In this document: one piece after another, positions 1 through 64,000 of the stretch
How the letters are laid out: the number at the start of each line of letters is the position of its first letter
How positions within the stretch are numbered: position 1 is the first letter of the stretch
Program-made: the position numbers and the translations under genes
Source: Candidatus Hydrogenedentota bacterium
GTDB lineage: Bacteria > Hydrogenedentota > Hydrogenedentia > Hydrogenedentales > SLHB01
Assembly (NCBI GenBank): GCA_963745075.1
Contig: CAVUWV010000036.1
Span: forward strand, 1-64,000
Direction: 5' to 3'
Length of the DNA stretch: 64,000 bases
Notes under the pieces: model-generated
The model's input: the letters and a program-made list of their open reading frames with translations, nothing else
The model's database searches: none
Told to the model about the DNA's origin: nothing

Positions 1-121
1 CGGTCATTCTGTGCGCCAACGGATTCTGGAGGGGCCGTGGGTTGCGTTCGCGGTCAAAGGATGGCACGATGCTCCCCAGTAGGTTTGAACCAAGCAACCA
101 ACCAACGAGAGTATTTGACTC

Positions 122-1323
122 ATGATTACAACCGACGCGCGAACCGAAATCTTGAAACGCGGCAAAACTTCTCTGGCCTGGGAAGGCGAACCCTTGCTGG
201 GCGGCACCTACGGCGAGGAGGAGATCGAGGCGGCGGTGGCCGCCATGCGCGATTCCATAACACCGAGCAAGGGATTTGGGTTCTCAGCGCCGCCGATTCC
301 AGACTTTGAAAAGGCGTTCGCCGAATACTGCGGCACGAAACACGCCGTGACGTTGAACAGCGCGGGTCCCGGCCTCGACATGTCGATGCGATACCTCTAA
401 CCTCCAACCCGGCGATGAAGTCATCGTGCCCGCCGTAAACTTCGTCGCTTCACCCTTGGCGGTGATGGGCGCGGGAGGCCAGATCGTCTGGGGCGAAGTG
501 GACCCCGATGACGTTGCAACTCGACCCCAACGACGTCGAGAAGCGCATCACGCCGCGCACCCGCGCGATCTTTCCCGTACACATGAACGGCCTTGCCGCG
601 CCTATGGACGACTATTTCGAGATCGCCAAACGTCACCCTCATGTAAAGCATGGTCCCCTCGCCGTCATCGGCGACGCGGCCCGCGCCTGCGGCGGCTCAT
701 ATAAGGGCGAGAAGATCGGCAAGGCCGGTCTCATGACCGTGTTCTCCTTCCACACCATGAAAAACATGTGTACCCTTGGCGAAGGCGGCATGGTCACCAC
801 CGACGAAGACGACGTCGCCGCGTTTTGCCGGTCCTCCCGGTTTTACGGAATGGATACGGACGTCTGGGGCACGTCGAATGTGATGACCAAAGTCCAGGCC
901 GCCGTGGGCCTCGTGCAGTTGAGCAAGCTCGACGGATTTATCGCGTCGCGCCGCCGCCTGGCCAAACGCCGCGACGAGCTGCTCGACGGCATCGACGAAA
1001 TTACATTACCCTGCGAGCCTGAGGACTGCGAACACAGCTACTACCTGTACACCATCCTCGTGAAAAAGGACTGGCAGGGCGAGAAGCGTGACCAGATCAT
1101 GAAGATGCTCGACGAGGATCACAACATCAAATGCGTCGTGGCCAACCCGCCCGTCTACGAGAAGCGTAAGCTTCTCGCCGACCACACCAAAGGCCAGCGT
1201 CTGCCGCTTTCCGAAGAACTCGGCCGCCGCCTCTTCTGCGTCCCCATCCACCCCGCCATGAGCGACGACGACAACGAATACATCTGCGCCGCGCTGATCG
1301 ACATCATCGATAGGCTGCGGTAA
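122..1323 (+). CDS. DegT/DnrJ/EryC1/StrS-family PLP-dependent aminotransferase; two apparent frameshifts (~398, ~507)
   Basis: Consecutive frames give FEKAFAEYCGTKHAVTLNS, then PGDEVIVPAVNF, then ITPRTRAIFPVHMNG, DAARACG and FSFHTMKNMCTLGEGGMV (PLP-lysine motif). Confidence 0.88.
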
Positions 1324-1339
1324 GACCGGTGAATTTAGA

Positions 1340-1382
1340 CGCGAAAGGCGCCTCCAGCTTTTGGCCGGAGGCGCCTTTCGCG
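1340..1382. terminator. GC-rich hairpin between convergent genes, probable bidirectional terminator
   Basis: Perfect 16-bp inverted repeat CGCGAAAGGCGCCTCC / GGAGGCGCCTTTCGCG between the stops at 1323 (+) and 1414 (-). Confidence 0.7.
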
Positions 1383-1413
1383 GTTTCACGCGTATATCCT
1401 GGAAAACCTGTCT

Positions 1414-2166
1414 CTACTGCATTCGGACGCTTTCGCTAGGTTGATCGGGGGTTGAGTGCAGTTTCGGCAGGGTAATGGTAAAGACACCATCTTTGTAGTT
1501 GGTGATCATTTTGTCGTCATCGACGGGTTCGGGCAAGTTCATGCTGCGTTCGAACTGGCCCACGACCCGTTCCTGGCGCAAGACTTTGCCGTCCTTCTTC
1601 TGTGCCTGCGTATCGGTTCGCGTGCCGCTGACGGTTAAGGTCTGTCCTTCCAGCTTGACCTTGATGTCATGCGCGCTGGAACCCGGGACGTCGATTTTCA
1701 CAATGTACCGGTCCGGTTCTTCAGTGAGGTCGAAGCTCGGGCTGAACGTTGCCTCGCCGGCGATCTTTCCAAACTGCGGACTGTCCTGGAACCGTCCAAA
1801 GGCTTGGTTAAACATCTGGTCCATCTGAGCCCGCATGCGACTCATTTCCTGGAACGGATCCCAAGTCTTCGGATTGAACGGCTGCACGAATGGGTCCGGC
1901 GTACCCGGTGACAGGGTACCGGGTTGAGACGCGCTCGACTGGGACTGGTTGGCGTTGGCCTGTCCGGTGTCGTTCGGCCGCGGGATCTCAATCCAGCCTT
2001 CGTCGTTGCTCTGGGCGGCCACGGCTTTGTTTAGCTCTTTGTGCATCTGCCACATATATCCGCCCTGGATCGCGATTGCCACGACCACGGCACCCAACAC
2101 GACAAACAGCCACCGCGAGCGTTTCGGGCGTGCAGTTTCGGGTGGTTTGTTTTCCGGTTCACTCAT
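1414..2166 (-). CDS. Hsp20/alpha-crystallin small heat-shock protein with an N-terminal transmembrane helix
   Basis: Alpha-crystallin domain FDLTEEPDRYIVKIDVPG...LTVSG...ERVVGQFERSMNLP...YKDGVFTITLPK. Hydrophobic segment WLFVVLGAVVVAIAIQGGYMW follows a basic N-terminus. Confidence 0.88.
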   Translation of the reverse strand: MSEPENKPPETARPKRSRWLFVVLGAVVVAIAIQGGYMWQMHKELNKAVAAQSNDEGWIEIPRPNDTGQANANQSQSSASQPGTLSPGTPDPFVQPFNPKTWDPFQEMSRMRAQMDQMFNQAFGRFQDSPQFGKIAGEATFSPSFDLTEEPDRYIVKIDVPGSSAHDIKVKLEGQTLTVSGTRTDTQAQKKDGKVLRQERVVGQFERSMNLPEPVDDDKMITNYKDGVFTITLPKLHSTPDQPSESVRMQ

Positions 2167-2312
2167 GGGGCTTCACCTCCTTCACCACGAACGGTCACAT
2201 GAGTGGATAGCCTCGAATCAGCTATAGCCATGGAAGGAGCAACGGCTATGCCAAGTATCGGACACGAAAGACCCAAGCTTACGCCATTTCTAATCCTCAG
2301 TGCACGAGTAGC

Positions 2313-2434
2313 TTACGCCATAAAAACGCCAATCGCCCCGCCCAGGCACGTTACCACGATTCCGCAAATGAGGCAGGCCATACCGCAAATCGGAAATGGG
2401 GGTCCGGCTTGCGGTCCGTTCCGTATTGGCGCAT
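2313..2434 (-). CDS. Possible ~40-aa single-TM peptide with one apparent frameshift
   Basis: GAGGAGG RBS lies 9 nt before the ATG at 2434 (MRQYGTDRKPDPHFRFAV). A shifted frame continues MACLICGIVVTCLGGAIGVFMA-stop. Confidence 0.35.
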
Positions 2435-2449
2435 GAGCGTTTGCCTCCT

Positions 2450-4759
2450 CTATTCCGTCGGTGCTTCGATATACCCGCAGTACCGGCCCATCCAGTAGGG
2501 GAGCAGCCAAAAGACGCCGCTGCTTTCAAGGGTGCCGTCGGGGTCGGAGAAGTCGCCCGAAATGACGGCCCAGGGGTTCTTGTCCCACCGCATGACACCG
2601 CGTTCGCTCGCAGGTAGCATGCGGCTGGTCTGGAGGGGCTCCTGCATGGGACTGCGGACGAGGTCAATGTCGTCGCGAAAGGAGTTGTCGATCTCCCACT
2701 GGATAAGGTCGAGGGGCTGATCGCGAAGAAACTCGACGCTTTCGTTTAGATGAAAGTCCTCACCGCCGAGCAAGCCGAAGGTGAAATTGAACCACGGGTC
2801 TTGATCGTTGTCGACCATGCGGTAGGACCACGTAATGCCTTCCAGGTACAGGGCGCGAAGTTCGGGATCGGTTTCGTACCGCATGAGCGCAGGCGCACAC
2901 TCCATCAGGATCCCATCGTCGATGTGACTCCACTCGGAGCGGTTGGGCGCTTTCGGACGCCGCGCGATCTCCTTGAAGTTGTACGTGTCCAGCCACTTCT
3001 TGTAGAGCCGCTGATATTTTGAATCGCCAGTCATGTGATAGGTCAGTTTGAGGAACGAGAGCATCTCAAAGACGTTGATCTTGCCCTCGACCCACCAGTC
3101 CGGATCGTTGTGCAACACCTCGGGCGTCCAGACGCCCCAGCGCGTATGCTTGCCGTCGAACGGATCGGTAAGCGTGAAGTTGTGGCGGATGACGTGGTCC
3201 ACAATCTTCTGCACGTGTTTTGAGACGCGCTCTTTCTGCGCATCGTTCGCGGCGTATTCATAGTAGAAGAAGTATCCCGCCATGTGCCCCACGATCTCAT
3301 CCGAACTGGTGTCGCCTTTCCAGTACCACTTCCCGTCCGACGATGTGCGCCACCGTTTCTCGACGGGTTTCCACCGGGGATCTTGAACGAGATGGTCGGC
3401 GATCTCTTCTTCCGTGAACGCCTGATTCATGTCGGCCATGGACTCCCACGTCGTCGGCACCACCGTGCGCGCAAAGAAGCCGTCCGATTCCGTAACCGTC
3501 TGCAAGAATTCGAGCGCCTCGTAGGCATGGTCGGCGTTGGCCTTGGCCCGCGGATCGTCGGTGACCGCATAGCGAAGCGATTCGGTCGCGAGATACAGGC
3601 TTGTATATTCGCCATCGTTGTCATCGTCCATGGGTTCCCAGGTGCTGCGGTCATCAGGGTCCGGATACCGGCACTTTTCGACGAAGCCCGGCGGGCGCAC
3701 GTGACGCTCTTCGAGGCGTTTGCGGAAATACTCCGACTTGTCCGCGAGCGTCATGGTGCGGCGTTTGATGGCGCTCACGCCTTTGTTCGTCCCGATCCAG
3801 GCCGTGCCCTCGCTGTCGAAGGCGATGGACCGCACGTCGTCGCTCAGGAGCCAGCGGCGGCTGTGCCGGAGCGACCAGTTGCTCCCGTTATTGCGCGCGA
3901 TCCATTCCGGCGAAACGTTGTAACGGGAGACGCCCTTCGTCGTGCCGGCCCAGAGCGTATCGTCCGGGGCGAAGGACATACAGGTCACGTTCCACCAGGG
4001 GAGACCGTCTTTGCCGATGATCTGGTCGACGCAGACGTCATTCTCCAACACGCTGATGCCGCCCCAACTGCCAACCCAGAGCCGGCCGTCCGGGGCGAAC
4101 GCGATCCCGTTTACGGCGGCCGAGTACAACTCGTTGGGTTGAAAGAATCGCCGCAGGCCTGCATCGCTCAACTTGTACAACCCCATGTAGGTCGCGATCC
4201 ACAGGTTGCCGTCCGGCCCGGTGGTCACATCGCGAAGGTTGCGTGACCAGTTGCCCGTTAACACAGTCCACGTGCCGTCCTTCAACGTCCAGGATCCGTT
4301 GGGTCCCATCGCAACGACACCGTCCGGGCCCGGACCCACGATGGACACGGGGCCCTTCACCACTGGCTGTTTGACCGCGATGCCATTTGTGACGGCATAC
4401 AGTCCATCCCACGCCGCGACCCAAACCACCGGCTCCGCCGCTGTGGTGTCCACGTACGCGTCATACGTCTTGCTGTCCGTTACGCCTTCCTGACGAGACC
4501 ATGTCCCGTCGCGCAACACCCACAGGCCTCCCCCCGTCGCCGCCCAAACCGCGTCCGACGGATCTACCGCAACCGCCCGCACATCATCGCCCGCCCCACC
4601 CGGTTGGATGGGGTACGGCTCGTGATACTCCTGGATGAACGGTGTATCAGGGACGGGCGTGATGGCGTGGGCGAATAAAGCGACGTGGAGGGATAAGGGC
4701 AAGACAAGAAGTAAGCGAATGGTCTGCACTTGGGGTTCGCCTTCAGGGATTACGAGCAT
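2450..4759 (-). CDS. Secreted protein: two-component-regulator-type beta-propeller plus a C-terminal helical, glycosidase-like domain of unknown function
   Basis: Signal-like N-terminus and repeated propeller blades (GPDGNLWIAT, FAPDGRLWVGS, FDSEGTAWIGT). Acidic/aromatic C-terminal domain (DDDNDGEYT, WKGDTSSDE). Confidence 0.65.
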   Translation of the reverse strand: MLVIPEGEPQVQTIRLLLVLPLSLHVALFAHAITPVPDTPFIQEYHEPYPIQPGGAGDDVRAVAVDPSDAVWAATGGGLWVLRDGTWSRQEGVTDSKTYDAYVDTTAAEPVVWVAAWDGLYAVTNGIAVKQPVVKGPVSIVGPGPDGVVAMGPNGSWTLKDGTWTVLTGNWSRNLRDVTTGPDGNLWIATYMGLYKLSDAGLRRFFQPNELYSAAVNGIAFAPDGRLWVGSWGGISVLENDVCVDQIIGKDGLPWWNVTCMSFAPDDTLWAGTTKGVSRYNVSPEWIARNNGSNWSLRHSRRWLLSDDVRSIAFDSEGTAWIGTNKGVSAIKRRTMTLADKSEYFRKRLEERHVRPPGFVEKCRYPDPDDRSTWEPMDDDNDGEYTSLYLATESLRYAVTDDPRAKANADHAYEALEFLQTVTESDGFFARTVVPTTWESMADMNQAFTEEEIADHLVQDPRWKPVEKRWRTSSDGKWYWKGDTSSDEIVGHMAGYFFYYEYAANDAQKERVSKHVQKIVDHVIRHNFTLTDPFDGKHTRWGVWTPEVLHNDPDWWVEGKINVFEMLSFLKLTYHMTGDSKYQRLYKKWLDTYNFKEIARRPKAPNRSEWSHIDDGILMECAPALMRYETDPELRALYLEGITWSYRMVDNDQDPWFNFTFGLLGGEDFHLNESVEFLRDQPLDLIQWEIDNSFRDDIDLVRSPMQEPLQTSRMLPASERGVMRWDKNPWAVISGDFSDPDGTLESSGVFWLLPYWMGRYCGYIEAPTE

Positions 4760-4874
4760 ACGTAAGCAGCGGGCATTATACTGGCCGAACTGAACTTGGA
4801 GAAATGCGACGTGCGGAATCCAGAATCGCGTCAGATGTTGCGTTCACGACACCAGAACGGTGCCAATCATTCTG

Positions 4875-4903
4875 TTGACAACCTGTAGCCTACAGGCTAC
4901 AAT
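4875..4903 (+). promoter_or_regulatory. Sigma70 promoter of the TA operon with an overlapping palindromic operator
   Basis: TTGACA (4875-4880), a 17-bp spacer, then TACAAT (4898-4903). Palindrome TGTAGCC-TACA-GGCTACA at 4884-4901. Confidence 0.8.
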
Positions 4904-4909
4904 TGGATT

Positions 4910-5200
4910 GTGATCGAGTTGCGGAAGACGGACGTTTACGCCAAATGGCTGGATGGGTTGCGCGATATCCGCGCGCGGGCCCGAATATTGGTCAGGGTAG
5001 AGCGCTTGGTAGCGGGTAACCCAGGTGACGTGAAGCCGGTCGGTGAAGGCATTTCGGAGTTGCGTATTGACTACGGGCCGGGGTATCGCGTGTATTTCAC
5101 GAGACGCGGACAGGAATTGATCATTCTATTGGCTGGTGGAGAAAAGAGTACGCAATCGCGAGATATCAGAACCGCGGCGCAGTTGGCGCGCAACCTATAG
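4910..5200 (+). CDS. Type II TA toxin, RelE/ParE superfamily (HigB-like addiction-module killer protein)
   Basis: 96 aa with WLDGLRDIRARARILVRVERL..GNPGDVKPVGEGISELRIDYGPGYRVYF..LLAGGEKSTQSRDI. Toxin-first gene order. Confidence 0.92.
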   Translation: MIELRKTDVYAKWLDGLRDIRARARILVRVERLVAGNPGDVKPVGEGISELRIDYGPGYRVYFTRRGQELIILLAGGEKSTQSRDIRTAAQLARNL

Positions 5201-5209
5201 GAACATTGC

Positions 5210-5521
5210 ATGGCTAAGACTAAGACGACCCGGTACGACGTTGCCGAACACCTTCGTACACCGGAAGACATGGCAGCATATCTTGAGGCCAGTATCGATG
5301 AAGCGGATGGAGATGCTGCATTTGTTGCCAAGGCACTGGGCGACATTGCCCGCGCAAAGGGTATGTCCCAAGTGGCACGCGATACGGGTCTGTCCCGTGA
5401 AAGTCTGTACAAAGCACTTTCCGGAGAGCGTACGCCTGGTTTTGACACTATTCTCAAGGTGGTTGCGGCGTTGGGCCTGAAACTGCACGCGGAAGCCGAC
5501 AGTGTGAAGGAGTCCGTATAG
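5210..5521 (+). CDS. Addiction-module antidote protein (HTH antitoxin)
   Basis: YDVAEHLRTPEDMAAYLEA...ALGDIARAKGMSQVARDTGLSRESLYKALSGERTPGFDTILKV; directly downstream of the toxin. Confidence 0.92.
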   Translation: MAKTKTTRYDVAEHLRTPEDMAAYLEASIDEADGDAAFVAKALGDIARAKGMSQVARDTGLSRESLYKALSGERTPGFDTILKVVAALGLKLHAEADSVKESV

Positions 5522-5578
5522 GATTCCTGCTAACGCCGAGACCACCGGCAATTGGCGGGACGTTCACGAGGCAGCAAT

Positions 5579-6041
5579 ATGAAGATTCTGCAACTTCCAA
5601 TCACGACGTTCGTCGAATATATCCTCGCGGCGATGTTCACATTCCTGTATATTTTCGGCTCCACAGCACCCAAGCACGAAGAGATCCTTGGGCTCGTGTT
5701 CTTCACTGTCTTTCTAAGCATTGGCGCTTTGTTCGTCTCCCTCACTGCCCCCCACCCGATTTTAAGCCCCCATAGTCTTCGCGGCATTGTGCTTTCTTGG
5801 TTGGGCTGGATGCTGTTGGATGCTTCACCGGGAGTACGGATATGCCGTGACGGACATTCCGGCGTTCTGGTACGGAATCCACGCTGCAGCGGCCGCGTAT
5901 TTCGCTCTCCTGGGAATCAACGTTCTTCTGGCAGGCTTGTTCCAACGGGCGCTGCGGGGACGACCACCCGAATTAAGGAACCTTCCCGCTGCGACGGAAC
6001 AATTGCTGCGTAAGGGTCTTCGCGATACCTACGACGTATAA
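5579..6041 (+). CDS. Hypothetical multi-pass membrane protein, probably frameshifted near 5790
   Basis: Hydrophobic helices in two consecutive overlapping frames (5579- and 5787-6041). Confidence 0.4.
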
Positions 6042-6279
6042 GACTACTCGCCTGGCGTGCAGGCCAGGCGCTACGAGCACCATGCAAGCCAATAGACCGG
6101 TTCTCCCACATTGGCGAAGACAAGGACCTACGGTTGCGCCTCGTGACGTGAAGATGGGGGCGTTCAACGCAAGACCTTCCGTGCTGTTTCTCGCTTGGCG
6201 GCGATATGAATGTGGAGAACTCCTGTCCTCAATCCTCGCACTTGTGCGTCTTGATGGGTGAAAGGAACAATTAACACCC

Positions 6280-9200
6280 ATGCAATGGAAATCGCTCTTA
6301 ACCGACCGTCAGATTGTCGCGCGAGTCTTGGCCGGGCGCACGAACGACTTCGAAATCCTCGTTCAACGGCATTTGCCTATGGCGCAGGCAGTTGCGTACG
6401 CGCAGCTTGGACAGCGGCCCGATGCCGAAGACGTGGTGCAGGAAGGTTTTGTAAAGGCGTACACCGGCCTGGATGGACTCCAGCAGCCAGAACGCTTTCG
6501 ATCTTGGCTCGCCACCATCGTTCGCAATCTTGCCATGACCGTTTTGCGAAAGGAAGCGCGGGACGCAAAGGCGTCGCCCGCACTCGCCCAAACGGAAACG
6601 CCACATCCAGCCGCTGAAATCGAGCGGCGCGATCTACTTTCCGTGCTCGAAGGCGAAATCAACCAGTTGGATGAGCCGTACCGTGAAGTGCTGTTGATGC
6701 ATTACTTCAGCGGGATGAAGGTACGTGAAGTGGCCGATGCGCTCGACATTTCCAAGGAAGTGGCCGCCAAGCGACTGCAGCGGGGCCGACATGCTTTGAG
6801 CGAGCGTGTGCTTGGCGTATTGGATACGGCCGCCACCGCAGAGCAGCCCAATCGGAGCGCGCGAACGAAGACGATCATGGGGCTCGTGGCCGCGACGCCA
6901 GAGGCGTGGCGAAGCGCCGCAGCCGGCGCCGGTGTGGCGACCGCAGTTACTTCTTTCGGCCTGAAGACGGCCATTGTCTTGGTTGTCCTGGCATCGACGA
7001 TCACTGGTGTGTACCTGCTCCACCGCTCCAACCCGGTCGCTCTGTCCGAACCGGTAGTACCAAGCACGGAGCCTGGTACTCAATCCGCGCCGAGTATTCC
7101 ATCGGATCAGGGGACACTATCCGCTATTTCGGTTGCCCCTTCATCATCGCAAAAGGAAGCCAACGCGCGTCCGACGGGAATCGGCGTTATCTCAGGCGCA
7201 GTGCTGCAACCGGACGGAGCACCTGTTGATGGTGCTTCGATTCGTGTCGAAATCGTGGACTGGTCCGATTCTGGAGGGAATCCGGTTCACTACCGGTATG
7301 AAAACGCCGCCGATGCGAACGGCCGATTCCGCATCGAGAACCTTCCGTTGGAGCGCGCCTGGATCACCGCCGGCGTTCCGGGACGGTTAGCCGGGGTGCG
7401 CGTCGTCGGGCTTACGGATGATTTTCCGGAATGGTTTGTCTGGCTTGAAACGGAACCGGCGGCCCGGATTGCTGGACGAGTCGTTGACCGATCGGGACAG
7501 CCCGTCGCCGAGGCGAGGGTAACGCCATGCGCGTGGAACAGCGATGATCTTTCCGGGTGGAATGAACAAGCATTGGAAACCCCTGAAACGTCGGACGCGA
7601 ATGGGCGGTTTGCCTTTGAATTGCTGAGGCCCGGCACGTGGGCCTTCGAAGTTACCGCGCCGGAATACGCGCCATGCATCAGTGACCAGATTCCAGCCGG
7701 AACGACTGACGCCGAAATCGTTTTAGCTTCCGGCGGTTCACTCAGTGGCATGGCCGTTGCAGCGGACTCGGACCAGCCCGTTGCCGACGGAACTGTGCGT
7801 CTATACCCGGCGGATCGCTTTCTCAATAAAGTTCGCGCGGAAATAGCGGCGGATGGAACGTTCCGATTTGACCACCTTACCCCGGGGAAATACGCATTGA
7901 CATACGTTGGCGCCACGGATGCGACCCCCGGCACTGGGTACTACCTGTCGGAAAGACTGGCTCCAGTCGATGTCCGTGGTGAGCGGGACACCCCTTTTCA
8001 GCAGTTGATTCTGGAACCCGGGGCCGCCGTTTCGGGCGTTGTCACGGGAGCGGACGGTTTGCCTTGTTCCGATTGCACGGTTGCTGGATCAAAGGACAAT
8101 CACTCCACGAAGGTTCAGACGGACAAGAATGGCCGATACCGCATTGCGGGGCTCGCGCCGGGCGATTGCGTTGTAACCGTATATCCGCGATATCCCGCTT
8201 CCGAACAGAGCGTGGTGCTTGAAGCAGGTAAGTCACGCGAAAACCTGGACTTTCAGTATCCCCAAGGGGTGGCAACAATTACCGGTGTTGTGACCGACAA
8301 CGGTGGAAGCCCATTGCCCGGGGTCGAGGTCACCGCTCTGGACCAGTATTGGAGCTGGGATTTGGCCAAAGCGACCACTGGCAACGACGGTACCTTCCGC
8401 ATCGAAAATGTACCACCGTCCGACATGCTGTGGTTGCGCGCGAAGAAGCCTGGATGGGTCGGGCAAGATATCATGACGCGCTTGACGGAGCGAGGGATTG
8501 ACGGTGTCACCATGACCATGGCGCAGCCGGCGACGATCCTCGGCAAGGTGGTGGACGACGCAGGCATGCCTGTCGAGAATGTGACGATGTGGCATCGCGG
8601 CGTGGACATCAGCGTCTATACCGCGACGTCCTCGAAAACAACAAAAGGCGGCCGCTTCGCCTTCGCTGGACTCGTTCCCGGCGACTATCGTCTTCTCGCC
8701 GAACCGGAGGGCTCGGCTGAAGTGGAATTGGGGCACGTCCAGGTCAAACCGGGAGAAGTGCGGGATGATGTGACGCTCGTTCTTCCGGCGACCTCAGGTT
8801 TGGAAATTGCCGGAACAGTTGTCGACGCGAGCCACAATCCGATTGCCGGGGCGTTCCTGAACATCTACTCTCTCACTGGATCCCACGACACACTCCATAC
8901 GAGAACCGACCGCTTTGGTCGTTTTGTATTTGCCGGGCTCCAGGAAAGCGCCTATCGGTTACTCGCCTGGAGATACGGGTATGGCACCACGGAATTGAAG
9001 CAAGTTGAGGCGGGCCAGCAGGATTTAGAAGTACAACTGGTCGTCACCGGCTCGATTGAAGGAAGGGTTCTCTCAACAGGATCGGCCGATCCCGTGACGA
9101 AGTTTTACGTGAATGCACTCGACGGCGACCGAACGATGATAGGAACGGATGACAAGCGGCAGGCGACACTTGTATCGAATGATTCGGGTGCATACTCCTT

Positions 9201-10152
9201 GACGAACGTTGACGCGGGCACCCATACCGTCGCGGCTTGGGCCGAAGGATTCGCACCGGCCTATCAACAAGTAGAAGTCTTGCCAGGGCAGACGGTCCAA
9301 AACGTGGTCTTGTGGCTTGCACCTGAACGTCCCCCCGGTCACCATGACGCAATCAGGACTACGATTCGCGGCCGGGTTGTCGACAACGCCGGTAAACCCG
9401 TCGAGAACGCGTCACTGTTCCTCGATGATCTACCGTCAGTATCCGAACGGATCGGGCTTACCGTTGCCCGGACCGACGCCGACGGTCAGTTCGTTATTGA
9501 AGACGTACCCCAGGACACGCGGCTGATTGTGGCAACCGGGGAAGGCTACGGACCCGGCGGTACTGAGTTCACCGGTTCGTTGTCTGGTCTCACGATTGCG
9601 TTGCCTGACGGCGGAACCATCAATGGGACGGTCTGTGAAGACGGGGAGCCGATTGCCGGGGAGTTCGTTGTCGCGAGTTTCAACACACGCGGATACGAAG
9701 TTGATGAGAGCGCACACACCGATGTTACCGGAGCGTACACTATTGATGGGATCCCAGAAGGACCGGCGACGGTCTATGTGTGGAGGACTGTCGAAGGAAC
9801 CCAGCGGAAATATTTCCGCGACGTTGTGGTCAATCCGGGACATCCCGCGACGGCGGATATTGACTTTCGCTCCGGTTCGTCGGCAATCGCCGGAGTATTG
9901 CTCGTGGATGGTTCGCCCGTACGTGGCCGATTGCAGATGCAGCTTACAACGAAAGATGGTAGCACGAGTTACGTCGACGCCTTTGCAAACAACCAAGGCG
10001 CGTTTCGGTTGGCTCAGCTTCCACCGTCGACGATTCAGGTCGAAGCAACCACGCAGATTGACGATGTGGTCTACAAGGCAAATGAAACGCTCGGTTTGAC
10101 GGACGGCGAGCTTGTGACCTTAGAGCTAAATCTGGTTCCGTCCACTGAGTAG
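6280..10152 (+). CDS. ECF sigma-70 factor fused via a TM helix to ~1000 aa of carboxypeptidase-regulatory-like (CnaB/Ig-like) repeats
   Basis: Region 2 DAEDVVQEGFVKAY..FRSWLATIVRN and region 4 LDEPYREVLLMHYFSGMKVREVADAL. TM TAIVLVVLASTITGVYLL, then repeated units of type ISGxVxxxxGxPVxGAxV...TDxxGxF. Confidence 0.9.
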   Translation: MQWKSLLTDRQIVARVLAGRTNDFEILVQRHLPMAQAVAYAQLGQRPDAEDVVQEGFVKAYTGLDGLQQPERFRSWLATIVRNLAMTVLRKEARDAKASPALAQTETPHPAAEIERRDLLSVLEGEINQLDEPYREVLLMHYFSGMKVREVADALDISKEVAAKRLQRGRHALSERVLGVLDTAATAEQPNRSARTKTIMGLVAATPEAWRSAAAGAGVATAVTSFGLKTAIVLVVLASTITGVYLLHRSNPVALSEPVVPSTEPGTQSAPSIPSDQGTLSAISVAPSSSQKEANARPTGIGVISGAVLQPDGAPVDGASIRVEIVDWSDSGGNPVHYRYENAADANGRFRIENLPLERAWITAGVPGRLAGVRVVGLTDDFPEWFVWLETEPAARIAGRVVDRSGQPVAEARVTPCAWNSDDLSGWNEQALETPETSDANGRFAFELLRPGTWAFEVTAPEYAPCISDQIPAGTTDAEIVLASGGSLSGMAVAADSDQPVADGTVRLYPADRFLNKVRAEIAADGTFRFDHLTPGKYALTYVGATDATPGTGYYLSERLAPVDVRGERDTPFQQLILEPGAAVSGVVTGADGLPCSDCTVAGSKDNHSTKVQTDKNGRYRIAGLAPGDCVVTVYPRYPASEQSVVLEAGKSRENLDFQYPQGVATITGVVTDNGGSPLPGVEVTALDQYWSWDLAKATTGNDGTFRIENVPPSDMLWLRAKKPGWVGQDIMTRLTERGIDGVTMTMAQPATILGKVVDDAGMPVENVTMWHRGVDISVYTATSSKTTKGGRFAFAGLVPGDYRLLAEPEGSAEVELGHVQVKPGEVRDDVTLVLPATSGLEIAGTVVDASHNPIAGAFLNIYSLTGSHDTLHTRTDRFGRFVFAGLQESAYRLLAWRYGYGTTELKQVEAGQQDLEVQLVVTGSIEGRVLSTGSADPVTKFYVNALDGDRTMIGTDDKRQATLVSNDSGAYSLTNVDAGTHTVAAWAEGFAPAYQQVEVLPGQTVQNVVLWLAPERPPGHHDAIRTTIRGRVVDNAGKPVENASLFLDDLPSVSERIGLTVARTDADGQFVIEDVPQDTRLIVATGEGYGPGGTEFTGSLSGLTIALPDGGTINGTVCEDGEPIAGEFVVASFNTRGYEVDESAHTDVTGAYTIDGIPEGPATVYVWRTVEGTQRKYFRDVVVNPGHPATADIDFRSGSSAIAGVLLVDGSPVRGRLQMQLTTKDGSTSYVDAFANNQGAFRLAQLPPSTIQVEATTQIDDVVYKANETLGLTDGELVTLELNLVPSTE

Positions 10153-10167
10153 AAGGTCGCCGGGTGT

Positions 10168-11377
10168 CTAACGTCTGCGCAGCAATCGTCCGCCGCTCCG
10201 GCGTCGTCCGGTCGGTTTCTTTTTACTTTCGCCCGGCGGGGTGTAAAGGGACAAGACGGGCACGGCCTTTTCCCAGGCGGCACGGGGAAGCCGTTTGGCG
10301 AGGGCCCGTTCGATGGCCTCGAGAGGGAGGTGCTCGTTGGGAGAGACGAAGGTAATCGCGTCGCCTTCGGCTTCGGCGCGGGCGGTGCGGCCGATGCGGT
10401 GAATGTAATCGTCGGCCGTGGGTGGAATGTCGTAGTTGATGACGTGGCTGATGCCTTCCACGTCGAGACCGCGCGCGGCTACATCGGTAGCGACCAGGAT
10501 GCGATACTTGCCTTTGCGAAACCCATCGAGAGCTTGTTCGCGTTGTTTTTGGGAACGGTCGCCGTGAATAGCCGAAGCTTTGAAACCCTGCTTACGCAAC
10601 GTCTGCGCGACCCGCTCGGTTCGCTGTTTGGTTCGCAAGAAAACCAAGGCGGAATGGATATCCTGGGACCGCAGGACGTTCGAGCAACAACTCCGACTTG
10701 TGCTCGGGCATGACGGTGTACAGTAGTTGCCGTACCGCGTCGACGGGCCGAGAAATAGCCCCGACCGTGACCCGTTCGGGATCGTGCATCATCTCCCGCG
10801 TAAGCCGTGAGATTTCATCGGGGAACGTGGCCGAAAACATCATGGTCTGCCGATCGGAAGGCAGTTTGCGGAGAATCTTGCGGATGTCCGGCAGGAATCC
10901 CATATCGAGCATGCGATCCGCTTCGTCCAGCACGAGGATCGAGAGGTCGTCAAAACGGATGTTGCCGCGTCCCATGTGATCGAGGAGGCGGCCCGGTGTC
11001 GCTACCACCACCGCCCGGCCACGCTTCAACGCGCTGGCTTGGCGCTCCAGACTGACGCCACCGTACACGGCCACACTGCGGATCTGGAGGGGCCGCCCCA
11101 CTTCCTCCACCACCTTTTCCACTTGAACGGCCAATTCCCGAGTGGGCACCAACACGAGCATCATGTTCCGGCGCAGTTTCTCGTGAGCTAGCCGCGTCAA
11201 GCTGGGCAGCGTGAAGGCGAGCGTCTTGCCGGTGCCCGTCTGTGCGACGCCGATGACGTCGCGGCCCGTAACCGCGATGGGAATGGACTGTTCCTGGATG
11301 GGCGTCGGCGTGGTGATATTCGATTCGTGTAAGACCCGCAGGCACCGCGGGTCGAGTTCGAACGCGTCAAAAGGCAT
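10168..11377 (-). CDS. DEAD-box RNA helicase (RhlE-like); frameshift near 10681
   Basis: PTPIQ, AQTGTGKT, PTRELA, TPGRL, LDEADRMLDMGF and SAT in one frame; ATDVAARGLD and YIHRIGRTARA in the next. Confidence 0.92.
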
Positions 11378-11632
11378 TTTCGTGGAATCCTCCCAGTGCA
11401 GATGGCGGTTTTCCATCACCGGGATCGTCGCGGGTCGAGAACGCGTGTTTCGTATCGTTCAGGTAAGATGCGGGCGATGTACCCGAAACGCTGTCTCGGC
11501 AAGGTTCCGGTGGGGAAGGCGGTTCGACACGGCCAACCGGTAGGAGCCAACTTGCACGTCGTAGTATAGATCAGATGAGGCGGCGTATCACAACGTCTGC
11601 TTCTGGATGCGATCGACAGTCCCAACCGGCCT

Positions 11633-12031
11633 CTACGGCCACACGATCGCCTCAGGGTCCACATTCAACCAATGGCACGCGTCCTCAAGGCTTCGAAAGA
11701 CCCGCATCCGGTGGGGAAGCTGGTCCCCTCCCAGCAGTTCAAACATGCGGCCCAAACTGAAATAATAGTCCGTCGAGACCACCGCGGCCAGCTTGGGTTT
11801 GCCTTGCGTTACCACGTGCGACCGGACGAGGCCGATGTGCGCCTGGACATCACGCGGGTCCAACTCCGATTTCGCGTTGCGCCGGTCCATCAAGACGTTC
11901 AGACTCGGCTGCTCGGCTTGAAACGACCCGCACTCGCGGATGAGCTGCTCCTCCTCGTCCAACGTCAATGTGCCTTCCACGACGACCAGCAGTAGCTTCC
12001 CTTCCGACTGCAATTGGAAACTGTAGCCCAT
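11633..12031 (-). CDS. Small hypothetical protein, SpoIIAA/STAS-like fold
   Basis: Pattern LLLVVVEGTLT...VLMDRR...KLAAVV...RVFRSLEDACHWL; GAGGG RBS before the ATG at 12031. Confidence 0.55.
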   Translation of the reverse strand: MGYSFQLQSEGKLLLVVVEGTLTLDEEEQLIRECGSFQAEQPSLNVLMDRRNAKSELDPRDVQAHIGLVRSHVVTQGKPKLAAVVSTDYYFSLGRMFELLGGDQLPHRMRVFRSLEDACHWLNVDPEAIVWP

Positions 12032-12261
12032 GGCATCACCCTCGATTCGTCGCGTCGCGTTGGGCCGAAGGTTATCCCGCCGATTGGTTGTGTCGATGGC
12101 GATGTCGTCAACCACCTACGTGTGGACTTCGCCTCGGATTGTCCTTGCGCACGTCGCACGTCGATCGAGTCACCGTCATCCTGAACAGCGCTTAATTCAG
12201 TATAACGCAAAATCGCGTCGATGACGGGATGAACCGACCTCGGCTACGGCGAAGGGCAGGG

Positions 12262-13951
12262 TCAGACCGCGGCTTGCGTAGCAGGGACCTGGCGGCGTAA
12301 GACTTCCTTGGCGACCTTCGCGTGCGTGGCGGGCAAGCTCAGAATACCGACCAAGTCCGTGCCGTCGGACCCGTTGACCACGGGCAGGCGATCCACTTTG
12401 AGGTCTTGCATCTTCGCGATGGCTTCGCCCAGTTGCAGGTCCGGCGACACACAGTCGTCCGCCGGGGTGGTTACATCGCCGACGATAAGCCACTCCCAAG
12501 ACGCCTGGTCGGCCAGGACCTCCTTCAAGTCGCTCAAGGACAACATGCCTTTCAACCGATCGTGGGCATCGACGACGGGAATGGCAACCTCGTCGTACAA
12601 CGCGAAGGCGGTCATGGCCTGACGCAACGATGCGCTTTCCAGAAGGCGGTGCGGGATGGTGCTCATGCCGTCGCGCACGGTCATGCTGTTGATGACGTCT
12701 TCCTCGGTAACATCCCGGCCCGTCTCGTCCGCCATTTTGATCGCCAGCTTGACGAGGGGTGGTCCGAGAATTTGGACAATCATAGTCGTACTTGTGACGA
12801 CGCCGATGACGACGTCGCCCAGCGACAGCCCTTTCGCGATTTCGATGTGCGACAAGTGTTCGCTCGCCATGATGGCTAACCCGATGGCCACTCCGCCTTG
12901 CGCGAGCAGACCGTAGCCCATGTGTTTTTGCAGGGCTGCATCAGCGCCCGTGGCGCGCGCGGCGACGTAAGTGCCGATGAATTTGCCCGCGCTGCGGCCA
13001 ATGACGTAGACGAGCACAACGCCCCACATCCAAACCGGCATGGCGCCGATGGATAAGCGCGCGCCGACAAAGACAAAAAACAGCACGTAGATCGGCACAG
13101 AGAAACTGCGAATCAGTTTGAAGAGATCCTGGCTGCGTTTGGGCGCGAGGTTGACGAGTGAGAATCCCATCATCATCGTAGCGAGGATGACGTCCATCCC
13201 GGAGGCGGCCGCGATGCTGATGACCAGGAGAATCAGACCGAGGGCGAAGGTGAGGGTCCGGTCGGTCTGGTGCCGCCACCGCAGGATGTACGTCAGGATG
13301 AGGGCAAACACGAAGCCGAGCGCCAGGCGAACCGAAAATCTCGATGGACACTTTGCTCAAGTGATGCGCCAACGACGTAGCCTGGTTCGCGAAGATCTCG
13401 GACAGGCTGGTTCCGATGCCGTAGAGCGTCATGGCCAAGGCGTCATCCAACGCTACGATAGCGATGAGCGCCGTGGTCAGGACGCCCCGCGACCGGTACT
13501 CCCACAATACGCTAATCGTGGAAGCGGGATCGGTGGCCGAGGCGATGGCCGCGAAGACGACGCCGGCGGCGAGCGCCGACCGGATATCGTGCAGCGCGTA
13601 GTACATGACAGCCGTGGAAAGAACGCCGACCAATGCGAATGCGGTCAGCCCTTCGCCAAACAGGATGGCCATAAACTGGCCGGCGTATTTCTTGAAGGTG
13701 CTGACGAGCAATTCGCCGCCCACCTGAAAACCGATGATACCGAGAGCAAAGAGGTTAAAAGCCTGGAGTTTCTCGATGTCGCCTTGCGACACCAACTTCA
13801 GGCCCGTTTGTCCGATGAGAATGCCGATGATCAGGTATCCCACCACTTGGGGAATGCGAATGCGTTGAAACAGCCACCCCCCCATCATGCCGCCGAAGAT
13901 TCCTACACCGAATATGAACAGTACACCAAGACTAACCACGGCCTCACTCAT
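12262..13951 (-). CDS. Cation:proton antiporter (CPA family) with a C-terminal CBS pair; frameshift near 13327
   Basis: RIPQVVGYLIIGILIG, ASATDPAST, IVALDDA and LAQGGVAIGLA, many TM helices, and CBS motifs IPVVDAHDRLKGMLS and LPVVNG..LVGILS. Confidence 0.88.
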
Positions 13952-14601
13952 CCTTCCTGGGTAAGCACTTCAAACAACGATTCGGGCGTCGAAACCTCCA
14001 GCAGCGACTTGCGGAAGGACTCGTCCTTAATCCGGCGACTGATGCCGGAAAGAAGCCGCAGGTATTCGCCGTGCTGCTTTTCGCCCGCGGCGATGAGGAA
14101 TACGACGTGCACGGGCTGCGCATCGAGCGTTTCATAATCGGCAATGCCATCCCTGGAGACGCCGACCGCCATGACGATGTCCGTCACCGAGGACAGCCGC
14201 ACGTGGGGAATGGCCACGCCGAGTCCGATCCCCGTGCTCATAAGCGCTTCCCGATGGAATACGGCGTCGGTCAGGGCTTCCGGCTTCTTTACTTCCGAGG
14301 CCGAGTGCATGCATGCGATGAGTTCCCGCAAGGCTTCCGCTTTGGTTGTGCCTTTTAGGAGGAGGACCCGTTCCGGCCGGATAAACTTCTCCAAGGATAA
14401 GGGTGACGTGGTATCCGAGGAATCTCCCTTGCCCAGCCGCTGGTCCACCCACTGCTCCACGTCCTGCCGTTTGAAACGCCAGCTTACGCCCAGTTTCCCG
14501 CCGGGGATGTCGCCCTTTTGGGCCCAGTCATAGACCGTTCGCTCCGAAACGCGCAGAAACTGCGCAACTTCCTCGAGCGTCATGATTTCGTGGTCTGCCA
14601 T
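13948..14601 (-). CDS. Excisionase-like HTH fused to a PTS EIIA (Ntr/fructose-type) domain
   Basis: N-terminus MTLEEVAQFLRVSERTVYDWAQKGDIPG.KLG.SWRF. EIIA motif REALMSTGIGLGVAIPH contains the phospho-His. ATGA overlap with the antiporter gene. Confidence 0.88.
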   Translation of the reverse strand: MADHEIMTLEEVAQFLRVSERTVYDWAQKGDIPGGKLGVSWRFKRQDVEQWVDQRLGKGDSSDTTSPLSLEKFIRPERVLLLKGTTKAEALRELIACMHSASEVKKPEALTDAVFHREALMSTGIGLGVAIPHVRLSSVTDIVMAVGVSRDGIADYETLDAQPVHVVFLIAAGEKQHGEYLRLLSGISRRIKDESFRKSLLEVSTPESLFEVLTQEG

Positions 14602-14839
14602 GAAGAGTTCCTCACTATGTTCGAGACCCTGAGGTCAATCGGGGTTGGAGTTCGGTAGGCGTCCGGAGGTTCTCTTGCGGTCGGCGCGTGGCGTTGGAGG
14701 TTTCGGCCCCTTGGAAAGGTCAGCCGGCACACCACGTCCGGTAAATCACTACCGCAATTCCCCCGTACGTTAAGAAATCCTCCGCTCTCGGATGCATTAG
14801 ATTCGCAATCCAACGTGCTTAAACATCATATTTAACCTC

Positions 14840-14868
14840 AGTATGCCATAATATGGTATAGTTTGCAA
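14840..14868 (-). promoter_or_regulatory. Putative sigma70 promoter for the HTH-EIIA/antiporter operon, with a palindrome in the spacer
   Basis: Minus strand TTGCAA, a 17-bp spacer ending in TGG, then CATACT. Near-perfect inverted repeat TATGCCATA-A-TATGGTATA at 14842-14860 in an AT-rich region. Confidence 0.5.
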
Positions 14869-15233
14869 GAATCTTCATGAATTTTCTAGATTATGGACAA
14901 TTCTATTCCATTTTACGCCTTTTTAGGAGGATTTAGCTATTTTTGCATGATTTTGGCCTCTTCAGGCTGCCTTAGCTTGGTCATGCAACGTGCTATCAAC
15001 CCTCGTTACAATATGACGGTTAAGCATAAACAACTAATATGAAACAACTTACCATCACAAAGGCCCTGCGGCGCGGCATCTTCAGCCGATGCGATGCCTG
15101 ACATGAGAGGCTTGAACAGAGGCACAATGCCCAGTGGGCGTCAGCGGCTCCATCGCAAGGTTTCGTTGCGATTTGGCCGTCTTGCGTCGACTTACAGGTG
15201 AATTTGATAATGGCCAACGGCGAGGAACCCGCT

Positions 15234-18200
15234 ATGAGTACCCCCGATTCGATTCTTCTGGAGCAATGGCAGCGGCAACGTGACGCCGACGCCTTTACGG
15301 AATTGGTGCAGCGCCATTCGGACATGGTTTTTTCCTGCTGCCGGCGCATGCTGGGCGACCGCATCCTGGCGGAAGACATAACTCAGGAATGTTTTCTGGC
15401 GCTTATGCAGAGCGGCGACTCCGTGCGCGTGTCGTTGGGGGCATGGCTCCACACGATGGCGGTCCGGCGGAGCATCGACCGGATCAAAGGCGATGCGCGT
15501 CGGCGTAAGCGCGAGACCACATTTGTGGCGGAACAGCCCGCCGCGCCCGTGCCGGATGTATCGCTTGACGAGATCCTATCGCACGTGGACGAGGCAATCG
15601 CCGAACTGCCGGATGTCTACCGGGCCGCCGTGGTCGGACGCTTCCTGGAGAATCAGGCCCACACGGATCTGGCGCGTGAACTTGGTGTGGCCGAATCCAC
15701 AATCCGATATCGCGTCGACATGGGCGTTGAACGGGTTCGGCAAACCCTCCGGCGCAAACGCGTGATGGTGACTGCTGCAGCACTCATTTCGACGCTGTCG
15801 CGGGGGGTCGAGGCGGCCCCGGCAACTCTCGTTGCGCGTCTGGGCAAGCTGGCCATGTCGGGTTCGGTTGGCGTACCGGGCGTTACGTTCGGGTCCGCGG
15901 CGCTAACCTTGAAAGTTGTGTCCGCGTTCGTAGCGATACTCATGGTCGGAGGAATTGTTTGGTTCGGAATTCAGAATCAGGTACATGAGAAATCAAGTGT
16001 ATGGAGTCCCGCTCCGGGAGACATATCGGAAAACGCAGATATCACCGAGCCTATCCCTGACGCCGCCCAAGCAGGACCTGCAATTCGGCCCTCGGTCCTT
16101 ACTGGTGCTGCCGTTCCGACCGTTTCCTCCAGTCAAGACCAGAAACCGTTTTCCATCCGTGGCCGCATTTACGACGCCAAGACGGGGGCGGGTATCGCGG
16201 GAGTCCGCGCGAATGTGTACCCGGCGGGCGGTGGCGCGTACGTGGGCCGCAGTGAACTGAGCGATGAAAACGGGCGCTATTTCATTCCTCCAATCGGCGA
16301 CGGTATGTATTCCGTTAATCTGGGTGAGATTGAGGGCTATCCCGATCCACGAGGTAGCCGGCACATTTCCGTAACGCTCAAGAACGGCAAGCCTGTCACG
16401 GGGATCGATTTCCCTCTCGAGCCCGGAATCCCCGTATCTGGCATGGTAATCAACGCCGACGGCGAGCCGGTCGCGGATGCGGAGGTCGCGGCGGCAATTG
16501 CCACGACGCCAAACGCCATTCGGACCTCGTCGGATAAGCAGGGGCTATTCAAACTATACATGCCCGAGGTATCGGACCAACTTCGCGTCCAGGCACAAAC
16601 CAACGATGCGGAGAGTAGTGTCGAAGGTACTTTCCCGCTCGCGGAAGACGGGTTGGAGGGTGTGGTATTGATGCTGGATCGGCCGAAAACGGCATCGTTG
16701 AGCGGTGTCGTAATCGACGCGTCGGGCAACGCAATTGCGGGTGCGCAACTCCATCTGGTGCGCAAGGACGGGAGCGTCCTTCACTACGGGACTTCCGGAG
16801 AAGCCGAGAAAGATGGGCGCTTCCACATTACCGGTCTTCCCAGCGCGGAATTTGGCGTTGTCGTAACGCCGAAAGGCGTCAACGGCTACAGCACGGCCGA
16901 GGAGTATCTGCGCATTCACCCTAAGCCCGGCGAGGCGCTGGAAGGAATCGAGATCGTCTACGGCGAGAAAGAGGGTATGGCAATCTCCGGGCACGTCGTT
17001 GACACAAAGGTCAGCCCATCGAACGCGCGCGCGTCGCGTGCTACATGGACCAGGGGATGGAAACCGCCTATACCGGGGCTGACGGCAGCTTTCTGATCAC
17101 CGGCCTTGAGGACAAATTGTGCTCGCTGTCGGTCGAGCACAATCACTATTCGCGAGGCGGGGGACAGTTCCGCGCGGGCACGACCGATGCCGAGATCGTT
17201 CTGAAGGGACGAGGCAGACTTGCCGGTCGCGTGGTGCGGGCCGATTCCGGCGAACCGCTTACGGCGTATACGCTGGCGTACGTCATGGGTGAGGTGCGCG
17301 ATTATGATGCAATCCTTTTTGGTGGCGGACAATCCATTGAGTCCGCGCGACGGGACTTTTTCCATCGGCGAGACACAAGCGGGCCGGTATTACGGTCGCG
17401 GCTTGGGCGCCCGGCTGTGCGCCGGAAGTGCAGTATGTCGACGTGGAAGAAGACAGGGCCACCGACGCGGTGTTTCGCTTGACGGCGGTGCCGCCTTTCA
17501 CGGGAATGGTGGTGAACGAATCGGGGGTGCCTGTCGCGAATGCGACCGTATACTTTGCGACCGGTGTCTCGATAGATCAGATGGACCGCGCCGCGGCGAC
17601 GCATTCTGACGCGCAGGGTCGCTTTGTGGTGGATAGTCTGCCGACGGATGCAAAACACCTGTGTGCCTCGGCTCCGGGTTACGGAGTTGGCGTCATAGCG
17701 CTTCCCGGCGAAAACACGATTATCTTGCCCAAACCCGCACGTGTGACCGGAATCATCCATATCGAAGGGGTTGCCAAGAGCGATTTGTTCATGAATGTTT
17801 ACTACCCCGAAGCGCGATGGTTGCCGGGCACTTACCGCAAACCGGAGCCGGATGGCTCTTTTCGATTCGACGGTTTGTCCGAGGGGCTGCTTAACATCAA
17901 TGTTGTGCCCAATGCTCCGGGCAATCGGAGGTCGGTGACGAAGACGATCAATCTCATGCCCGGCCAGGATGTTCATGTCGATATTATCTTCGATCGTGGC
18001 GCCGCGGTCGTGGAAGGTATGTTAACTGTAGACGGCGTACCCCTTGACAAGGGATATCTCGAATTGAGGCGGGAGGTTGGTGACACAACGGGGTCCATGC
18101 GCTCAACACTAGGAGCGAATGGCAGTTATCGCTTTGACGAAGTGTGGGCCGGGAATCTCGTGCTTCGCGTAACCCGGATCGATACCTCCAATCCGTACGA

Positions 18201-18282
18201 GCCGGTCGTGCACGAAGTCGATCTCTCTGTGGCGGACGGGCAGGTATTGCGCCAGGACATCGAGTTACCGCCAATGCCGTGA
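15234..18282 (+). CDS. Second TM-anchored ECF sigma factor with carboxypeptidase-regulatory-like repeats; three apparent frameshifts (~17009, ~17346, ~17387)
   Basis: DADAFTELVQRH..LAEDITQECFLAL..LGAWLH and a region 4 HTH, then TM VVSAFVAILMVGGIVWF. The repeat domains read on coherently across the frames (GHVVDTK/GQPIERARV, DGTFSIG, ITVAAWAPG). Confidence 0.85.
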
Positions 18283-18283
18283 T

Positions 18284-19270
18284 TCACCGGGGCGGATTCG
18301 CCGTCCACGCGCGGATCATTTCGCCGACTTGTTTGAGCGTCTTCACATCGACGTTCCGCAGGCGCCCGGCGTAGTCCGGACCTACGTCGAGGGAAAACAG
18401 GTTCCCATATTTGGCAGCGCCGATGTAATCGACGAAGATCTTTTCGGCAGGGAGGCAAAGCGCATCGTGCTTGGGTAGCGAGTAAAACCACTGTGCGCCG
18501 CCTTCATGTTCCGGCAGGATAGGATAGGTGAATTCAGCGACGAGATAACCCTTGTACTTACCCTCGCCTTCCTTGTTGTACTTCGATGCATTCACATCTC
18601 CAACCGGCCCGGGCTGGCCCCGTTCACGCAGGGCAAGGCGACCGGCAGGTTGACCGTGATTGAACCCGACAAAACAGTTGGGCTGAAACTGGTGGACCCA
18701 TTCTACAGTCGCTTCGTGATCCAAGCCGCCATCGGACTGTGCGTGGTCCATCCAGAAGAACTCGATGGGGCCGTACTGTGTGCACAACTCTTTCAACTGC
18801 GCCTTCTTCATCTCGGGATTCTTCATGTCCGGCCACGTCCAGTCGCCTTCCGAGAAATACAGCGCCAGTTTCAGTCCGTATTTGTCACAGGACTGTCGCA
18901 GTTTCGCCAGAACGTCGATTCCAAGGGGACTATTGGTGACCTTCCAGTCGGTGGTCTGCGTGTCCCAGAGACAGAACCCGTCGTGATGCTTGGTGAGAAA
19001 AAGGATGTAGTTCATCTCGGCCGCTTTGGCTGCCTCGCACCATTGGTCCGTGTCGCAGCCGGTGGCCTTGAAGAAACTTACGTCTTTTACGCCGCGCGTC
19101 CATTCCTCGCCGGAAAAGGTGCTAAAGGACCAGCATATGAACATACCGAAGCGCAGATCGGAGAGTTCCCGGGCGCGTACTTGTGAATCCATCACGTCCG
19201 CGCGAGCGGCGACGGCCGGCAAAGATACGGCGACGACAATTCCCACCGACACCATGAATATGCGATGCAT
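18284..19270 (-). CDS. Alpha-L-fucosidase (GH29), secreted
   Basis: RFGMFICW, DQWCEAAKAAEMNYILFLTKHHDGFCLWDT, ELCTQYGPIEFFWMD; signal peptide. The start could alternatively be 19303. Confidence 0.88.
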   Translation of the reverse strand: MHRIFMVSVGIVVAVSLPAVAARADVMDSQVRARELSDLRFGMFICWSFSTFSGEEWTRGVKDVSFFKATGCDTDQWCEAAKAAEMNYILFLTKHHDGFCLWDTQTTDWKVTNSPLGIDVLAKLRQSCDKYGLKLALYFSEGDWTWPDMKNPEMKKAQLKELCTQYGPIEFFWMDHAQSDGGLDHEATVEWVHQFQPNCFVGFNHGQPAGRLALRERGQPGPVGDVNASKYNKEGEGKYKGYLVAEFTYPILPEHEGGAQWFYSLPKHDALCLPAEKIFVDYIGAAKYGNLFSLDVGPDYAGRLRNVDVKTLKQVGEMIRAWTANPPR

Positions 19271-19337
19271 CGTGGCGATCCCCCATGGTTGCGCAACAAC
19301 CATTTCACAATTTGGCCGTCACCCCTAATGAACGCTC

Positions 19338-20697
19338 TCATGCGATTTGTTCCACCTCGAATCCGGGACGATACTCGTCCTTCAGCATTTTATCCGCATC
19401 GTCGTCGCCAACAAAGGTTTCGGTTTTTGGGTCGAAGGTCAGCGAGCGGCCAAGACGATAGCTGATGTTCGCGAGGTGGCAATGGGCCGCAGAAATATGG
19501 CCCTGCTCGGCCGTCGCGGGGATATCGGCCTTGTCGCGGCTGCGCACTGCGTTGAGGAACCGGACGTACTGGATGTCCGGCTGCCCTTCTTCCGGGCGTG
19601 GGAAATTCGGGAACCTTCTCGATAAGCTGGTTGCTCTGATCGAAGAATTCGACCTTACCCTCCGCGATGTATCCCCAACCGCCGGAGCCGTAGAACAAGT
19701 TGCCGATAGTAACCGGCCCTTCCCCGTTCGTCGCACGGCCGCGCACTTCAAACTCCAACATGGTGCCGTCGTCGTAGGTGAACGTTGCGGCCAGCGTATT
19801 CGGCGTTTCACCGTCGTCTTTGTACCCGTACCGTCCGCCCGCACCGTAAACCGTGCATGGCAAACCTTTGTGCATTCCCCACACCGCGACATCCATCTGA
19901 TGCACGCCCTGGTTACCAATGTCGCCGTTCCCGTAGGCCCAGAACCAGTGCCAGTTGTAGTGAATGAACAGGCCGCCCACGCCGTCGTCCACGGCGTGCC
20001 AATCGGGGTTGCCAGAGCCCTCCTTGCGGCGCCGATATGGTCGCTCCGGACGCGGTCCCTGCCACATCGAATAGTCGAGAAATTCGGGTGGTTCCGCGGC
20101 CTCGCCAAAGCCGATCGCGTCGCGGTTCTTGTAACACAACGCGCGCGCCAGGTAGAGGTCGCCGATAATGCCTTCACGAATGCGTTTGATCGCCCATTGC
20201 CACGACGGAATGGATCGATCCTGCGTACCATGCTGGACGATCCGATCGGACTTCGCGGTCAACGCGACAAGTTGCCGGCCCTCCCAAATGTTGTGGGAAA
20301 TCGGCTTTTCCACGTACACATCCTTCCCCGCTTGAATCGCCCACATGGCCGCGAGCGTGTGCCAATGGTTCGGCGTCGCAATGCTTGCCACGTCCACGTC
20401 GGGATCGGCAAACGCGTCGCGCATGTCCGTATAGGTTTTGGGACGTTTGCCGGTGTGCTCTTCGATCTGATCGGCGCGAACGCCCAACACGTGATGATCC
20501 ACATCACACAACGCCACCACGTCCGATTCTGAACTGGTGAGAAAGTTCCGAATATGATTCCCCCCGCGCCCGTGCACGCCGACACAGCACACGCCAATGC
20601 GATCGTTCGCGCCGAATACGGAGGACTGCGTCATGAATCCGGCTGCCACGGCGGCGCCTGCCGAGGTTCCCAGGAATTGTCTACGCGTGAATGGCAT
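19338..20697 (-). CDS. Tat-exported Gfo/Idh/MocA oxidoreductase; frameshift near 19592
   Basis: TRRQFL Tat motif, IATPNHWH, GKDVYVEKP, GNQGVHQMD. The C-terminus HLANISYRLGRSLTFDP is in a shifted frame. Confidence 0.9.
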
Positions 20698-20711
20698 TGG
20701 TTGTTCTCCCG

Positions 20712-20747
20712 ATGGACGGAATGGACGATATGGACCGTATGGACGAA
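20712..20747 (+). repeat. 4 x 9-bp tandem repeat ATGGACNNN
   Basis: ATGGACGGA ATGGACGAT ATGGACCGT ATGGACGAA, intergenic. Confidence 0.75.
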
Positions 20748-20815
20748 GGCCTGTTAGCGGCCTGTGAATTTTTGCGGGTTAATTCGATGCAAGTCAGTAT
20801 AAGAGGCACCCGGCC

Positions 20816-23194
20816 TTAGCGCAATTCCTTGACCAAGTCCAAGCCGCGAATCCATTTGGCAACGCGCTCGTGGTCTGCGTTGGTGCTGCTGTGGCCTTTG
20901 GTCGGAGTCACGCGTAGCGTCACGAGTCCCGCTTGCTGATGTCCGCCCGCGACCGCCGTGATACGACGTGCAAACGCGATAGCATCGTCGGTTCCGACAC
21001 GGGTATCCTGGCTACCAATCGTGATCCACAACGGCCGATCCGCAAGCGCGTCGGCGACAGTGATCAAGGACAACTGCTGCGCCAAGGCGTTGTCGTCCAT
21101 ACCGTCGAATTCGCGTAATGCGCAGAGATCGGTGACCGGAGAATACGCGGCCACCGCGCGAATGGACGAATTGCCCGCGGCCGCCTGACAAGCCATGTAC
21201 CCGCCGCGTGACGTGCCCTCGGCGACGAAATGGTTGGGCGCGGCGATTCCTGCATCCACCAGGTACGCCAACACGTCATCCACCCGCGCACGCCAATCGG
21301 TCACGATGTTCTCGCCGTGCTCGACACGGTACCGCCAGCCGTCCAATTGAGGTGGTTCGCCGTCGCGTTGCTGGGCTCCGTGACACGGCAGATCCAAGGC
21401 AATTACATTCCAGCCCTGCGGATGCAGAATTGCTCCCGTGTGGCCGTAGGGGTCCTTCGTCAACGTCGATTCGGCGTCCATGGCACAGACCAGCAAGGTC
21501 GGCGCGGGAATCTTCGCGGCCTGGATTATGGCGAAGTCCGTGCCCTTCGGTGTCGTTCGCATATCGGGTTTAACGGTTTCCGTCGCGGCTTCGTCCGCAT
21601 GCAGGTACATTGCATACAGACGCGGATTGACCTCTCCGTCGCCGTGCATCGTCACGTGAAAGCGCACGGTCTTGCCGGCAAGTGATGCCAACGCCCTGGA
21701 CGGCCACGCGACCGGACAATCCAGCCCGTCTTCCGCACCAGCCACGCCGCTGTTCTCGCCCGAGTACTCGGGATAGAAATGAAAGTCCGTGTCGGCAATC
21801 TCGACACGCATGCCAGTAACGCCGCCCGCGTTGAGCGCGAGTGCACAGCCGGTCTCCGGCAGGCGAATCGCGGTGGACCAGACCGATCCTTCCGTGTTGT
21901 CGCCGACCAACCCCAGCGCACCCCAGCGATCGCGCGGGATCGTGGCCAGCGCCACCTCGGCATAGTAGTCCTCCGCGGGCATGCTGGGTTTCCACCCCAC
22001 GTTCCGCCAGCGTCCGTGGTAGATGCTCGTCTCGTCGCCCACGTTCAGGATGCCGTTGGCCTGGCACAGGATCGTGTTGTACGCCACCCCGGGAATCGGT
22101 GTTGCCGGCGACTCGGTCGAGGACAACCACGTGAACCCTTTCACCGGTTCGCGGAAGGCGACGCCGTCGTTGCTCACGACCAATCCAAAATCGCCGGAGA
22201 TCTTCGCGAAATCCTGGTTATTGTGCCAGATGCAGTAGAGCCCCACCGCCACGTTGCCGAAACTTGCCGCGCCCACGCCGAGGTGTACCTCGTTGCGTTC
22301 CGGACCTTCAGCATAGGGTAACGCAAACGACTCTGCGCCTTCTTGAAGCCAACGATCGAAATCCGTCGAAATCCATGCCGCGCCTTGCCGTCCTCGTTTG
22401 CGGCCCGATTCGCCCGGCAAGAAGGTCTGCGCGTTCACAATGTACTTGCCGTTGAACTGATAAAAGGACGCGTGCTCCAGAAACGAATCCAGCGGCGGCT
22501 CCTTCGCCGTTGTCCATTGGATACCGTCCGGACTGGTCGCGATGCGCATCGTCGGATACTCATAGGGATCGTATTGCGACCAGAACGCCAGCTTGTAACG
22601 CCGCGCAGGATCCGGATCGGTTTCGTCCTTGATGACACACGCATTCGCGGTCAACGCGCTGGGCAAGTCGATTGCGTTGTTGTCCCGGTTGCCTTTGAAC
22701 AGCAGTTGACCCAGGTTCGGTTTGGTCCAATGAATGCCATCGTCACTTTCCGCGTAACACAACGGACCGGGGATCACCTTGCTCGTCCACCGATCGGCCT
22801 GTTTCGTCAGCTCCGGCGGCCAATCGGGGTTGCGCCCGATGTGGCACGGGTAATACCACATCCGGAACTTGCCGTCGTCGTGCAATACGGTTCCGTAAAA
22901 GTGCGTGGCGAGATAGTCCGGCGCATCGCGATTGTCGCGGCTCGGTGTCAGCACCGGCTCCGCCCGCACCTCCGGTTTGGTGATGAAATACGCCAGGTTC
23001 CGCTTCAGTTGGAGCGACACGTCGTCTATCGCCAGCAATACGGCCTGGCCGTCGACGTGGACGCCGGTCAAAGGAAAGTAGAAACCATCGCCGGCCCTGG
23101 CTGTCTCCTGGGCCCCGACTTCGTGCCAAGGTCCGATCGTTCCGGCAACAACTGCAACGAATGCAATTATGAATCGCTTGGAGCAAGTCACCAC
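20816..23194 (-). CDS. Secreted fusion: five-bladed beta-propeller glycosidase-like domain plus a C-terminal alpha/beta hydrolase
   Basis: Asp-box-like YAESDDGIHWTKP and ATSPDGIQW. Hydrolase motifs LDLPCHG, GTSRGG (GxSxG), QDTRV and KGHS. Confidence 0.6.
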   Translation of the reverse strand: MVTCSKRFIIAFVAVVAGTIGPWHEVGAQETARAGDGFYFPLTGVHVDGQAVLLAIDDVSLQLKRNLAYFITKPEVRAEPVLTPSRDNRDAPDYLATHFYGTVLHDDGKFRMWYYPCHIGRNPDWPPELTKQADRWTSKVIPGPLCYAESDDGIHWTKPNLGQLLFKGNRDNNAIDLPSALTANACVIKDETDPDPARRYKLAFWSQYDPYEYPTMRIATSPDGIQWTTAKEPPLDSFLEHASFYQFNGKYIVNAQTFLPGESGRKRGRQGAAWISTDFDRWLQEGAESFALPYAEGPERNEVHLGVGAASFGNVAVGLYCIWHNNQDFAKISGDFGLVVSNDGVAFREPVKGFTWLSSTESPATPIPGVAYNTILCQANGILNVGDETSIYHGRWRNVGWKPSMPAEDYYAEVALATIPRDRWGALGLVGDNTEGSVWSTAIRLPETGCALALNAGGVTGMRVEIADTDFHFYPEYSGENSGVAGAEDGLDCPVAWPSRALASLAGKTVRFHVTMHGDGEVNPRLYAMYLHADEAATETVKPDMRTTPKGTDFAIIQAAKIPAPTLLVCAMDAESTLTKDPYGHTGAILHPQGWNVIALDLPCHGAQQRDGEPPQLDGWRYRVEHGENIVTDWRARVDDVLAYLVDAGIAAPNHFVAEGTSRGGYMACQAAAGNSSIRAVAAYSPVTDLCALREFDGMDDNALAQQLSLITVADALADRPLWITIGSQDTRVGTDDAIAFARRITAVAGGHQQAGLVTLRVTPTKGHSSTNADHERVAKWIRGLDLVKELR

Positions 23195-23717
23195 ACGCCA
23201 CCTCCGCTTTGCAAAACGTGATCAAGGATACACCCGGGACATGCTGCAAAGTCGAATTCACATCCCCCTGCTCCCCCTTCAAAGACAGGACCGACAAAAG
23301 TCGCCAAAGGTCCGATTCTTGGAAAGGCGGCCCAAACACGGCAACGACTGGTCGCGTAAGATAGCTTCTGTAAAAAGGGGGTAGACAAAAGAGGCCATCG
23401 TTTGCTCCGCCTATGTCAAGAAGTTTCTGTAAAAGAGCCGTGGTGAACACGAAGTTCCGGGTTGCCCGTTGTGACGTCTTGGTTTGTTCACCCCCTCCTC
23501 CGGAGGAGCGGTGCGTTGCTAGTACAGTTATGTCACCTTGTTTCGTTTCGTTTGATGGGGGCCTCCGCTCCAGGTGGTCCATGACGAGATACCGCATGCG
23601 CTATCGGCTGGAACAACGACTACCTCGAGGAACTCCTCATGCAGGTATGACTTTTAATGCGATTGCCCTGTTCTTACTAGCCGGGCCTGGGTGCGCGAGC
23701 TGTGTTATAGTTTCGCG

Positions 23718-25514
23718 ATGATGGAGCAGTTACCAAATCCCCGGGGGGAATACGAATCCCGATTGGCTGCGCGACGGAAGACCGCGAAAGCCCTCGAACG
23801 CCGGGCGGACTGGATCGCCAACGGGCGGCTCGTCGTATTCGTGGTGGTCTTTGTCGTGGCGTGGGCAGGTATCTGGGAGAAGGCGGTAAACCCGTGGTGG
23901 GCGGCGGTGCCGGTCCTCGGGTTTGTGGCGCTGGTGATTGCCCACGACCGGGCGTTGCGCGCCAAGACCATTGCGAGTGCCGCGGTGACGTTCTACGAGC
24001 GTTGCCTCGCGCGGCTGGACCACCGATGGGCGGGCACCGGACTTCCCGGCACGGATCTCGTGCCCGAGGACCATCCCTACGCCGCCGACTTGGACCTGTT
24101 CGGGAAGGGCTCGCTGTTCGAGTTGCTCTGCACGGCGCGGACGCGGGCGGGGGAGCGGACGCTTGCGGACTGGCTGCTCGGGCCGGCCGAGCCCGACGAA
24201 ATCCGGGCCCGACAAGAGGCGCTAAATGAGTTGCGACCCCGGCTGGACTTGCGCGAAGAGCTTGCGTTGCTTGGCACGGACGTGCGACGCGGCGTGTTGC
24301 CCGAAGTGGTCGCGCGATGGGGTGCCGCGCCTGCGTTGTTCGCTTCTTCCGCGCCGTTGTGGGTTGCGCACGTGCTTGCAGTCGCAGCGACCGTTTCGCT
24401 CTTCAGTTGGGGTGTGCTCGGTTTCGGACCCATTCCGTTCCTGCTGTCCGTGTTCGGCATCTGGGTGTTGAACCGCGTCACCAAATGGCGCGTCAAACAA
24501 GTGCTGAAGGACATCGAAGAACCCGGGCGCGAACTGGACGTACTCGGCGAAGTGCTCGCGCGACTGGAACGGGAACCCCTCTCCTGCGAGCGCCTTCGAC
24601 GCGTCCACGCACTCCTTTCCGAAAAGGGGCGCCCGGCATCGTCGTGCATTCGAAATCTACAGCGGCTACTCACATGGCACGAAGCGCGGGGCAATCAGCT
24701 CTTTGCGCCGCTCGCCATCCTGCTGGTGTGGGACGTGCACTTTGCCTATGCCTTCGAGCGGTGGCGGTTGACCTATGGCAAGCAGGTGTCACGTTGGCTC
24801 GACGCGGTGGGGGACTTGGAAGCGCTCGTGGCTTTGGCCGCGTACGCGTACGAGTATCCCCACGACCCGTTCCCGGAGATCGTCGAGGATGGTCCCCGTT
24901 TCGAGGGCGAACAGGTGGGCCATCCCCTGCTGCCGTCGGCGACCTGCGTTCCCAACGACGTGATCTTCGGAGACGCGTTGCGGCTCCTGGTCGTGAGTGG
25001 CTCGAACATGTCCGGCAAGAGCACGATGCTGCGCACCGTGGGCATCAACACGGTGCTGGCCCTCGCGGGCGCGCCGGTCCGGGCGAAACAATTGCGCGTG
25101 TCTCCCATGACCATCGGCGCGACGTTGCGGATTCAGGATTCGATTCAGGCCGGCAGTTCCCGGTTCTACGCTGAGATCAGCAAGATCCGGCAGCTCGTCG
25201 ATTTAACCGAGGGACCGTTGCCGCTCCTGTTTCTGCTCGACGAAATCCTTCACGGGACGAATTCGCACGACCGCAAAATCGGCGCGGACGCCATTGTGCG
25301 CGGCCTCCTTGATGCGGGCGCGGCAGGATTGGTCACAACGCACGATCTCGCTCTCGCCAAGACGGCCGACGACCTTGGTAACCGTGCGGCGAACGTCCAC
25401 TTCGAGGATCAGTTGGAAGACGGGAAGCTGGTCTTCGACTACCGGATGCGTTCGGGCGTGGTGCGGAAGAGTAACGCGCTTGAACTTATGCGCGCAGTGG
25501 GGTTGAAGGTGTGA
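23718..25514 (+). CDS. Membrane-anchored MutS-related ATPase (MutS domain V only)
   Basis: Several TM helices, then SGSNMSGKSTMLR, DSIQAGSSRFYAE, LLDEILHGTNS, TTHDL and SNALELM. No mismatch-binding domain I. Confidence 0.88.
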   Translation: MMEQLPNPRGEYESRLAARRKTAKALERRADWIANGRLVVFVVVFVVAWAGIWEKAVNPWWAAVPVLGFVALVIAHDRALRAKTIASAAVTFYERCLARLDHRWAGTGLPGTDLVPEDHPYAADLDLFGKGSLFELLCTARTRAGERTLADWLLGPAEPDEIRARQEALNELRPRLDLREELALLGTDVRRGVLPEVVARWGAAPALFASSAPLWVAHVLAVAATVSLFSWGVLGFGPIPFLLSVFGIWVLNRVTKWRVKQVLKDIEEPGRELDVLGEVLARLEREPLSCERLRRVHALLSEKGRPASSCIRNLQRLLTWHEARGNQLFAPLAILLVWDVHFAYAFERWRLTYGKQVSRWLDAVGDLEALVALAAYAYEYPHDPFPEIVEDGPRFEGEQVGHPLLPSATCVPNDVIFGDALRLLVVSGSNMSGKSTMLRTVGINTVLALAGAPVRAKQLRVSPMTIGATLRIQDSIQAGSSRFYAEISKIRQLVDLTEGPLPLLFLLDEILHGTNSHDRKIGADAIVRGLLDAGAAGLVTTHDLALAKTADDLGNRAANVHFEDQLEDGKLVFDYRMRSGVVRKSNALELMRAVGLKV

Positions 25515-25613
25515 GGTCACGCCCGCGACAAAACGCAGTCGGTTACGATTACGACGCACGATAACGATTACGAGCAAGAAGGTAAAAGATACTCCCGATC
25601 TTGATGGGGCTGT

Positions 25614-26303
25614 CTACGGAACGTCCTTCCCCGAGATACCGCCGACGGTGAGATTCGGATTGGGCAACCCGTCGTTGGCGGTATTGAGTTTCGTCGAGTC
25701 CAGGTACTCCACGTGGCCATCGGCAAATAGATACAGGCGTTTCCCGCCTATGCCGAACCAGCCCTGATCCGTCGAGAACGCGGCATGGTTGGCGTACCAC
25801 TCGCCCACGAGGATCTTCTGCGTGGGATGCCGCACGGAAACCGAGCGTTGCGGGATGGTCGGCAGGGCGGACAGGTAGTTGTCCGTGATGTCGTCCATGG
25901 AGTCGATTTGTTCCGGCGAATGGTAAAACGCCATGGAGTAGGCGTAGGACGTGCTTCCGTATTGCGTCACGGACCGGGGATCCGACGGGCACCAGAAGAC
26001 ACCGGGATTGTCTTCGTTCCCAGGGATATATTCGGTCAATTTTGTGCGCCAGCCGCGCCCCATCCAGAGCCAGTAGTAGGGAGACAGGCTGACGGGGTCG
26101 TCCGCCGCAGGGTACGTGTCATAGTTTTCGAGCAGGTAGAGCTGGAAGGCGATCCCGATCTGTCGCAGGTTGTTCGTGCAGGAGGCCCGTTGAGCGCTTT
26201 CCCGCGCGCGGGACAGAACGGGCAACAGCAACGCCGCCAGCAGTGAGATGATGCCGACGGACACCAGCAGTTCGATCAATGTAAACCCAACGCGTTTATG
26301 CAT
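25614..26303 (-). CDS. Prepilin-type N-terminal cleavage/methylation domain protein (DUF1559/H-X9-DG-like)
   Basis: [64 protein letters not shown]. Confidence 0.9.
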
Positions 26304-26478
26304 GACGAGAGTATGTAATTCCGAGAAAGATTGCAGCACCAGAAACTGTAGAAATTGCACCGGAAAGACCGCCACCCGGCAGGTGGGCAGCATTCTAGTG
26401 ATTCGAGACGGTAAAGGCAAACTGGAGCGGGACTCAGCGTTCTCAAAGGTAGGGATAGAAACCAAGACGTGCTAACCA

Positions 26479-26630
26479 GGAGGTCGGGTTTTCCTTTCTG
26501 CCTACGAATGCCCGATTGGTTGGTGGAACAGGCCCACCCGAAGCGGACCTAAGGCAAGGCCTCTCCCGAAATGCGCGGGTACTTTCCTTCCGAAAAGACT
26601 CTCGAAGGCGGGTAAGCAAACCCGCCCTCC
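26479..26630. repeat. REP doublet (REPIN-like), GGAGGGCGGGTTT-type
   Basis: A degenerate GGAGGTCGGGTTTTCCTTTCTGCC at 26479 (+) faces GGAGGGCGGGTTTGCTTACCCGCC at 26607-26630 (-). Same family as 46124-46261. Confidence 0.6.
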
Positions 26631-26708
26631 TCCTACGTACCGTTCGATCGTGGGGTTCGAGCGCGAAGGCCTTCTTCGTTCATGCGGAGGCTTGCCGGCG
26701 CTGGAGAC

Positions 26709-28343
26709 TCATTCATCGTCGGCGTCCATGTCTGGCGTCGTGTCATCGGTTTGTCCTGCCGCGACGGGTCTTCCGTACACCTCGACTTCCACGTAGTGGT
26801 TGCGGTCATCGGTGGTATTGCCGTTGGAATAGAGGCGGATGTAGCGCGCGCGGACGCCTTTGGCATCAATGAGCCGGCCTTCGTAGGTTTCGATGTATTC
26901 GTGGTCCTTGCCGGGTCCGAATCCCAAGGTGTCGTCGTAATCGTTATTGAACAGGAGATGCGATTCCGAACCGAAACCCGGTTCGTCAGACACCATGGCT
27001 GCAACGTCGAAATACACGCGTTCACTCGCGTGCCAATGCCAGATAACGACGGCATAGATCTCCGATTCTTGACCGAGGTCAAGCTGAATCCACTGCTTTC
27101 CAGAACGTACTTCGACCACGTGTTCCTGCTGATACCCCTTCTCGCCGTCGGTGACCATAGCCAGCGATCCGTACACGGGGTCGGGATCGCTGCTGGTCAC
27201 CGGTTTGTCGAGCGCGAGATTCGTTGCGCCGGCGGGAGCCAGGAAGGGTTCGCGTAGTTTTGAGCGCGGCGTCTCCAGATTCTCGCTGAAGTAATCCAAC
27301 GGGGTCCCCCCGAAATGCTGTTTGGGCAACTCAATCGGAAGCGGCTGCAAATCTGTGTTGGGATTTGTAACGCGCACGCGGAACTGACTGCCGTCCGACC
27401 CGCCTCCCGACGCACCCGCCAACGTCGGACGGTCGGGTTTCGCTTCGGGCTCGTGCACGAATTCGCCAGTGGGTGGGGGTTTCGGAACTTGACCGGCGGG
27501 TGTAGGCCCGGTTGCGGATAAAGCCGGGTTCGGCGGAGCGGACGGTGTCGCCGGATCGGGTGCCGCAACAATGGCCGGCGAATCGTCGGGCGTTGCAAGA
27601 AACGGGGACACTACGAGAAATCCCGCATAGAGCATCGCGCACACCGATACGCCCAGTACGACAAACTTCAATGTAACCGCGCCCGTGAGCGCTGCGACGC
27701 CGCCCGCCGCGGGTACGCCCGACACGGCCATCTTGCCCACCGATGACACGAGACGTGCCGGCGCGGCTTCGGCCAGGTTTTCGGTCAGAGCGGTGGCGAG
27801 GGCTGCTACGGCAATAGACAAGCCCTTCTTGCGCAGCGACTCGCGAATGGCCTCGACCCCTTTGCCGACGCGATAGGTCACGGTCTGGCGCGATACGCCG
27901 AGTTGTTCGGCGATGACGGCGTGACTCTCCCCGGCCATAAAATGCGCGACGACGGCTTCTTGGATTTCGGCCGGCAACTCAGCCACGGATTCATCCACGA
28001 GGGTCTCGATCTCGCGCCATTGTGCGATGGTTTCCGTGGGTTGGGCGGCCATGTAGCGGCGCTCGCGTTCTCGACGCCGGGCGGCGGCCTTCGCACGGTC
28101 CCGGGCCTTATTCACCGCCACACGGTGCAGCCAAGCGCCGAGATTCGTGCTAGGCGGCACGCGCGTCTGCGCAAGCGTCAGGAAGCATTCCTGAGCGGCG
28201 TCTTCCGCATCCGCCCCGTCCCCCAGAATACGGCGGCACGCGCCATACACGACGCCCGCATATCGCCCTGCCAGATCCGCAAAGGCTTCCGCATCGCGTT
28301 CGCGCGTCCAGCGATCGAGCAATGTCCAGTCGTTTGTAGCCAA
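26709..28343 (-). CDS. Third TM-anchored ECF sigma factor, with a Pro-rich linker and a C-terminal discoidin (F5/8 type C, CBM32-like) domain
   Basis: DAEAFADL..DAEDAAQECFLTL..LGAWLH and a region 4 HTH, TM FVVLGVSVCAMLYAGFLVV, then NLALDKPVTSS..TDG..WIQLDLG..RARYIRL..EVEVYG. TTG start after a GAGGA RBS (the ORF extends to 28406). Confidence 0.88.
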   Translation of the reverse strand: MATNDWTLLDRWTRERDAEAFADLAGRYAGVVYGACRRILGDGADAEDAAQECFLTLAQTRVPPSTNLGAWLHRVAVNKARDRAKAAARRRERERRYMAAQPTETIAQWREIETLVDESVAELPAEIQEAVVAHFMAGESHAVIAEQLGVSRQTVTYRVGKGVEAIRESLRKKGLSIAVAALATALTENLAEAAPARLVSSVGKMAVSGVPAAGGVAALTGAVTLKFVVLGVSVCAMLYAGFLVVSPFLATPDDSPAIVAAPDPATPSAPPNPALSATGPTPAGQVPKPPPTGEFVHEPEAKPDRPTLAGASGGGSDGSQFRVRVTNPNTDLQPLPIELPKQHFGGTPLDYFSENLETPRSKLREPFLAPAGATNLALDKPVTSSDPDPVYGSLAMVTDGEKGYQQEHVVEVRSGKQWIQLDLGQESEIYAVVIWHWHASERVYFDVAAMVSDEPGFGSESHLLFNNDYDDTLGFGPGKDHEYIETYEGRLIDAKGVRARYIRLYSNGNTTDDRNHYVEVEVYGRPVAAGQTDDTTPDMDADDE

Positions 28344-28516
28344 CGCCGGGTCCTCGTGGTGAGTGCCGATTCTATTGTACACGTCATTAGACCGGATACA
28401 TCTCAAGCTTTTACGTAACCATACGTGCTCGGCAAACCAATGCCGGATCGAGTACGAGCACGAGACCGAGTACGCGTACGTATGCGTGGCAAGGGCGTCG
28501 GGACGGTTTCGACGCG

Positions 28517-29254
28517 TTATCCTTTCCCGGCGGCTATTCCGTACACTTCGACTTCGACGTAGTGATTCAAGTCATCGATGGCGTTGCCGTTGGAATAGAG
28601 CCGAACGTAGCGTCCGCGGACGTCTTTCGCGTCGATAAGCCGCCCCTCGTAGGACTCGAAGTATTCCAGGTTTGTGCCCACGCCCAGGCCGGACGAATTG
28701 TCGAAGTCGTTGTTGAAAAGCGTATGGACCCCCGTGCGAAATCCCGGATCGAGGGCGGCCTTTACGACGACATCGAAGTAAACGTTGTCCCGATTGTGCT
28801 GGTGCCACACGACCACGGCACAGATTTCCATTTCCTTTCCGAGATCGATTTGCACCCACTGCAAGCCCGAGGCAAGTTCCACGCAGTGCTCGGGCTGGTA
28901 GCTCTTCGCGCCGTCGGTGATCTGCGAAAGCTTGCCGTAATTCGGGCTGGAGCAACTGCTGGTGACGGGCTTGTTCATTGCGAGATTGGCCGCCCCGGCC
29001 GGCGCCAGAAACGGCGGGCGGGGAACGTAGCTCTTTTCTTCGAGATGATCGGAGGAGTAGTCCGAGGGGGTACCGCCAAAATAGGGGTCCGGGAGTTCGA
29101 TCGGCAGCGGAGCTCTTTCGGCGGGGGTGTTGTCGGCCGAAGCCAGGGCGTGCCCCGCCACAATTGTCAGGGTCGCGAGCAGCGCGATGAGCGCGAACCC
29201 GGAATATCCGATTGCCCAGAATCTATTGTCAGCGCACCGTTTCGTGCAGCTCAT
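28517..29254 (-). CDS. Exported discoidin/F5-8 type C domain protein, paralog of the sigma factor's C-terminal domain
   Basis: N-terminal hydrophobic segment, then NLAMNKPVTSS..TDG..WVQIDLG..RGRYVRL..EVEVYG. Confidence 0.85.
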   Translation of the reverse strand: MSCTKRCADNRFWAIGYSGFALIALLATLTIVAGHALASADNTPAERAPLPIELPDPYFGGTPSDYSSDHLEEKSYVPRPPFLAPAGAANLAMNKPVTSSCSSPNYGKLSQITDGAKSYQPEHCVELASGLQWVQIDLGKEMEICAVVVWHQHNRDNVYFDVVVKAALDPGFRTGVHTLFNNDFDNSSGLGVGTNLEYFESYEGRLIDAKDVRGRYVRLYSNGNAIDDLNHYVEVEVYGIAAGKG

Positions 29255-29474
29255 CAGAAATCACCTCGTGCTAACGTAGGCGTTCTTCCACACTTTAGAC
29301 GACACTGAGAGCGTTTTGGCCAAAAGCGTGGAAAAGGATCCGGCCGGTATCCGTCAATCCCAAGCATTGCCTTGCACGAAACACGCATGCCCCCTATAGT
29401 TATTGCACGGACTTTGCGCACCGGACCGCCCCGTACTCGGCATTTTCGGGGCAACCAGGGAGAGGGGAGCGATC

Positions 29475-32400
29475 ATGCGTAGGGTGGTGCTGGCTCTGAT
29501 TCTTGCGGGGTGTTGCGGACTGGCGGGCGCGGCGGCCCCCTGGTGGGACGCGTCCTGGGGATACCGCATTCGCGTCGACGTGGATGCGTCCAGTCTCGAT
29601 TCCGACCTCGTCGATTTCCCCGTCAGCCTGCGGCTCGATCCGTCGCTGGCCATCCACGAACATGCCGCCCGGGACGGCCGCGATCTTCGCGCGATCGATC
29701 CCCAGGGGTACGCCCTCGACTACGAAATCGTTCGGTGGGATACCGACGTACAGGAAATGCACCTTCGCGTCCCGCGCATCGCGGCCCATGCTCCGAGGCA
29801 GCATTTCTATCTCTATTACGGCAATCCGAAAGCCATCGCGCAGCGCGGGGGCACCGTGTGGGGCGACGCATACCGCGCCGTGCTGCACCTCGCGGGCAAC
29901 GAGTCCGACGCCACGCACAACGATACGAAAGTTGCCCTGGAAGGCAAGGTAGGTTTCGGCAAAACGGCCCAGTTTTCCGAGGAACCGGGATACCTGCGTC
30001 TTGATGCGGATGCTTTGAAAGGCATCGGCGACGCCCTGACCATCACGGTGCGGTTCCGCGTACAGGAAGGACCCGCGCAGCAAACCCTTGTTTCGGGTAA
30101 TCGCTCCGAAGGCCCGGAGGAGTGGTTCAATTTCGGTCTTCACGTGCCGAGTGTCATGCACACCAACGCGACGAGTCACGGCCAGCGGGCGCCGGAACTC
30201 AACGTTCAGAGCATCGACACGGACCACTGGCACGCGGCCGCCGTGGTCTACAACAGCGCGAACCATACGCGGACCATCTGCGTGGACGGCGCGATCCTGG
30301 AACGCGATTCCGCACTGCCGGGACCGCTGGCGGTCGATGAGATTCGCATCGGCCGCGGGTTGCTCCATTTCGATCCATGGCAGTTCCACGGCGAAATCGA
30401 CGAAGTGCGGATCGCCGACGTTGCCCGGTCGGACGCCTGGATTCGCGCGGAAACCGGGACCCTCGGCGAACGGGACATGATCATGGTACTCGGGCCGCCG
30501 CAAGCCTATGGCGAACCCGATCCGCCGCCCGGCGGTTTCCGCCTGCTCGAGCCGGCAGATGGATTTCAAACCCGAAACCGCGAAGGCGTGACGCTGAAAT
30601 GGTCGCCATCGGCCGCGGCGGAATCGTATCAGGTCGACTTGTATGGAAGCGCCGACGCGAAGGAACCGGTGCAAACCATTAACACGGGCGGTGCCACGAC
30701 GTGGTTCTTGAACCGCGCCGATATGCCGACTTCGTTATGGTGGACGGTGACGGCTCGTAGCGCCGCAGGGGAAGTTCCAGCCGGTGTGCGCCGCGCGCTG
30801 ACGTTTTACGACTGGGATCAACCCATGCAGAAGCCGGAGGACGCGGTCGTGCCGGTGCTCAACCCGGTTCACGACGCGCAATACGATCTGAAAGGCTATC
30901 TGCGCAAGCGGATTGACAATTCGATTCAGCGCTACCTGCTCGAGACGCCGGAGTCGAGTCCGGCGATCCTCCAGGTGTTTCGCGATCGCGACAAGACGCC
31001 CGTGCGCGACCCGCTCGTGCCGTGGGCGGGCGAGTTCGCGGGCAAATACCTGACCTGCGCGCAACTCACCTGGCGGCTCACGCGCGATCCAGAATTGAAG
31101 GAGACCATCGACACGTTTGTCCACGATCTCATCGAGTGTCAGGCGGACAACGGCTACCTCGGACCCTTCCCGAAATCGTCGCGACTCACCGGCGGCAACT
31201 GGGACATCTGGGGCCATTACCACTGCATGCTCGGGTTGATGTTCTACTACGAAGACACCGGCTACAAACCCGCGCTGGATGCCTGCGAAAAGGCCGCCGA
31301 TCTTGCTGTTCGAGACCTTCGGTCCGGGCGGGCCGGTGTTGACGAACGACGGTGCGGGCGGCCAGATGAACATGGCGGTGTGCCACGCCTTGGTGTTGCT
31401 GTACAAGAAGACCGGTGTGCCGCGTTACCTCGATCTCGCGAAGTACATCGTTCACGACGCGTGGAATGAACCGGGCGCGGGCCGTTACCTCGAATCGGCT
31501 CTGGACGGACTTCCCGTGCCCGAGTTTCCGCAGCACCGGTGGGAGGCGATTCACGACTGGCAGGCTCTCGCCGAGTTGTACTGGCTGACGGGTGACGAGC
31601 AGTATCAGAAAGCCTTCGAGCACATCTGGCACAGCGCCGTGAAAGGCGACCGTCACAATACCGGCGGCATGACCTCCGGCGAAGGGTTTACCGGATCGCC
31701 GTACAACCCCGGCGCTATCGAGACTTGCTGCACCGTGGCGTGGATTGCGATGTCCGTGGACATGCTGCGCATGACCGGGGATTCGACGGTGGCCGATGAG
31801 ATTGAGTGGAGCACGTTCAATAGCGCACTCGGCGCGATCCCGTACAGCGGCCGGGCCTGCGCGTACAACGTGCCCATGGACGGCACCCGCACCTTCGGCG
31901 TGGAGTTGCCGTGGCAGTCGCCAAAGGCCGGACCCGACCTCAACTGCTGCGCGGTTAACGCGAATCGTCCCCTCGGGATGATCAGCCAGTGGGCTTTGAT
32001 GCAGCATGTTGACGGGCTGGCGTTGAACTTCTACGGTCCGGGCACGCTTGCGGCGGCGCTGCCGTCGGGCAATCGCGTCACGTTTACGGAAGACACTGAC
32101 TACCCGCGCAACGGGCGTGTGCATATCGCGGTCGTAACCAACCAGTTGGAGACCTTCACATTGCGCCTCCGCATTCCGCGTTGGTCGAAGAACACGGAAG
32201 TGTCCGTGAATGGCGAACCGGTAAAGGACGTTACGCCAGGAACCTATCTCACGCTCAGCCGCGAATGGAAAACCGGCGATCAGATCGAGCTGTCTCTGGA
32301 TTTCACGCCGCGATACTGGGTGGGCGGAGAAGCTTACGACGGCAAGCTTTGCGTATACCGTGGCCCGCTGCTCTACGCCTACGACGCGCGTTACAACAAC

Positions 32401-32619
32401 GTCAATCCCGGCGCGCTACCGGCGGTGGACTGGAAATCGCTCGTATTCACGCCCGAAACCTGGGACGGTCCCATCGAGCCGTGGAGCCTCATGTCCATTC
32501 CTATGTCGGATGGTACGACGCTTCGCGTTTGCGATGTTTCCAGCGCCGGCCAGACCGGCAACCAGTACGTGACGTGGTTGAAATACGAAGGTGCCGCACC
32601 GGAGTCGATCTACCCGTGA
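29475..32619 (+). CDS. Secreted DUF2341 + LamG-like + GH127 (beta-L-arabinofuranosidase-like) fusion; frameshift near 31303
   Basis: DUF2341-type WWDASWGYR..FPV..DGRDLR..YLYYGNP and LamG-type FHGEIDEVRI. GH127 motifs WAGEFAGK, QADNGYLG, IETCCT, NCCAVN, YRGPLLYA. Confidence 0.82.
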
Positions 32620-32674
32620 GACGCGTAATGGATTTCGATGCGAAAGTGGACCAAACGTTTGTATGGACACCTTT

Positions 32675-32840
32675 TGGAGTGCGGCCGCTTGCGGCTGCTT
32701 TTCTTCGAGTAGGCTTGCCTGCGAGTTCATACCGACCACTGACTAGAACTTCACGTGGTACGACGATTCAGATTGAGAGCATTGGGGTTGTCAGAATAAG
32801 CCCAAGAATAGCGGCCACGCCGAGGCGTGGCCGCGCTCCA
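32675..32840. repeat. Left REPIN: facing GGAGTGCGG-type REP palindromes
   Basis: TGGAGTGCGGCCGCTTGCGGCTGCTTTT at 32675 (+) and TGGAGCGCGGCCACGCCTCGGCGTGGCCGC ending at 32840 (-). Confidence 0.8.
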
Positions 32841-32850
32841 AAGGAGCGTC

Positions 32851-33408
32851 ATGAATCATTATGATTCCGACACGACGTTTTCTGACTGGCCCCACGCCCC
32901 TTCGCACTTGTTTGTCCCGCACGCCACGTACTTCGTTACTGCTGGGACGTATATGAAGCCGATGCTGTTCAACACGCCTGAGAAACGGGACTTGCTGTTG
33001 AAGTCCTTGTTCAAAGAAGCGTTATGCTTCAAATGGCGGCTGGAAGCATGGGCCGTCTTGGCAAATCACTACCACTTTGTCGCCTGCGCGCCAGAAGATG
33101 CGGGTAGCCTCAAGCCAATGCTGAACGCGCTCCATTCAAAGACGGCGATCTGGTTGAACAAGCAGGACGGTACGCCCGGACGCAAAGTGTGGTATCGCTA
33201 CCGCGACACGTGTCTCACCTATCAGAAGAGCTACCTCGTACGCTTGAACTATACGCACTACAATCCCGTCAAGCACGGTCTCGTCACTAAGGCCGAAGAC
33301 TATCCTTGGTGTTCCATGGGGTGGTTCCTCCGGGAAGGGGATCCCAAGTTTCGAGACATGGTGCTTTCGATCAAACACGACCGAATCAACGTGGAAGACG
33401 ATTTCTAG
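32851..33408 (+). mobile_element. REP-associated tyrosine transposase (RAYT, Y1 HUH family)
   Basis: TYFVT, AWAVLANHYH (HUH motif) and NYTHYNPVKHGLV..AEDYPWCS (catalytic Tyr motif). AAGGAG RBS. Flanked by REP doublets. Confidence 0.9.
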
Positions 33409-33410
33409 TA

Positions 33411-33570
33411 TGGAGTGTGGCCACGCCTTGGCGTAGCCGTCTTTCTTGGGCCTGTTGCAAGAGCTTATAGAGCACTTCATTATGTAACTGGAGATGGCGA
33501 CTTAATTCATTTCAAAACAAACCGCAGGCAAGCCTGCTCTGCAAAAGCAGCCGCAAGCGGCCGCACTCCA
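33411..33570. repeat. Right REPIN, mirror image of the left one
   Basis: TGGAGTGTGGCCACGCCTTGGCGTAGCCG at 33411 (+) and TGGAGTGCGGCCGCTTGCGGCTGCTTTT ending at 33570 (-). Confidence 0.8.
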
Positions 33571-33621
33571 TATGGTTTTCGCGGCCATACGTGCCAGGTT
33601 TCGATAGGAGGCTTTCCGATC

Positions 33622-34395
33622 ATGACGGAACCCGATCCAGATCACGTGTTGAAAGAAGCCGAGGCCGCGACGAAGGCGAGCCGATACAAAGAGGCCCTGG
33701 AGAAGCACGTCTGGTATCACGAGAATGCGTTGCGCATTGAGCGTTCGCAATTCGGAGTGCGATTGAGTTATGCCCTGTTCGAGTGGCGGCGGCTCGGAAA
33801 GTATTACCCGCCTGCCCTGGCGAAGCTGCGTTCCATCCGAGATGCCTCGATACAACGTATGTACGAAGAAGGCCCAGAATCCGATCTGTTCGCTGATGTA
33901 GCGGCCCTGAACGATGTTTTGGAAGAACCGGAAAAGACGGTGGAACAGTTTCGGTGGCTTGACGCGAACCGGCCGGATGTCGCACGGTTTGCCTACTACT
34001 ATTGCTGGCAGGTGCTCGTCGAATTCCGCGAGTATTGGTTGTGTGGGAAGTACTTGAATCTCCCCCACGATTTTGAGACCGCGATGTCGGCGTATGAGGT
34101 CCACTCCCGCTACGTAGATTCACACGCCTCGCAAGAATCCTCAGACAGGATCAAAGAGGAGATGGAATTCGCCCGACAATCGTTTTCACACCGTGTTTGT
34201 TCGCTGGTCGCACTGCTCGTCCTGAACGATCGAAAACCGGAGGCCGTTGAGTACACGGCTAAGGCGAAAGAGTTTCTGGACGACGCCGAACTTCATGCAA
34301 ACCTGGATAAGGCCCTCGAAGGGGTAGTGCCGGAGCGCTGGCCACCGGTCGATCGGAGACTCTGGGAAGAGGACGATAGTCCAGATGCGGGTTAG
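33622..34395 (+). CDS. Hypothetical all-helical protein
   Basis: AGGAGG RBS before the ATG at 33622. 257-aa ORF, apparently in an operon with the next gene. Confidence 0.7.
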   Translation: MTEPDPDHVLKEAEAATKASRYKEALEKHVWYHENALRIERSQFGVRLSYALFEWRRLGKYYPPALAKLRSIRDASIQRMYEEGPESDLFADVAALNDVLEEPEKTVEQFRWLDANRPDVARFAYYYCWQVLVEFREYWLCGKYLNLPHDFETAMSAYEVHSRYVDSHASQESSDRIKEEMEFARQSFSHRVCSLVALLVLNDRKPEAVEYTAKAKEFLDDAELHANLDKALEGVVPERWPPVDRRLWEEDDSPDAG

Positions 34396-34404
34396 CAAAA
34401 CGAG

Positions 34405-35193
34405 ATGACGGATACCATCCTCGATCAAATCCAAATCCAACTCGATGCCATCGAACGCGACGAGGGCGTGCGGATTGTCTATGCCTGTGAATCGGGGAGC
34501 CGGGCCTGGGGGTTTGCGTCGGAGGACAGCGATTATGACGTGCGCTTTCTTTACGTTCGTCCGCCGCAGTGGTATCTGTCAATCCAGCGGGGACGCGACG
34601 TGGTCGAGCGGCCCATCAGCGAAGGGCTGGATATTGGCGGCTGGGATTTGCCGAAGGCGTTGCACCTGTTCCGGAAATCTAACCCGCCCCTGCTCGAATG
34701 GCTGCAGTCTCCTATCGTTTACCGCGAATGGGGACAAGCCGTCCCGCGACTACGAGCCTTGCTCGATGATTACTACTCGCCGATCTCGTGCATGCACCAC
34801 TACCTGCACATGGCCAGCGGCAACAACCGTGAGTACCTGCAAAGCGACGAAGTCTGGGTGAAGAAGTACTTCTACGTGTTGCGTCCCGTACTCGCCTGCA
34901 TCTGGATCGAACGCGGCCACGGTGTGGTGCCCACTGAATTCGCGAAACTCGTTGAACGTGTCGTCGATGACTCTAAAGTTCGCACCGCCATCGACGATCT
35001 CATGGAGTGCAAACGCGCCGGCCATGAACTCGATCGCGGCCCGCGCATTCCGGTCATCTCCGATTACCTCAATGTCCAACTCGACCGCCTTACCGCCGAA
35101 CACCAGGGCCGCGCCAAAACGCGGGACACGGCGGCGCTGGATCGGTTGTTCCTGGATACGCTGATCGAGGCGTTCGGCGCGGAGTTGGCGTGA
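34405..35193 (+). CDS. Predicted nucleotidyltransferase (YcgL-like, DNA polymerase beta superfamily)
   Basis: YACESGSRAWGFASEDSDYDVRFLY, GWDLPKAL, KSNPPLLEWLQSP, KKYFYVLRP. Confidence 0.88.
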   Translation: MTDTILDQIQIQLDAIERDEGVRIVYACESGSRAWGFASEDSDYDVRFLYVRPPQWYLSIQRGRDVVERPISEGLDIGGWDLPKALHLFRKSNPPLLEWLQSPIVYREWGQAVPRLRALLDDYYSPISCMHHYLHMASGNNREYLQSDEVWVKKYFYVLRPVLACIWIERGHGVVPTEFAKLVERVVDDSKVRTAIDDLMECKRAGHELDRGPRIPVISDYLNVQLDRLTAEHQGRAKTRDTAALDRLFLDTLIEAFGAELA

Positions 35194-35196
35194 CGG

Positions 35197-36231
35197 TCAG
35201 GTAACCGGCTTTTCTGCCAGCCATTCCAACGCAGCAGTCGTGACCCGTTCGGGATCGATGCGGGTCATGCAGCGGTGATCGGTGGTGCAGACCGGTTTCT
35301 GGCAAGGGCCGCAGTCGACATCCACCCGAATAACTTCGCCGCGTTCGTAGGGGCCTTCGCTGTAGATCGGTGCGGTCGGCCCCATGATGCAGATCGTCGG
35401 CACCTTGAACGCCACCGCGACATGCCGCGAGCCCGAATCATTGCAGACCAGCAAGTCGAGCAGCGAGATGGTGGCCTTCAGCCCGGCGATTGTCGGCGAT
35501 TCGGGCGGGCGGAGCAGCGGATGTTTCGCGTGAGCGACGACCGCCTCGCGCGTTTTTTCTTCGCCGGGGCCCGTGAGCAGAACACAACGCGCACCACGCC
35601 GATCGTGCAGGGCATCGGCCACGGCGGCATACCGTTCGGCGGGCCAGAGTTTGCTTGGTCCGAACGCCGCGCCTGGCGCAAAACCCACCAAGGGGCCGTC
35701 GCCCGCGAAGTGGTCCCGGTACGATTCCACAAGGGACGGATCCGCGGCCAGTTCCAGGCCCACACCGTCGTCCTCGCACCCCAGGGGAAGCACGAGATCC
35801 AGATATTCCGTCGCCATGTAGACCGGCGTAACCTTACCATTCTCTTGATGAGGTGGCACGCGTTCCGTAAGAAATGCGGAACGGCCGCCGCGGGCGTAAC
35901 CAATCCGCGTGCCCGCGCCCGACAGCCATGCCGTTGCCGCTGCGCGAAACGAGTGGGGAAAGGCAACCGCGATTTCCGGCTTGCGACGGCGCAGTTTCAA
36001 TCCGGACCGAATGACGCCGCTCAATCCGTCCCGCCTCCCGGCCGGCACAGTCTCCGCGATCCAGGGCAGCCCCTCAACCAATGCGCATGCGCCCGCACGG
36101 CCCGCCGCGATCAGCGTCGCATCCGGAAAGCGATGGTGTAAAGCACGCAACGCGGGCGTGCACATGGCCACGTCGCCGATCCAGTTGGGAATCAATGCCA
36201 GGATGGTTTTCACGTTTCGAACGATTTCCAC
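35197..36231 (-). CDS. waaF: LPS heptosyltransferase II (GT9)
   Basis: PNWIGDVAM, PHSFRAA, PGAAFGPSKLWP, NDSGSRHVAVA, CGPCQKPVC..DHRCM. Confidence 0.8.
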   Translation of the reverse strand: MEIVRNVKTILALIPNWIGDVAMCTPALRALHHRFPDATLIAAGRAGACALVEGLPWIAETVPAGRRDGLSGVIRSGLKLRRRKPEIAVAFPHSFRAAATAWLSGAGTRIGYARGGRSAFLTERVPPHQENGKVTPVYMATEYLDLVLPLGCEDDGVGLELAADPSLVESYRDHFAGDGPLVGFAPGAAFGPSKLWPAERYAAVADALHDRRGARCVLLTGPGEEKTREAVVAHAKHPLLRPPESPTIAGLKATISLLDLLVCNDSGSRHVAVAFKVPTICIMGPTAPIYSEGPYERGEVIRVDVDCGPCQKPVCTTDHRCMTRIDPERVTTAALEWLAEKPVT

Positions 36232-36279
36232 GCGGTGCGCATTTTGGTCAGCGGGATCGACGCGACGATTCGGGATGGA

Positions 36280-36639
36280 CTACGGCTCGTCGCGCTTTTC
36301 CGCTACCCGTCGGCCAAGTTCCGACACGAATTCGTCCTCGCCGAGGGTCGTGCGGTAGAGCTTGTGCCGTTCCGCGAAATGGGTGCGTGTGATTTCCCCA
36401 AAGTCCACGATTGCGCGCACCATCACCGCGAAGAAGAAGATGAACAACAACGATAACAAGAACGCGAACTGCCGGGGATTGTCCCGCACGTGGACGATCT
36501 GGAGTCCGAGCAACAGCACAACAATGATCGCCAAGAGCAGATAGAAGCTGAACGGCCGCGAACGGTTCGCGTCCTTCCAGGCCTTGCGGAAATGCATGCC
36601 CAGCGTCTTTGCTTCCTTGATCCGGTCGTCGTTACCCAT
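36280..36639 (-). CDS. Small hypothetical membrane protein (2 TM)
   Basis: Two hydrophobic helices in a 119-aa ORF upstream of waaF. Confidence 0.65.
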   Translation of the reverse strand: MGNDDRIKEAKTLGMHFRKAWKDANRSRPFSFYLLLAIIVVLLLGLQIVHVRDNPRQFAFLLSLLFIFFFAVMVRAIVDFGEITRTHFAERHKLYRTTLGEDEFVSELGRRVAEKRDEP

Positions 36640-36658
36640 GGAAGTTTCCGTCGATGAT

Positions 36659-36835
36659 TAAATTCAAAATCCGAATATCGAAACACGAAACAAATCCAAA
36701 ACTCGAATGATCCAGACAATTGCTCGCGATGGAATACACCCTACACGAAATCGGAACGTCCCCTGCCGTTTTGGTCATTTCCCCACTGGGTCACTCGAAT
36801 TTGTTTCGGATTTCGTGCTTCGAATTTCAAATTTA
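36659..36835. repeat. Imperfect AT-rich inverted repeat built of 7-bp periodic units (CGAAANN)
   Basis: Left arm TAAATTCAAAATCCGAATATCGAAACACGAAACAAAT. Reverse complement of the right arm TAAATTTGAAATTCGAAGCACGAAATCCGAAACAAAT. Confidence 0.75.
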
Positions 36836-36870
36836 GTTCCGTGCTTCCAACATCAATTCGTAGTCGCCCC

Positions 36871-37095
36871 CTAATTAAGCGGGCATCCGCCACCCTGAAG
36901 CTGGCAGCACGACGACGCGCCGCAGCCCGCAGGCATGTCCCCGCGTGACGGGCCGCCCGACAGGGCCGCGAAAGCGCTCGCCTGTTTTACCAGCTTCTTC
37001 GACCCGCACGACGGGCATTCCGGGACGGTTTCACCGCGGACGAGGATCTCGTTTTCCGCGTGACAATCCTTACATTCAAACACGAACAACGGCAT
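36871..37095 (-). CDS. FmdB-family zinc-ribbon protein
   Basis: MPLFVFECKDC...CPSCGS..LVKQASAF, with a Cys/Gly-rich tail. Confidence 0.85.
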   Translation of the reverse strand: MPLFVFECKDCHAENEILVRGETVPECPSCGSKKLVKQASAFAALSGGPSRGDMPAGCGASSCCQLQGGGCPLN

Positions 37096-37212
37096 TGCAA
37101 CACTCCACGCCGCAGTACCTTGCGGCAAAAAGACCTACCCCCCAAATGATACCAGACAATGGCGGGGTTCACAACGTTTACGGCCGCGAACGGCCACACA
37201 GCTTGGAATTGC

Positions 37213-37542
37213 CTACTGTAAAAAGACGATAGTCAGCAACAGGTTGGAATCCTCCTTGGCTCGAAGGGCATGAGGCTCGTTCGGCGCGAGATGGATGAGC
37301 TGTCCCGCTTTCAAGGTTTCCGATTTCCCCATAGTGTCGATTTCAATGGTCCCGGAAAGACAGTGAATGACAACCGGCGCGGCGACTTGGTGTTGATCGA
37401 TGGTCTTACCGGCCGAGAGCGCCATCCGAATCAGCTCCATATTGTCCGTTTTCACGACCGCTTTCGTCCCGCCCGAGGGTAAGTCGTCTCCCCAAGTGTC
37501 CAGGTCCACGACCTCGCCCGGGGCCGCATGATGCAATGCCAT
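37213..37542 (-). CDS. Cupin domain protein
   Basis: HQVAAPVVIHCLSG...LKAGQLIHLAPNEPHALRA; GGAGG RBS. Confidence 0.85.
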   Translation of the reverse strand: MALHHAAPGEVVDLDTWGDDLPSGGTKAVVKTDNMELIRMALSAGKTIDQHQVAAPVVIHCLSGTIEIDTMGKSETLKAGQLIHLAPNEPHALRAKEDSNLLLTIVFLQ

Positions 37543-37725
37543 TGGTCACCTCCCGTTCGTTCGAACTTTTACGTCCTTGCCCGAGTGCTTGCGCCCTCCT
37601 GCTATCGTAACAGGTTGTGGCCGTCCAAGCTTCCATCAGCCGTAGAATTCCCGGAATCGCGCAGTATTCCGCCGTTCATATGGGCGCGCCGGACGAGGGA
37701 CGGGGTGGAGGACTTTGCCTTTGGA

Positions 37726-37904
37726 CCACTATATGTAGGATCGGAGATTGTTGCACGCGGTTTACCACAATGGCGCGGATGGCCCGTATGGCATCAATTT
37801 ATAGGGGCAATGTCACATCAAGACACATTTTATGCGAATTTCCGGGATCGGGAATTTTTTTGAAAAACACACTTGACCCTATTGACAACCCCTATATGTT
37901 GTGG
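37726..37904. promoter_or_regulatory. Three NrdR-box-like 16-mers (37726-37741, 37792-37807, 37889-37904)
   Basis: CCACTATATGTAGGAT, CATCAATTTATAGGGG and CCCCTATATGTTGTGG compared with the NrdR consensus acaCwAtATaTwGtgt. Confidence 0.55.
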
Positions 37905-37910
37905 TAAACT
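37882..37910 (+). promoter_or_regulatory. Near-consensus sigma70 promoter with an extended -10, driving an ORF-less transcript
   Basis: TTGACA (37882-37887), a 17-bp spacer ending in TGG, then TAAACT (37905-37910). AT-rich upstream tract. Confidence 0.78.
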
Positions 37911-37916
37911 CGCTTC

Positions 37917-38114
37917 AGTGTCTGGAGCCAAACGTGTGGATCTGGTCACGACTTCATCGCACCGTGAAGTCATTCCGCAGCCCAGGCCATATAGGATCCA
38001 CACAAGACGCGAGCTGTCTGAGGCCAACGACCGCAGCCCAATGGTTTCAGAAGATGTACGCTCGAGACCGTGACCCTCTTGCGCCAAGATACACGGAACA
38101 CGGTTTCAGGCACT
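37917..38114 (+). ncRNA. Unidentified ~200-nt structured non-coding RNA (6S RNA not excluded)
   Basis: Begins at the predicted TSS. The 5' AGTGTCTGGAGCC pairs (with G-U) with the 3' GGTTTCAGGCACT. Three internal stems, no RBS-supported ORF, and a downstream hairpin. Confidence 0.65.
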
Positions 38115-38123
38115 CCCCGCACT

Positions 38124-38163
38124 GAGCGGCGGGTTCCCAAGGCCCGCCGCTCCCTCCATTTTT
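38124..38163 (+). terminator. Hairpin closing the ncRNA unit; may also serve the convergent gene
   Basis: 10-bp stem GAGCGGCGGG / CCCGCCGCTC followed by CCTCCATTTTT. Confidence 0.6.
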
Positions 38164-38232
38164 CAGCCAAGAAGCCCACATGGTCAGAATTCATCGGTTA
38201 ACCGAGTGCAAGCGGAGGCGCCATGCTGCGTC

Positions 38233-40542
38233 TTACCGGCCGAAGATATCCGGGCCGGGGGGGAAGGAATCGTAGGGGCCCGCGGAAAAGCTGAGGATGT
38301 CGGCGAAATTCGGGAGGGCGGGGTCGCTGCGCTGGATGCGCCATTCGCCTTCCTGGTTGGTGAAGGTGAGCCAGACTTCCCCACGCTCCGTGCGGGGGAA
38401 CCACGCCGTTTGCCCGGCAAAGCGGCCGGTCGGGTCGCTGATCGCGGCGCCCGTGAACCGGCAATACAGTAAGACGCGGACTTCCCCCTTCGCGTCGTAA
38501 TCGGCGAAGTCCCATTTCCGAAGTTGGCGCGTCATCTTGCAGGCCGAGTACCGTTCGAAAAACCATTGGTACGCCCGTTTCGCGTACTGGAACTGCCACC
38601 ACTGGGGATCGCGGTAGTCGGTGCCGTAGAGGTCCATGACCCCGTCGAGATTCTCGTTGGTGAAGTCGTCGTCCCACTGCTCGATGCGGGCAATGACTTT
38701 TTTGGCGACATCGCGATGGTCGTCGCTGACGCCTTCATAGGTGGGCCACCATGCCTGAGACTCGGGCAGGATACTCATGGGACCTTCGAGGGGGCGGCTC
38801 TGGGCTTGGGCAACCAGATCCGTCAGCACGACTTCTTCATCGATCCGGCTTTCCACCCAACTGAACGCCAGATAGTCGCCGAAATTCACGGTCCCTTCGT
38901 AGGGTTCTCGTTCGTTGGTCAATGCCGTCACGGCATACGCGACGGACTGGGCGGGGTCCACGGACGGGTCGGTCCAGCTTCGCTCGTCGATATTCTTGGC
39001 GACCTCTGTATACTCGCCCGTCGGGTACAACCGCTTGAAGACGTTGTACGACACGTCTCCCTCGCGGAACGGCCACGTCAACGTCACGGTCGTGTCGCGC
39101 CGCTCCGCGTGAACGTCGCGAACGGGCGCCGGGAGCGACGGAATAACAAAAGTCTGTTTCTCGTAGTGGCTCTCGCGCGTGTTCATGACAAACACGCCGC
39201 GTCCGGCCCGCACGATGAAGGCGGAACCCGACCCATCCGGGCCGAGATACTGGTCCAGCAATTCCGTCCAACCCTGGGCCGAAGGCACACTTGCCGGTCT
39301 TACAATTCGGGGCAAGGCCCCGAGCACGTCGGACGGCGCATAGGGTGACATGATAGGCACCCAATAATGACGGCCTGAATTCGGGATAAGTTCCACGATC
39401 TGGCCGGGGCGTTCCATGCCGTAGGCGCCTTTGAGCATAAGCCCCTCATCCCGCACGCCGTCGAGATCGCGCAGGTTGAGCTGGAACTCCTGCGGTGTGC
39501 GCGAAACGCCCAATTGATAGGCCACCCGGATCTTCTCCGCCACGAATTTCTTGTCGGCGATCAACCCGTCCGCGGCAATCTGCCGCAAAACGGGCAAGAT
39601 CGCTTTCGCCCAGTACTGCACGCGGTCCCCGGTCCAGAGATCGCGGTCTTCTGGAAAGGAATAGGCGCAGGCGCCGCCCGACGCGCCGTTTAATACCATG
39701 GCCCGGTACAACGACGGCGGCATCCCCGGTCCGTCGGCCGCGATGCCAAACTCGCCGGGTTCAACCAGGCCGGCGTGCACGTACCATTGCGATGTGGGGG
39801 CGACACCCCACTGTGCGACCGCGCCCTCCAACCACAAGCCCATAAGCGCACCCTGTTGTGCGATGGTCGATCCTTGATCGTGCCCCACCAGTGGGACCAC
39901 GTACGCGCTGCACGCGCGAAACGTATCGAGCAGGGGGCGGCACTGCGCGTTAGCCATCACGTGCAGCCACCCCGTGCCGTCCAGCCGGACTGCGACGAAC
40001 CGGCCGTAACTCGCTGCCAAGTTGGTCGCGCCCGACAGCCACCCTACGTTCGGCGGCATCGCGATGTCATCACCGCCACTGAACGCGTAATACTCGTCAA
40101 ATGCGAGATCGGTGACGTTGATTCCCTTGACGCACGTGAATTGGGCCACCAAATCTTCCAGCAGGTTAAGCGGATAAACTCGCTGCGGATTGGCGTCCGC
40201 AACGTGGACCACCGTGGGGATTTCCGCGTTTTGCAGCGCTTTGAGCAGGTTCGTAAACCGCAGATGGCGCGATTCCGCGTCGGAACCCTGCATGTCGACG
40301 ACGAGCGTTGCGTAGGGTTTCATCCCGTTGGGCAGAGACGCCCACGCGCCGATCACGCGTTGGGTATACACCTCCGTATCGCCCGAACCGCTACCCGGCG
40401 CTTGGAAAAGGAAGAGCGGGTGATAGGCGCTGATCTCTACCGTCAATGGAGGGTAACTCTCTGCACTAACGGTACTTATCGTCAACACAAGAACAAGACA
40501 CACCCCCGCTGCCCGAACGATGAAATCCTTCAAAACCGTCAT
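38233..40542 (-). CDS. Large secreted hypothetical protein: possible GH98-like N-terminal module, FN3-like domain and NTF2/SnoaL-like C-terminal domain
   Basis: Signal peptide. FN3-like VTLTW..YNVFKR..WTD..YAVTAL and C-terminal ENLDGVMDLY...GEWRI. The resemblance to GH98 is weak (GLWL..WG..WY, G...YSF). Confidence 0.55.
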   Translation of the reverse strand: MTVLKDFIVRAAGVCLVLVLTISTVSAESYPPLTVEISAYHPLFLFQAPGSGSGDTEVYTQRVIGAWASLPNGMKPYATLVVDMQGSDAESRHLRFTNLLKALQNAEIPTVVHVADANPQRVYPLNLLEDLVAQFTCVKGINVTDLAFDEYYAFSGGDDIAMPPNVGWLSGATNLAASYGRFVAVRLDGTGWLHVMANAQCRPLLDTFRACSAYVVPLVGHDQGSTIAQQGALMGLWLEGAVAQWGVAPTSQWYVHAGLVEPGEFGIAADGPGMPPSLYRAMVLNGASGGACAYSFPEDRDLWTGDRVQYWAKAILPVLRQIAADGLIADKKFVAEKIRVAYQLGVSRTPQEFQLNLRDLDGVRDEGLMLKGAYGMERPGQIVELIPNSGRHYWVPIMSPYAPSDVLGALPRIVRPASVPSAQGWTELLDQYLGPDGSGSAFIVRAGRGVFVMNTRESHYEKQTFVIPSLPAPVRDVHAERRDTTVTLTWPFREGDVSYNVFKRLYPTGEYTEVAKNIDERSWTDPSVDPAQSVAYAVTALTNEREPYEGTVNFGDYLAFSWVESRIDEEVVLTDLVAQAQSRPLEGPMSILPESQAWWPTYEGVSDDHRDVAKKVIARIEQWDDDFTNENLDGVMDLYGTDYRDPQWWQFQYAKRAYQWFFERYSACKMTRQLRKWDFADYDAKGEVRVLLYCRFTGAAISDPTGRFAGQTAWFPRTERGEVWLTFTNQEGEWRIQRSDPALPNFADILSFSAGPYDSFPPGPDIFGR

Positions 40543-40812
40543 ATACCGAATTGTATGCAACCTGCTAATCACTTCACAAGTGGACTGTATACGCCGTTCC
40601 GAATGCCGAGGCGCCGATCCATGGGGCGGTCGTTCCACCTAAGGTAAATGTCCGAAACCATTGAAAAAGATGCAGTTGAAACATCGTTTTGCGCGTTTGT
40701 AAGCCGTTTGTTGGGTCGAACCAACCTTGAATCATCCCGCAACCCTCTACTACAATGCGCCCTTCCTACTCGTCTTTTCTCGCACTCCAACTGACGGAGA
40801 CGTTCGATCAAC

Positions 40813-42067
40813 ATGGCAGAGGTATGCGGTTTCCGCGCTTTTCGGTACAATCAGGACCGTGTCAGCGATTACACCAACGTGGTGACGCCGCCGTTTGACG
40901 TCATCACTCCCGAGGAGCGGACCGAGCTGTTCGCTCGCAGTCCCCACAATTACGCTCGTCTGATCCTGCCAGACGAGCGGGAAGGCCGGTCGAAGTATGA
41001 AACCTCGGCCGCGGATCTCGAGAGTCTGGATCGCCCAAGGCGTTATGCAACAGGACGATGAAGAATCGTTCTACCTGCTGGAACAGCGGTTTCGAAGTCT
41101 TGACGGGACAGGCTGTGTGCGCCGAGGCTTCTTTGCGGTGACCAAAATCCCGGAGCCGGGAGAGGAAACCGTTCTCGGCCACGAGCGCACTTTCGAATGG
41201 AAGGTGACCGACCGACTGGCCCTGACGGATGCGACGCAAGCCAATCTCGGCGCGGTGTTTGTGCTGTACGACGACCCGAAGCACGCTCTCGGCACTTTCC
41301 TGGCACAAATGGAGCAGCGTCCGGCGGACATGGTTGCCGAGACGATTGACGGCGTGCAGCAGCGGCTCTGGCGCGTGCCCGCCGATCCTGCGGTGACCGC
41401 GTTTTTTGCCGCCAAAAAGCTTTATATTGCCGACGGGCATCACCGGTACCGCACGGCTCACACCTACCGGGATCGGATGCGTCTGAAGGAAAACTCCGAC
41501 GGGCCCCGGGCGTACGATTATGTGCTAATGGGGTTTGTCTCGCTGGACGATCCCGGTCTGTTCGTCTATCCCGCGCACCGGGTACTGGATGAGCCCTCAG
41601 GTTTTGACGAAACCACGTTCCTGAAAAAACTCGAACCGTGGTTTTCAGTCGAAAAAGCGAGCGAACATTTGCCTCGCCAGGTGCAAGCGGAAAAGGACTG
41701 TGTCATCGGCGTCGTCCTGAGAAGCGGCTCGCAGTATCTGCTGCGGCTGCGGGACATGGATCGGGTCGATCTGCTTGGCGATAGTCATGGGCCGGCTTGG
41801 CGGGATCTTGATGTGTCGGTGCTGCACGGCGGAATACTCGAACGCGTGTTAGACCTGCACGCTGATTCCGAGTTTATCTATGAGAAAGACGTTAACGCGG
41901 CGGTGAGTGCCGTACTGAATGGCCAAAAGGGAATGGCGTTCATTCTGCGGAACATGCATCCCGGCCAGGTATGCGCTTGCGCGGATGCCCGAGAATCCAT
42001 GCCCCAGAAAGCCACGTATTTCTTCCCGAAACTGCCTTCCGGCGCAGTGGTGCACCGATTGGTATAG
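40813..42067 (+). CDS. DUF1015 family protein (ParB/Srx-like fold); frameshift near 41026
   Basis: FRAFRY..VVTPPFDVI, HERT, LYIADGHHRYRTA, MPQKATYFFPKLPSG. Confidence 0.88.
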
Positions 42068-42073
42068 CCCAAG

Positions 42074-43570
42074 CTACTTCAGGAGCTTGCGGCCTTCCGT
42101 GCCCTTGATGCCGGTGATAACGCGCTGGAACGCTTCTTCGTCGCTGCACGCGGATACCGCCTCTTCCCGGGTAACCAGGTCTTTCTTGTACAACTCCACG
42201 GCATACTGGTCGAAACTCTTCATCTCCGTATCGACTTCGATGATGTTGTACAGTCGCTGAATGTCGCCCTCGAGAATCGCGTCGCGGACCATTGGAAGGT
42301 TACACAGCAGCAATTCGATGCAGGGGATGCGCCCGCCACCCTTGCGCCTTAGCAGCCGTTGGCAACAGACGCCCTTCAGGGAATACGCCAGTTCCTGGCG
42401 TATGACGTCGCGTTCGTCGTGCGGGAAATAGCTGATGATGCGGTTGACCGTGTCGACCGCGGTCATAGTATGCAAGGTGCTCAGCACCAAGTGGCCGGTT
42501 GACGCGGCGCTGATGGCGGCGCGGATCGTCTCGCGGTCGCGCATCTCGCCGACCAGCACGACGTCCGGGTCTTCGCGAAGGGCGCCGCGCAACGCGTTGG
42601 CAAAGGAGAAGGTGTCTCGCCCCACTTGCCGTTGCGAGACAATGCTCTGCTTGTCCGTATAAACAAACTCGATGGGATCCTCTGCGGTGATAATGTGTGC
42701 GTGCCGCGTCGCGTTGATGTGGTCCACCATGGCCGCCAGGGTGGTGGACTTACCGCTGCCCGTTACGCCGCATACCAGGAAGAGGCCGCGGTGGGCATCG
42801 GAGATGTCGCGGACGTGAATGGGCAGGTCTAACTTCTCGAAAGGAATCGGTTCTTCCGGGATAAACCGGATCGCGAGTCCCATGGCGCCCATTTTGATGT
42901 ACCCGCTGCAACGCAGGTAGGCGATCCCTGCGAGATGGTACTGAAAACTGCTTTCCTTTTCCGTCTCCAACAGATCGACCTGCTGTTGACCCCCGAGCTG
43001 AAAGATGACTTCGCGCATGTCATCTGCGCTGAGCGGCGCCAAATCAAGGGGTTTCAAATCGCTGTCGATCCGCATGTAGGGCGGCGCTCCCGCGCGAAGA
43101 TGGATATCCGAGCCGTTGTGTTTCATCATTTCCTCGATGAGGATATTGATGTTAAATTCGAAACGGTGGAAGGACTGAATGTCCACGTGCCACGACCGGG
43201 ACCGGAGCGTGTGTGCCGCGTTGTCCTGGACGACCTTGTCGACCGGCGCCAACTGCTGCAATTGCGTCCACTCAAAGGGAGGCAGGATCAGGGAGCAGCG
43301 TCCCTCGGTTACCTTGACCTGATTGGGGATTCGCGTTCCTTCGAGTTCGGTGCGGATGGACTCCGGACTTACGCCCTCCTTCAACGGAAATTCGATCCGG
43401 TAGTAGTCGACCCGCTTGCCGAACTCCTTCGACCGGGCCACCATTTCCGTGTGATCGGTTTTGAAGGTTAGCTCGACCGGGACTCCCATTTTGCGGATGA
43501 CTTCATGCACACCGGTGCGGAACACGTCGAGAATCGTGCTCCGGGAATTGGTACCGATAACGAGAGACAT
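42074..43570 (-). CDS. PilT/PilU-family pilus retraction ATPase with a ~130-aa N-terminal extension
   Basis: GSDIHL, GVTGSGKSTT, ITAEDPIE, ALREDPDVVLVGEMRD, GHLVLSTLH. MVRDAILE replaces the AIRNLIRE motif. Confidence 0.88.
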   Translation of the reverse strand: MSLVIGTNSRSTILDVFRTGVHEVIRKMGVPVELTFKTDHTEMVARSKEFGKRVDYYRIEFPLKEGVSPESIRTELEGTRIPNQVKVTEGRCSLILPPFEWTQLQQLAPVDKVVQDNAAHTLRSRSWHVDIQSFHRFEFNINILIEEMMKHNGSDIHLRAGAPPYMRIDSDLKPLDLAPLSADDMREVIFQLGGQQQVDLLETEKESSFQYHLAGIAYLRCSGYIKMGAMGLAIRFIPEEPIPFEKLDLPIHVRDISDAHRGLFLVCGVTGSGKSTTLAAMVDHINATRHAHIITAEDPIEFVYTDKQSIVSQRQVGRDTFSFANALRGALREDPDVVLVGEMRDRETIRAAISAASTGHLVLSTLHTMTAVDTVNRIISYFPHDERDVIRQELAYSLKGVCCQRLLRRKGGGRIPCIELLLCNLPMVRDAILEGDIQRLYNIIEVDTEMKSFDQYAVELYKKDLVTREEAVSACSDEEAFQRVITGIKGTEGRKLLK

Positions 43571-43854
43571 AAAGGACGATTCCTCTATTCGCTGGATTGG
43601 ATAGACGTGCGAAAAATCGCGCGAGTCTAGCATTCGCCGGCGGGACCTGTCAAAAGCAGAATAGTGCGTGCAGGTGAATTCGACGGGTGTGACGGAACGA
43701 TTGGACAAAATCGACTTGGTTCGAGCGCCCGAGTGGTGCGGTTGCTTGTCCGACGCGATATTTGCTACTCTTTTTTGGTTTCGGAAGCAGGCAAACACCT
43801 GCCGTTCCGCGCACTTTTCACACACTTGCGGCGCATTCGTAGGAGTCCCGTTAC

Positions 43855-45900
43855 ATGTTCATCATTCAAGACTTGATGCGTAAGCATCAGCGGCTTTTGC
43901 TCGCGATCATATTGGTCCTGGTCGTGGGTCCCTTCGTGTTGTGGGGAGGCGGCTTTGGCGCCAGCAAACTCGGCGGCGATGAGGCCGGCCAGTCGCAGGG
44001 CATCGTCGTTTCCGGCGACATGACCATCACAGCCGAAGAGTTTCGGGACGCGCTCTATGCGGAACGCGACCGCTTGGCTCAGATGGGCCGAGAACCGACT
44101 ATGGAGAAGATGTTGGCCGACGGGACGGCGCTTCGTGTGCTTGAATCTATTGTAAGCCGCGACATCATATCCAAACAGGCTGCAGCGCAGGGATATGACT
44201 TCGACAAAGCCTTCCTGACCGAGCAGATGAAAAAGATGCAGGAATTTCAGGATCAGAATGGAAACTTCGATCCCCGGGCCTGGAACTCCGTCGTCGAGCG
44301 GGGCGACGTAAACTGGAACGCAATCTATGCCAGTCTTCGCGAGCAGCTTGGCCGCCGGTTGTACATCGAGCGGCTCATGGCCTCCGGGCGCGTTTTGGAT
44401 TCGGAGTTGAAAGAACAGTTCGAGCGCGAAAACACGACATTGAGTCTTCGCTACGTGAAAATCCAGCCGCCCATTGAACCGACGGACGAGCAGATTCAAA
44501 AGACCTACGATGACAATCCCGCTGCGTTCGATTTGCCGGCGAAGCGGAAAGCCGCTTTCGTCACCATCTCGGTTGAAGCCCCGGTTCCGCCGTTAGCCAA
44601 CGAACTGGTGAAGCGCGCGCGCGCCGGTGAAGATTTCGCCGAACTTGCGAAGCAGTATTCGGAGGATGACTCGAAGGAAAAAGGCGGCGATATCGGATGG
44701 GTTACGGAAAGCCTTGCGCTGCCGGAGTATCAGAAGCCCTTGTTTGCGCTGGCTCCGGGTGAAGTCAGCGAACCGGTAAAAGGGCCTGCTGGCTACTACA
44801 TCTTCAAGGTGGACGAGGAACGGACCAGTGAACTGAGCGGACAACGCGACGTGAAGGCCCGCGAAATCGTGCTTCATGCGACCCTGGATCCCGATGAGAT
44901 GAAAGCCCGGCGCGCGAAAGCCGATGAGATTGACACCAAGGCGAAGGAGTCCGGCGACTTGGCCGCTGTAGCGAAAGATTACGGGTTGGACGTGAAGGAA
45001 ACGGACCTGTTCTCCACCGATTCGCTGACCATCGAGAACATCCCCGCCGACGATGCCCGCTCGTTCCGCGTCACCTTGTCGACGTTGGACGATGGCGCCG
45101 TTTCCGACGTAGTTTCCGGTCGCAAGAATCTGTACGTGGCCAAAATCGTTGGATATGAGCCTCCGCAACCCCAGCCGTTGGAAGCGGTTCGCGAAGACGT
45201 GAAGGATCAAACCATTTCGAAGATCCGAAAGTCGCCCGAGTACGCCGCCAAGGTGCAAACCATTGTGAACGAAATCAAGGAAAAAGCCACCGGACTCGAC
45301 GATATTCCCACGATGTTCCCGGACTTGAACGCGAAAGTCGAATCCGTCGACAAATACTCGTTTAAGGACTTCAACTTTGGTAGCGCACCGCCGTGGATGC
45401 CGCGCGATCTGTACGCCGCGGTCGGCGACAAGGAAACCGGGGTGATGACCGGACCTATCAACGATCTTCTTGGCGATGAGTACTTCGTCGAAGTCGCCAA
45501 ACGGACGCCACCGGACGAAAAGATGTGGGCGGATGAATGGCCGGAGGCGGAGAAGTCGATGCGGAAAGTCGCGTACAACATGGCGCGACAGGCCCGCTTG
45601 GACGACCGGCTGCGCGCGCTCCGCGAATCCAGCCCCTATCCGGTCGATCAGGCCGCGTTTATGCAGGCCTTGGGTTTGGGCAATTCGGGCACCGACGCCA
45701 CGACGGCGGAGAAAGAGCTGGAAGGCGACGGGTCCGGCAATGTGCTTCAACTACCAGTCGGCAATGCGGCATCTGCGCCCGCCGAAGCGCCCGCGGAGAA
45801 TGCGCCGGAATCGCCTGCGACCGCCGAACCGGCCGCTCCGGCCGAGGCACCCGCCGGAAATGCGAATACGACCACATCGGAGTCGACGCCGGCCCCGTAG
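43855..45900 (+). CDS. PpiD/SurA-like membrane-anchored parvulin PPIase/chaperone
   Basis: N-terminal TM, SurA_N-like domain, parvulin motif GEDFAELAKQYSED.SKEKGGDIGW..GEVSEPV..GYYIFKV, and an Ala/Pro-rich tail. Confidence 0.85.
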   Translation: MFIIQDLMRKHQRLLLAIILVLVVGPFVLWGGGFGASKLGGDEAGQSQGIVVSGDMTITAEEFRDALYAERDRLAQMGREPTMEKMLADGTALRVLESIVSRDIISKQAAAQGYDFDKAFLTEQMKKMQEFQDQNGNFDPRAWNSVVERGDVNWNAIYASLREQLGRRLYIERLMASGRVLDSELKEQFERENTTLSLRYVKIQPPIEPTDEQIQKTYDDNPAAFDLPAKRKAAFVTISVEAPVPPLANELVKRARAGEDFAELAKQYSEDDSKEKGGDIGWVTESLALPEYQKPLFALAPGEVSEPVKGPAGYYIFKVDEERTSELSGQRDVKAREIVLHATLDPDEMKARRAKADEIDTKAKESGDLAAVAKDYGLDVKETDLFSTDSLTIENIPADDARSFRVTLSTLDDGAVSDVVSGRKNLYVAKIVGYEPPQPQPLEAVREDVKDQTISKIRKSPEYAAKVQTIVNEIKEKATGLDDIPTMFPDLNAKVESVDKYSFKDFNFGSAPPWMPRDLYAAVGDKETGVMTGPINDLLGDEYFVEVAKRTPPDEKMWADEWPEAEKSMRKVAYNMARQARLDDRLRALRESSPYPVDQAAFMQALGLGNSGTDATTAEKELEGDGSGNVLQLPVGNAASAPAEAPAENAPESPATAEPAAPAEAPAGNANTTTSESTPAP

Positions 45901-45930
45901 CGGTTCCGATGGTTGAGATGAATTGGTGTC

Positions 45931-45965
45931 ACGACGCCCCGGTCTCGGCCGGGGCATCGTCTTTC
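45931..45965 (+). terminator. Probable terminator after the PPIase gene
   Basis: Stem ACGA-C-GCCCCGG / CCGGGGC-A-TCGT followed by CTTTC. Confidence 0.5.
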
Positions 45966-46123
45966 GGGTTGCCCATTTGTATCGACATCGAAGCGCCTTT
46001 GATAGGTCATCTCCCAATTCCGGGGACCATGCTTCGATCGAAACTGGTTGCGTCTTGTTTGCATTGGGTAAATCCGTAAAGGAACCGATCTCTCCCCATG
46101 CTTTGGAGATGAACCTTTTGATA

Positions 46124-46261
46124 GGAGGGCGGGTTTTCCAACCCGCCGTGCCAAGCGCTACGGCACGAAGAAAAGACGCATCAAGCGCGCGATTCTCTAC
46201 CGCTTGGTGTGGTGCTACTCCATCGAGGCTCTTGAATGGCTGGTTGGAAAACCCGCCCTCC
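46124..46261. repeat. REP doublet (REPIN-like), GGAGGGCGGGTTT-type
   Basis: GGAGGGCGGGTTTTCCAACCCGCC (46124-46147, +) and an inverted copy with one mismatch (46238-46261). Confidence 0.8.
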
Positions 46262-46384
46262 CTGCATCTGTTTAATCGTGGGGACCGTGGGTGGAACGGT
46301 GAATGGCGTCGGGCTTTAGAGCAATGATAGACTGCACCCGGCACAAACATCGCACCGGACGCCTTGCGGGCGAAGGGGGAGTTC

Positions 46385-47401
46385 ATGAAGTCATCGGAAT
46401 CGAGAAGGACGTTTCTGCAATGGTCCACCGCGTCGTTGGGCATGGGAGGACTCGCGGGCATTCTCGGGTGTACGCCCGCGGCTACGCCACCGACCGCGGC
46501 GGAAGGGGGCAAACGCTACAAAGCGGCCTTCTCGAACACGGGGTTGCAGTCTACGTGGTGCGCCCACGGGATCGATACCGTGAAACGCTGGGGCGACTGG
46601 CTCGGAGTCGACATCACGGTCTACGATTCCCAGTTCACCATCGACAAACAACGGCAGGACATCGAAGACATGGCGTCCAAGGATTGGGACTTCGTCGCCA
46701 TCCAGGCCTACGCCATTAAGACCCTCGAGGAACCGGTCAAGCAGCTCATCGAGAAGGGCGTGCCCGTTATCGACTACGACACGCGGATCGTGCCCGAAGG
46801 GGAGGATATCGGGTTGTGGACGTTCATGTCGCCCGACCACGAAGGTCAGGCCGAGCGGGCCACCGAGATCATCATTCAACACATGGGCGGCAAAGGAAAG
46901 ATCGTGCACACCCAGGGCGCGCTTTCGCACACCGGCGCCCAACTTCGAGCTAAAGGGTTCCACAACGTCGTGGCCAAATACCCCGAGGTCGAAGTCATCG
47001 ACGAACAACCCGGCGATTGGGATATCAACAAGGTCAGCCGCATTTGGGACGACCTTCTCGTCAAATTTCCCGAAATCGACGGGGCGTTCTGTCACAACGA
47101 CGACATGGCCATGGCCGCCGTGCAGGCCGTCAAGCGCGCGGGAGGCAATCGTAAGATTGTCTTCGGTAGCATCGACGCCCAGGAACAGGGCATCAACGGC
47201 GTGCTCAACGGAGACCTCATCTGTTCCGCCATGAATGCCGCGGGTCGCATCCATTGGACCGCGCTCATGGTCGGTTACTACGCCTGCGCTGGGGGACAGA
47301 AGAAGGTAGACGTCCCCGATTTCATCCACATCGACAATCCGGTTGTGGTCAAAGAGAACGCGCCCACGTTCAAGTATCTGATGGAGAATTACTTGATCTG
47401 A
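46385..47401 (+). CDS. Sugar ABC-transporter substrate-binding protein (RbsB-like), Tat lipoprotein
   Basis: SRRTFL Tat motif, ILGC lipobox, KGVPVIDYD, RAKGF, FCHNDDMAMAA, SIDA. Confidence 0.88.
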   Translation: MKSSESRRTFLQWSTASLGMGGLAGILGCTPAATPPTAAEGGKRYKAAFSNTGLQSTWCAHGIDTVKRWGDWLGVDITVYDSQFTIDKQRQDIEDMASKDWDFVAIQAYAIKTLEEPVKQLIEKGVPVIDYDTRIVPEGEDIGLWTFMSPDHEGQAERATEIIIQHMGGKGKIVHTQGALSHTGAQLRAKGFHNVVAKYPEVEVIDEQPGDWDINKVSRIWDDLLVKFPEIDGAFCHNDDMAMAAVQAVKRAGGNRKIVFGSIDAQEQGINGVLNGDLICSAMNAAGRIHWTALMVGYYACAGGQKKVDVPDFIHIDNPVVVKENAPTFKYLMENYLI

Positions 47402-47573
47402 TCGCACGCCGATTGAAGTGGTCCCAAACCGATCCGTGTCCGTCCGTGTGTGTCCGTGTTCACCCCCCTCGTTGCGGTTTTCCCCGGAAATACGCTAGGC
47501 TCGCAAAAACTGTCACAAGGGCTCTTGGGCGGGACGCCCAAGCCACGGGATACGGTGTAAAGGAGAAACGATC

Positions 47574-49901
47574 ATGGTCATGGTAATTTTAGCCATGCTT
47601 GGCGCGACGTTACAGGGAAACGGCGTGATCTGGGCCGAAGCGGTGGATATCCAGCAGCACGGCGTTACCGTGCCGGCCGACGGCGAGTATACGGTCTGGT
47701 TCTGGGCCAAGGATGGTGCGGGCTATGCGACATCGAGCGCCGGTGAAGTCGAAATCCCCAACGACGAAAAGAGCGGAGGAAAGTTCACCTGGCGCACCGT
47801 CGGTCCCGTCTATTTGAGCGCGGGCACCATGGACGTTTCGTTTTCGAATCCGAGCGCCGTTGCTGCTGTCGCGGGGTCGACCAATCCGGATTTCGATCCC
47901 AGGAAAGCCATGCCGATCGCCCGTGTGTTTGACCAACCTGAAACGGCGGGGGACAAACGTCCCGAGATCGATCGCGGCACCAACAGCCTGTTCTACATGA
48001 CGGATTTCGACGACCTCGATGCGTGGGAGTCGTACGCACGCAGCCTGCGGCGGCGGTTTCTGGTCGCTTGCGGGTTGTATCCCCTGCCCGAACGGACCCC
48101 GCTCAACGCAAAGGTGTACGACCCTGTCGAGCATTCCGACTACATCGTCGAGAAAGCCTATTTCGAAGCGCGCCCCGGACTCCTGGTGACCGGGAACATC
48201 TATCGTCCGGTGGGTGACGGCCCGTATCCCGGCGTGATTTGTCCCCACGGCCATTGGAGTGTTGGCCGGTACGCGGACGATCCGGAACGCGGTTCAGTCC
48301 CCGCGCGCTGCATCACCTTAGCGCGGATGGGCATGGTCGTGTTCACGTACGACATGGTGGGCTACAACGACAGTTGCCAATTCAGTCACGACTGGGGGCA
48401 CGGCGGCATTCCGGAAGCCGACCGTAAACGCCAGGCGTTATGGGGGCTCCATCCCTTTGCGGTGCAGTTGTGGTCAAGCATTCGCGCCCTCGACTTCATG
48501 GAATCCCTGCCCTACGTCGATCCCGATAACCTTAACTGTACCGGCGCCTCCGGCGGCGGCACACAGACTTTCGCGCTCAATGCCGTGGACCAGCGCGTCA
48601 AGGTGTCCGCGCCGGTCAACATGATCTCCCATTCCATGCAGGGCGGCTGCGTGTGCGAGAACGCGCCGCTCATTCGGTTTAACGCCAGCAATATGGAGGT
48701 AGGGGCCCTCGCTGCGCCTCGGCCCATGCTGATGGTATCCGCGACGGGGGACTGGACCCGCGAGACGCCGAATTTCGAGTACCCGGCCATTCGAGGGATT
48801 TACGAACTGTACGGCACGGCGGACCGCGTCAAGAACGTCCCCATCGACGCACACCACAATTACAACAAAGACAGTCGCGAGGCCATGTACCGCTTCTTTG
48901 GCAAATGGGTGTTGGGTGAGGGAGACAGGTACGCGAATTTCACGGAGCCGGGCTACGCGCTCGAATCGCTCGATAAACTGAAGAATTTCCCCGACGGTAC
49001 GCCGCCGGCAGGGTACCCGAAGTATGACGAGCTGGTCACAAACATCATCGACGCAACGCGCGCCAAGTGGGCGGCGGAGTTGCCGGCGAGTTTCGGCGAC
49101 TTCGCGGCATTTCGCACTGAAGCGCGCCCCGCTATTGCGGAGATTCTTGCGGACGAACTGCCCTGTGAGGGCACGGTGACCGCCCAGACGATAAACACCG
49201 CGAAGGAAGACGGATACAGCGTGGAAGGGGTGGTCCTGTCCCACGGCGCGACCAGCGCGGTGCCGGCCCTCATCTTTCGTCCCGCCGACAACAAACCCAC
49301 GGGCGTGACGGTGCTGGTGCATGGCGAAGGAAAGGCGGCGTTGGTGGATTTGGCAACCGGCACACCGGGCGAAACCATTCAGCATTTGATGGACGCCGGC
49401 AAGGTCGTCGTCACAATCGATCCGTTCCTGGTTGGCGAGAACAAATCGCCCCTGACGCCCACCGCGCGCCGCTCCACGGATTACCCCGACACGTTCCTGC
49501 CGACGAATACCGCGTATCGGATTCAGGATGTATTGACCGCGTTGGTCCATGCCCGCACGCTAGCTTCCCCGGACGCGCCGCTTGATTTGACCGGCATCGG
49601 TGACGCCGGGCTGTGGTGCCTCTTTGCAGGCGCTATGGACGACGGTGTACGAACGACGCTGGTCGATGCGAACGGATTCAACGTCGATAGCGATGAAGCA
49701 TGGATTGACCGAGCGTACATGCCATGTATTCGCGGCGTAGGCGATGTCGCAACGGTAGCCGCGCTATACGGACACCGCGCGCTGCAGGTGTACGACCCTG
49801 GTCCCGGCTGGGACCAGGCGATGAGGTCTTACTGCGCGGTTTCAGGTCGCGCGCCGAACGACGTATTGCACAGCGGGATGCTGACGGCAGGAGTCCTGTG
49901 A
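47574..49901 (+). CDS. Acetylxylan-esterase-like tandem alpha/beta hydrolase
   Basis: CPHGHW, YDMVGY, CTGASGGGTQT nucleophile motif, GGCVCENAP, HHNYN, and a degenerate second hydrolase domain. Confidence 0.8.
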   Translation: MVMVILAMLGATLQGNGVIWAEAVDIQQHGVTVPADGEYTVWFWAKDGAGYATSSAGEVEIPNDEKSGGKFTWRTVGPVYLSAGTMDVSFSNPSAVAAVAGSTNPDFDPRKAMPIARVFDQPETAGDKRPEIDRGTNSLFYMTDFDDLDAWESYARSLRRRFLVACGLYPLPERTPLNAKVYDPVEHSDYIVEKAYFEARPGLLVTGNIYRPVGDGPYPGVICPHGHWSVGRYADDPERGSVPARCITLARMGMVVFTYDMVGYNDSCQFSHDWGHGGIPEADRKRQALWGLHPFAVQLWSSIRALDFMESLPYVDPDNLNCTGASGGGTQTFALNAVDQRVKVSAPVNMISHSMQGGCVCENAPLIRFNASNMEVGALAAPRPMLMVSATGDWTRETPNFEYPAIRGIYELYGTADRVKNVPIDAHHNYNKDSREAMYRFFGKWVLGEGDRYANFTEPGYALESLDKLKNFPDGTPPAGYPKYDELVTNIIDATRAKWAAELPASFGDFAAFRTEARPAIAEILADELPCEGTVTAQTINTAKEDGYSVEGVVLSHGATSAVPALIFRPADNKPTGVTVLVHGEGKAALVDLATGTPGETIQHLMDAGKVVVTIDPFLVGENKSPLTPTARRSTDYPDTFLPTNTAYRIQDVLTALVHARTLASPDAPLDLTGIGDAGLWCLFAGAMDDGVRTTLVDANGFNVDSDEAWIDRAYMPCIRGVGDVATVAALYGHRALQVYDPGPGWDQAMRSYCAVSGRAPNDVLHSGMLTAGVL

Positions 49902-50806
49902 CCGATCCAGAAGCAATATCGTCCGAGACGGATACGGCGTTGGACACGTTTCTCCACGTGGCCGATCTGCATTTCTGGAAGGTCGTCTTCAATCCCTTTC
50001 GTCTGCTGAACAAGCGGGCGTTGGGCAACCTCAATGTATGGCTTCGGCGACGCAACGAATTTCCGATGGCCGAGGCGGAACGGTTGATCGACGGACTCGA
50101 TGCGACGGGGGAACGGCAACTCGTGCTTACCGGCGATTTTGCGTCTACCGCCTTGGACGAGGAATTTGCGCGCGCACGGAGCTTTGTCGACACCCTCGTT
50201 CAGCGGGGTTTTGCCCTGCACCTGATGCCGGGCAACCACGACGTTTACACCTTCGAGTCGGTCCGCCAACACCGGTTCGAGCGCCACTTCGCCCCGTACG
50301 TGCCGGAGCAGGGGTATCCGGCCATGACGACGCTTGCCGGAGGAACGCCGCTGCTGCTGGTGCCGACGGTGTGTCCCAACGTCATATCCTCCAAAGGAAG
50401 AATCGCGCCGGCGGCACTCGAAGCGGTGGCGCGATTGCTGAAGCATACAGCTTCCCCCTTGGTGGTGGCGGGTCACTATCCCTTGCTCGACGAAACCCCA
50501 GGCTATACGTTAACTCCTGGACGGCGTATGCGAAATGCAGATCGTCTGCGAAAAATCCTCGGCAACTGCGGTGCGACAGTCCTGTACGTGGCCGGCCACG
50601 TGCACCGATTCAGCTTCGTGCGCGATCCGCAATACAGCACCCTGCACCACCTATGCACCGGCGCTTTTTTCCGGGTCAACCATCGCGAGGACATCACCGG
50701 TGAGTTCTCGCGGGTGACGGTGTATCCCGACCGGTTTGACGTTCATCGCCACGTGCACCGGGACACCTGGTCCCTCGCGCACGCGGCGCCGGATAGGATG
50801 GCCTGA
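49898..50806 (+). CDS. Metallophosphoesterase (calcineurin-like)
   Basis: HVADLHF, LTGDF, PGNHD, GHYP, GHVH. GTGA overlap with the upstream gene. Confidence 0.88.
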   Translation: MTDPEAISSETDTALDTFLHVADLHFWKVVFNPFRLLNKRALGNLNVWLRRRNEFPMAEAERLIDGLDATGERQLVLTGDFASTALDEEFARARSFVDTLVQRGFALHLMPGNHDVYTFESVRQHRFERHFAPYVPEQGYPAMTTLAGGTPLLLVPTVCPNVISSKGRIAPAALEAVARLLKHTASPLVVAGHYPLLDETPGYTLTPGRRMRNADRLRKILGNCGATVLYVAGHVHRFSFVRDPQYSTLHHLCTGAFFRVNHREDITGEFSRVTVYPDRFDVHRHVHRDTWSLAHAAPDRMA

Positions 50807-50896
50807 CGTTGCCGATTCCCTTGGCGCGAAGTCTTGTGATAGCATTAGCCAATGCCGCGTTTACCCCGAGAACGCAAGGTTCGCGCAATCCTTTTG

Positions 50897-51187
50897 ATGG
50901 ACGCGGACCGAGTAGCCCTTGCCGTGGCGGCGCTGGTCGCCACCGTGGTTCTCGTTTTGTGCCTGTTCTATGCCAAGATCGAAAGCTTCGAGGTTGCGTT
51001 TCGGGTTAGTTTGGCGTTCGCGGTCACGTATGGAGTTTGTTTTCTATCGTTCCGGTTCATTCAGCGGACCACACGCGAGGAAATGAGCGCGCTCGAGGAA
51101 GCGCGCCTGGCCGCCGAGGCCGCACGCCGGGCCGCCGAAGCGGAAGCACATGAAACGGACGAAGAGTTTTCAGGAGAAATGGAATGA
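50897..51187 (+). CDS. Small 2-TM membrane protein with an acidic coiled tail
   Basis: Two hydrophobic helices. ATGA overlap with the downstream PPIase. Confidence 0.65.
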   Translation: MDADRVALAVAALVATVVLVLCLFYAKIESFEVAFRVSLAFAVTYGVCFLSFRFIQRTTREEMSALEEARLAAEAARRAAEAEAHETDEEFSGEME

Positions 51188-52293
51188 GACGGGTTTGCTT
51201 TGCAGTCTTTGTAGCTATGGCCGGCTTGGTCGCTTATGCCCAAGCGCCGAATCTGGATTTGATGGACATTGTGTTGAAATCCGTTCCGGATGGTCCGGTG
51301 GCGCTGGTTAACAGTGAACCCATCAGTGCCCAGGAGTTTAAAGATCTCTACATGGGAGAAGTCCTTCGCTGGGCGCAACTTAACCCAGGAAAAGAGGTTA
51401 CGGACGAAGTGCGTCTCGGCATCGCGTTGAACGGTTTGCGCATGCTGATCGAACGCGAAATTCTTTACCAGGAAGCGCAGAAGCGCGAATTTACCGTATC
51501 CGACGCGGAACTGGAAGCGAAGTGGCAGGACGAACTCGACACGTTGAAGAAGTCAGGCTCCGGGGATGACGACGCGAATTTGACCGAATCGGAAATCCTG
51601 AAGCGGGCGGGCGCAACGCGCGAGGAGGCCTTGGCGGAATTGCGCAAAGCGCTGCTTATCGAGAAGGCCCGCCAAGCCATCATGAATGAAAAGGGCGTTT
51701 CCGTTTCGGATCAGGAAGTCAAGGATTGGTATGCGAAGAACAGTGACCGTACGCGCCGCCCCGACATGATGCACTTGAAGCAGATCTTTATTGAGGCTGA
51801 TAAGACTCGTAAAGACGCCCAGAAAGGTGCGAGCCAGAGCCGTGCGGAAGAGGCATACAAACGCATTCAGTCCGGACAGAGTTTCGAAGGCGTCGCCAAG
51901 GCCGTGTCCGACGGCCGGTATAAAGACGACGGGGGGGACTGGGGCACGCGACCGGTCAGCGAATTTCCCCCATTTATTGTGGAAGCCGCCAACAAATTGC
52001 AGCCGGGCGAAGTGAGCAAGCCGATCAAGAGCGAATACGGGTACCATATCCTCAAGCTTGTGGAGATTCTTCCCGGCGAGGAAGTGCCGCTGGACAAGGC
52101 GAAAGAGAATATTCGAAAAATGCTGCTGGCCAGGAAGGGCGACCAGGCCATCCGCGAGTTTACCAGCACGGTCACGGGTGACGAGAAGGCCCTCCACGTG
52201 TATCTGGATCTTGATCGGCAAATCCGCGCCAACCCGGAATTGCGCGACCAATTTACCGAAAACGAACCGGAATCACCCAAATCATCCAAGTAG
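51184..52293 (+). CDS. PrsA/SurA-like parvulin peptidyl-prolyl isomerase
   Basis: Signal peptide, VALVNSEPIS, GQSFEGVAKAVSD..DGGDWG, PGEVSKPIKSEYGYHILKL. Confidence 0.88.
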   Translation: MRRVCFAVFVAMAGLVAYAQAPNLDLMDIVLKSVPDGPVALVNSEPISAQEFKDLYMGEVLRWAQLNPGKEVTDEVRLGIALNGLRMLIEREILYQEAQKREFTVSDAELEAKWQDELDTLKKSGSGDDDANLTESEILKRAGATREEALAELRKALLIEKARQAIMNEKGVSVSDQEVKDWYAKNSDRTRRPDMMHLKQIFIEADKTRKDAQKGASQSRAEEAYKRIQSGQSFEGVAKAVSDGRYKDDGGDWGTRPVSEFPPFIVEAANKLQPGEVSKPIKSEYGYHILKLVEILPGEEVPLDKAKENIRKMLLARKGDQAIREFTSTVTGDEKALHVYLDLDRQIRANPELRDQFTENEPESPKSSK

Positions 52294-52505
52294 CTCCCGG
52301 CCACGGTGGCGAGGCTTCCATTCGGTCTGTGATGTCCCACACCTCCCTGCTGCGGCGCCTGGGAACGGTGTGCATGCTGTCTGGGCGGACCCGATATCTT
52401 GTATATCGCGCGCTCATTACCACCACAAATCCGTAGCTGGATGACCTGCGATTTTTGATAGCGGTTTCTGCTTGTCAAATCGTCAAATTGCTGTCACTAA
52501 ATAGC

Positions 52506-52551
52506 TTACAGACTGTAAATACTTGACGGACAGCCTTCCGAATGGTACAAT
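52506..52551 (+). promoter_or_regulatory. Sigma70 promoter of the pilus operon with an upstream palindrome
   Basis: TTGACG (52523-52528), a 17-bp spacer ending in TGG, then TACAAT (52546-52551). Palindrome TTACAG-A-CTGTAA at 52506-52518. Confidence 0.7.
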
Positions 52552-52628
52552 TCAGCATGCGTGGGGGGCCCGCCTCACAAGGCTGACGGCGCACGCTGCA
52601 GTTTCCGAATGACTTGGGGTGCGAGTGT

Positions 52629-54935
52629 ATGCTGAATTGGCGTAAAGACAAATCAGAAGAGGATTCTTTGGGGAAGGCCCAAGGGGCCGCCGCGCCTCCA
52701 GCATCACCATCATCCCAACCAAGTTCCGTTACCGGTCCCCCGCCATCGCGACCGCGCGTGAACGCGGGTCGGCTGGGCGAAATCCTGGTCAAAGAAGGGG
52801 TCGTCACACCGGGACAACTGGAGGAGGCGCTCCAGCAACAAAGCGGAAACGGAAGGTTCCTCGGCCAAGTCTTGGTCGAGTTGGGTTTCATCACCCAGGC
52901 GACCCTGGTGTCTTTCCTGGTCAAGCAGTGCAAGATTCCGCACATCAGCCTTGTTGACTACGTGGTCAGCGAAGATCTGTTCAAGCTGGTTCCGAAGGAA
53001 CTTTGCCTGAAACACAATTTGCTTCCCATTGATAAACTGGGGCGGATCCTGACCCTGGCCATGGTGGATCCTTTGGACGTGGAAGCGCTGGAAGAGGTCC
53101 GCAAGTCCTGTCCGGATATCAAAATCAAACCGATTCTTTGTGACTGGAACCACTTCGACAGCGTTGCGCGGAAGGTCTTTCACACGGAGGCGCGGGAAAT
53201 CCAGGAAGTCACCGCCGGGAGTTTCGGGCTTTCCGAACAGAAATCCCGCCCCAAGCCCAAAGAGCCCGACAAACAGGAACGGACCGCGGTGGATGCGGCG
53301 GTGGACGCCCTCGTCAAAGAGGCCGCAGCAACCGTCAAACGGGAGGCCAAGGCGCCTCCAAGAGCCGATGGCGGAAGCCAAAAGGCAGTCGAGTCCAGTC
53401 GGCCGGTGAAACCAGCACCGCCGTCTGCTCCGGCCACACCGGTTGAAGCCGCCGACAGTCAAGTGACGGATAGCATCCGGGCGGTGTTGCACGAGGCGTT
53501 GGCGCCCTTGCTGGCCGCCAGCGCGCGAACGGACGCACCGCCATGGGACGCCAAGGCGTTTCAATCCGGCATTCGCGATTCCCTGCAAGAGGTCATTGCA
53601 CCCCTGCTGGCCGAGCAACAGAAGCTGTCCGCAGCCCGGTCCTCGGACAGTACGCCGCCGCCGGACCCCAAAATGTGGGCGGGGCAAGTCAGCCAGGAGT
53701 TGCGGGACTCGGTATTGGCGGGGCTTGACACCATGCTTCGAGCGCAGCGCGACGAGTCGCCGCGCGGCGCGGCCATGCCGCAACCGGATGAACTGGCCCG
53801 GTTGATTCAAGGCAGCGTCGAGAAACCGCTGGCGGAGCTTGCCAGGGGCATCCACGATGCCTTGCAGGAGCGGGGGGAACAGGGTTCGAGCATCTCGCCG
53901 GAACTCTCGTCCCTTATTGGCGAGAACGTACGCAGTGTGGTCGCCGAACAAGAGAAGCGCTTGGCCGAGATGACCGAGGTGATGGTCAAGACGACGCAGG
54001 CCGCTGAAGCGGCCTTGAGAGCGATCCAGGAGGAGCGCGCACAGACCCAAGGAGCCGTCGAAAACACCACGCGTATCGCCAACCTCGAAATCTTTCCCGG
54101 TACCAGCGAAATTTCGACCGGACAATTGTCGGACGCCGGCGCGCTGGATAGTCCCGGCCTCGGCATGGAATCGGACGAGCGCGTCCGGGAAGCGGTGGAC
54201 AGCGACCGGATTTTGAACGGCTACACGTTTGACGAGTTTCTGGTCGGTCCCGCGAACACCTTCACGCTGAAAGCGGCGCGCGCGCTGGGCGAGCAACTGA
54301 CGCTGGATTTCAACCCCTTGTATGTCTGCGGAGACGAGGGTCTGGGAAAGACGCATCTGCTCAACGCGGTGGGTAATGCGTTGCTCGGGCGAAATCCCGA
54401 TTTGCGGGTGGCGTATGTGTCCACCAGCCACTTTGCCGGCGCCTTTGCGACGGCGCTGAAACACGACGAGCTTTCGGAGTTTCGGGATCGGTTTTGCCGG
54501 TGGGACGTGCTGCTGATTGACGACATCCAGTTCCTTGCCGGACGGACCGAGGCGCAGGAGGAGTTGTTTCACATTTTCAATGCCCTGGTCCATGAGGGCC
54601 GGGTTGTGGTTATCGCGGGTGACCGTTCCCCGGACAAGCTTCCGGAGTTCCAGAAGGGACTTGCGTCCCGGTTCTCGTCGGGGATCGTCACGAAATTACG
54701 GCCACCGGAGATGGATGTGCGTCTGGCCATTTTGAAGCGTTATGCCGAAATGCACCGGGTAGCCGTGCCGGAGGAGATCCTGTCGCTGGTCGCGACCCGG
54801 ATCGCCACGGACGTCCGCAAAATGCGGGGGGCGTTGCGAAAAGTCATCGCATATGCCAAACTTGTCGAGCAAGACATTACGCGCGAGATGGCTAACGAGG
54901 TACTGGATAGCCTCGGTGCCGATGACGCCGCGTAG
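52629..54935 (+). CDS. MshEN/T2SSE_N domain + low-complexity helical linker + DnaA/Hda-type AAA+ domain (no DnaA domain I or IV)
   Basis: Tandem MshEN motif RLGEILVKEGVVTPGQLEEALQQQ..FLGQVLVELGFIT..LVKQ and LAMVDPLD. DnaA domain III YTFDEFLVGPAN, NPLYVCGDEGLGKTHLL, LLIDDIQF, QEELFHIFN, DRSP, SRF, DVRKMRGAL. Confidence 0.88.
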   Translation: MLNWRKDKSEEDSLGKAQGAAAPPASPSSQPSSVTGPPPSRPRVNAGRLGEILVKEGVVTPGQLEEALQQQSGNGRFLGQVLVELGFITQATLVSFLVKQCKIPHISLVDYVVSEDLFKLVPKELCLKHNLLPIDKLGRILTLAMVDPLDVEALEEVRKSCPDIKIKPILCDWNHFDSVARKVFHTEAREIQEVTAGSFGLSEQKSRPKPKEPDKQERTAVDAAVDALVKEAAATVKREAKAPPRADGGSQKAVESSRPVKPAPPSAPATPVEAADSQVTDSIRAVLHEALAPLLAASARTDAPPWDAKAFQSGIRDSLQEVIAPLLAEQQKLSAARSSDSTPPPDPKMWAGQVSQELRDSVLAGLDTMLRAQRDESPRGAAMPQPDELARLIQGSVEKPLAELARGIHDALQERGEQGSSISPELSSLIGENVRSVVAEQEKRLAEMTEVMVKTTQAAEAALRAIQEERAQTQGAVENTTRIANLEIFPGTSEISTGQLSDAGALDSPGLGMESDERVREAVDSDRILNGYTFDEFLVGPANTFTLKAARALGEQLTLDFNPLYVCGDEGLGKTHLLNAVGNALLGRNPDLRVAYVSTSHFAGAFATALKHDELSEFRDRFCRWDVLLIDDIQFLAGRTEAQEELFHIFNALVHEGRVVVIAGDRSPDKLPEFQKGLASRFSSGIVTKLRPPEMDVRLAILKRYAEMHRVAVPEEILSLVATRIATDVRKMRGALRKVIAYAKLVEQDITREMANEVLDSLGADDAA

Positions 54936-54951
54936 TTGGTAGGAGTGTCCT

Positions 54952-56676
54952 GTGCCGCCTAAAATAGCCAAACGCCGTTTGGGTGATGTGTTGCTGGAGC
55001 AGAGTCTCGTTACGGAGGAGCAGCTCCACGAATGCATAAACCTTCAGCGCTCGTCGGGCCAGAGCCTGGCCTCGATCCTCGTTTCCAAGGGGTATCTGGG
55101 CGAAGAGGATCTGGTTGTTACGTTGAGCGAACAGTTGGGCATCCCCCACATCCGGGTGGCCAACTACAATATTCCCCAGGAGGTGCTGAACGAGGTGCCG
55201 GAGTCGCTCGCGCGTCAGTACCAGATGCTTCCGGTATCGGTCACGGGCGACGTCCTCACGTTGGCCATGGCCGACCCCCTCAACATTATGGCGCTGGACG
55301 ACCTCCGCATGCTGACCAGCTACGAAATCGAGCCAGTGGTAGCCGTCCAGTCCGAACTGAATGATGCCATTCATAAACACTACGGCGGTCAGACCAGCTC
55401 GAACCTCTTTGACGAACTCATCGGCGGCGAAAGCAAGCAGGATGGAATCGAGGTCGTCGACGAAGAGGAGCAGATCGAAGACATCGCGCACATGCAGGCC
55501 GAGGCGCAGGATGCGCCTGTCATCCGCCTGGCGAATCTCATTCTGCTGAAAGCCCTCGAGGCCCGCGCGAGCGATATTCACATCGAGCCCTTTGAGAAGG
55601 TTTTGCGTGTGCGGTATCGCGTTGATGGTGTGCTCGAAGAGACGAAGAACCCGCCGAAGAGCGTACAGTCGGCATTGATCTCACGCTTCAAAATCATGTC
55701 GGGCCTCGATATTGCCGAACACCGTCTGCCCCAGGACGGCCGGTTCCGTACCCGGTTCAAGGGGCACGACATCGATTTCCGCGTTTCGATTCTTCCGTGC
55801 TACCACGGCGAGAAGATCGTGATGCGCGTGCTCGACAAGAGCAGCCTGACGCTGGACCTCGATGGCTTGGGCTTTGCGGTTCAGCCGATGCAGGCATTTC
55901 AAGAGGCGCTGGCCCGGCCCTTCGGGATGATTTTGCTCACCGGACCCACCGGTAGTGGTAAGACCACGACATTGTACAGCGCGCTCCATAAACTCAATAG
56001 TCCGGATACGAACATCATCACGGTTGAAGATCCCATCGAATACGAATTGTTCGGCGTCAACCAGGTTCAGGTGCGGGCGGAAATCGGCCTTTCGTTTGCG
56101 GCCGGTTTGCGCAGTATCCTGCGCCAGGACCCGGACATTATCATGGTTGGTGAGATTCGTGACGAAGACACGGCCGATATCGCCGTGAAAGCGGCACTGA
56201 CCGGTCACTTGGTGTTGAGCACGTTGCACACCAACGATGCATCCAGCGTCTTTACCCGCCTAATCGATATGGGAATGGAACCGTTCCTGGTGCAGTCCTC
56301 CGTGGCCTTGGCGGCGGCCCAGCGCCTGTTGCGCCGCGTGTGCCCCGACTGCAAAGAGAGCATTCGCGTGCCGCCGGATGTGTTGGAGCGAATTCAGTAC
56401 ACGGCGTTGCCCGACGCGCCAGCCCCGAATTTCGTGCGTGGCCGCGGCTGCGGCAAATGCAAAGACACGGGCTATCGAGGCCGTCTCGCGGTCATCGAAG
56501 CCATGACCAACTATCCCGAGTTGCAGGATTTGATCATGACGCGGAAGCCGGCCAGCGACATCAAGCGGGTGGCCGTGGATTGCGGCATGCGGACCCTGCG
56601 GCAAAATGCCCTCGAAAAAGCGGCTGAGGGCGTTACCACGATTGAGGAAGTCCTGCGCGTATCCGCGATGGACTAG
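54952..56676 (+). CDS. pilB: Type IV pilus assembly ATPase PilB (GspE/PulE family)
   Basis: MshEN-like RLGDVLL, ASDIHIEP, LDIAEHRLPQDGR, GPTGSGKTTT, LRQDPDIIMVGEIRD, and a CPDC...GCGKC zinc motif. Confidence 0.88.
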   Translation: MPPKIAKRRLGDVLLEQSLVTEEQLHECINLQRSSGQSLASILVSKGYLGEEDLVVTLSEQLGIPHIRVANYNIPQEVLNEVPESLARQYQMLPVSVTGDVLTLAMADPLNIMALDDLRMLTSYEIEPVVAVQSELNDAIHKHYGGQTSSNLFDELIGGESKQDGIEVVDEEEQIEDIAHMQAEAQDAPVIRLANLILLKALEARASDIHIEPFEKVLRVRYRVDGVLEETKNPPKSVQSALISRFKIMSGLDIAEHRLPQDGRFRTRFKGHDIDFRVSILPCYHGEKIVMRVLDKSSLTLDLDGLGFAVQPMQAFQEALARPFGMILLTGPTGSGKTTTLYSALHKLNSPDTNIITVEDPIEYELFGVNQVQVRAEIGLSFAAGLRSILRQDPDIIMVGEIRDEDTADIAVKAALTGHLVLSTLHTNDASSVFTRLIDMGMEPFLVQSSVALAAAQRLLRRVCPDCKESIRVPPDVLERIQYTALPDAPAPNFVRGRGCGKCKDTGYRGRLAVIEAMTNYPELQDLIMTRKPASDIKRVAVDCGMRTLRQNALEKAAEGVTTIEEVLRVSAMD

Positions 56677-56701
56677 CACGATCGCGAACCGAGGGGGAAT
56701 C

Positions 56702-57775
56702 ATGGTCGATATCAGCATCAAAGAATTGCTCACCAAAACCATCGAAAAAGGCGCCAGCGATCTGCATATCGTCGTTGGTTCGCCGCCCATCATTCGGCTT
56801 AACGGCAACCTCGAGGCCATGCACGAATACCCGGTCTTCAAGCCGGACGAGACGCAGGAAATCATCTATAGCGTCATGAGCGAAGAACAGATCGCGATGT
56901 TTGAAACGGACCGCGAGTGCGACCTCTCGTTCGGGATTGAAGGACTTAGCCGGTTCCGTCTCAACGTCTACCGCGACCGGGGATCGGTGGTGGCGGCGTT
57001 TCGCGCGATCCCCTTTGAAATCCGGGGCTTTGAAGAATTGGGGCTGCCCCGGGTCGTCGCGGATTTTGCCTACCGCCCGCTGGGGCTTATCCTGGTTTGC
57101 GGCCCGACGGGTAGCGGAAAATCGACCACGCTCGCCTCGATCATCGATAAAATCAATCGCGAACGTCCCGTGCACATCATAACCATCGAGGATCCCATCG
57201 AATATCTGCACAATCACAATGTGGCTACAATCAACCAGCGGGAAGTCAACGCGGACACCAAGTCCTTTGGCGCAGCGTTGAAACGTGTGCTTCGTCAGGA
57301 TCCCGACGTGATTCTCATTGGTGAGATGCGCGATCCGGAGACAATCGCCGCTGCTTTGACCGTGGCGGAGACGGGGCACCTCGCCTTTGCCACGCTGCAC
57401 ACCAACGACGCGCTCCAGTCGATTAACCGTATCGTGGATGTGTTTCCCTCGAACCAGCAGGATCAGATTCGCACGCAGTTGTCGTTCGTGCTGGAAGGCA
57501 TCGCAGTGCAGCAGCTCATCCCGCGCGCGGACGGTATGGGGCGGGCCCTCGCCCTGGAGGTGATGCTACCCAATACGGCTATCCGTTCGCTCATCCGCGA
57601 GCAGAAGCTTCAGCAGATTCCGTCCATGATCGAGATTGGCGCGGGCGAAGGCATGATGACCATGAACCAGTCCCTCTACCGGCTCATGCGGCGCAACGTG
57701 ATTACGAGCGACATGGCGTTCAAGCGCAGTGCCGATCCGGAAGGCCTGCGGCGCCTGATGGAAAAGGGGCTGTGA
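56702..57775 (+). CDS. pilT: Type IV pilus retraction ATPase PilT
   Basis: GASDLH, GPTGSGKSTT, TIEDPIE, LRQDPD, AETGHL, AIRSLIRE. Confidence 0.92.
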   Translation: MVDISIKELLTKTIEKGASDLHIVVGSPPIIRLNGNLEAMHEYPVFKPDETQEIIYSVMSEEQIAMFETDRECDLSFGIEGLSRFRLNVYRDRGSVVAAFRAIPFEIRGFEELGLPRVVADFAYRPLGLILVCGPTGSGKSTTLASIIDKINRERPVHIITIEDPIEYLHNHNVATINQREVNADTKSFGAALKRVLRQDPDVILIGEMRDPETIAAALTVAETGHLAFATLHTNDALQSINRIVDVFPSNQQDQIRTQLSFVLEGIAVQQLIPRADGMGRALALEVMLPNTAIRSLIREQKLQQIPSMIEIGAGEGMMTMNQSLYRLMRRNVITSDMAFKRSADPEGLRRLMEKGL

Positions 57776-59400
57776 CCACTTCCGGCCTTCCCATTCCCGT
57801 CCGGCCATCGCTGAGCGCGTTCGGTCCGTGGCAGTTCGTCATCGGAAGCGTCCGGGTGGCGGCTGTCTGCGTCATCGCGGCGGGCACGCTTTCTTTTGGT
57901 GAATACGCGGGGAGTGAGTCGATCTATCTTTCCGCGTTCTACCTTTTCGGGCTGGTGTGCAGCGCCGGGTACCTGCTGGCGCTGCGGCGGGTGCACTACG
58001 TGACGCCCTTGTTCACCTGGGCGCAGGTGCTTGTCGATCTCGGCGTCGTCGCGGCGGCCGTCAGTTTCACCGGCGGTCTTGGCAGTCTGTACACCTTTCT
58101 GTTCGTCATCGTGGTTCTGGAAGCGGGCATACTGCTCGGACTGATCCAGGGATTTATCTTCGCAACGCTGTGCACGGGAATTATGGGGGTTCTGGTGCTC
58201 ATGCGGACAGTCCCGGCCGAGGGCCTGCCGATTGCAGAGCAATGGTACAACCAGGATCGCTATACCCTTTGGTACGGCTACCTCATCCAGGTGCTTGCTT
58301 ACTATCTTACCGCATCGATCAGCGGGTATTGGAATCAGCAACTGCACCGTCTGCAGCAATTCCAGCGGGAAATCCTGGACAACATGAACAATGGATTTCT
58401 GATCGCCGATCTCGCCGGCCGGATCACGGTGGTGAACAAGGCGGCGGAACGCATTCTCAATTTGCGGGAAGACAAAGCCATCGGCAAGCCGGTGCAGGAC
58501 ATCCTGCGCGTCGCGTCGGGCGAAGAATGCCCGGTGATTACCGCGTTGCGGTCGGAGCGTGATTTTACACGCTACGAATACACCGGTCTTGTCAATCCGG
58601 GCAAGACCATGCTTCTCGGCTTGAGCACCAGCCGCATCTACGACTGGCGCGGGCGCATGACGGGGATCATCGCGTCCTTCAGCGATCTGACGGAACTGGA
58701 GCAGATGCGGCAAGAACTCAAGCGGCAGGATCGCCTATCCATCGTAGGCGAACTGGCCGCCGGTTTGGCCCACGAGATCCGGAACCCGGTGGCAGCTATC
58801 CGCGGCGCAGTAGACGAACTTACCACGAGCCTGGATCACCCGAAAGTCGCGGAGAAACTACTCTCCATCGCGCTACGGGAATCGGACCAACTCAACGCGA
58901 TCGTCTCCGATTTTCTTGACTTTGCACGAAAACCCCGTATGCGTCGCGACATATTCGACGTGCGCGGGCTCATAGATGAAGTAACCGATTTCATGCAACG
59001 GAAATGCGAGGGGAACACGGAATTCTCGATCGAAACAGAGATTCCTGATGCGATCTGCCCTGTGTCCGGCGACCGGTCTCAGATCCGTCAAGTCTTTGTG
59101 AATCTCGCGAAGAACGCCGCGGAAGCCATGGACGAGCGGGGGCGTCTCCTCATCGCGGTTGTCCTGGGACCGTCCTCCGTCGAGGTCCGTTTCGATGACG
59201 AGGGACCGGGTATCGATCCCGACAAGGTTGCGCGCATATTCGAGCCTTTCTATACTACGAAGGACACCGGTGTTGGCATGGGGTTGGCTATCTGTCTTCG
59301 GATAGTCTCTGCCCACGACGGCACCATCCGGGCCGCGTCGCGCGAAGGAGGCGGCGCGACGATGAGCGTGAGGCTCCCCAGAGCGGGAACGGAGGAATAA
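57772..59400 (+). CDS. pilS: PilS-like membrane sensor histidine kinase (6 TM, PAS, HisKA, HATPase)
   Basis: TM bundle with FTGG..S.YTFLF, AHEIRNP H-box, NLAKNA, DEGPG, FEPFYTTK..GVGMGL, and the gene context. Confidence 0.75.
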   Translation: MTTSGLPIPVRPSLSAFGPWQFVIGSVRVAAVCVIAAGTLSFGEYAGSESIYLSAFYLFGLVCSAGYLLALRRVHYVTPLFTWAQVLVDLGVVAAAVSFTGGLGSLYTFLFVIVVLEAGILLGLIQGFIFATLCTGIMGVLVLMRTVPAEGLPIAEQWYNQDRYTLWYGYLIQVLAYYLTASISGYWNQQLHRLQQFQREILDNMNNGFLIADLAGRITVVNKAAERILNLREDKAIGKPVQDILRVASGEECPVITALRSERDFTRYEYTGLVNPGKTMLLGLSTSRIYDWRGRMTGIIASFSDLTELEQMRQELKRQDRLSIVGELAAGLAHEIRNPVAAIRGAVDELTTSLDHPKVAEKLLSIALRESDQLNAIVSDFLDFARKPRMRRDIFDVRGLIDEVTDFMQRKCEGNTEFSIETEIPDAICPVSGDRSQIRQVFVNLAKNAAEAMDERGRLLIAVVLGPSSVEVRFDDEGPGIDPDKVARIFEPFYTTKDTGVGMGLAICLRIVSAHDGTIRAASREGGGATMSVRLPRAGTEE

Positions 59401-59406
59401 CACGGA

Positions 59407-60798
59407 GTGGCTGTCCAACACCGAATCCTCGTGGTAGACGACGAGTCGGGCATGCGCGAACTGCTGGAAATCGTGCTCGCCAAAGACGGGTACGACGTGG
59501 TAACGGCTTCCAACGTCGATGATGCCCAGAGACTTCTCGAGGACCAGAGTTTTGACGTGGTGCTGACCGATCTCCGCATGGGCAGCGACCGCGACGCCGG
59601 GATGACGCTTCTCACGTGGTTGAATGAAAACAGCCCGTCCACACCATCGATCATGATGACGGCGTACGGTTCCGTGGAAACGGCCATCGAGGCCATGAAG
59701 CGGGGCGCGGCCGACTACATCATGAAGCCGTTCAAGAATGAGGAAGTCCGCATTCTTATTCAGCGGGCGATCGAGCAGACGCGAATCAAACGCGAAAACA
59801 TCGCGTTGCGAAAAGAACAGGCCAAGCGCGGCAACCTCGACAACATCATCGGCAAAAGCAAGCCCACCGAAGAATTGCGCGAGATGATTCGCCGCGTTGC
59901 GGATTTACCCAGCACGGTCGCCATCCACGGCGAGAGCGGAACCGGCAAGGAACTCGTTGCGCGGGGCATCCATCAATTGAGCAGCCGCACCGGCAAACCG
60001 TTCGTGGCCGTCAATTGCGGCGGATTCCCCGAGAATCTGTTGGAAAGCGAGCTGTTTGGCCACAAGAAGGGGTCGTTCACGGGCGCCTATGAAGACAAAG
60101 AAGGGCTGTTTGTGGTAGCCGATGGCGGTTCACTGTTCCTCGACGAGATTGGCGAAATGCCCATGGCCCTGCAAGTGAAACTGCTCCGCGTGTTGGACAA
60201 CAGTATCGTCCATCCAGTCGGCGGCACGGTGGGAAAGAAGGTCGACGTCCGGATTATTTCCGCGACGAACCGCGACCTCGCCGCCATGGCTCAGGAAGGT
60301 TCATTTCGGGAAGACTTGTACTATCGGCTCAACGTCATCCCCATAACCGTGCCGCCCTTGCGGGAGCGCGCCGATGACATCCCTCTGTTGATCCGGCATT
60401 TTGTGCGGGTCCACGGCGAGAAGATGAATCGCGGTGAATTGCAGGTTTCCAACGACGTCGAGGATCTATTGGGGGGCTATCCCTGGCCGGGGAATGTGCG
60501 CGAGCTGACCAATCTGCTCGAGCGGGCCGTGGCGCTGTGCCGGGGCGACGTTATCGAGATTGGCGACCTTCCCCCGAATATCCGCGATCACGTGGCTACT
60601 CCGGGAGAAACCGCCAAGAAATTGCCTCAAGGCGGTCTCGATCTGGAGGAGTACGTGGCCGAAATCGAAACCAGCCTCATCAAACAGGCGCTCCAAAGTA
60701 CCAAGTATTCCCAGAAACGGGCCGCCAATCTTCTGGGGCTCACCGCGCGGTCGCTACGCTATCGGTTGAAGAAGTACGGGCTGGCCGACGACGACTGA
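59407..60798 (+). CDS. pilR: PilR-like sigma54-dependent response regulator
   Basis: REC domain (ILVVDDE, TDLRM), GESGTGKE, GSFTGA, LFLDEIGE, WPGNVREL, and a Fis-type HTH. Confidence 0.78.
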   Translation: MAVQHRILVVDDESGMRELLEIVLAKDGYDVVTASNVDDAQRLLEDQSFDVVLTDLRMGSDRDAGMTLLTWLNENSPSTPSIMMTAYGSVETAIEAMKRGAADYIMKPFKNEEVRILIQRAIEQTRIKRENIALRKEQAKRGNLDNIIGKSKPTEELREMIRRVADLPSTVAIHGESGTGKELVARGIHQLSSRTGKPFVAVNCGGFPENLLESELFGHKKGSFTGAYEDKEGLFVVADGGSLFLDEIGEMPMALQVKLLRVLDNSIVHPVGGTVGKKVDVRIISATNRDLAAMAQEGSFREDLYYRLNVIPITVPPLRERADDIPLLIRHFVRVHGEKMNRGELQVSNDVEDLLGGYPWPGNVRELTNLLERAVALCRGDVIEIGDLPPNIRDHVATPGETAKKLPQGGLDLEEYVAEIETSLIKQALQSTKYSQKRAANLLGLTARSLRYRLKKYGLADDD

Positions 60799-60822
60799 TA
60801 GACTCGCGTCGTTCGTTGCAGA

Positions 60823-61395
60823 TTAGGCCATCCGTTGTTTGCGCCGTTCGATAAAAGCATTGAGCACGGCAATGCGCATCCGCCCGCCCATCTTTTCCCC
60901 GGTGTAGCCATCCAGCACGGCCAAGTCGATCTTCTGGCCGAACCGGCGAAAGTAGTAGACCCAGATTGGCGTGTGATAAGTGCAGTGTTCTTCGATCCGG
61001 ACCGCACTCGGTTTGGGACCCCGCTTCCGGAGGCAGTAACGAATTAGTCCGTCGCGCGCGTGTTGTTCCGCTTCCGAAACGTCGAGAACCGGATCGAACG
61101 TCTCGCCCTCCGGCGCGCGTTCTTCCAGAACGTCCAGTCGCTCAAAGAGTGCGAACCCGCCGAAACTAGCATCAACGGAAACCCAGAGGCTGCTTTCCAT
61201 TTTTCCTCGGGTAAGGACCATTCGAAATGCATAGACCGGCATCCACACCAGTTCCACTGAGGAGGGGAGTCCGCTTTCGGAAGTTCTGACTGGTCGCGGA
61301 CGCAGGAGACCAAATAAATTGCGGGCGCGGGGCCTCCAGAAGACCCGCGCGGCGTCCGTGAGTTCTAGCCGCGGCGGGAGGACAAGGCTGCTCAC
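60823..61395 (-). CDS. Hypothetical protein
   Basis: GTG start overlaps the upstream stop (GTGA). About 190 aa with LVWMPVY, PIWVYY and VLDGYTGE motifs. Confidence 0.65.
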   Translation of the reverse strand: MSSLVLPPRLELTDAARVFWRPRARNLFGLLRPRPVRTSESGLPSSVELVWMPVYAFRMVLTRGKMESSLWVSVDASFGGFALFERLDVLEERAPEGETFDPVLDVSEAEQHARDGLIRYCLRKRGPKPSAVRIEEHCTYHTPIWVYYFRRFGQKIDLAVLDGYTGEKMGGRMRIAVLNAFIERRKQRMA

Positions 61396-61649
61396 GAAAC
61401 GATTGTCTTGGACCGCTTGAATAGTCTCCATCCGTACGCGATGGCGCCCGAGCCGAGGACGCCGAGGATGAGGCCGGCAATGACGTTCACCACGGCGGCG
61501 TGGGTTCTGGTTGCCCAAAACGTTGCGATTAATACGGGGACGGCCAAGGCGAACACGAAGAGTCCGACGGCCATATACGTTTCGCCGTCGCGCTTCATCA
61601 TTTCGGCCCGAGTATGTCGCTCGGCTTTCTTATTAATCGTACTGGTCAT
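61392..61649 (-). CDS. Small 2-TM membrane protein
   Basis: GAGGA RBS and two hydrophobic helices; in the operon behind the symporter. Confidence 0.7.
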   Translation of the reverse strand: MTSTINKKAERHTRAEMMKRDGETYMAVGLFVFALAVPVLIATFWATRTHAAVVNVIAGLILGVLGSGAIAYGWRLFKRSKTIVS

Positions 61650-61653
61650 GGGG

Positions 61654-61986
61654 CTATCCTCGTCCGTAGAAATAGAAATACACAAACACGTGTGGGAGCA
61701 TGGAAACAACGGTCCAGATGCGAAGGTCAGTCCAGATCGATTCTTCACGGCGTCCCAGATTTACATAGGACTTGCCAAGGTAGAACCACACCCACAACAT
61801 CGTACCCAGAAAGAAACCGATGGCGGCAATGGTTGCCCACGGTTGGTAGATAGGGGCCAGGAATGAGTTGATGGGACCGAAGAACTTGATCAGAATTGGA
61901 TAGCAGAAGGTGGTGCAAAATGCATCCACCATTTGCGCGATTTGAGCGTATAGTGTGACGAGTGCTTCACGGACGGGAGCAAACAT
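61654..61986 (-). CDS. Small membrane protein
   Basis: TGATG coupling to the symporter stop; hydrophobic helices and a WTDLRIW motif. Confidence 0.7.
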   Translation of the reverse strand: MFAPVREALVTLYAQIAQMVDAFCTTFCYPILIKFFGPINSFLAPIYQPWATIAAIGFFLGTMLWVWFYLGKSYVNLGRREESIWTDLRIWTVVSMLPHVFVYFYFYGRG

Positions 61987-63548
61987 CAGGAATTCCTTTC
62001 TTCAAGTGCGTCTTGCGCCGCAGTGTTCTGCACGACCGAACTCCAAACCAAACCCCGGAGCTTCTCTTCCGATTCCTTCTTCGTAAGCAGGCTGACTACG
62101 ATAGTGACAATTACTGCAAAGACGAAGGACCACCATGCTACGAAGAGGAAGGGGTCTTCTGACGTAAAAAGACCCGGCGTATTCTTTAGTATAAAGCAAA
62201 ACATGACGCCCAGTACGAGCCCGGCCAGTCCGCCCCAGCGGTTGGCGCGGGGCCAAATAATCCCCAGCAGCAGAATGGCGAGCGTGGGGCCCTGGAACAT
62301 GCTGAGAATCGTCTGTGTGAATACGTAAATGCTCTCACGGTCGGCGATAGGTTTGGCAAGAATTGCCGAGGTAATAATCAGAAAAGCGGTAAACCCACGA
62401 CCAAGTTTCAGCGCTTGTTTCTCGGACAAGGCCTTCTTGCCAAACCAGTTTCGCATCTGTCCGTATATGTCGGTAATAAAGATCGTCGTAGCTGAATTGA
62501 GCGTACTTGAAATGCTGGACATCAATGCCGCGAACAGCGCCGCGAACATGAGTCCGCGAAGCCCCGCCGGAAGCAACAGGCGAATCATCTCCGGTACGGC
62601 GCGGTCGGCTTCTTCCATGGGAAGGTGGGGCACCAATACGATGGCACACAACCCGGGCAGAGCGACCATCAGGGGAATCATCGATTTTAAGAAACCACCC
62701 AACAACATACCGCCCTTGGCGTCCCACTCGCTGCGGGCACCCAAGGTGCGTTGCACGATCACCTGGTTGCCGCTCATGTACGCAATGGCAAGTACAATGC
62801 CCAGCCCGAACACAATCCCGGTCCACGGGAAAGGACCGGTTGTGTTGTGGGGAAGTAGGATGGTGAAATGGTGCGCATACTGGTCACCCTTGGCCAGGAC
62901 CTGCTGCTGCAAGGCCGTCCATCCGCCGACTTCCCACAACGCGAGGGTCAGCAAGCTCAATCCTCCGACGTACATAACGACGAGTTGCACGACATCGGTG
63001 AAGACTACGGCCGTCAGCCCGCCGGAGAATGTGTAAAGCCCCGTAACGATCGCCATGAGCCAAACGGACCGCATGGCGTTCCAGCCGAGAATCGTGTGCA
63101 TCAGCTTGTCGGCGGTAACCCACAGCATGATCGCCAAGCCCAGGAACATCACGATAGCCCAGATCATGGCTTGGATAAACTGGACCGCGGTGTTATAGCG
63201 CATGCCCAAGAATTCGGGAATCGTAAACACGCCCGTGCGCCAGAAATAGGGCACAAAGATGAACGCCGCGAATGCCATGGCCGGCATCGATCCGATCCAG
63301 TCAAAGTTCGCAGCGGATATGCCGTATCGGAAGGACGCCCCGGCCACGGCCACGAAGTCCGTTGCGCCGATATCACTTACCACAATGGAGAATCCGATGG
63401 CCCAGAAGGGGAGAGCCTTACCGGAAATGAAGAAATCTTCTGCATTCCCCACGTACCGGGTACAGAAGAAACCCAGAGCGAGCGTGCCGATCATGTACAC
63501 AGCAATGATGACGATGTCGACACCGGCAAGACCAATAATGTTTTCCAT
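61986..63548 (-). CDS. Sodium:solute symporter (SSS family)
   Basis: DFFISGKALPFWAIGFS, TIPEFL..RY, YTFSGGLTAVVFTD, NQVIVQR, AALMSS.SS.LNS. Confidence 0.93.
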   Translation of the reverse strand: MENIIGLAGVDIVIIAVYMIGTLALGFFCTRYVGNAEDFFISGKALPFWAIGFSIVVSDIGATDFVAVAGASFRYGISAANFDWIGSMPAMAFAAFIFVPYFWRTGVFTIPEFLGMRYNTAVQFIQAMIWAIVMFLGLAIMLWVTADKLMHTILGWNAMRSVWLMAIVTGLYTFSGGLTAVVFTDVVQLVVMYVGGLSLLTLALWEVGGWTALQQQVLAKGDQYAHHFTILLPHNTTGPFPWTGIVFGLGIVLAIAYMSGNQVIVQRTLGARSEWDAKGGMLLGGFLKSMIPLMVALPGLCAIVLVPHLPMEEADRAVPEMIRLLLPAGLRGLMFAALFAALMSSISSTLNSATTIFITDIYGQMRNWFGKKALSEKQALKLGRGFTAFLIITSAILAKPIADRESIYVFTQTILSMFQGPTLAILLLGIIWPRANRWGGLAGLVLGVMFCFILKNTPGLFTSEDPFLFVAWWSFVFAVIVTIVVSLLTKKESEEKLRGLVWSSVVQNTAAQDALEERNS

Positions 63549-63839
63549 AAGAAACCTTCCGCGGCTCGATCACTCATGAAGGGAACAAACGCACTTCCCC
63601 GTAGGTCAGAATGCCGCTACTTTACCCGTGATTAACTTTACCGGTCAAGTTTTTGCCGTATTTCCCGGAAAACAACCATTCCGGGTACCTCTTGCGGTGC
63701 TACTCAGGCGTGTACTATCATTCGAAATCGCGCTGGGACACGCGAGGGAGCGCGGTTTGGAATATTGTTTAGCGGATGGGCGACGGGCGTGGCGCGACGG
63801 CAATCGATGTGTGCAACGGGAGTGTAAGGGGCTAGTGAT

Positions 63840-64000
63840 ATGAGCGGTGCTATTCGGGTGACGGTGTGGAACGAAGGCGTTCACGAGAAGGAAATCGAAG
63901 AAGTCCGGAAGCTCTATCCCAACGGCATGGGCGCCCAGATTGCCGGGTATTTGTCGGGAAAAGACGGGATTGCGACGGTCCAGGTGTCGGAGTTGGATCA
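63840..64000 (+). CDS. thuA: ThuA-like trehalose-utilisation protein, N-terminal part (runs off the window)
   Basis: Manual translation MSGAIRVTVWNEGVHEKEIEEVRKLYPNGMGAQIAGYL matches the ThuA N-terminal pattern. Not in the ORF track. Confidence 0.7.
   Translation, partial: MSGAIRVTVWNEGVHEKEIEEVRKLYPNGMGAQIAGYLSGKDGIATVQVSELD

What the first reader, a model, noticed from the sequence alone, without database searches (positions are those of the whole stretch)
37882..38163. Stand-alone ~200-nt structured ncRNA with its own near-consensus promoter and closing hairpin
Seen: TTGACA-N17-TAAACT with an extended -10 points into a region with no credible ORF, and the next gene is convergent. The predicted transcript starts at a 13-bp closing stem (37917-37929 with 38102-38114) that contains three G-U pairs. 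This stem encloses three arms: GTGTGGATCT/GGATCCACAC with an inner GACTTCA/TGAAGTC hairpin; CGAGC..TCTGAGGCCA/TGGTTTCAGA..GCTCG; and CCGTG..TCTTG/CAAGA..CACGG. The G-U pairs point to selection at the RNA level on the + strand. An alternative rod-like fold (CGTGT/ACACG, GGTCACG/CGTGACC) is also possible, which suggests either a switch or a divergent 6S RNA. I could not see the signatures of tmRNA, RNase P or SRP RNA. Inference: an unannotated, possibly new ncRNA class.
Basis: partly seen in the sequence, partly recalled or inferred. Interest (0 to 1): 0.8.

Follow-up and report, generated by a model that had tools for sequence, protein, structure and literature searches.

The report
New RNA pairing with clpX mRNA
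An undescribed small RNA gene, present once in most genomes of the bacterial phylum Hydrogenedentota, has a promoter site of the type used by the DNA-precursor sensor NrdR and a loop that matches a conserved site in the tail of the clpX protease mRNA, so it may link DNA-precursor supply to protein degradation.

Summary
The RNA gene is real (about 37917-38163, +). Rfam has no match, and 6S, SRP, RNase P and tmRNA all lie elsewhere in the genome. A covariance model finds it, mostly single-copy, in 116 of 135 Hydrogenedentota genomes, in changing gene neighbourhoods. Contigs from four metatranscriptomes cover it. Best reading: an NrdR-repressed, Hfq-independent base-pairing RNA. Pairing, its direction and the repeats' partner are untested. 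This scan noted the RNA and its NrdR boxes before on other DNA (e1-6584389); that note's summary does not mention clpX.

The parts
37726..37741 (.). upstream NrdR-type box, 163 nt before the promoter box
   Evidence: a second box is found in 46 of 71 homologs, 42-196 nt upstream
37882..37887 (+). -35 hexamer TTGACA
   Evidence: TTGAC/TTGAA before the box in 69 of 71 homologs
37889..37904 (.). NrdR-type palindromic box filling the promoter spacer and overlapping the extended -10 TG
   Evidence: all 8 core positions of the published consensus (PMC4009431) kept in 55 of 71, one mismatch in 13; same box at RNR and nrdR promoters
37905..37910 (+). -10 hexamer TAAACT
37917..38163 (+). ncRNA gene (5' end inferred from the promoter)
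   Evidence: one 236-nt RNA-library contig aligns to 37927-38159
37917..37929 (+). P1 closing stem, 5' strand (pairs with 38102-38114)
   Evidence: 95% of cells paired, 8 of 13 pairs with a two-sided change
37934..38003 (+). arm 1: P2 (37934-42/37995-38003), P2b (37944-47/37985-88), inner hairpin P2c (37950-56/37965-71); shrunk to a short element in distant families
   Evidence: 37937-38000 is the strongest covarying pair
37975..37983 (+). unpaired repeat 1, CCGCAGCCC
38011..38063 (+). arm 2: P3a (38011-14/38060-63) and P3b (38018-26/38042-50)
38031..38039 (+). unpaired repeat 2 in the arm-2 terminal loop; its CAGCCC core is the most widely kept loop motif
38068..38096 (+). arm 3: 5-bp stem (38068-72/38092-96) with a large conserved loop
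   Evidence: stem nearly invariant, so little covariation
38073..38086 (+). putative seed: perfect 14-nt complement of the clpX 3'UTR site at G000:C24:388542-388555
38102..38114 (+). P1 closing stem, 3' strand
38115..38121 (+). conserved single-stranded C-rich linker
38124..38163 (+). terminator-like hairpin (38124-33/38143-52), sequence-conserved across the phylum, then a C/T tail
   Evidence: a similar hairpin occurs at only one other place in G000
37213..37542 (-). upstream divergent neighbour, cupin-domain protein; not part of the element
38233..40638 (-). downstream convergent neighbour, weak GH98-like match; not part of the element

Best explanation
A trans-acting, Hfq-independent regulatory RNA of Hydrogenedentota. 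Step 1 (sites shown, binding inferred): NrdR loaded with dATP/ATP sits on the box in the promoter spacer and represses it; when dATP falls the RNA is made together with RNR. Step 2 (fold supported): a 5'-3' closing stem holds two or three arms that present C-rich single-stranded loops. Step 3 (complementarity shown, pairing inferred): in this family the arm-3 loop pairs over 12-18 nt with a site about 25 nt before the terminator of the clpX mRNA; where the site folds into its own hairpin, loop-loop contact is followed by strand displacement. Step 4 (inferred): the duplex changes the stability of the clpX transcript's 3' end, most simply by cleavage that removes the protective terminator, so ClpX output follows dNTP status. 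The clpX tail may instead act as the sponge of the RNA. The CAGCCC repeats are further seeds or protein sites whose partner was not found.
For: Single copy in 116 of 135 genomes, neighbours vary in identity and orientation. Box core in 55 of 71 promoters against 2 of 434 sigma-70-like sites in G000; same box before 9 of 19 RNR-type ATP-cone genes, three with paired boxes 31-32 bp apart, none in coding controls; nrdR is present. clpX 3'UTR is the best of 11,028 windows, -31.5 kcal/mol; 3 of 300 shuffled loops reach a 14-nt complement. Complement score >=10 in 29 of 41 f1 genomes (16 of 27 genera) against 3 of 42 others, while the UTR flanks diverge. The commonest change in the site is A to G opposite U (5 of 22 haplotypes), which keeps a G-U pair; G035 and G014 change both strands and keep the pair. 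Net co-folding gain about 8 kcal/mol. No Hfq in 5 of 5 genomes, in line with C-rich loop sRNAs that need none (PMC8383071, passages).
Against: No experiment. The clpX site is missing in 12 of 41 f1 genomes and in nearly all other families, although many of these keep the arm-3 loop; three f13 genomes show no shared target for it. The loop therefore has an older partner that I did not find. Complements of the CAGCCC repeat are not above the reversed-pattern control and not enriched near start codons. The G035 change could also serve a small local hairpin, and A-to-G is a common transition anyway. The second NrdR-type box lies 42-196 nt away, not about three helix turns as the NrdR tetramer prefers (PMC9110341). 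My tree-aware test passes one pair on the model-fitted alignment and none on the MAFFT alignment.
Confidence: 0.55

Rival explanations
1. Protein-sequestering RNA (works like CsrB/RsmZ): the CAGCCC repeats in hairpin loops titrate an unknown RNA-binding protein, and the clpX 3'UTR pairing is a family-specific way to inactivate or turn over the RNA.
For: A short near-invariant motif in 1-3 copies per RNA (13/45/13 of 71), mean unpaired probability 0.77, shown in 7-8-nt hairpin loops in family f11. It outlasts the arm-3 loop, which none of 12 f11 loci keeps in place. No conserved mRNA complement found.
Against: Only 1-3 copies, where CsrB has about 18 (PMC8383071). The motif is not GGA, so CsrA (47 of 61 genomes) is not the partner. 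The same-sense motif sits in a leader hairpin loop in only 11 of 132 occurrences, with no shared function among the genes.
Confidence: 0.25
2. The RNA is itself a sponge: the clpX 3'UTR is released as a small RNA with a G-rich seed, and the NrdR-controlled RNA soaks it up, with other G-rich small RNAs caught by the CAGCCC loops.
For: The clpX tail looks like a 3'UTR-derived sRNA: a conserved 10-nt core at a fixed 23-28 nt from a sequence-conserved terminator, amid divergent flanks. G-rich tracts binding C-rich sRNA loops are known (RsaI; PMC8383071).
Against: The arm-3 loop is older and more widespread than the clpX site. No conserved RNA with the complement of CAGCCC was found. A released 3'UTR fragment was not tested.
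Confidence: 0.1
3. A second 6S-like or other RNA-polymerase-binding RNA, or a two-state switch.
For: Size, a closing stem, near-universal single copy, and parts of it in RNA runs from many studies. The rod can form in G000.
Against: Canonical 6S elsewhere; no 6S score here even at E 10; rod helices do not covary; a multi-arm junction, not a central bubble; no conserved downstream gene.
Confidence: 0.05
4. The clpX complement is chance; the RNA is a structural or scaffold RNA whose loops make tertiary or RNA-RNA contacts.
For: The terminator's 5' arm could pair with the repeat at 7-8 of 9 positions (read from the alignment); the 14-nt match alone has P about 0.01.
Against: The site is kept across 16 genera with pair-preserving changes while its flanks diverge. 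Repeat and terminator arm show no compensatory change.
Confidence: 0.05

Closest known systems
C-rich loop, Hfq-independent sRNAs of Bacillota (RsaE, LhrC, RNAIII, RsaI; PMC8383071, passages)
   Same: Redundant C-rich unpaired motifs in loops, single strands and near the terminator; no Hfq; loop-loop initiation; RsaI binds a 3'UTR (icaR).
   Different: No sequence relation (no Rfam hit). The motif is CAGCCC, not UCCC, and is not aimed at ribosome-binding sites. A 5'-3' closed multi-arm fold, an NrdR-type operator, and clpX as partner.
CsrB/CsrC/RsmZ protein sponges (PMC8383071, passages)
   Same: A short motif repeated in hairpin loops in varying number.
   Different: Not GGA; 1-3 copies; has a long mRNA complement.
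3'UTR sponges and 3'UTR-derived sRNAs (SroC-GcvB, chbBC-ChiX; PMC8383071, passages)
   Same: A conserved non-coding mRNA segment complementary to an sRNA seed.
   Different: The direction of control is unknown here; those pairs are recalled as Hfq-dependent.
NrdR regulon (PMC4009431, PMC9110341, passages)
   Same: Palindromic box matching the consensus and overlapping the RNA polymerase site; same box at RNR and nrdR promoters of these genomes.
   Different: The controlled gene is an RNA; partner boxes are 42-196 nt away, not about 31.
6S RNA (RF00013)
   Same: About 200 nt, closing stem, one copy per genome.
   Different: No model score, no covarying rod, and the true 6S lies elsewhere.

Membership tests
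6S RNA | match to RF00013 or another 6S model | tested here: not met
   none at E<=10; the only hit in G000 is on contig C21
6S RNA | conserved rod with a central bubble | tested here: not met
   rod helices 61% and 70% paired without two-sided changes; three-arm helices covary
6S RNA | binds sigma-70 RNA polymerase | not testable with these tools
   needs a pull-down
tmRNA / RNase P / SRP RNA | family model match; being the genome's copy | tested here: not met
   each found on another contig above its cut-off
Any Rfam 15 family | gathering-score match | tested here: not met
   best E 4.6, terminator only; 0 hits in 11 divergent loci
CsrB/RsmZ sponges | repeated GGA motifs in loops | tested here: not met
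   four GGA in the RNA, three of them starting in stems of the fold; the repeat is CAGCCC
Riboswitch / cis-leader | conserved co-directional downstream gene of one function | tested here: not met
   downstream genes vary and are often convergent; pntAB lies upstream-divergent in some families and downstream in three f3 loci
Trans-encoded base-pairing sRNA | own promoter and terminator, no ORF | tested here: met
Trans-encoded base-pairing sRNA | conserved unpaired seed with a conserved complement in an mRNA | tested here: met
   met in family f1 and one f6 genome only
Trans-encoded base-pairing sRNA | seed-dependent change in target expression | not testable with these tools
   needs paired mutants
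NrdR regulon member | consensus box overlapping the promoter, nrdR in the genome | tested here: met
NrdR regulon member | two boxes about three helix turns apart | tested here: not met
   nearest second box 42-196 nt away; 31-32 bp pairs seen only at RNR-type promoters
NrdR regulon member | dATP/ATP-dependent binding and repression | not testable with these tools
   needs a binding assay

The most novel reading that the evidence does not exclude
A phylum-wide housekeeping-like RNA hub that is the post-transcriptional arm of an enlarged, cell-cycle NrdR regulon (boxes also before ftsK, fliQ, amidase, M23 peptidase and other envelope genes). It couples dNTP supply to ClpXP proteolysis through a kissing interaction with the clpX 3'UTR, and its CAGCCC loops engage a not yet known RNA-binding protein.
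Probability: 0.25. Interest if true: 0.9.

Novelty: new variant of a known kind. Interest (0 to 1): 0.76.

Why it matters
NrdR is described as a repressor of ribonucleotide reductase genes and often of itself (PMC9110341, abstract). An RNA under its control that pairs with the clpX mRNA tail would tie DNA-precursor status to regulated proteolysis. It gives a named, directly testable RNA-RNA pair with natural compensatory variants in a phylum for which my searches found no described regulatory RNA, and a marker RNA found in 77 of 86 good-quality genomes.

Tried and rejected
Rfam: no family. Rod/6S fold: no covariation. Inner arm-3 hairpin: not conserved (the column mapping for it was off by one and was redone). 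Conserved mRNA complement of the CAGCCC repeat: counts at control level in 54 genomes, no enrichment near starts; a site in the leader of an RRM gene is not kept in homologous loci. 16S helix-15 loop as partner of arm 3: complementary in G000, but most of the 64 genomes with a 16S match have another loop. Targets in low-GC family f13: none shared among three genomes, 30 of 37 sites read. Other exact 13-nt complements in f1: 18 of 20 fetched lie in unrelated places; one before a conserved small gene in G122 is absent in G000. A loose site-plus-terminator pattern gave chance-level counts. fliO, fliD and motA sites in G000 scored well but were not tested for conservation. Viral contigs: 0 of 61 pattern loci hold the RNA. 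Metagenome pattern: 3 of 61 true. Two genomes outside the order: no hit by model or promoter pattern; other phyla were probed only by one promoter pattern. RNA runs: the promoter and most flanks have no contig cover, but the runs were chosen for holding this stretch and no DNA run was laid, so this is not used as evidence. Literature: no paper with 'NrdR box'+'noncoding RNA', 'Hydrogenedent'+'RNA motif' or 'clpX mRNA'+sRNA+UTR+pairing; some searches listed only unrelated papers (listings and abstract starts seen). PMC4898720: two passages seen, not used. No supplements were read; motif tables in supplements of large RNA-discovery papers could hold this RNA unseen.

Full report
Observation. The + strand of 37915-38116 folds better than all 200 shuffles (z -3.62); the - strand does not (z +0.31). 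Rfam gives nothing here (best E 4.6, terminator only) or in 11 divergent homologous loci. G000 has its 6S, SRP, RNase P and tmRNA on other contigs, each above the family cut-off.

Distribution. BLAST found the promoter-to-terminator stretch, or part of it, in 48 of 61 related genomes. A covariance model from 27 sequences hit 116 of 135 genomes of the phylum, 77 of 86 among the good-quality ones, nearly always once; the few second hits are short fragments and three best hits are weak (E above 1e-4). G000 has one copy. One genome missed by the model, G042, holds a clear copy found by the promoter pattern. The two genomes outside the order have none by either test. A promoter-plus-5'-end pattern over the GTDB collection gave 60 loci: 55 score with the model, 3 are copies cut by contig ends, 2 (titled Proteobacteria and Bacillota) are promoter-only matches. 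Most titles read Candidatus Hydrogenedentota. Distant families have 151-194-nt forms with arm 1 reduced. Neighbours vary in identity and direction, so the gene is stand-alone and not a leader.

Structure. On the MAFFT alignment 38 of 61 pairs have a change on both sides, above all 500 shuffles and all slid controls; on the model-fitted alignment 49 of 61, which leans towards the structure. My own tree-aware G-test is more sober: on the fitted alignment the top 8 pairs are all predicted pairs but only one has no equal in 30 null alignments (next E 0.27); on the MAFFT alignment none passes (best E 3.4). The rod pairings show no two-sided change, and the inner arm-3 hairpin is not conserved, which leaves that loop open.

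Expression. Of 24 runs listed, 23 hold part of the stretch, 21 on record as RNA, from 21 studies. In the four runs laid, 8 of 9 contigs lie within 37927-38159 and one 236-nt contig aligns over 231 nt of it; the ninth lies in the neighbouring gene. These are contigs: they show presence in RNA libraries, not strand, ends or level.

Promoter. The spacer holds a palindrome that fits the published NrdR consensus (PMC4009431, passages). All 8 core positions are kept in 55 of 71 homologs and 13 more have one mismatch; only 2 of 434 sigma-70-like sites in G000 have them (the RNA's own promoter was hidden by an overlapping match), so this is not a general promoter trait. The same box precedes nrdR and the RNR gene of G000 and 9 of 19 RNR-type ATP-cone genes, three with pairs 31-32 bp apart, none in coding controls. 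A second box lies 42-196 nt upstream in 46 of 71. That is not the spacing of about three turns suited to the NrdR tetramer (PMC9110341, passages), so repression here is inferred, not shown.

Loops. The invariant letters sit in unpaired parts. A CAGCCC-type motif occurs once, twice or three times in 13, 45 and 13 of 71 RNAs, with mean unpaired probability 0.77. I found no partner: its complement is not above control in 54 genomes, not enriched near start codons, and a candidate in an RRM gene leader is not conserved. CsrA is common (47 of 61) but the motif is not GGA. Hfq was not found in 5 of 5 genomes.

The clpX link. A 12-nt stretch of the arm-3 loop occurs only once more in G000, in reverse, 48 nt after the clpX stop and before its terminator; the complement is 14 nt. 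This window ranks first of 11,028 start-codon and 3'UTR windows from a rough gene caller (-31.5 kcal/mol), and 3 of 300 shuffled loops reach 14 nt. I read 83 clpX 3'UTRs (120 of 135 genomes had a clpX hit; one more came). The complement scores 10 or more in 29 of 41 genomes of family f1 (16 of 27 genera) and 3 of 42 others, of which only G041 looks like the same site. For 19 of the 83 the G000 loop stood in for the genome's own RNA, and G009 scored on a neighbouring stretch though it carries a bulged version of the site. The 10-nt core sits mostly 23-28 nt before a conserved terminator while the rest of the UTR diverges. Among 22 haplotypes from 26 of 42 loci (the filter let in one false row, G023, and dropped G022, G025, G125) the commonest core change is A to G opposite U, which keeps a wobble pair. 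G035 changes C-G to U-A and G014 A-U to U-G on both strands, though the G035 change could also serve a local hairpin. In several genera the site folds into a hairpin that exposes the 5' half, which suits loop-loop contact followed by displacement; co-folding gains about 8 kcal/mol net in G000. Against: 12 of 41 f1 genomes lack the site, and families f2, f5, f8, f9, f10, f12 and f13 keep the loop without it, so clpX is a later partner. A 16S helix-15 partner was tested and rejected.

Mechanism. Most likely (0.55) an NrdR-repressed base-pairing RNA that works like the Hfq-independent C-rich loop sRNAs RsaE, LhrC and RsaI (PMC8383071, passages) and, in this family, acts on the 3' end of the clpX transcript. 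Shown: conservation, fold, box, complementarity. Inferred: NrdR binding, duplex formation, the effect on clpX. Rivals: protein sponge through the repeats (0.25), sponge for a clpX-derived sRNA (0.10), polymerase-binding RNA (0.05), chance complement (0.05).

Novelty. Not a member of any Rfam family, and not found in print; the library lacks most subscription papers and no supplements were read. It is a new family of a known functional kind, with two features I found no precedent for in those searches: an NrdR-type operator on an RNA gene and a conserved pairing with the clpX 3'UTR. Interest 0.76.

Noticed in passing
G000: L043 (ftsK, two boxes 72 bp apart), L040 (fliQ), L042 (nrdR), L046 (M23 peptidase), L051 (L,D-transpeptidase-like), L054 (amidase), L055 (lytic transglycosylase), L048 (cell-division cluster, two boxes 72 bp apart): The same NrdR-type box lies before cell-division, envelope and flagellar genes. 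The fliQ promoter box recurs in G042 and G060 of two other families. This suggests an enlarged NrdR regulon.
   Followed up: partly
L038:1995-2500 (G000:C15:230916): A promoter almost identical to the RNA's, with the box, and no clear long ORF or Rfam hit downstream; possibly another small RNA or small gene.
   Followed up: no
window 38118-38119: Contigs from three of four RNA runs end here, just past the closing stem (one with an adapter-like loose end), while one runs through the hairpin. Possibly a processed 3' end, or assembly loss at the hairpin.
   Followed up: no
L109-L118, L124, L125 (family f11): None of 12 loci keeps the arm-3 loop in place, and CsrA is found in only 1 of 11 f11 genomes. 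One lineage only, so no test of linkage. fliO, fliD and motA carry arm-3 complements in G000.
   Followed up: no
L110, L125 (variants in L111, L112): The arm-2 hairpin's 3' strand and the next bases match about 18 nt of the 16S helix-15 region of G000. Unexplained, may be chance.
   Followed up: no
L092, L095, L097, L098, L105, L108, L113, L118-L122, L129: pntAB (transhydrogenase) is the commonest neighbour outside family f1, in either orientation (13 loci); probably the ancestral location.
   Followed up: partly
L160: A contig in a record titled Bathyarchaeia ends inside a typical copy with its bacterial promoter. Probably a mis-binned contig (inference).
   Followed up: partly
L001:1670-1685 (6S 3' end) and window 38114-38122: The 6S closing strand has a 9-nt complement of the RNA's C-rich linker, but it is paired within 6S.
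   Followed up: no
window 34405-35193: RlaP-family nucleotidyltransferase (PF10127).
   Followed up: no

What the first reader, a model, noticed from the sequence alone, without database searches (positions are those of the whole stretch)
52629..54935. MshEN (c-di-GMP receptor) fused to a DnaA-type AAA+ domain heads the type IV pilus operon: a candidate link from surface sensing to replication initiation
Seen: one uninterrupted ORF carries a tandem MshEN motif (from ~52770) and the rest of a PilB/GspE N-terminal domain. A ~300-aa Pro/Ala-rich helical linker follows, and then (from ~54222) a DnaA domain III with intact Walker A (GDEGLGKT), Walker B (LLIDDIQF), sensor I (DR), arginine finger (SRF) and sensor II Arg (DVRKMRGAL; DnaA typically has NVRELEGAL). 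The protein stops where DnaA's DNA-binding domain IV would begin and has no domain I. It is the first gene after a strong promoter and ends 16 bp before pilB. Established: MshEN domains bind c-di-GMP and dock pilus ATPases on the platform. Hda, a DnaA domain III homolog without domain IV, inactivates DnaA by supplying an arginine finger in trans. Inference: this could be a c-di-GMP-gated or pilus-localised DnaA modulator (Hda-like, or a co-oligomerising decoy) that couples attachment to the cell cycle. Alternatively it is a DnaA-derived scaffold ATPase recruited to the pilus machine. I do not know of a characterised protein with this architecture.
Basis: partly seen in the sequence, partly recalled or inferred. 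Interest (0 to 1): 0.9.

Follow-up and report, generated by a model that had tools for sequence, protein, structure and literature searches.

The report
Pilus-linked c-di-GMP sensor with DnaA ATPase
This gene encodes an unstudied protein, conserved across the uncultured phylum Hydrogenedentota and always placed just before the pilus motor gene pilB, that joins a cyclic-di-GMP-sensing head to the ATPase core of the replication initiator DnaA without DnaA's DNA-binding parts, so it more likely regulates the pilus motor than DNA replication.

Summary
Window 52629-54935 (+) is one open frame of 768 aa. It has an MshEN head with the c-di-GMP motif, a helical middle region and a DnaA domain III AAA+ tail. 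Domains I and IV are absent.

It is not a misassembly. All 56 of 56 scanned relatives share the architecture. The gene lies directly upstream of pilB in 20 of 20 sampled genomes of the phylum and in 62 of 62 evaluable named loci.

The replication reading gained no support. The gene travels with pilB-pilT-pilS-pilR. Two lineages keep the head upstream of pilB but have lost the AAA+ tail. No clamp-binding motif occurs. The AAA+ clade is separate from the phylum's own DnaA and from Hda.

A complex model supports, but does not show, contact between the head and PilB's N-domain: score 0.62 against 0.00 for the best control.

New here: a 20-residue helical repeat in the "linker", four invariant cysteines in the head, and a GGDEF paralogue carrying the same head.

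The scan met this family twice before in other genomes. No paper describing it was found.

The parts
52523..52551 (+). sigma-70-like promoter match, TTGACG-17-TACAAT with an upstream TG
   Evidence: 10 of 12 positions match. This is a consensus match only; function is not shown.
52629..54935 (+). Whole ORF, 768 aa: MshEN head, helical repeat region and DnaA-III AAA+ tail
   Evidence: All 56 of 56 scanned relatives have the same architecture.
52629..52769 (+). N-terminal stretch, aa 1-47, low complexity and predicted disordered
   Evidence: pLDDT below 50 for aa 1-45.
52770..52928 (+). Tandem 24-residue c-di-GMP-binding motifs (MshEN_N), aa 48-100
   Evidence: NF053729 scores 65.2 bits against a cut-off of 38; motif 1 is conserved, and motif 2 is conserved except F77 where MshE has Arg. 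The motif definition was read in passages of PMC5013675.
52929..53195 (+). MshEN_C (GspE/PilB N1-type) domain, aa 101-189, with four invariant or near-invariant cysteines (C101, C126, C161, C171); predicted PilB-contact surface
   Evidence: Cys in 104, 104, 98 and 104 of 104 rows; interface residues 91-170. PilB's own head lacks these cysteines.
53196..54185 (+). Middle region, aa 190-519: long helices separated by Pro-rich disordered spacers
   Evidence: helices at 217-235, 272-299, 308-336, 347-375, 386-416 and 424-474, with pLDDT 50-70.
53463..53519 (+). Helical repeat copy 1 (aa 279-297)
   Evidence: 27.5 bits.
53562..53618 (+). Helical repeat copy 2 (aa 312-330)
   Evidence: 24.2 bits.
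53688..53747 (+). Helical repeat copy 3 (aa 354-373)
   Evidence: 14.5 bits.
53796..53849 (+). Helical repeat copy 4 (aa 390-407)
   Evidence: 11.0 bits.
53916..53972 (+). Helical repeat copy 5 (aa 430-448)
   Evidence: 17.4 bits.
54186..54932 (+). DnaA domain III-type AAA+ module (aa 520-768); the protein ends where domain IV would begin
   Evidence: B. subtilis DnaA 8bv3/8btg about 205 bits against Hda about 44. TM 0.91-0.92 to DnaA domain III; pLDDT about 96.
54330..54356 (+). Walker A, aa 568-576 (GDEGLGKTH)
   Evidence: G568 in 0.99 of 141 family rows; G571, G573, K574 and H576 in 1.00; T575 in 0.77.
54519..54524 (+). Walker B acidic pair D631-D632
   Evidence: 1.00 in 141 rows.
54666..54671 (+). 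Box VII S680-R681, aligned with E. coli DnaA R285 (its arginine-finger role is recalled)
   Evidence: 1.00 in 141 rows.
54816..54818 (+). Sensor II arginine R730, aligned with E. coli R334 (role recalled)
   Evidence: 1.00 in 141 rows.
54952..56676 (+). pilB (type IVa pilus extension ATPase) with its own MshEN head and c-di-GMP motif
   Evidence: TIGR02538 scores 660.8 bits (cut-off 675.65), T2SSE 461.9 bits, NF053729 52.8 bits.
56606..57775 (+). pilT-family retraction ATPase; the true start is probably downstream of 56606, because relatives align from about residue 30
   Evidence: TIGR01420 scores 467.9 bits (cut-off 319.1)..
57772..59400 (+). PilS-like PAS histidine kinase
59407..60798 (+). 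PilR-like sigma-54-dependent response regulator

Best explanation
The protein is an accessory of the PilB-driven type IV pilus motor, not a replication protein.

Shown:
- It is a conserved three-part protein of Hydrogenedentota: an MshEN head with the c-di-GMP motif, a variable run of helical repeats, and a DnaA domain III AAA+ tail with an intact ATP site and arginine finger.
- It is encoded 16 nt upstream of one particular pilB.

Inferred mechanism:
1. The head senses c-di-GMP, as MshE and PilB heads do.
2. The head docks on the homologous N-terminal domain of PilB, MshEN_C against MshEN_C.
3. The tail binds ATP and self-assembles head-to-tail through its arginine finger, as DnaA domain III does. 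This gathers or holds several PilB N-domains on flexible tethers.
4. PilB assembly, placement or activity thereby comes under joint control of c-di-GMP and ATP.

Whether the effect is activating (scaffold or assembly factor) or inhibitory (sequestration) cannot be told from sequence.
For: Synteny:
- The gene lies directly upstream of pilB on the same strand in 20 of 20 sampled genomes spanning 12 GTDB families of the phylum.
- Among 80 named loci, 66 carry the fusion and 62 of those 66 have pilB next. In the other 4 the contig ends too soon.
- The gap to pilB is 16 nt, with no terminator-like site in it.

Architecture:
- It is uniform: 56 of 56 have MshEN, the c-di-GMP motif and Bac_DnaA, and 0 of 56 have Bac_DnaA_C.
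- The head is the most conserved part, with 22-27 invariant columns.
- Two genomes of one family, in different genera, keep head plus middle region upstream of pilB-pilT-pilS-pilR but lack the tail (L081/G055 and L101/G076).
- The same 4-Cys head subtype is also fused to PAS-GGDEF in 5 loci. This fits a docking and c-di-GMP module that is reused.

Complex model of PilB with head aa 46-190:
- Score 0.62; best of 3 controls 0.00.
- The mark was reached by 116 of 157 solved complexes and 2 of 215 mismatched pairs, counts that hold only roughly because my own alignments were used.
- The runs agree in at least 82% of contacts, and the partner's pLDDT is at least 80.
- The interface is PilB 52-132 against head 91-170.

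PilB contact residues:
- They are more conserved than the rest of the N-domain where a partner exists: 0.86 against 0.77 for n=20, and 0.93-0.97 with a head-only partner.
- They are less conserved in the one partner-less genus: 0.66 against 0.72-0.74. This rests on a single lineage and is weak.

Tail:
- Walker A and B, box VII S-R and the sensor II Arg are present in 0.99-1.00 of 141 rows.
- The two-helix insert between strands 2 and 3 is kept.
- The fold matches DnaA domain III at TM 0.91-0.92.
Against: - No experiment exists. c-di-GMP binding, ATPase activity, oligomerisation and PilB contact are all predictions.
- The complex pass may reflect likeness to solved N-terminal domains of PilB-type ATPases that crystallise with several chains (for example 6ejf and 7lko, listed). 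I could not inspect their packing.
- The invariant head residues at the predicted interface are also core motifs of the MshEN_C fold (IPHI, LTLAMxDPL). PilB shares them, so their conservation need not reflect this contact.
- The second c-di-GMP half-motif starts with Phe instead of Arg in 104 of 104 members.
- The gene is not universal. 11 of 81 genomes of the phylum showed no fusion-type match in the listing. In 2 of them pilB-pilT stands with no accessory gene upstream.
- The helical repeat was not detected at the same threshold in 3 head-only proteins, so 'head plus repeats' is not a proven conserved unit.
- An intact arginine finger would serve hetero-oligomerisation with DnaA just as well.
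Confidence: 0.5

Rival explanations
1. DnaA modulator. The domain III tail caps or joins DnaA oligomers, or supplies its arginine finger in trans like Hda. c-di-GMP or pilus state would then gate replication initiation.
For: - The tail is much closer to DnaA than to any other family: TIGR00362 scores 279 bits, PDB DnaA about 205 bits, and TM is 0.91-0.92.
- It is 39-44% identical to the phylum's own DnaA domain III.
- The arginine finger, sensor II and Walker motifs are invariant.
- It lacks domain IV, as Hda does.
- A sister relationship to the phylum's DnaA is only marginally disfavoured: p-AU 0.049, with the grouping named after the tree was seen.
Against: - It is never next to dnaA, dnaN or other replication genes in the 20 and 62 loci examined; it is always next to pilB.
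- No clamp-binding motif occurs in 0 of 121 relatives with three patterns, against shuffled means of 0.15, 3.9 and 6.05 (the patterns are recalled).
- The Hda model scores below its cut-off, 102.7 against 194.8, and Hda structures fit worse, at TM 0.67-0.77 and rmsd 3.8-5.3 A.
- Positions that are uniform in the 13 canonical DnaA rows differ family-wide. E. coli R227 becomes C (0.84), W288 becomes S (0.70), N332 becomes D (1.00), E335 becomes K (0.86) and T342 becomes K (1.00).
- The tail groups (SH-aLRT 95) with other domain-IV-less DnaA-III modules fused to TPR or other MshEN forms, and not inside the canonical DnaA clade.
- Some lineages lost the tail while the head stayed at pilB.
Confidence: 0.12
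2. A c-di-GMP-controlled ATPase with another, unknown client. Adjacency to pilB would reflect only shared regulation, for example the same promoter and the same c-di-GMP regime, without physical contact with the pilus motor.
For: - The window's genome carries 16 MshEN-bearing frames, and MshEN heads occur on many output domains (passages of PMC5013675). The head may therefore be a generic sensor.
- DnaA-III modules are fused to many unrelated domains, including DUF835, TPR and zinc ribbons, and also occur in tandem.
- The complex pass may come from memory of solved structures (caveat).
Against: - Adjacency of 62 of 62 and 20 of 20, with a 16-nt gap, across a whole phylum is tighter than co-regulation usually needs.
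- The head-only gene is retained at the same spot.
- The complex model scores 0.62 against controls of 0.00.
- The pattern of PilB contact-residue conservation points the same way (weak).
Confidence: 0.2
3. A single-stranded DNA handler for pilus-dependent DNA uptake. The DnaA-III tail would bind incoming ssDNA in an ATP-dependent spiral, as DnaA domain III does at the origin, and would be tethered to the pilus motor by the head.
For: - The two-helix insert of the initiator clade, which lines the ssDNA path in DnaA (recalled), is kept without gaps.
- The model matches the ssDNA-bound DnaA structure 3r8f (rank 7).
- Type IV pili mediate DNA uptake in many bacteria (established knowledge).
Against: - At positions aligned with E. 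coli V211 and R245 (ssDNA-contact roles recalled), the family has mostly Ala (0.45) and Glu (0.58). The phylum's own DnaA also lacks the Arg there, so this point is weak.
- No competence genes were seen beside it in the window.
- Nothing else points to DNA.
Confidence: 0.08

Closest known systems
DnaA, chromosomal replication initiator (domain III, AAA+ initiator clade)
   Same: The tail aligns over the whole of domain III without gaps and is 38% identical to E. coli DnaA and 39-44% to the phylum's own DnaA. Walker A and B, sensor I Asp, the box VII Ser-Arg, the sensor II Arg and the two-helix insert are kept. The fold matches at TM 0.91-0.92.
   Different: There is no domain I, no domain IV HTH and no membrane or linker region. 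It scores below the DnaA equivalog cut-off. Substitutions occur family-wide at positions uniform in canonical DnaA. It forms a separate clade. It is encoded with pilus genes rather than at the origin.
Hda / HdaA (DnaA domain III homologue that inactivates DnaA)
   Same: It is a stand-alone domain III without domain IV, and it retains the arginine finger.
   Different: It scores far below the Hda model cut-off, 102.7 against 194.8. Sequence and fold matches are weaker than to DnaA. It has a full GxxGxGKT P-loop, whereas E. coli Hda has GAGRS at the aligned place. No clamp-binding motif occurs in 0 of 121. It carries a 520-aa N-terminal extension.
MshE / PilB / PilF N-terminal MshEN c-di-GMP receptor domain (V. 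cholerae MshE, PDB 5HTL)
   Same: The head matches MshE, PilF and PilB N-termini by sequence (E 1e-18 to 1e-22) and by fold (5htl). It passes the c-di-GMP motif model. It is 31% identical to the head of the neighbouring PilB.
   Different: The output domain is a DnaA-type AAA+ rather than a GspE/PilB secretion ATPase; there is no T2SSE hit. The second half-motif starts with Phe. Four invariant cysteines are present that PilB lacks.
c-di-GMP adaptors of PilB such as FimX-PilZ-PilB of Xanthomonas
   Same: Functionally analogous to the idea proposed here: a separate c-di-GMP-binding protein that attaches to PilB and tunes pilus extension.
   Different: The domains are unrelated (EAL/GGDEF and PilZ there), and no AAA+ module is involved.

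Membership tests
DnaA (TIGR00362 equivalog) | Whole-protein score over the curated cut-off | tested here: not met
   279.2 bits against a cut-off of 343.9
DnaA (TIGR00362 equivalog) | Domain IV helix-turn-helix (Bac_DnaA_C) for DnaA-box binding | tested here: not met
   No hit in the window protein. 0 of 56 relatives have it. The protein ends at DnaA model position 339 of 437.
DnaA (TIGR00362 equivalog) | Domain I (DnaA_N) | tested here: not met
   No PF11638 hit, while canonical DnaAs in the same scan show one
DnaA (TIGR00362 equivalog) | Domain III AAA+ with Walker A/B, sensor I, box VII Arg, sensor II Arg and the initiator two-helix insert | tested here: met
Hda (TIGR03420) | Whole-protein score over the curated cut-off | tested here: not met
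   102.7 bits against 194.8
Hda (TIGR03420) | N-terminal beta-clamp-binding motif | tested here: not met
   0 of 121 relatives match any of three patterns. The patterns are recalled, not taken from a call.
Hda (TIGR03420) | Stimulates hydrolysis of DnaA-bound ATP | not testable with these tools
   Needs a biochemical assay
MshEN c-di-GMP receptor domain | PF05157 and the c-di-GMP motif model NF053729 over their cut-offs | tested here: met
   56.3 against 23.1, and 65.2 against 38. 56 of 56 relatives match both models at E <= 0.001.
MshEN c-di-GMP receptor domain | Two tandem 24-residue motifs RLGxxhhxxGhhxxxxLxxxLxxQ joined by a 5-residue spacer (PMC5013675, passages read) | tested here: inconclusive
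   Motif 1 fits fully in the window protein. The spacer is 5 residues. Motif 2 fits except at position 1, which is Phe in 104 of 104.
MshEN c-di-GMP receptor domain | Measured c-di-GMP binding | not testable with these tools
   Needs ITC, MST or DRaCALA
PilB/GspE secretion ATPase | T2SSE ATPase domain (PF00437) | tested here: not met
   No hit in the fusion, while the neighbouring PilB scores 461.9 bits

The most novel reading that the evidence does not exclude
The DnaA-III tail still recognises the cell's own DnaA. The protein would then be tethered to PilB by its head and loaded with c-di-GMP, and it would cap or seed DnaA oligomers. That would couple pilus-motor or surface state physically to replication initiation, a kind of coupling that has not been described. 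The intact arginine finger and nucleotide pocket, and the only marginal rejection of a sister relationship to the phylum's DnaA (p-AU 0.049), leave this open.
Probability: 0.1. Interest if true: 0.9.

Novelty: new variant of a known kind. Interest (0 to 1): 0.6.

Why it matters
It would show that the ATP-dependent self-assembly module of the replication initiator has been taken out of replication and wired to a c-di-GMP sensor at a pilus motor. That adds a new output class to MshEN receptors and a new kind of PilB accessory.

It also shows that domain-IV-less DnaA modules are a widespread building block: tandem forms, and fusions to DUF835, TPR, zinc ribbons and MshEN. Pipelines currently label them 'chromosomal replication initiator protein DnaA'. 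That label misleads annotation and origin prediction in metagenome-assembled genomes.

If the minority reading held, it would be a direct protein link between pili and replication.

Tried and rejected
- Misassembly or a hidden frameshift: rejected. The contiguous head-to-tail frame recurs in 66 named loci from independent assemblies and in 120 of 120 best database relatives. No domain IV is found in any frame of the genome.
- Canonical dnaA in the own genome: not found with Pfam, with NCBIfam, or with the same-genus dnaA DNA. Given 89.68% completeness and its presence in 77 of 81 genomes of the phylum, I read this as an assembly gap and not as absence. That remains unproven.
- PilB presence or absence as a correlate: uninformative. 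81 of 81 genomes have 5-12 PilB/GspE-family matches.
- Context of the short-linker MshEN-DnaA-III form P0208: the metagenome scan was captured by a generic DnaA box pattern. 78 of 80 loci were canonical DnaAs, and 0 of 80 had an MshEN head or pilB. The question stays open.
- Names for the non-canonical relatives: only 5 of the 15 listed cluster members carry a name, and most names are automatic 'DnaA' labels.
- Helical repeat in head-only and GGDEF variants: 0 hits in 3 and in 5 proteins at the threshold that gave 350 hits in the fusions, and 0 hits in 7 control proteins. At a lax threshold there were only marginal partial matches.
- BLAST self-comparison of the middle region printed no off-diagonal alignment. 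The repeat was found only with a profile.
- Sequencing runs: no RNA holder is listed. The 8 DNA runs hold small shares of 0.06-0.16. I did not lay reads.
- ORFs after pilR (60537-60854 and 61408-61866) do not look like a pilin.
- AU test of a phylum-internal duplication: borderline (p-AU 0.049, lnL difference 30.25, group named after the tree was seen). It is not used as firm evidence either way.
Full report
OBSERVATION

Window 52629-54935 (+) is a single open frame of 768 aa ending in TAG.
- Pfam finds MshEN (aa 102-189) and Bac_DnaA (aa 531-688). It finds neither Bac_DnaA_C nor DnaA_N.
- NCBIfam finds the MshE-type c-di-GMP motif (aa 48-100, 65.2 bits against a cut-off of 38). It gives a partial DnaA match covering model positions 70-339 of 437 (279.2 bits, below the 343.9 cut-off). 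Hda scores lower, at 102.7 against 194.8.
- The gene stops 16 nt before the GTG of pilB.
- A sigma-70-like match (TTGACG-17-TACAAT with TG, 10 of 12) lies at 52523-52551. It is a consensus match, not proof of a promoter.
- Downstream follow pilB, a pilT-family gene, a PilS-like kinase and a PilR-like sigma-54 regulator. Upstream lies a SurA-like PPIase.

IS IT REAL AND CONSERVED?

The word-indexed protein search returned 330 relatives at E <= 0.001 among the 8000 candidates scored. The best 120 listed all carry PF05157 plus PF00308. Source names include 'DnaA/Hda family protein', 'ATP-binding protein' and JGI's 'chromosomal replication initiator protein DnaA'.

Of 56 members scanned one by one (56 of the 104 aligned, cut down for a size limit), 56 have MshEN, 56 have Bac_DnaA, 56 have the c-di-GMP motif and 0 have Bac_DnaA_C.

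A scan of one genome per species found 150 relatives. The 80 best carry titles that are nearly all Candidatus Hydrogenedentota, -entes or -entales. The exceptions are these:
- Some are titled 'uncultured Nitrospirales/Nitrospiraceae'. At least three of these appear to be the contigs that the genome search places in the window's own order: each has the same length as G010:C7, G015:C222 or G007:C18, and its range falls inside the stretch fetched from that contig.
- One is titled 'FCB group'. NCBI taxonomy places Hydrogenedentota inside that clade.
- One is titled Rhodothermaeota and one Bathyarchaeia. These may be binning errors.

The fusion is therefore a real family, essentially restricted to one phylum, and not a misassembly.

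SYNTENY

In 20 of 20 genomes sampled across 12 GTDB families of the phylum, the gene lies immediately upstream of pilB on the same strand. In most, pilT, pilS and pilR follow.

Among the 80 named loci (classified further):
- 66 carry both head and tail. Of these, 62 have pilB directly downstream. In the other 4 (L047, L051, L100, L103) the contig ends too soon to tell.
- 14 lack the tail. In 6 of them the contig breaks off after the head. 3 are head-plus-middle-only proteins (L075, L081, L101). 5 are a different protein with the same head fused to PAS and GGDEF.

L081 and L101 still sit directly upstream of pilB-pilT-pilS-pilR. They are the contigs of G055 and G076, two of the 11 of 81 genomes of the phylum that showed no fusion-type DnaA match in the listing. 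That count of 70 of 81 is my reading of the listed rows; 80 weaker matches were not listed.

Of the other genomes without a fusion-type match:
- G048 and G029 (one genus) have pilB-pilT with no such gene upstream.
- In G018 and G060 the best PilB-family match is another paralogue, about 52% identical over the ATPase part, with nothing like the fusion upstream.
- In G004 and G052 pilB sits at a contig edge.

PilB/GspE-family ATPases number 5-12 per genome in 81 of 81 genomes. The fusion is tied to one particular pilB, not to the family.

CANONICAL DnaA

The window's assembly (36 contigs, 89.68% complete) has no Bac_DnaA_C match and no DnaA match over the cut-off. It has no DNA match to the same-genus dnaA either.

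In the phylum, 77 of 81 genomes have a canonical DnaA over the cut-off, including both same-genus genomes. In one of those it lies at a contig edge.

I read the absence as an assembly gap. A separate dnaA in this very genome is thus unconfirmed.

THE AAA+ TAIL

By sequence it matches solved DnaA domain III far better than Hda:
- B. subtilis 8bv3/8btg: about 205 bits
- T. maritima 2z4r: 193 bits
- A. aeolicus: 115 bits
- Hda: about 44 bits

The AlphaFold model used a 56-row alignment and has mean pLDDT 73.7, with about 96 over aa 520-765. It superposes on DnaA domain III at TM 0.91-0.92 and rmsd 1.6-2.0 A. It superposes on Hda at TM 0.67-0.77 and rmsd 3.8-5.3 A.

I aligned 141 family rows with 13 canonical DnaAs (12 from the phylum plus E. 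coli).
- Present in 0.99-1.00 of rows: Walker A (G568, G571, G573, K574, H576), Walker B D631-D632, Q643, E645, box VII S680-R681, P693, R698 and sensor II R730.
- The sensor I Asp holds in 0.75 of rows.
- The segment between strands 2 and 3 aligns without gaps and is modelled as two helices, 599-611 and 615-623. This is the initiator-specific insert; that name and its link to open spiral assemblies are recalled knowledge.
- Family-specific departures from the canonical rows: E. coli T174 becomes V or E, E204 becomes S, V211 becomes A, R227 becomes C (0.84), W288 becomes S (0.70), N332 becomes D (1.00), E335 becomes K (0.86) and T342 becomes K (1.00).
- In the window protein, R281 becomes G; R holds there in 0.54 of the family.
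- The functional labels of the E. coli residues are recalled, not tested here.

An invariant trans-acting arginine argues that the tail works as an oligomer. It does not say with whom.

WHERE THE TAIL COMES FROM

An exhaustive HMMER search with aa 520-768 found 19436 proteins at E <= 0.001 and 4542 at E <= 1e-30. The best 150 include many fusion-family members and canonical DnaAs. They also include other domain-IV-less architectures, seen in 30 proteins scanned:
- MshEN directly joined to DnaA-III (P0208)
- MshEN with two DnaA-III modules (P0122, P0123, P0221)
- tandem DnaA-III proteins
- DnaA-III plus DUF835
- TPR plus DnaA-III
- DnaA-III plus zinc ribbons

In a quick IQ-TREE tree of 77 domain III segments:
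- The Hydrogenedentota fusions form one clade (23 rows, SH-aLRT 100).
- The phylum's canonical DnaAs form another (12 rows, 99), nested among canonical DnaAs.
- The fusion clade sits in a 30-row group (95) with the other MshEN-linked forms, the TPR form and an N-terminal DnaA-III protein.
- Hda is a long branch elsewhere.

I then dropped 7 long-branch rows: P0221 d1 and d2, the coiled-coil paralogue, P0130 d1, P0176 d1 and d2, and FUS_L037. An AU test of 'fusions plus the phylum's DnaA as one clade' gave lnL -30.25 and p 0.049. That is borderline, and the group was named after the tree was seen.

The tail is thus an old, separate lineage of orphan DnaA-III modules. A phylum-internal origin is not firmly excluded.

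THE HEAD

It is the most conserved part of the protein.

c-di-GMP motif:
- Motif 1 fits the published 24-residue c-di-GMP motif fully in the window protein. I read the motif definition in the abstract and passages of PMC5013675.
- Motif 1 is well kept in the family: L49 95, G50 100, L53 103 and L64 98 of 104. R48 holds in 77 and Q71 in 69.
- The spacer is 5 residues.
- Motif 2 fits, except that its first position is Phe in 104 of 104.

Other features of the head:
- It is 31% identical to the head of the neighbouring PilB.
- Unlike PilB, it has four cysteines, C101, C126, C161 and C171, present in 104, 104, 98 and 104 of 104 rows.
- The same four cysteines and flanking motifs occur in the PAS-GGDEF paralogue. 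Its GGDEF domain scores 113-140 bits.
- The window's own genome has 16 MshEN-bearing frames. None other than the fusion exceeds 38% identity to this head.

THE MIDDLE REGION

It is not a plain linker. A profile seeded on five segments of the window protein found 104 matches in 120 family middle regions and 0 in shuffled copies. The refined profile found 350 against 0.
- 103 of 120 proteins have two or more copies, and the maximum is 13.
- Copy number correlates with length (r = 0.50).
- The consensus is IGESVRGALQEALAPLLAAQ.
- The window has copies at aa 279-297, 312-330, 354-373, 390-407 and 430-448.
- Each copy lies inside one long modelled helix of moderate confidence, and the helices are separated by disordered Pro-rich spacers.

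The shuffles control for composition only, and the refined profile was built from the family itself. At the same threshold the repeat was not found in 3 head-only proteins, 5 GGDEF paralogues or 7 control proteins. Only marginal partial matches appear at a lax threshold.

No conserved motif other than the repeats stands out in this region.

No clamp-binding motif occurs anywhere in 121 relatives (patterns recalled).

DOES THE HEAD TOUCH PilB?

I sent one complex job: PilB (alignment of 21 orthologues, A3) with head aa 46-190 (from A2) as the partner.
- The model supports binding; it does not show it.
- Score 0.62; best of 3 controls 0.00.
- The mark was reached by 116 of 157 solved complexes and 2 of 215 mismatched pairs. 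These counts hold only roughly because my own alignments were used.
- The runs agree in at least 82% of contacts, and the partner's pLDDT is at least 80.
- The interface pairs the two homologous MshEN_C domains almost symmetrically, PilB 52-132 with head 91-170. PilB 63-68 and 71-75 lie against head 102-107 and 110-114.

Caveats:
- N-terminal domains of PilB-type ATPases have been solved with several chains per entry. The pass may therefore come from likeness to a solved packing that I could not inspect.
- The contacting motifs are also core to the fold and are shared by PilB.

A small evolutionary check points the same way but rests on one lineage:

| PilB orthologues | Identity at the 29 contact residues | Identity at the other 76 N-domain residues |
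|---|---|---|
| 20 with a fusion partner | 0.86 | 0.77 |
| 2 with a head-only partner | 0.93-0.97 | 0.83-0.87 |
| 2 partner-less (one genus) | 0.66 | 0.72-0.74 |

HOW IT MOST LIKELY WORKS

Shown: the architecture, its conservation, the intact ATP site and arginine finger, the c-di-GMP motif, and the invariant placement before pilB.

Inferred:
1. The head binds c-di-GMP.
2. The head docks on PilB's N-domain.
3. The tail assembles with ATP.
4. PilB assembly, localisation or activity is thereby controlled.

The GGDEF paralogue with the same head suggests that this head subtype is a reusable PilB-docking module. In that protein it could deliver c-di-GMP locally. This is inference only.

I put about 0.5 on 'pilus-motor accessory acting through PilB'. 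Within that, the specific scaffold mechanism is less certain.

Rivals:
- A c-di-GMP-controlled ATPase with another client, merely co-regulated with pilB: 0.2.
- An ssDNA handler for pilus-dependent DNA uptake: 0.08.

COMPARISON WITH WHAT IS KNOWN, AND NOVELTY

The protein works like a DnaA domain III in its ATP site and probable self-assembly, and like an MshE or PilB head in sensing. It is not a member of DnaA, Hda or PilB by their defining features (see the membership table).

Five full-text searches found no paper that describes an MshEN-DnaA protein or a DnaA-like protein at a pilus locus:
- 'MshEN' + 'DnaA'
- 'MshEN domain' + 'domain architectures'
- 'Hydrogenedentes' + 'type IV pili'
- 'DnaA' + 'PilB' + 'c-di-GMP'
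- 'DnaA-like' + 'domain III' + 'type IV pilus'

The single MshEN + DnaA hit (PMC9944927) has one mention of each term, and I saw it only in the search listing. [quoted passage not shown] I did not open its supplementary tables, which may list architectures.

The scan itself noted this family twice before in other genomes, with the same reading (e1-947318, e1-1394580). I re-derived the shared points independently here.

I class it as a new variant of a known kind: an MshEN-type c-di-GMP receptor with a new output module, or equally an orphan DnaA-III module with a new targeting head. Interest is 0.6. The family is real, conserved, mis-annotated and mechanistically intriguing. The exciting replication link is unsupported, and the host phylum is uncultured.

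Noticed in passing
G000:C8:302136-302684 and onward (L002 1498-3453, + strand; outside the window): This is a second DnaA-III-like paralogue. It has an N-terminal AAA+ (Bac_DnaA 58.6 bits, Walker A GDEGCGKTH) followed by a very long coiled-coil tail of more than 650 aa, and no domain IV. Most genomes of the phylum show three DnaA-type matches (canonical, fusion and a weaker third), which may be this protein.
   Followed up: partly
L106 5914-7533, L112 5905-7530, L113 5956-7530, L117 2207-3817, L119 5818-7536: Other Hydrogenedentota carry a paralogue with the same four-cysteine MshEN head fused to PAS and an intact GGDEF diguanylate cyclase. It is not next to pilB. It may be a c-di-GMP source that uses the same docking head.
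   Followed up: partly
L081 (=G055:C17), L101 (=G076:C64), L075: These are head-plus-middle-only variants with no AAA+ tail. In L081 and L101 the gene still lies directly upstream of pilB-pilT-pilS-pilR, so the tail has been lost at least once within one GTDB family.
   Followed up: partly
Own genome, 16 places listed (e.g. C10:379733, C23:58750, C23:59395, C12:45424, C27:176225, C18:41479): The MshEN domain is unusually expanded, with 16 MshEN-bearing frames of 198-782 aa in one genome. I did not examine their partner domains.
   Followed up: no
Proteins P0122-P0244: There is a wide set of domain-IV-less DnaA-III architectures in metagenomes: tandem DnaA-III, DnaA-III plus DUF835, TPR plus DnaA-III, DnaA-III plus zinc ribbon, and MshEN plus two DnaA-III modules in proteins of nearly 2000 aa. 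Where named, most are labelled 'chromosomal replication initiator protein DnaA'.
   Followed up: partly
window 56606-56676: The longest pilT frame overlaps the end of pilB by 71 nt. Relatives align only from about residue 30 of that frame, so the real pilT start is probably downstream of pilB's stop.
   Followed up: no
Own assembly G000 (whole genome): No canonical dnaA and no DnaA domain IV can be found in the assembly (89.68% complete), although both same-genus genomes have dnaA. This is probably an assembly or binning gap.
   Followed up: yes
L041, L051, L057, L059, L060, L073, L078, L082, L092, L095, L098, L101, L104, L109 (record titles): Many public records titled 'uncultured Nitrospiraceae/Nitrospirales bacterium' carry this Hydrogenedentota-type locus. 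At least three appear to be contigs that the GTDB-based genome search places in the window's own order (same length and matching range), so the titles look like mislabels.
   Followed up: partly
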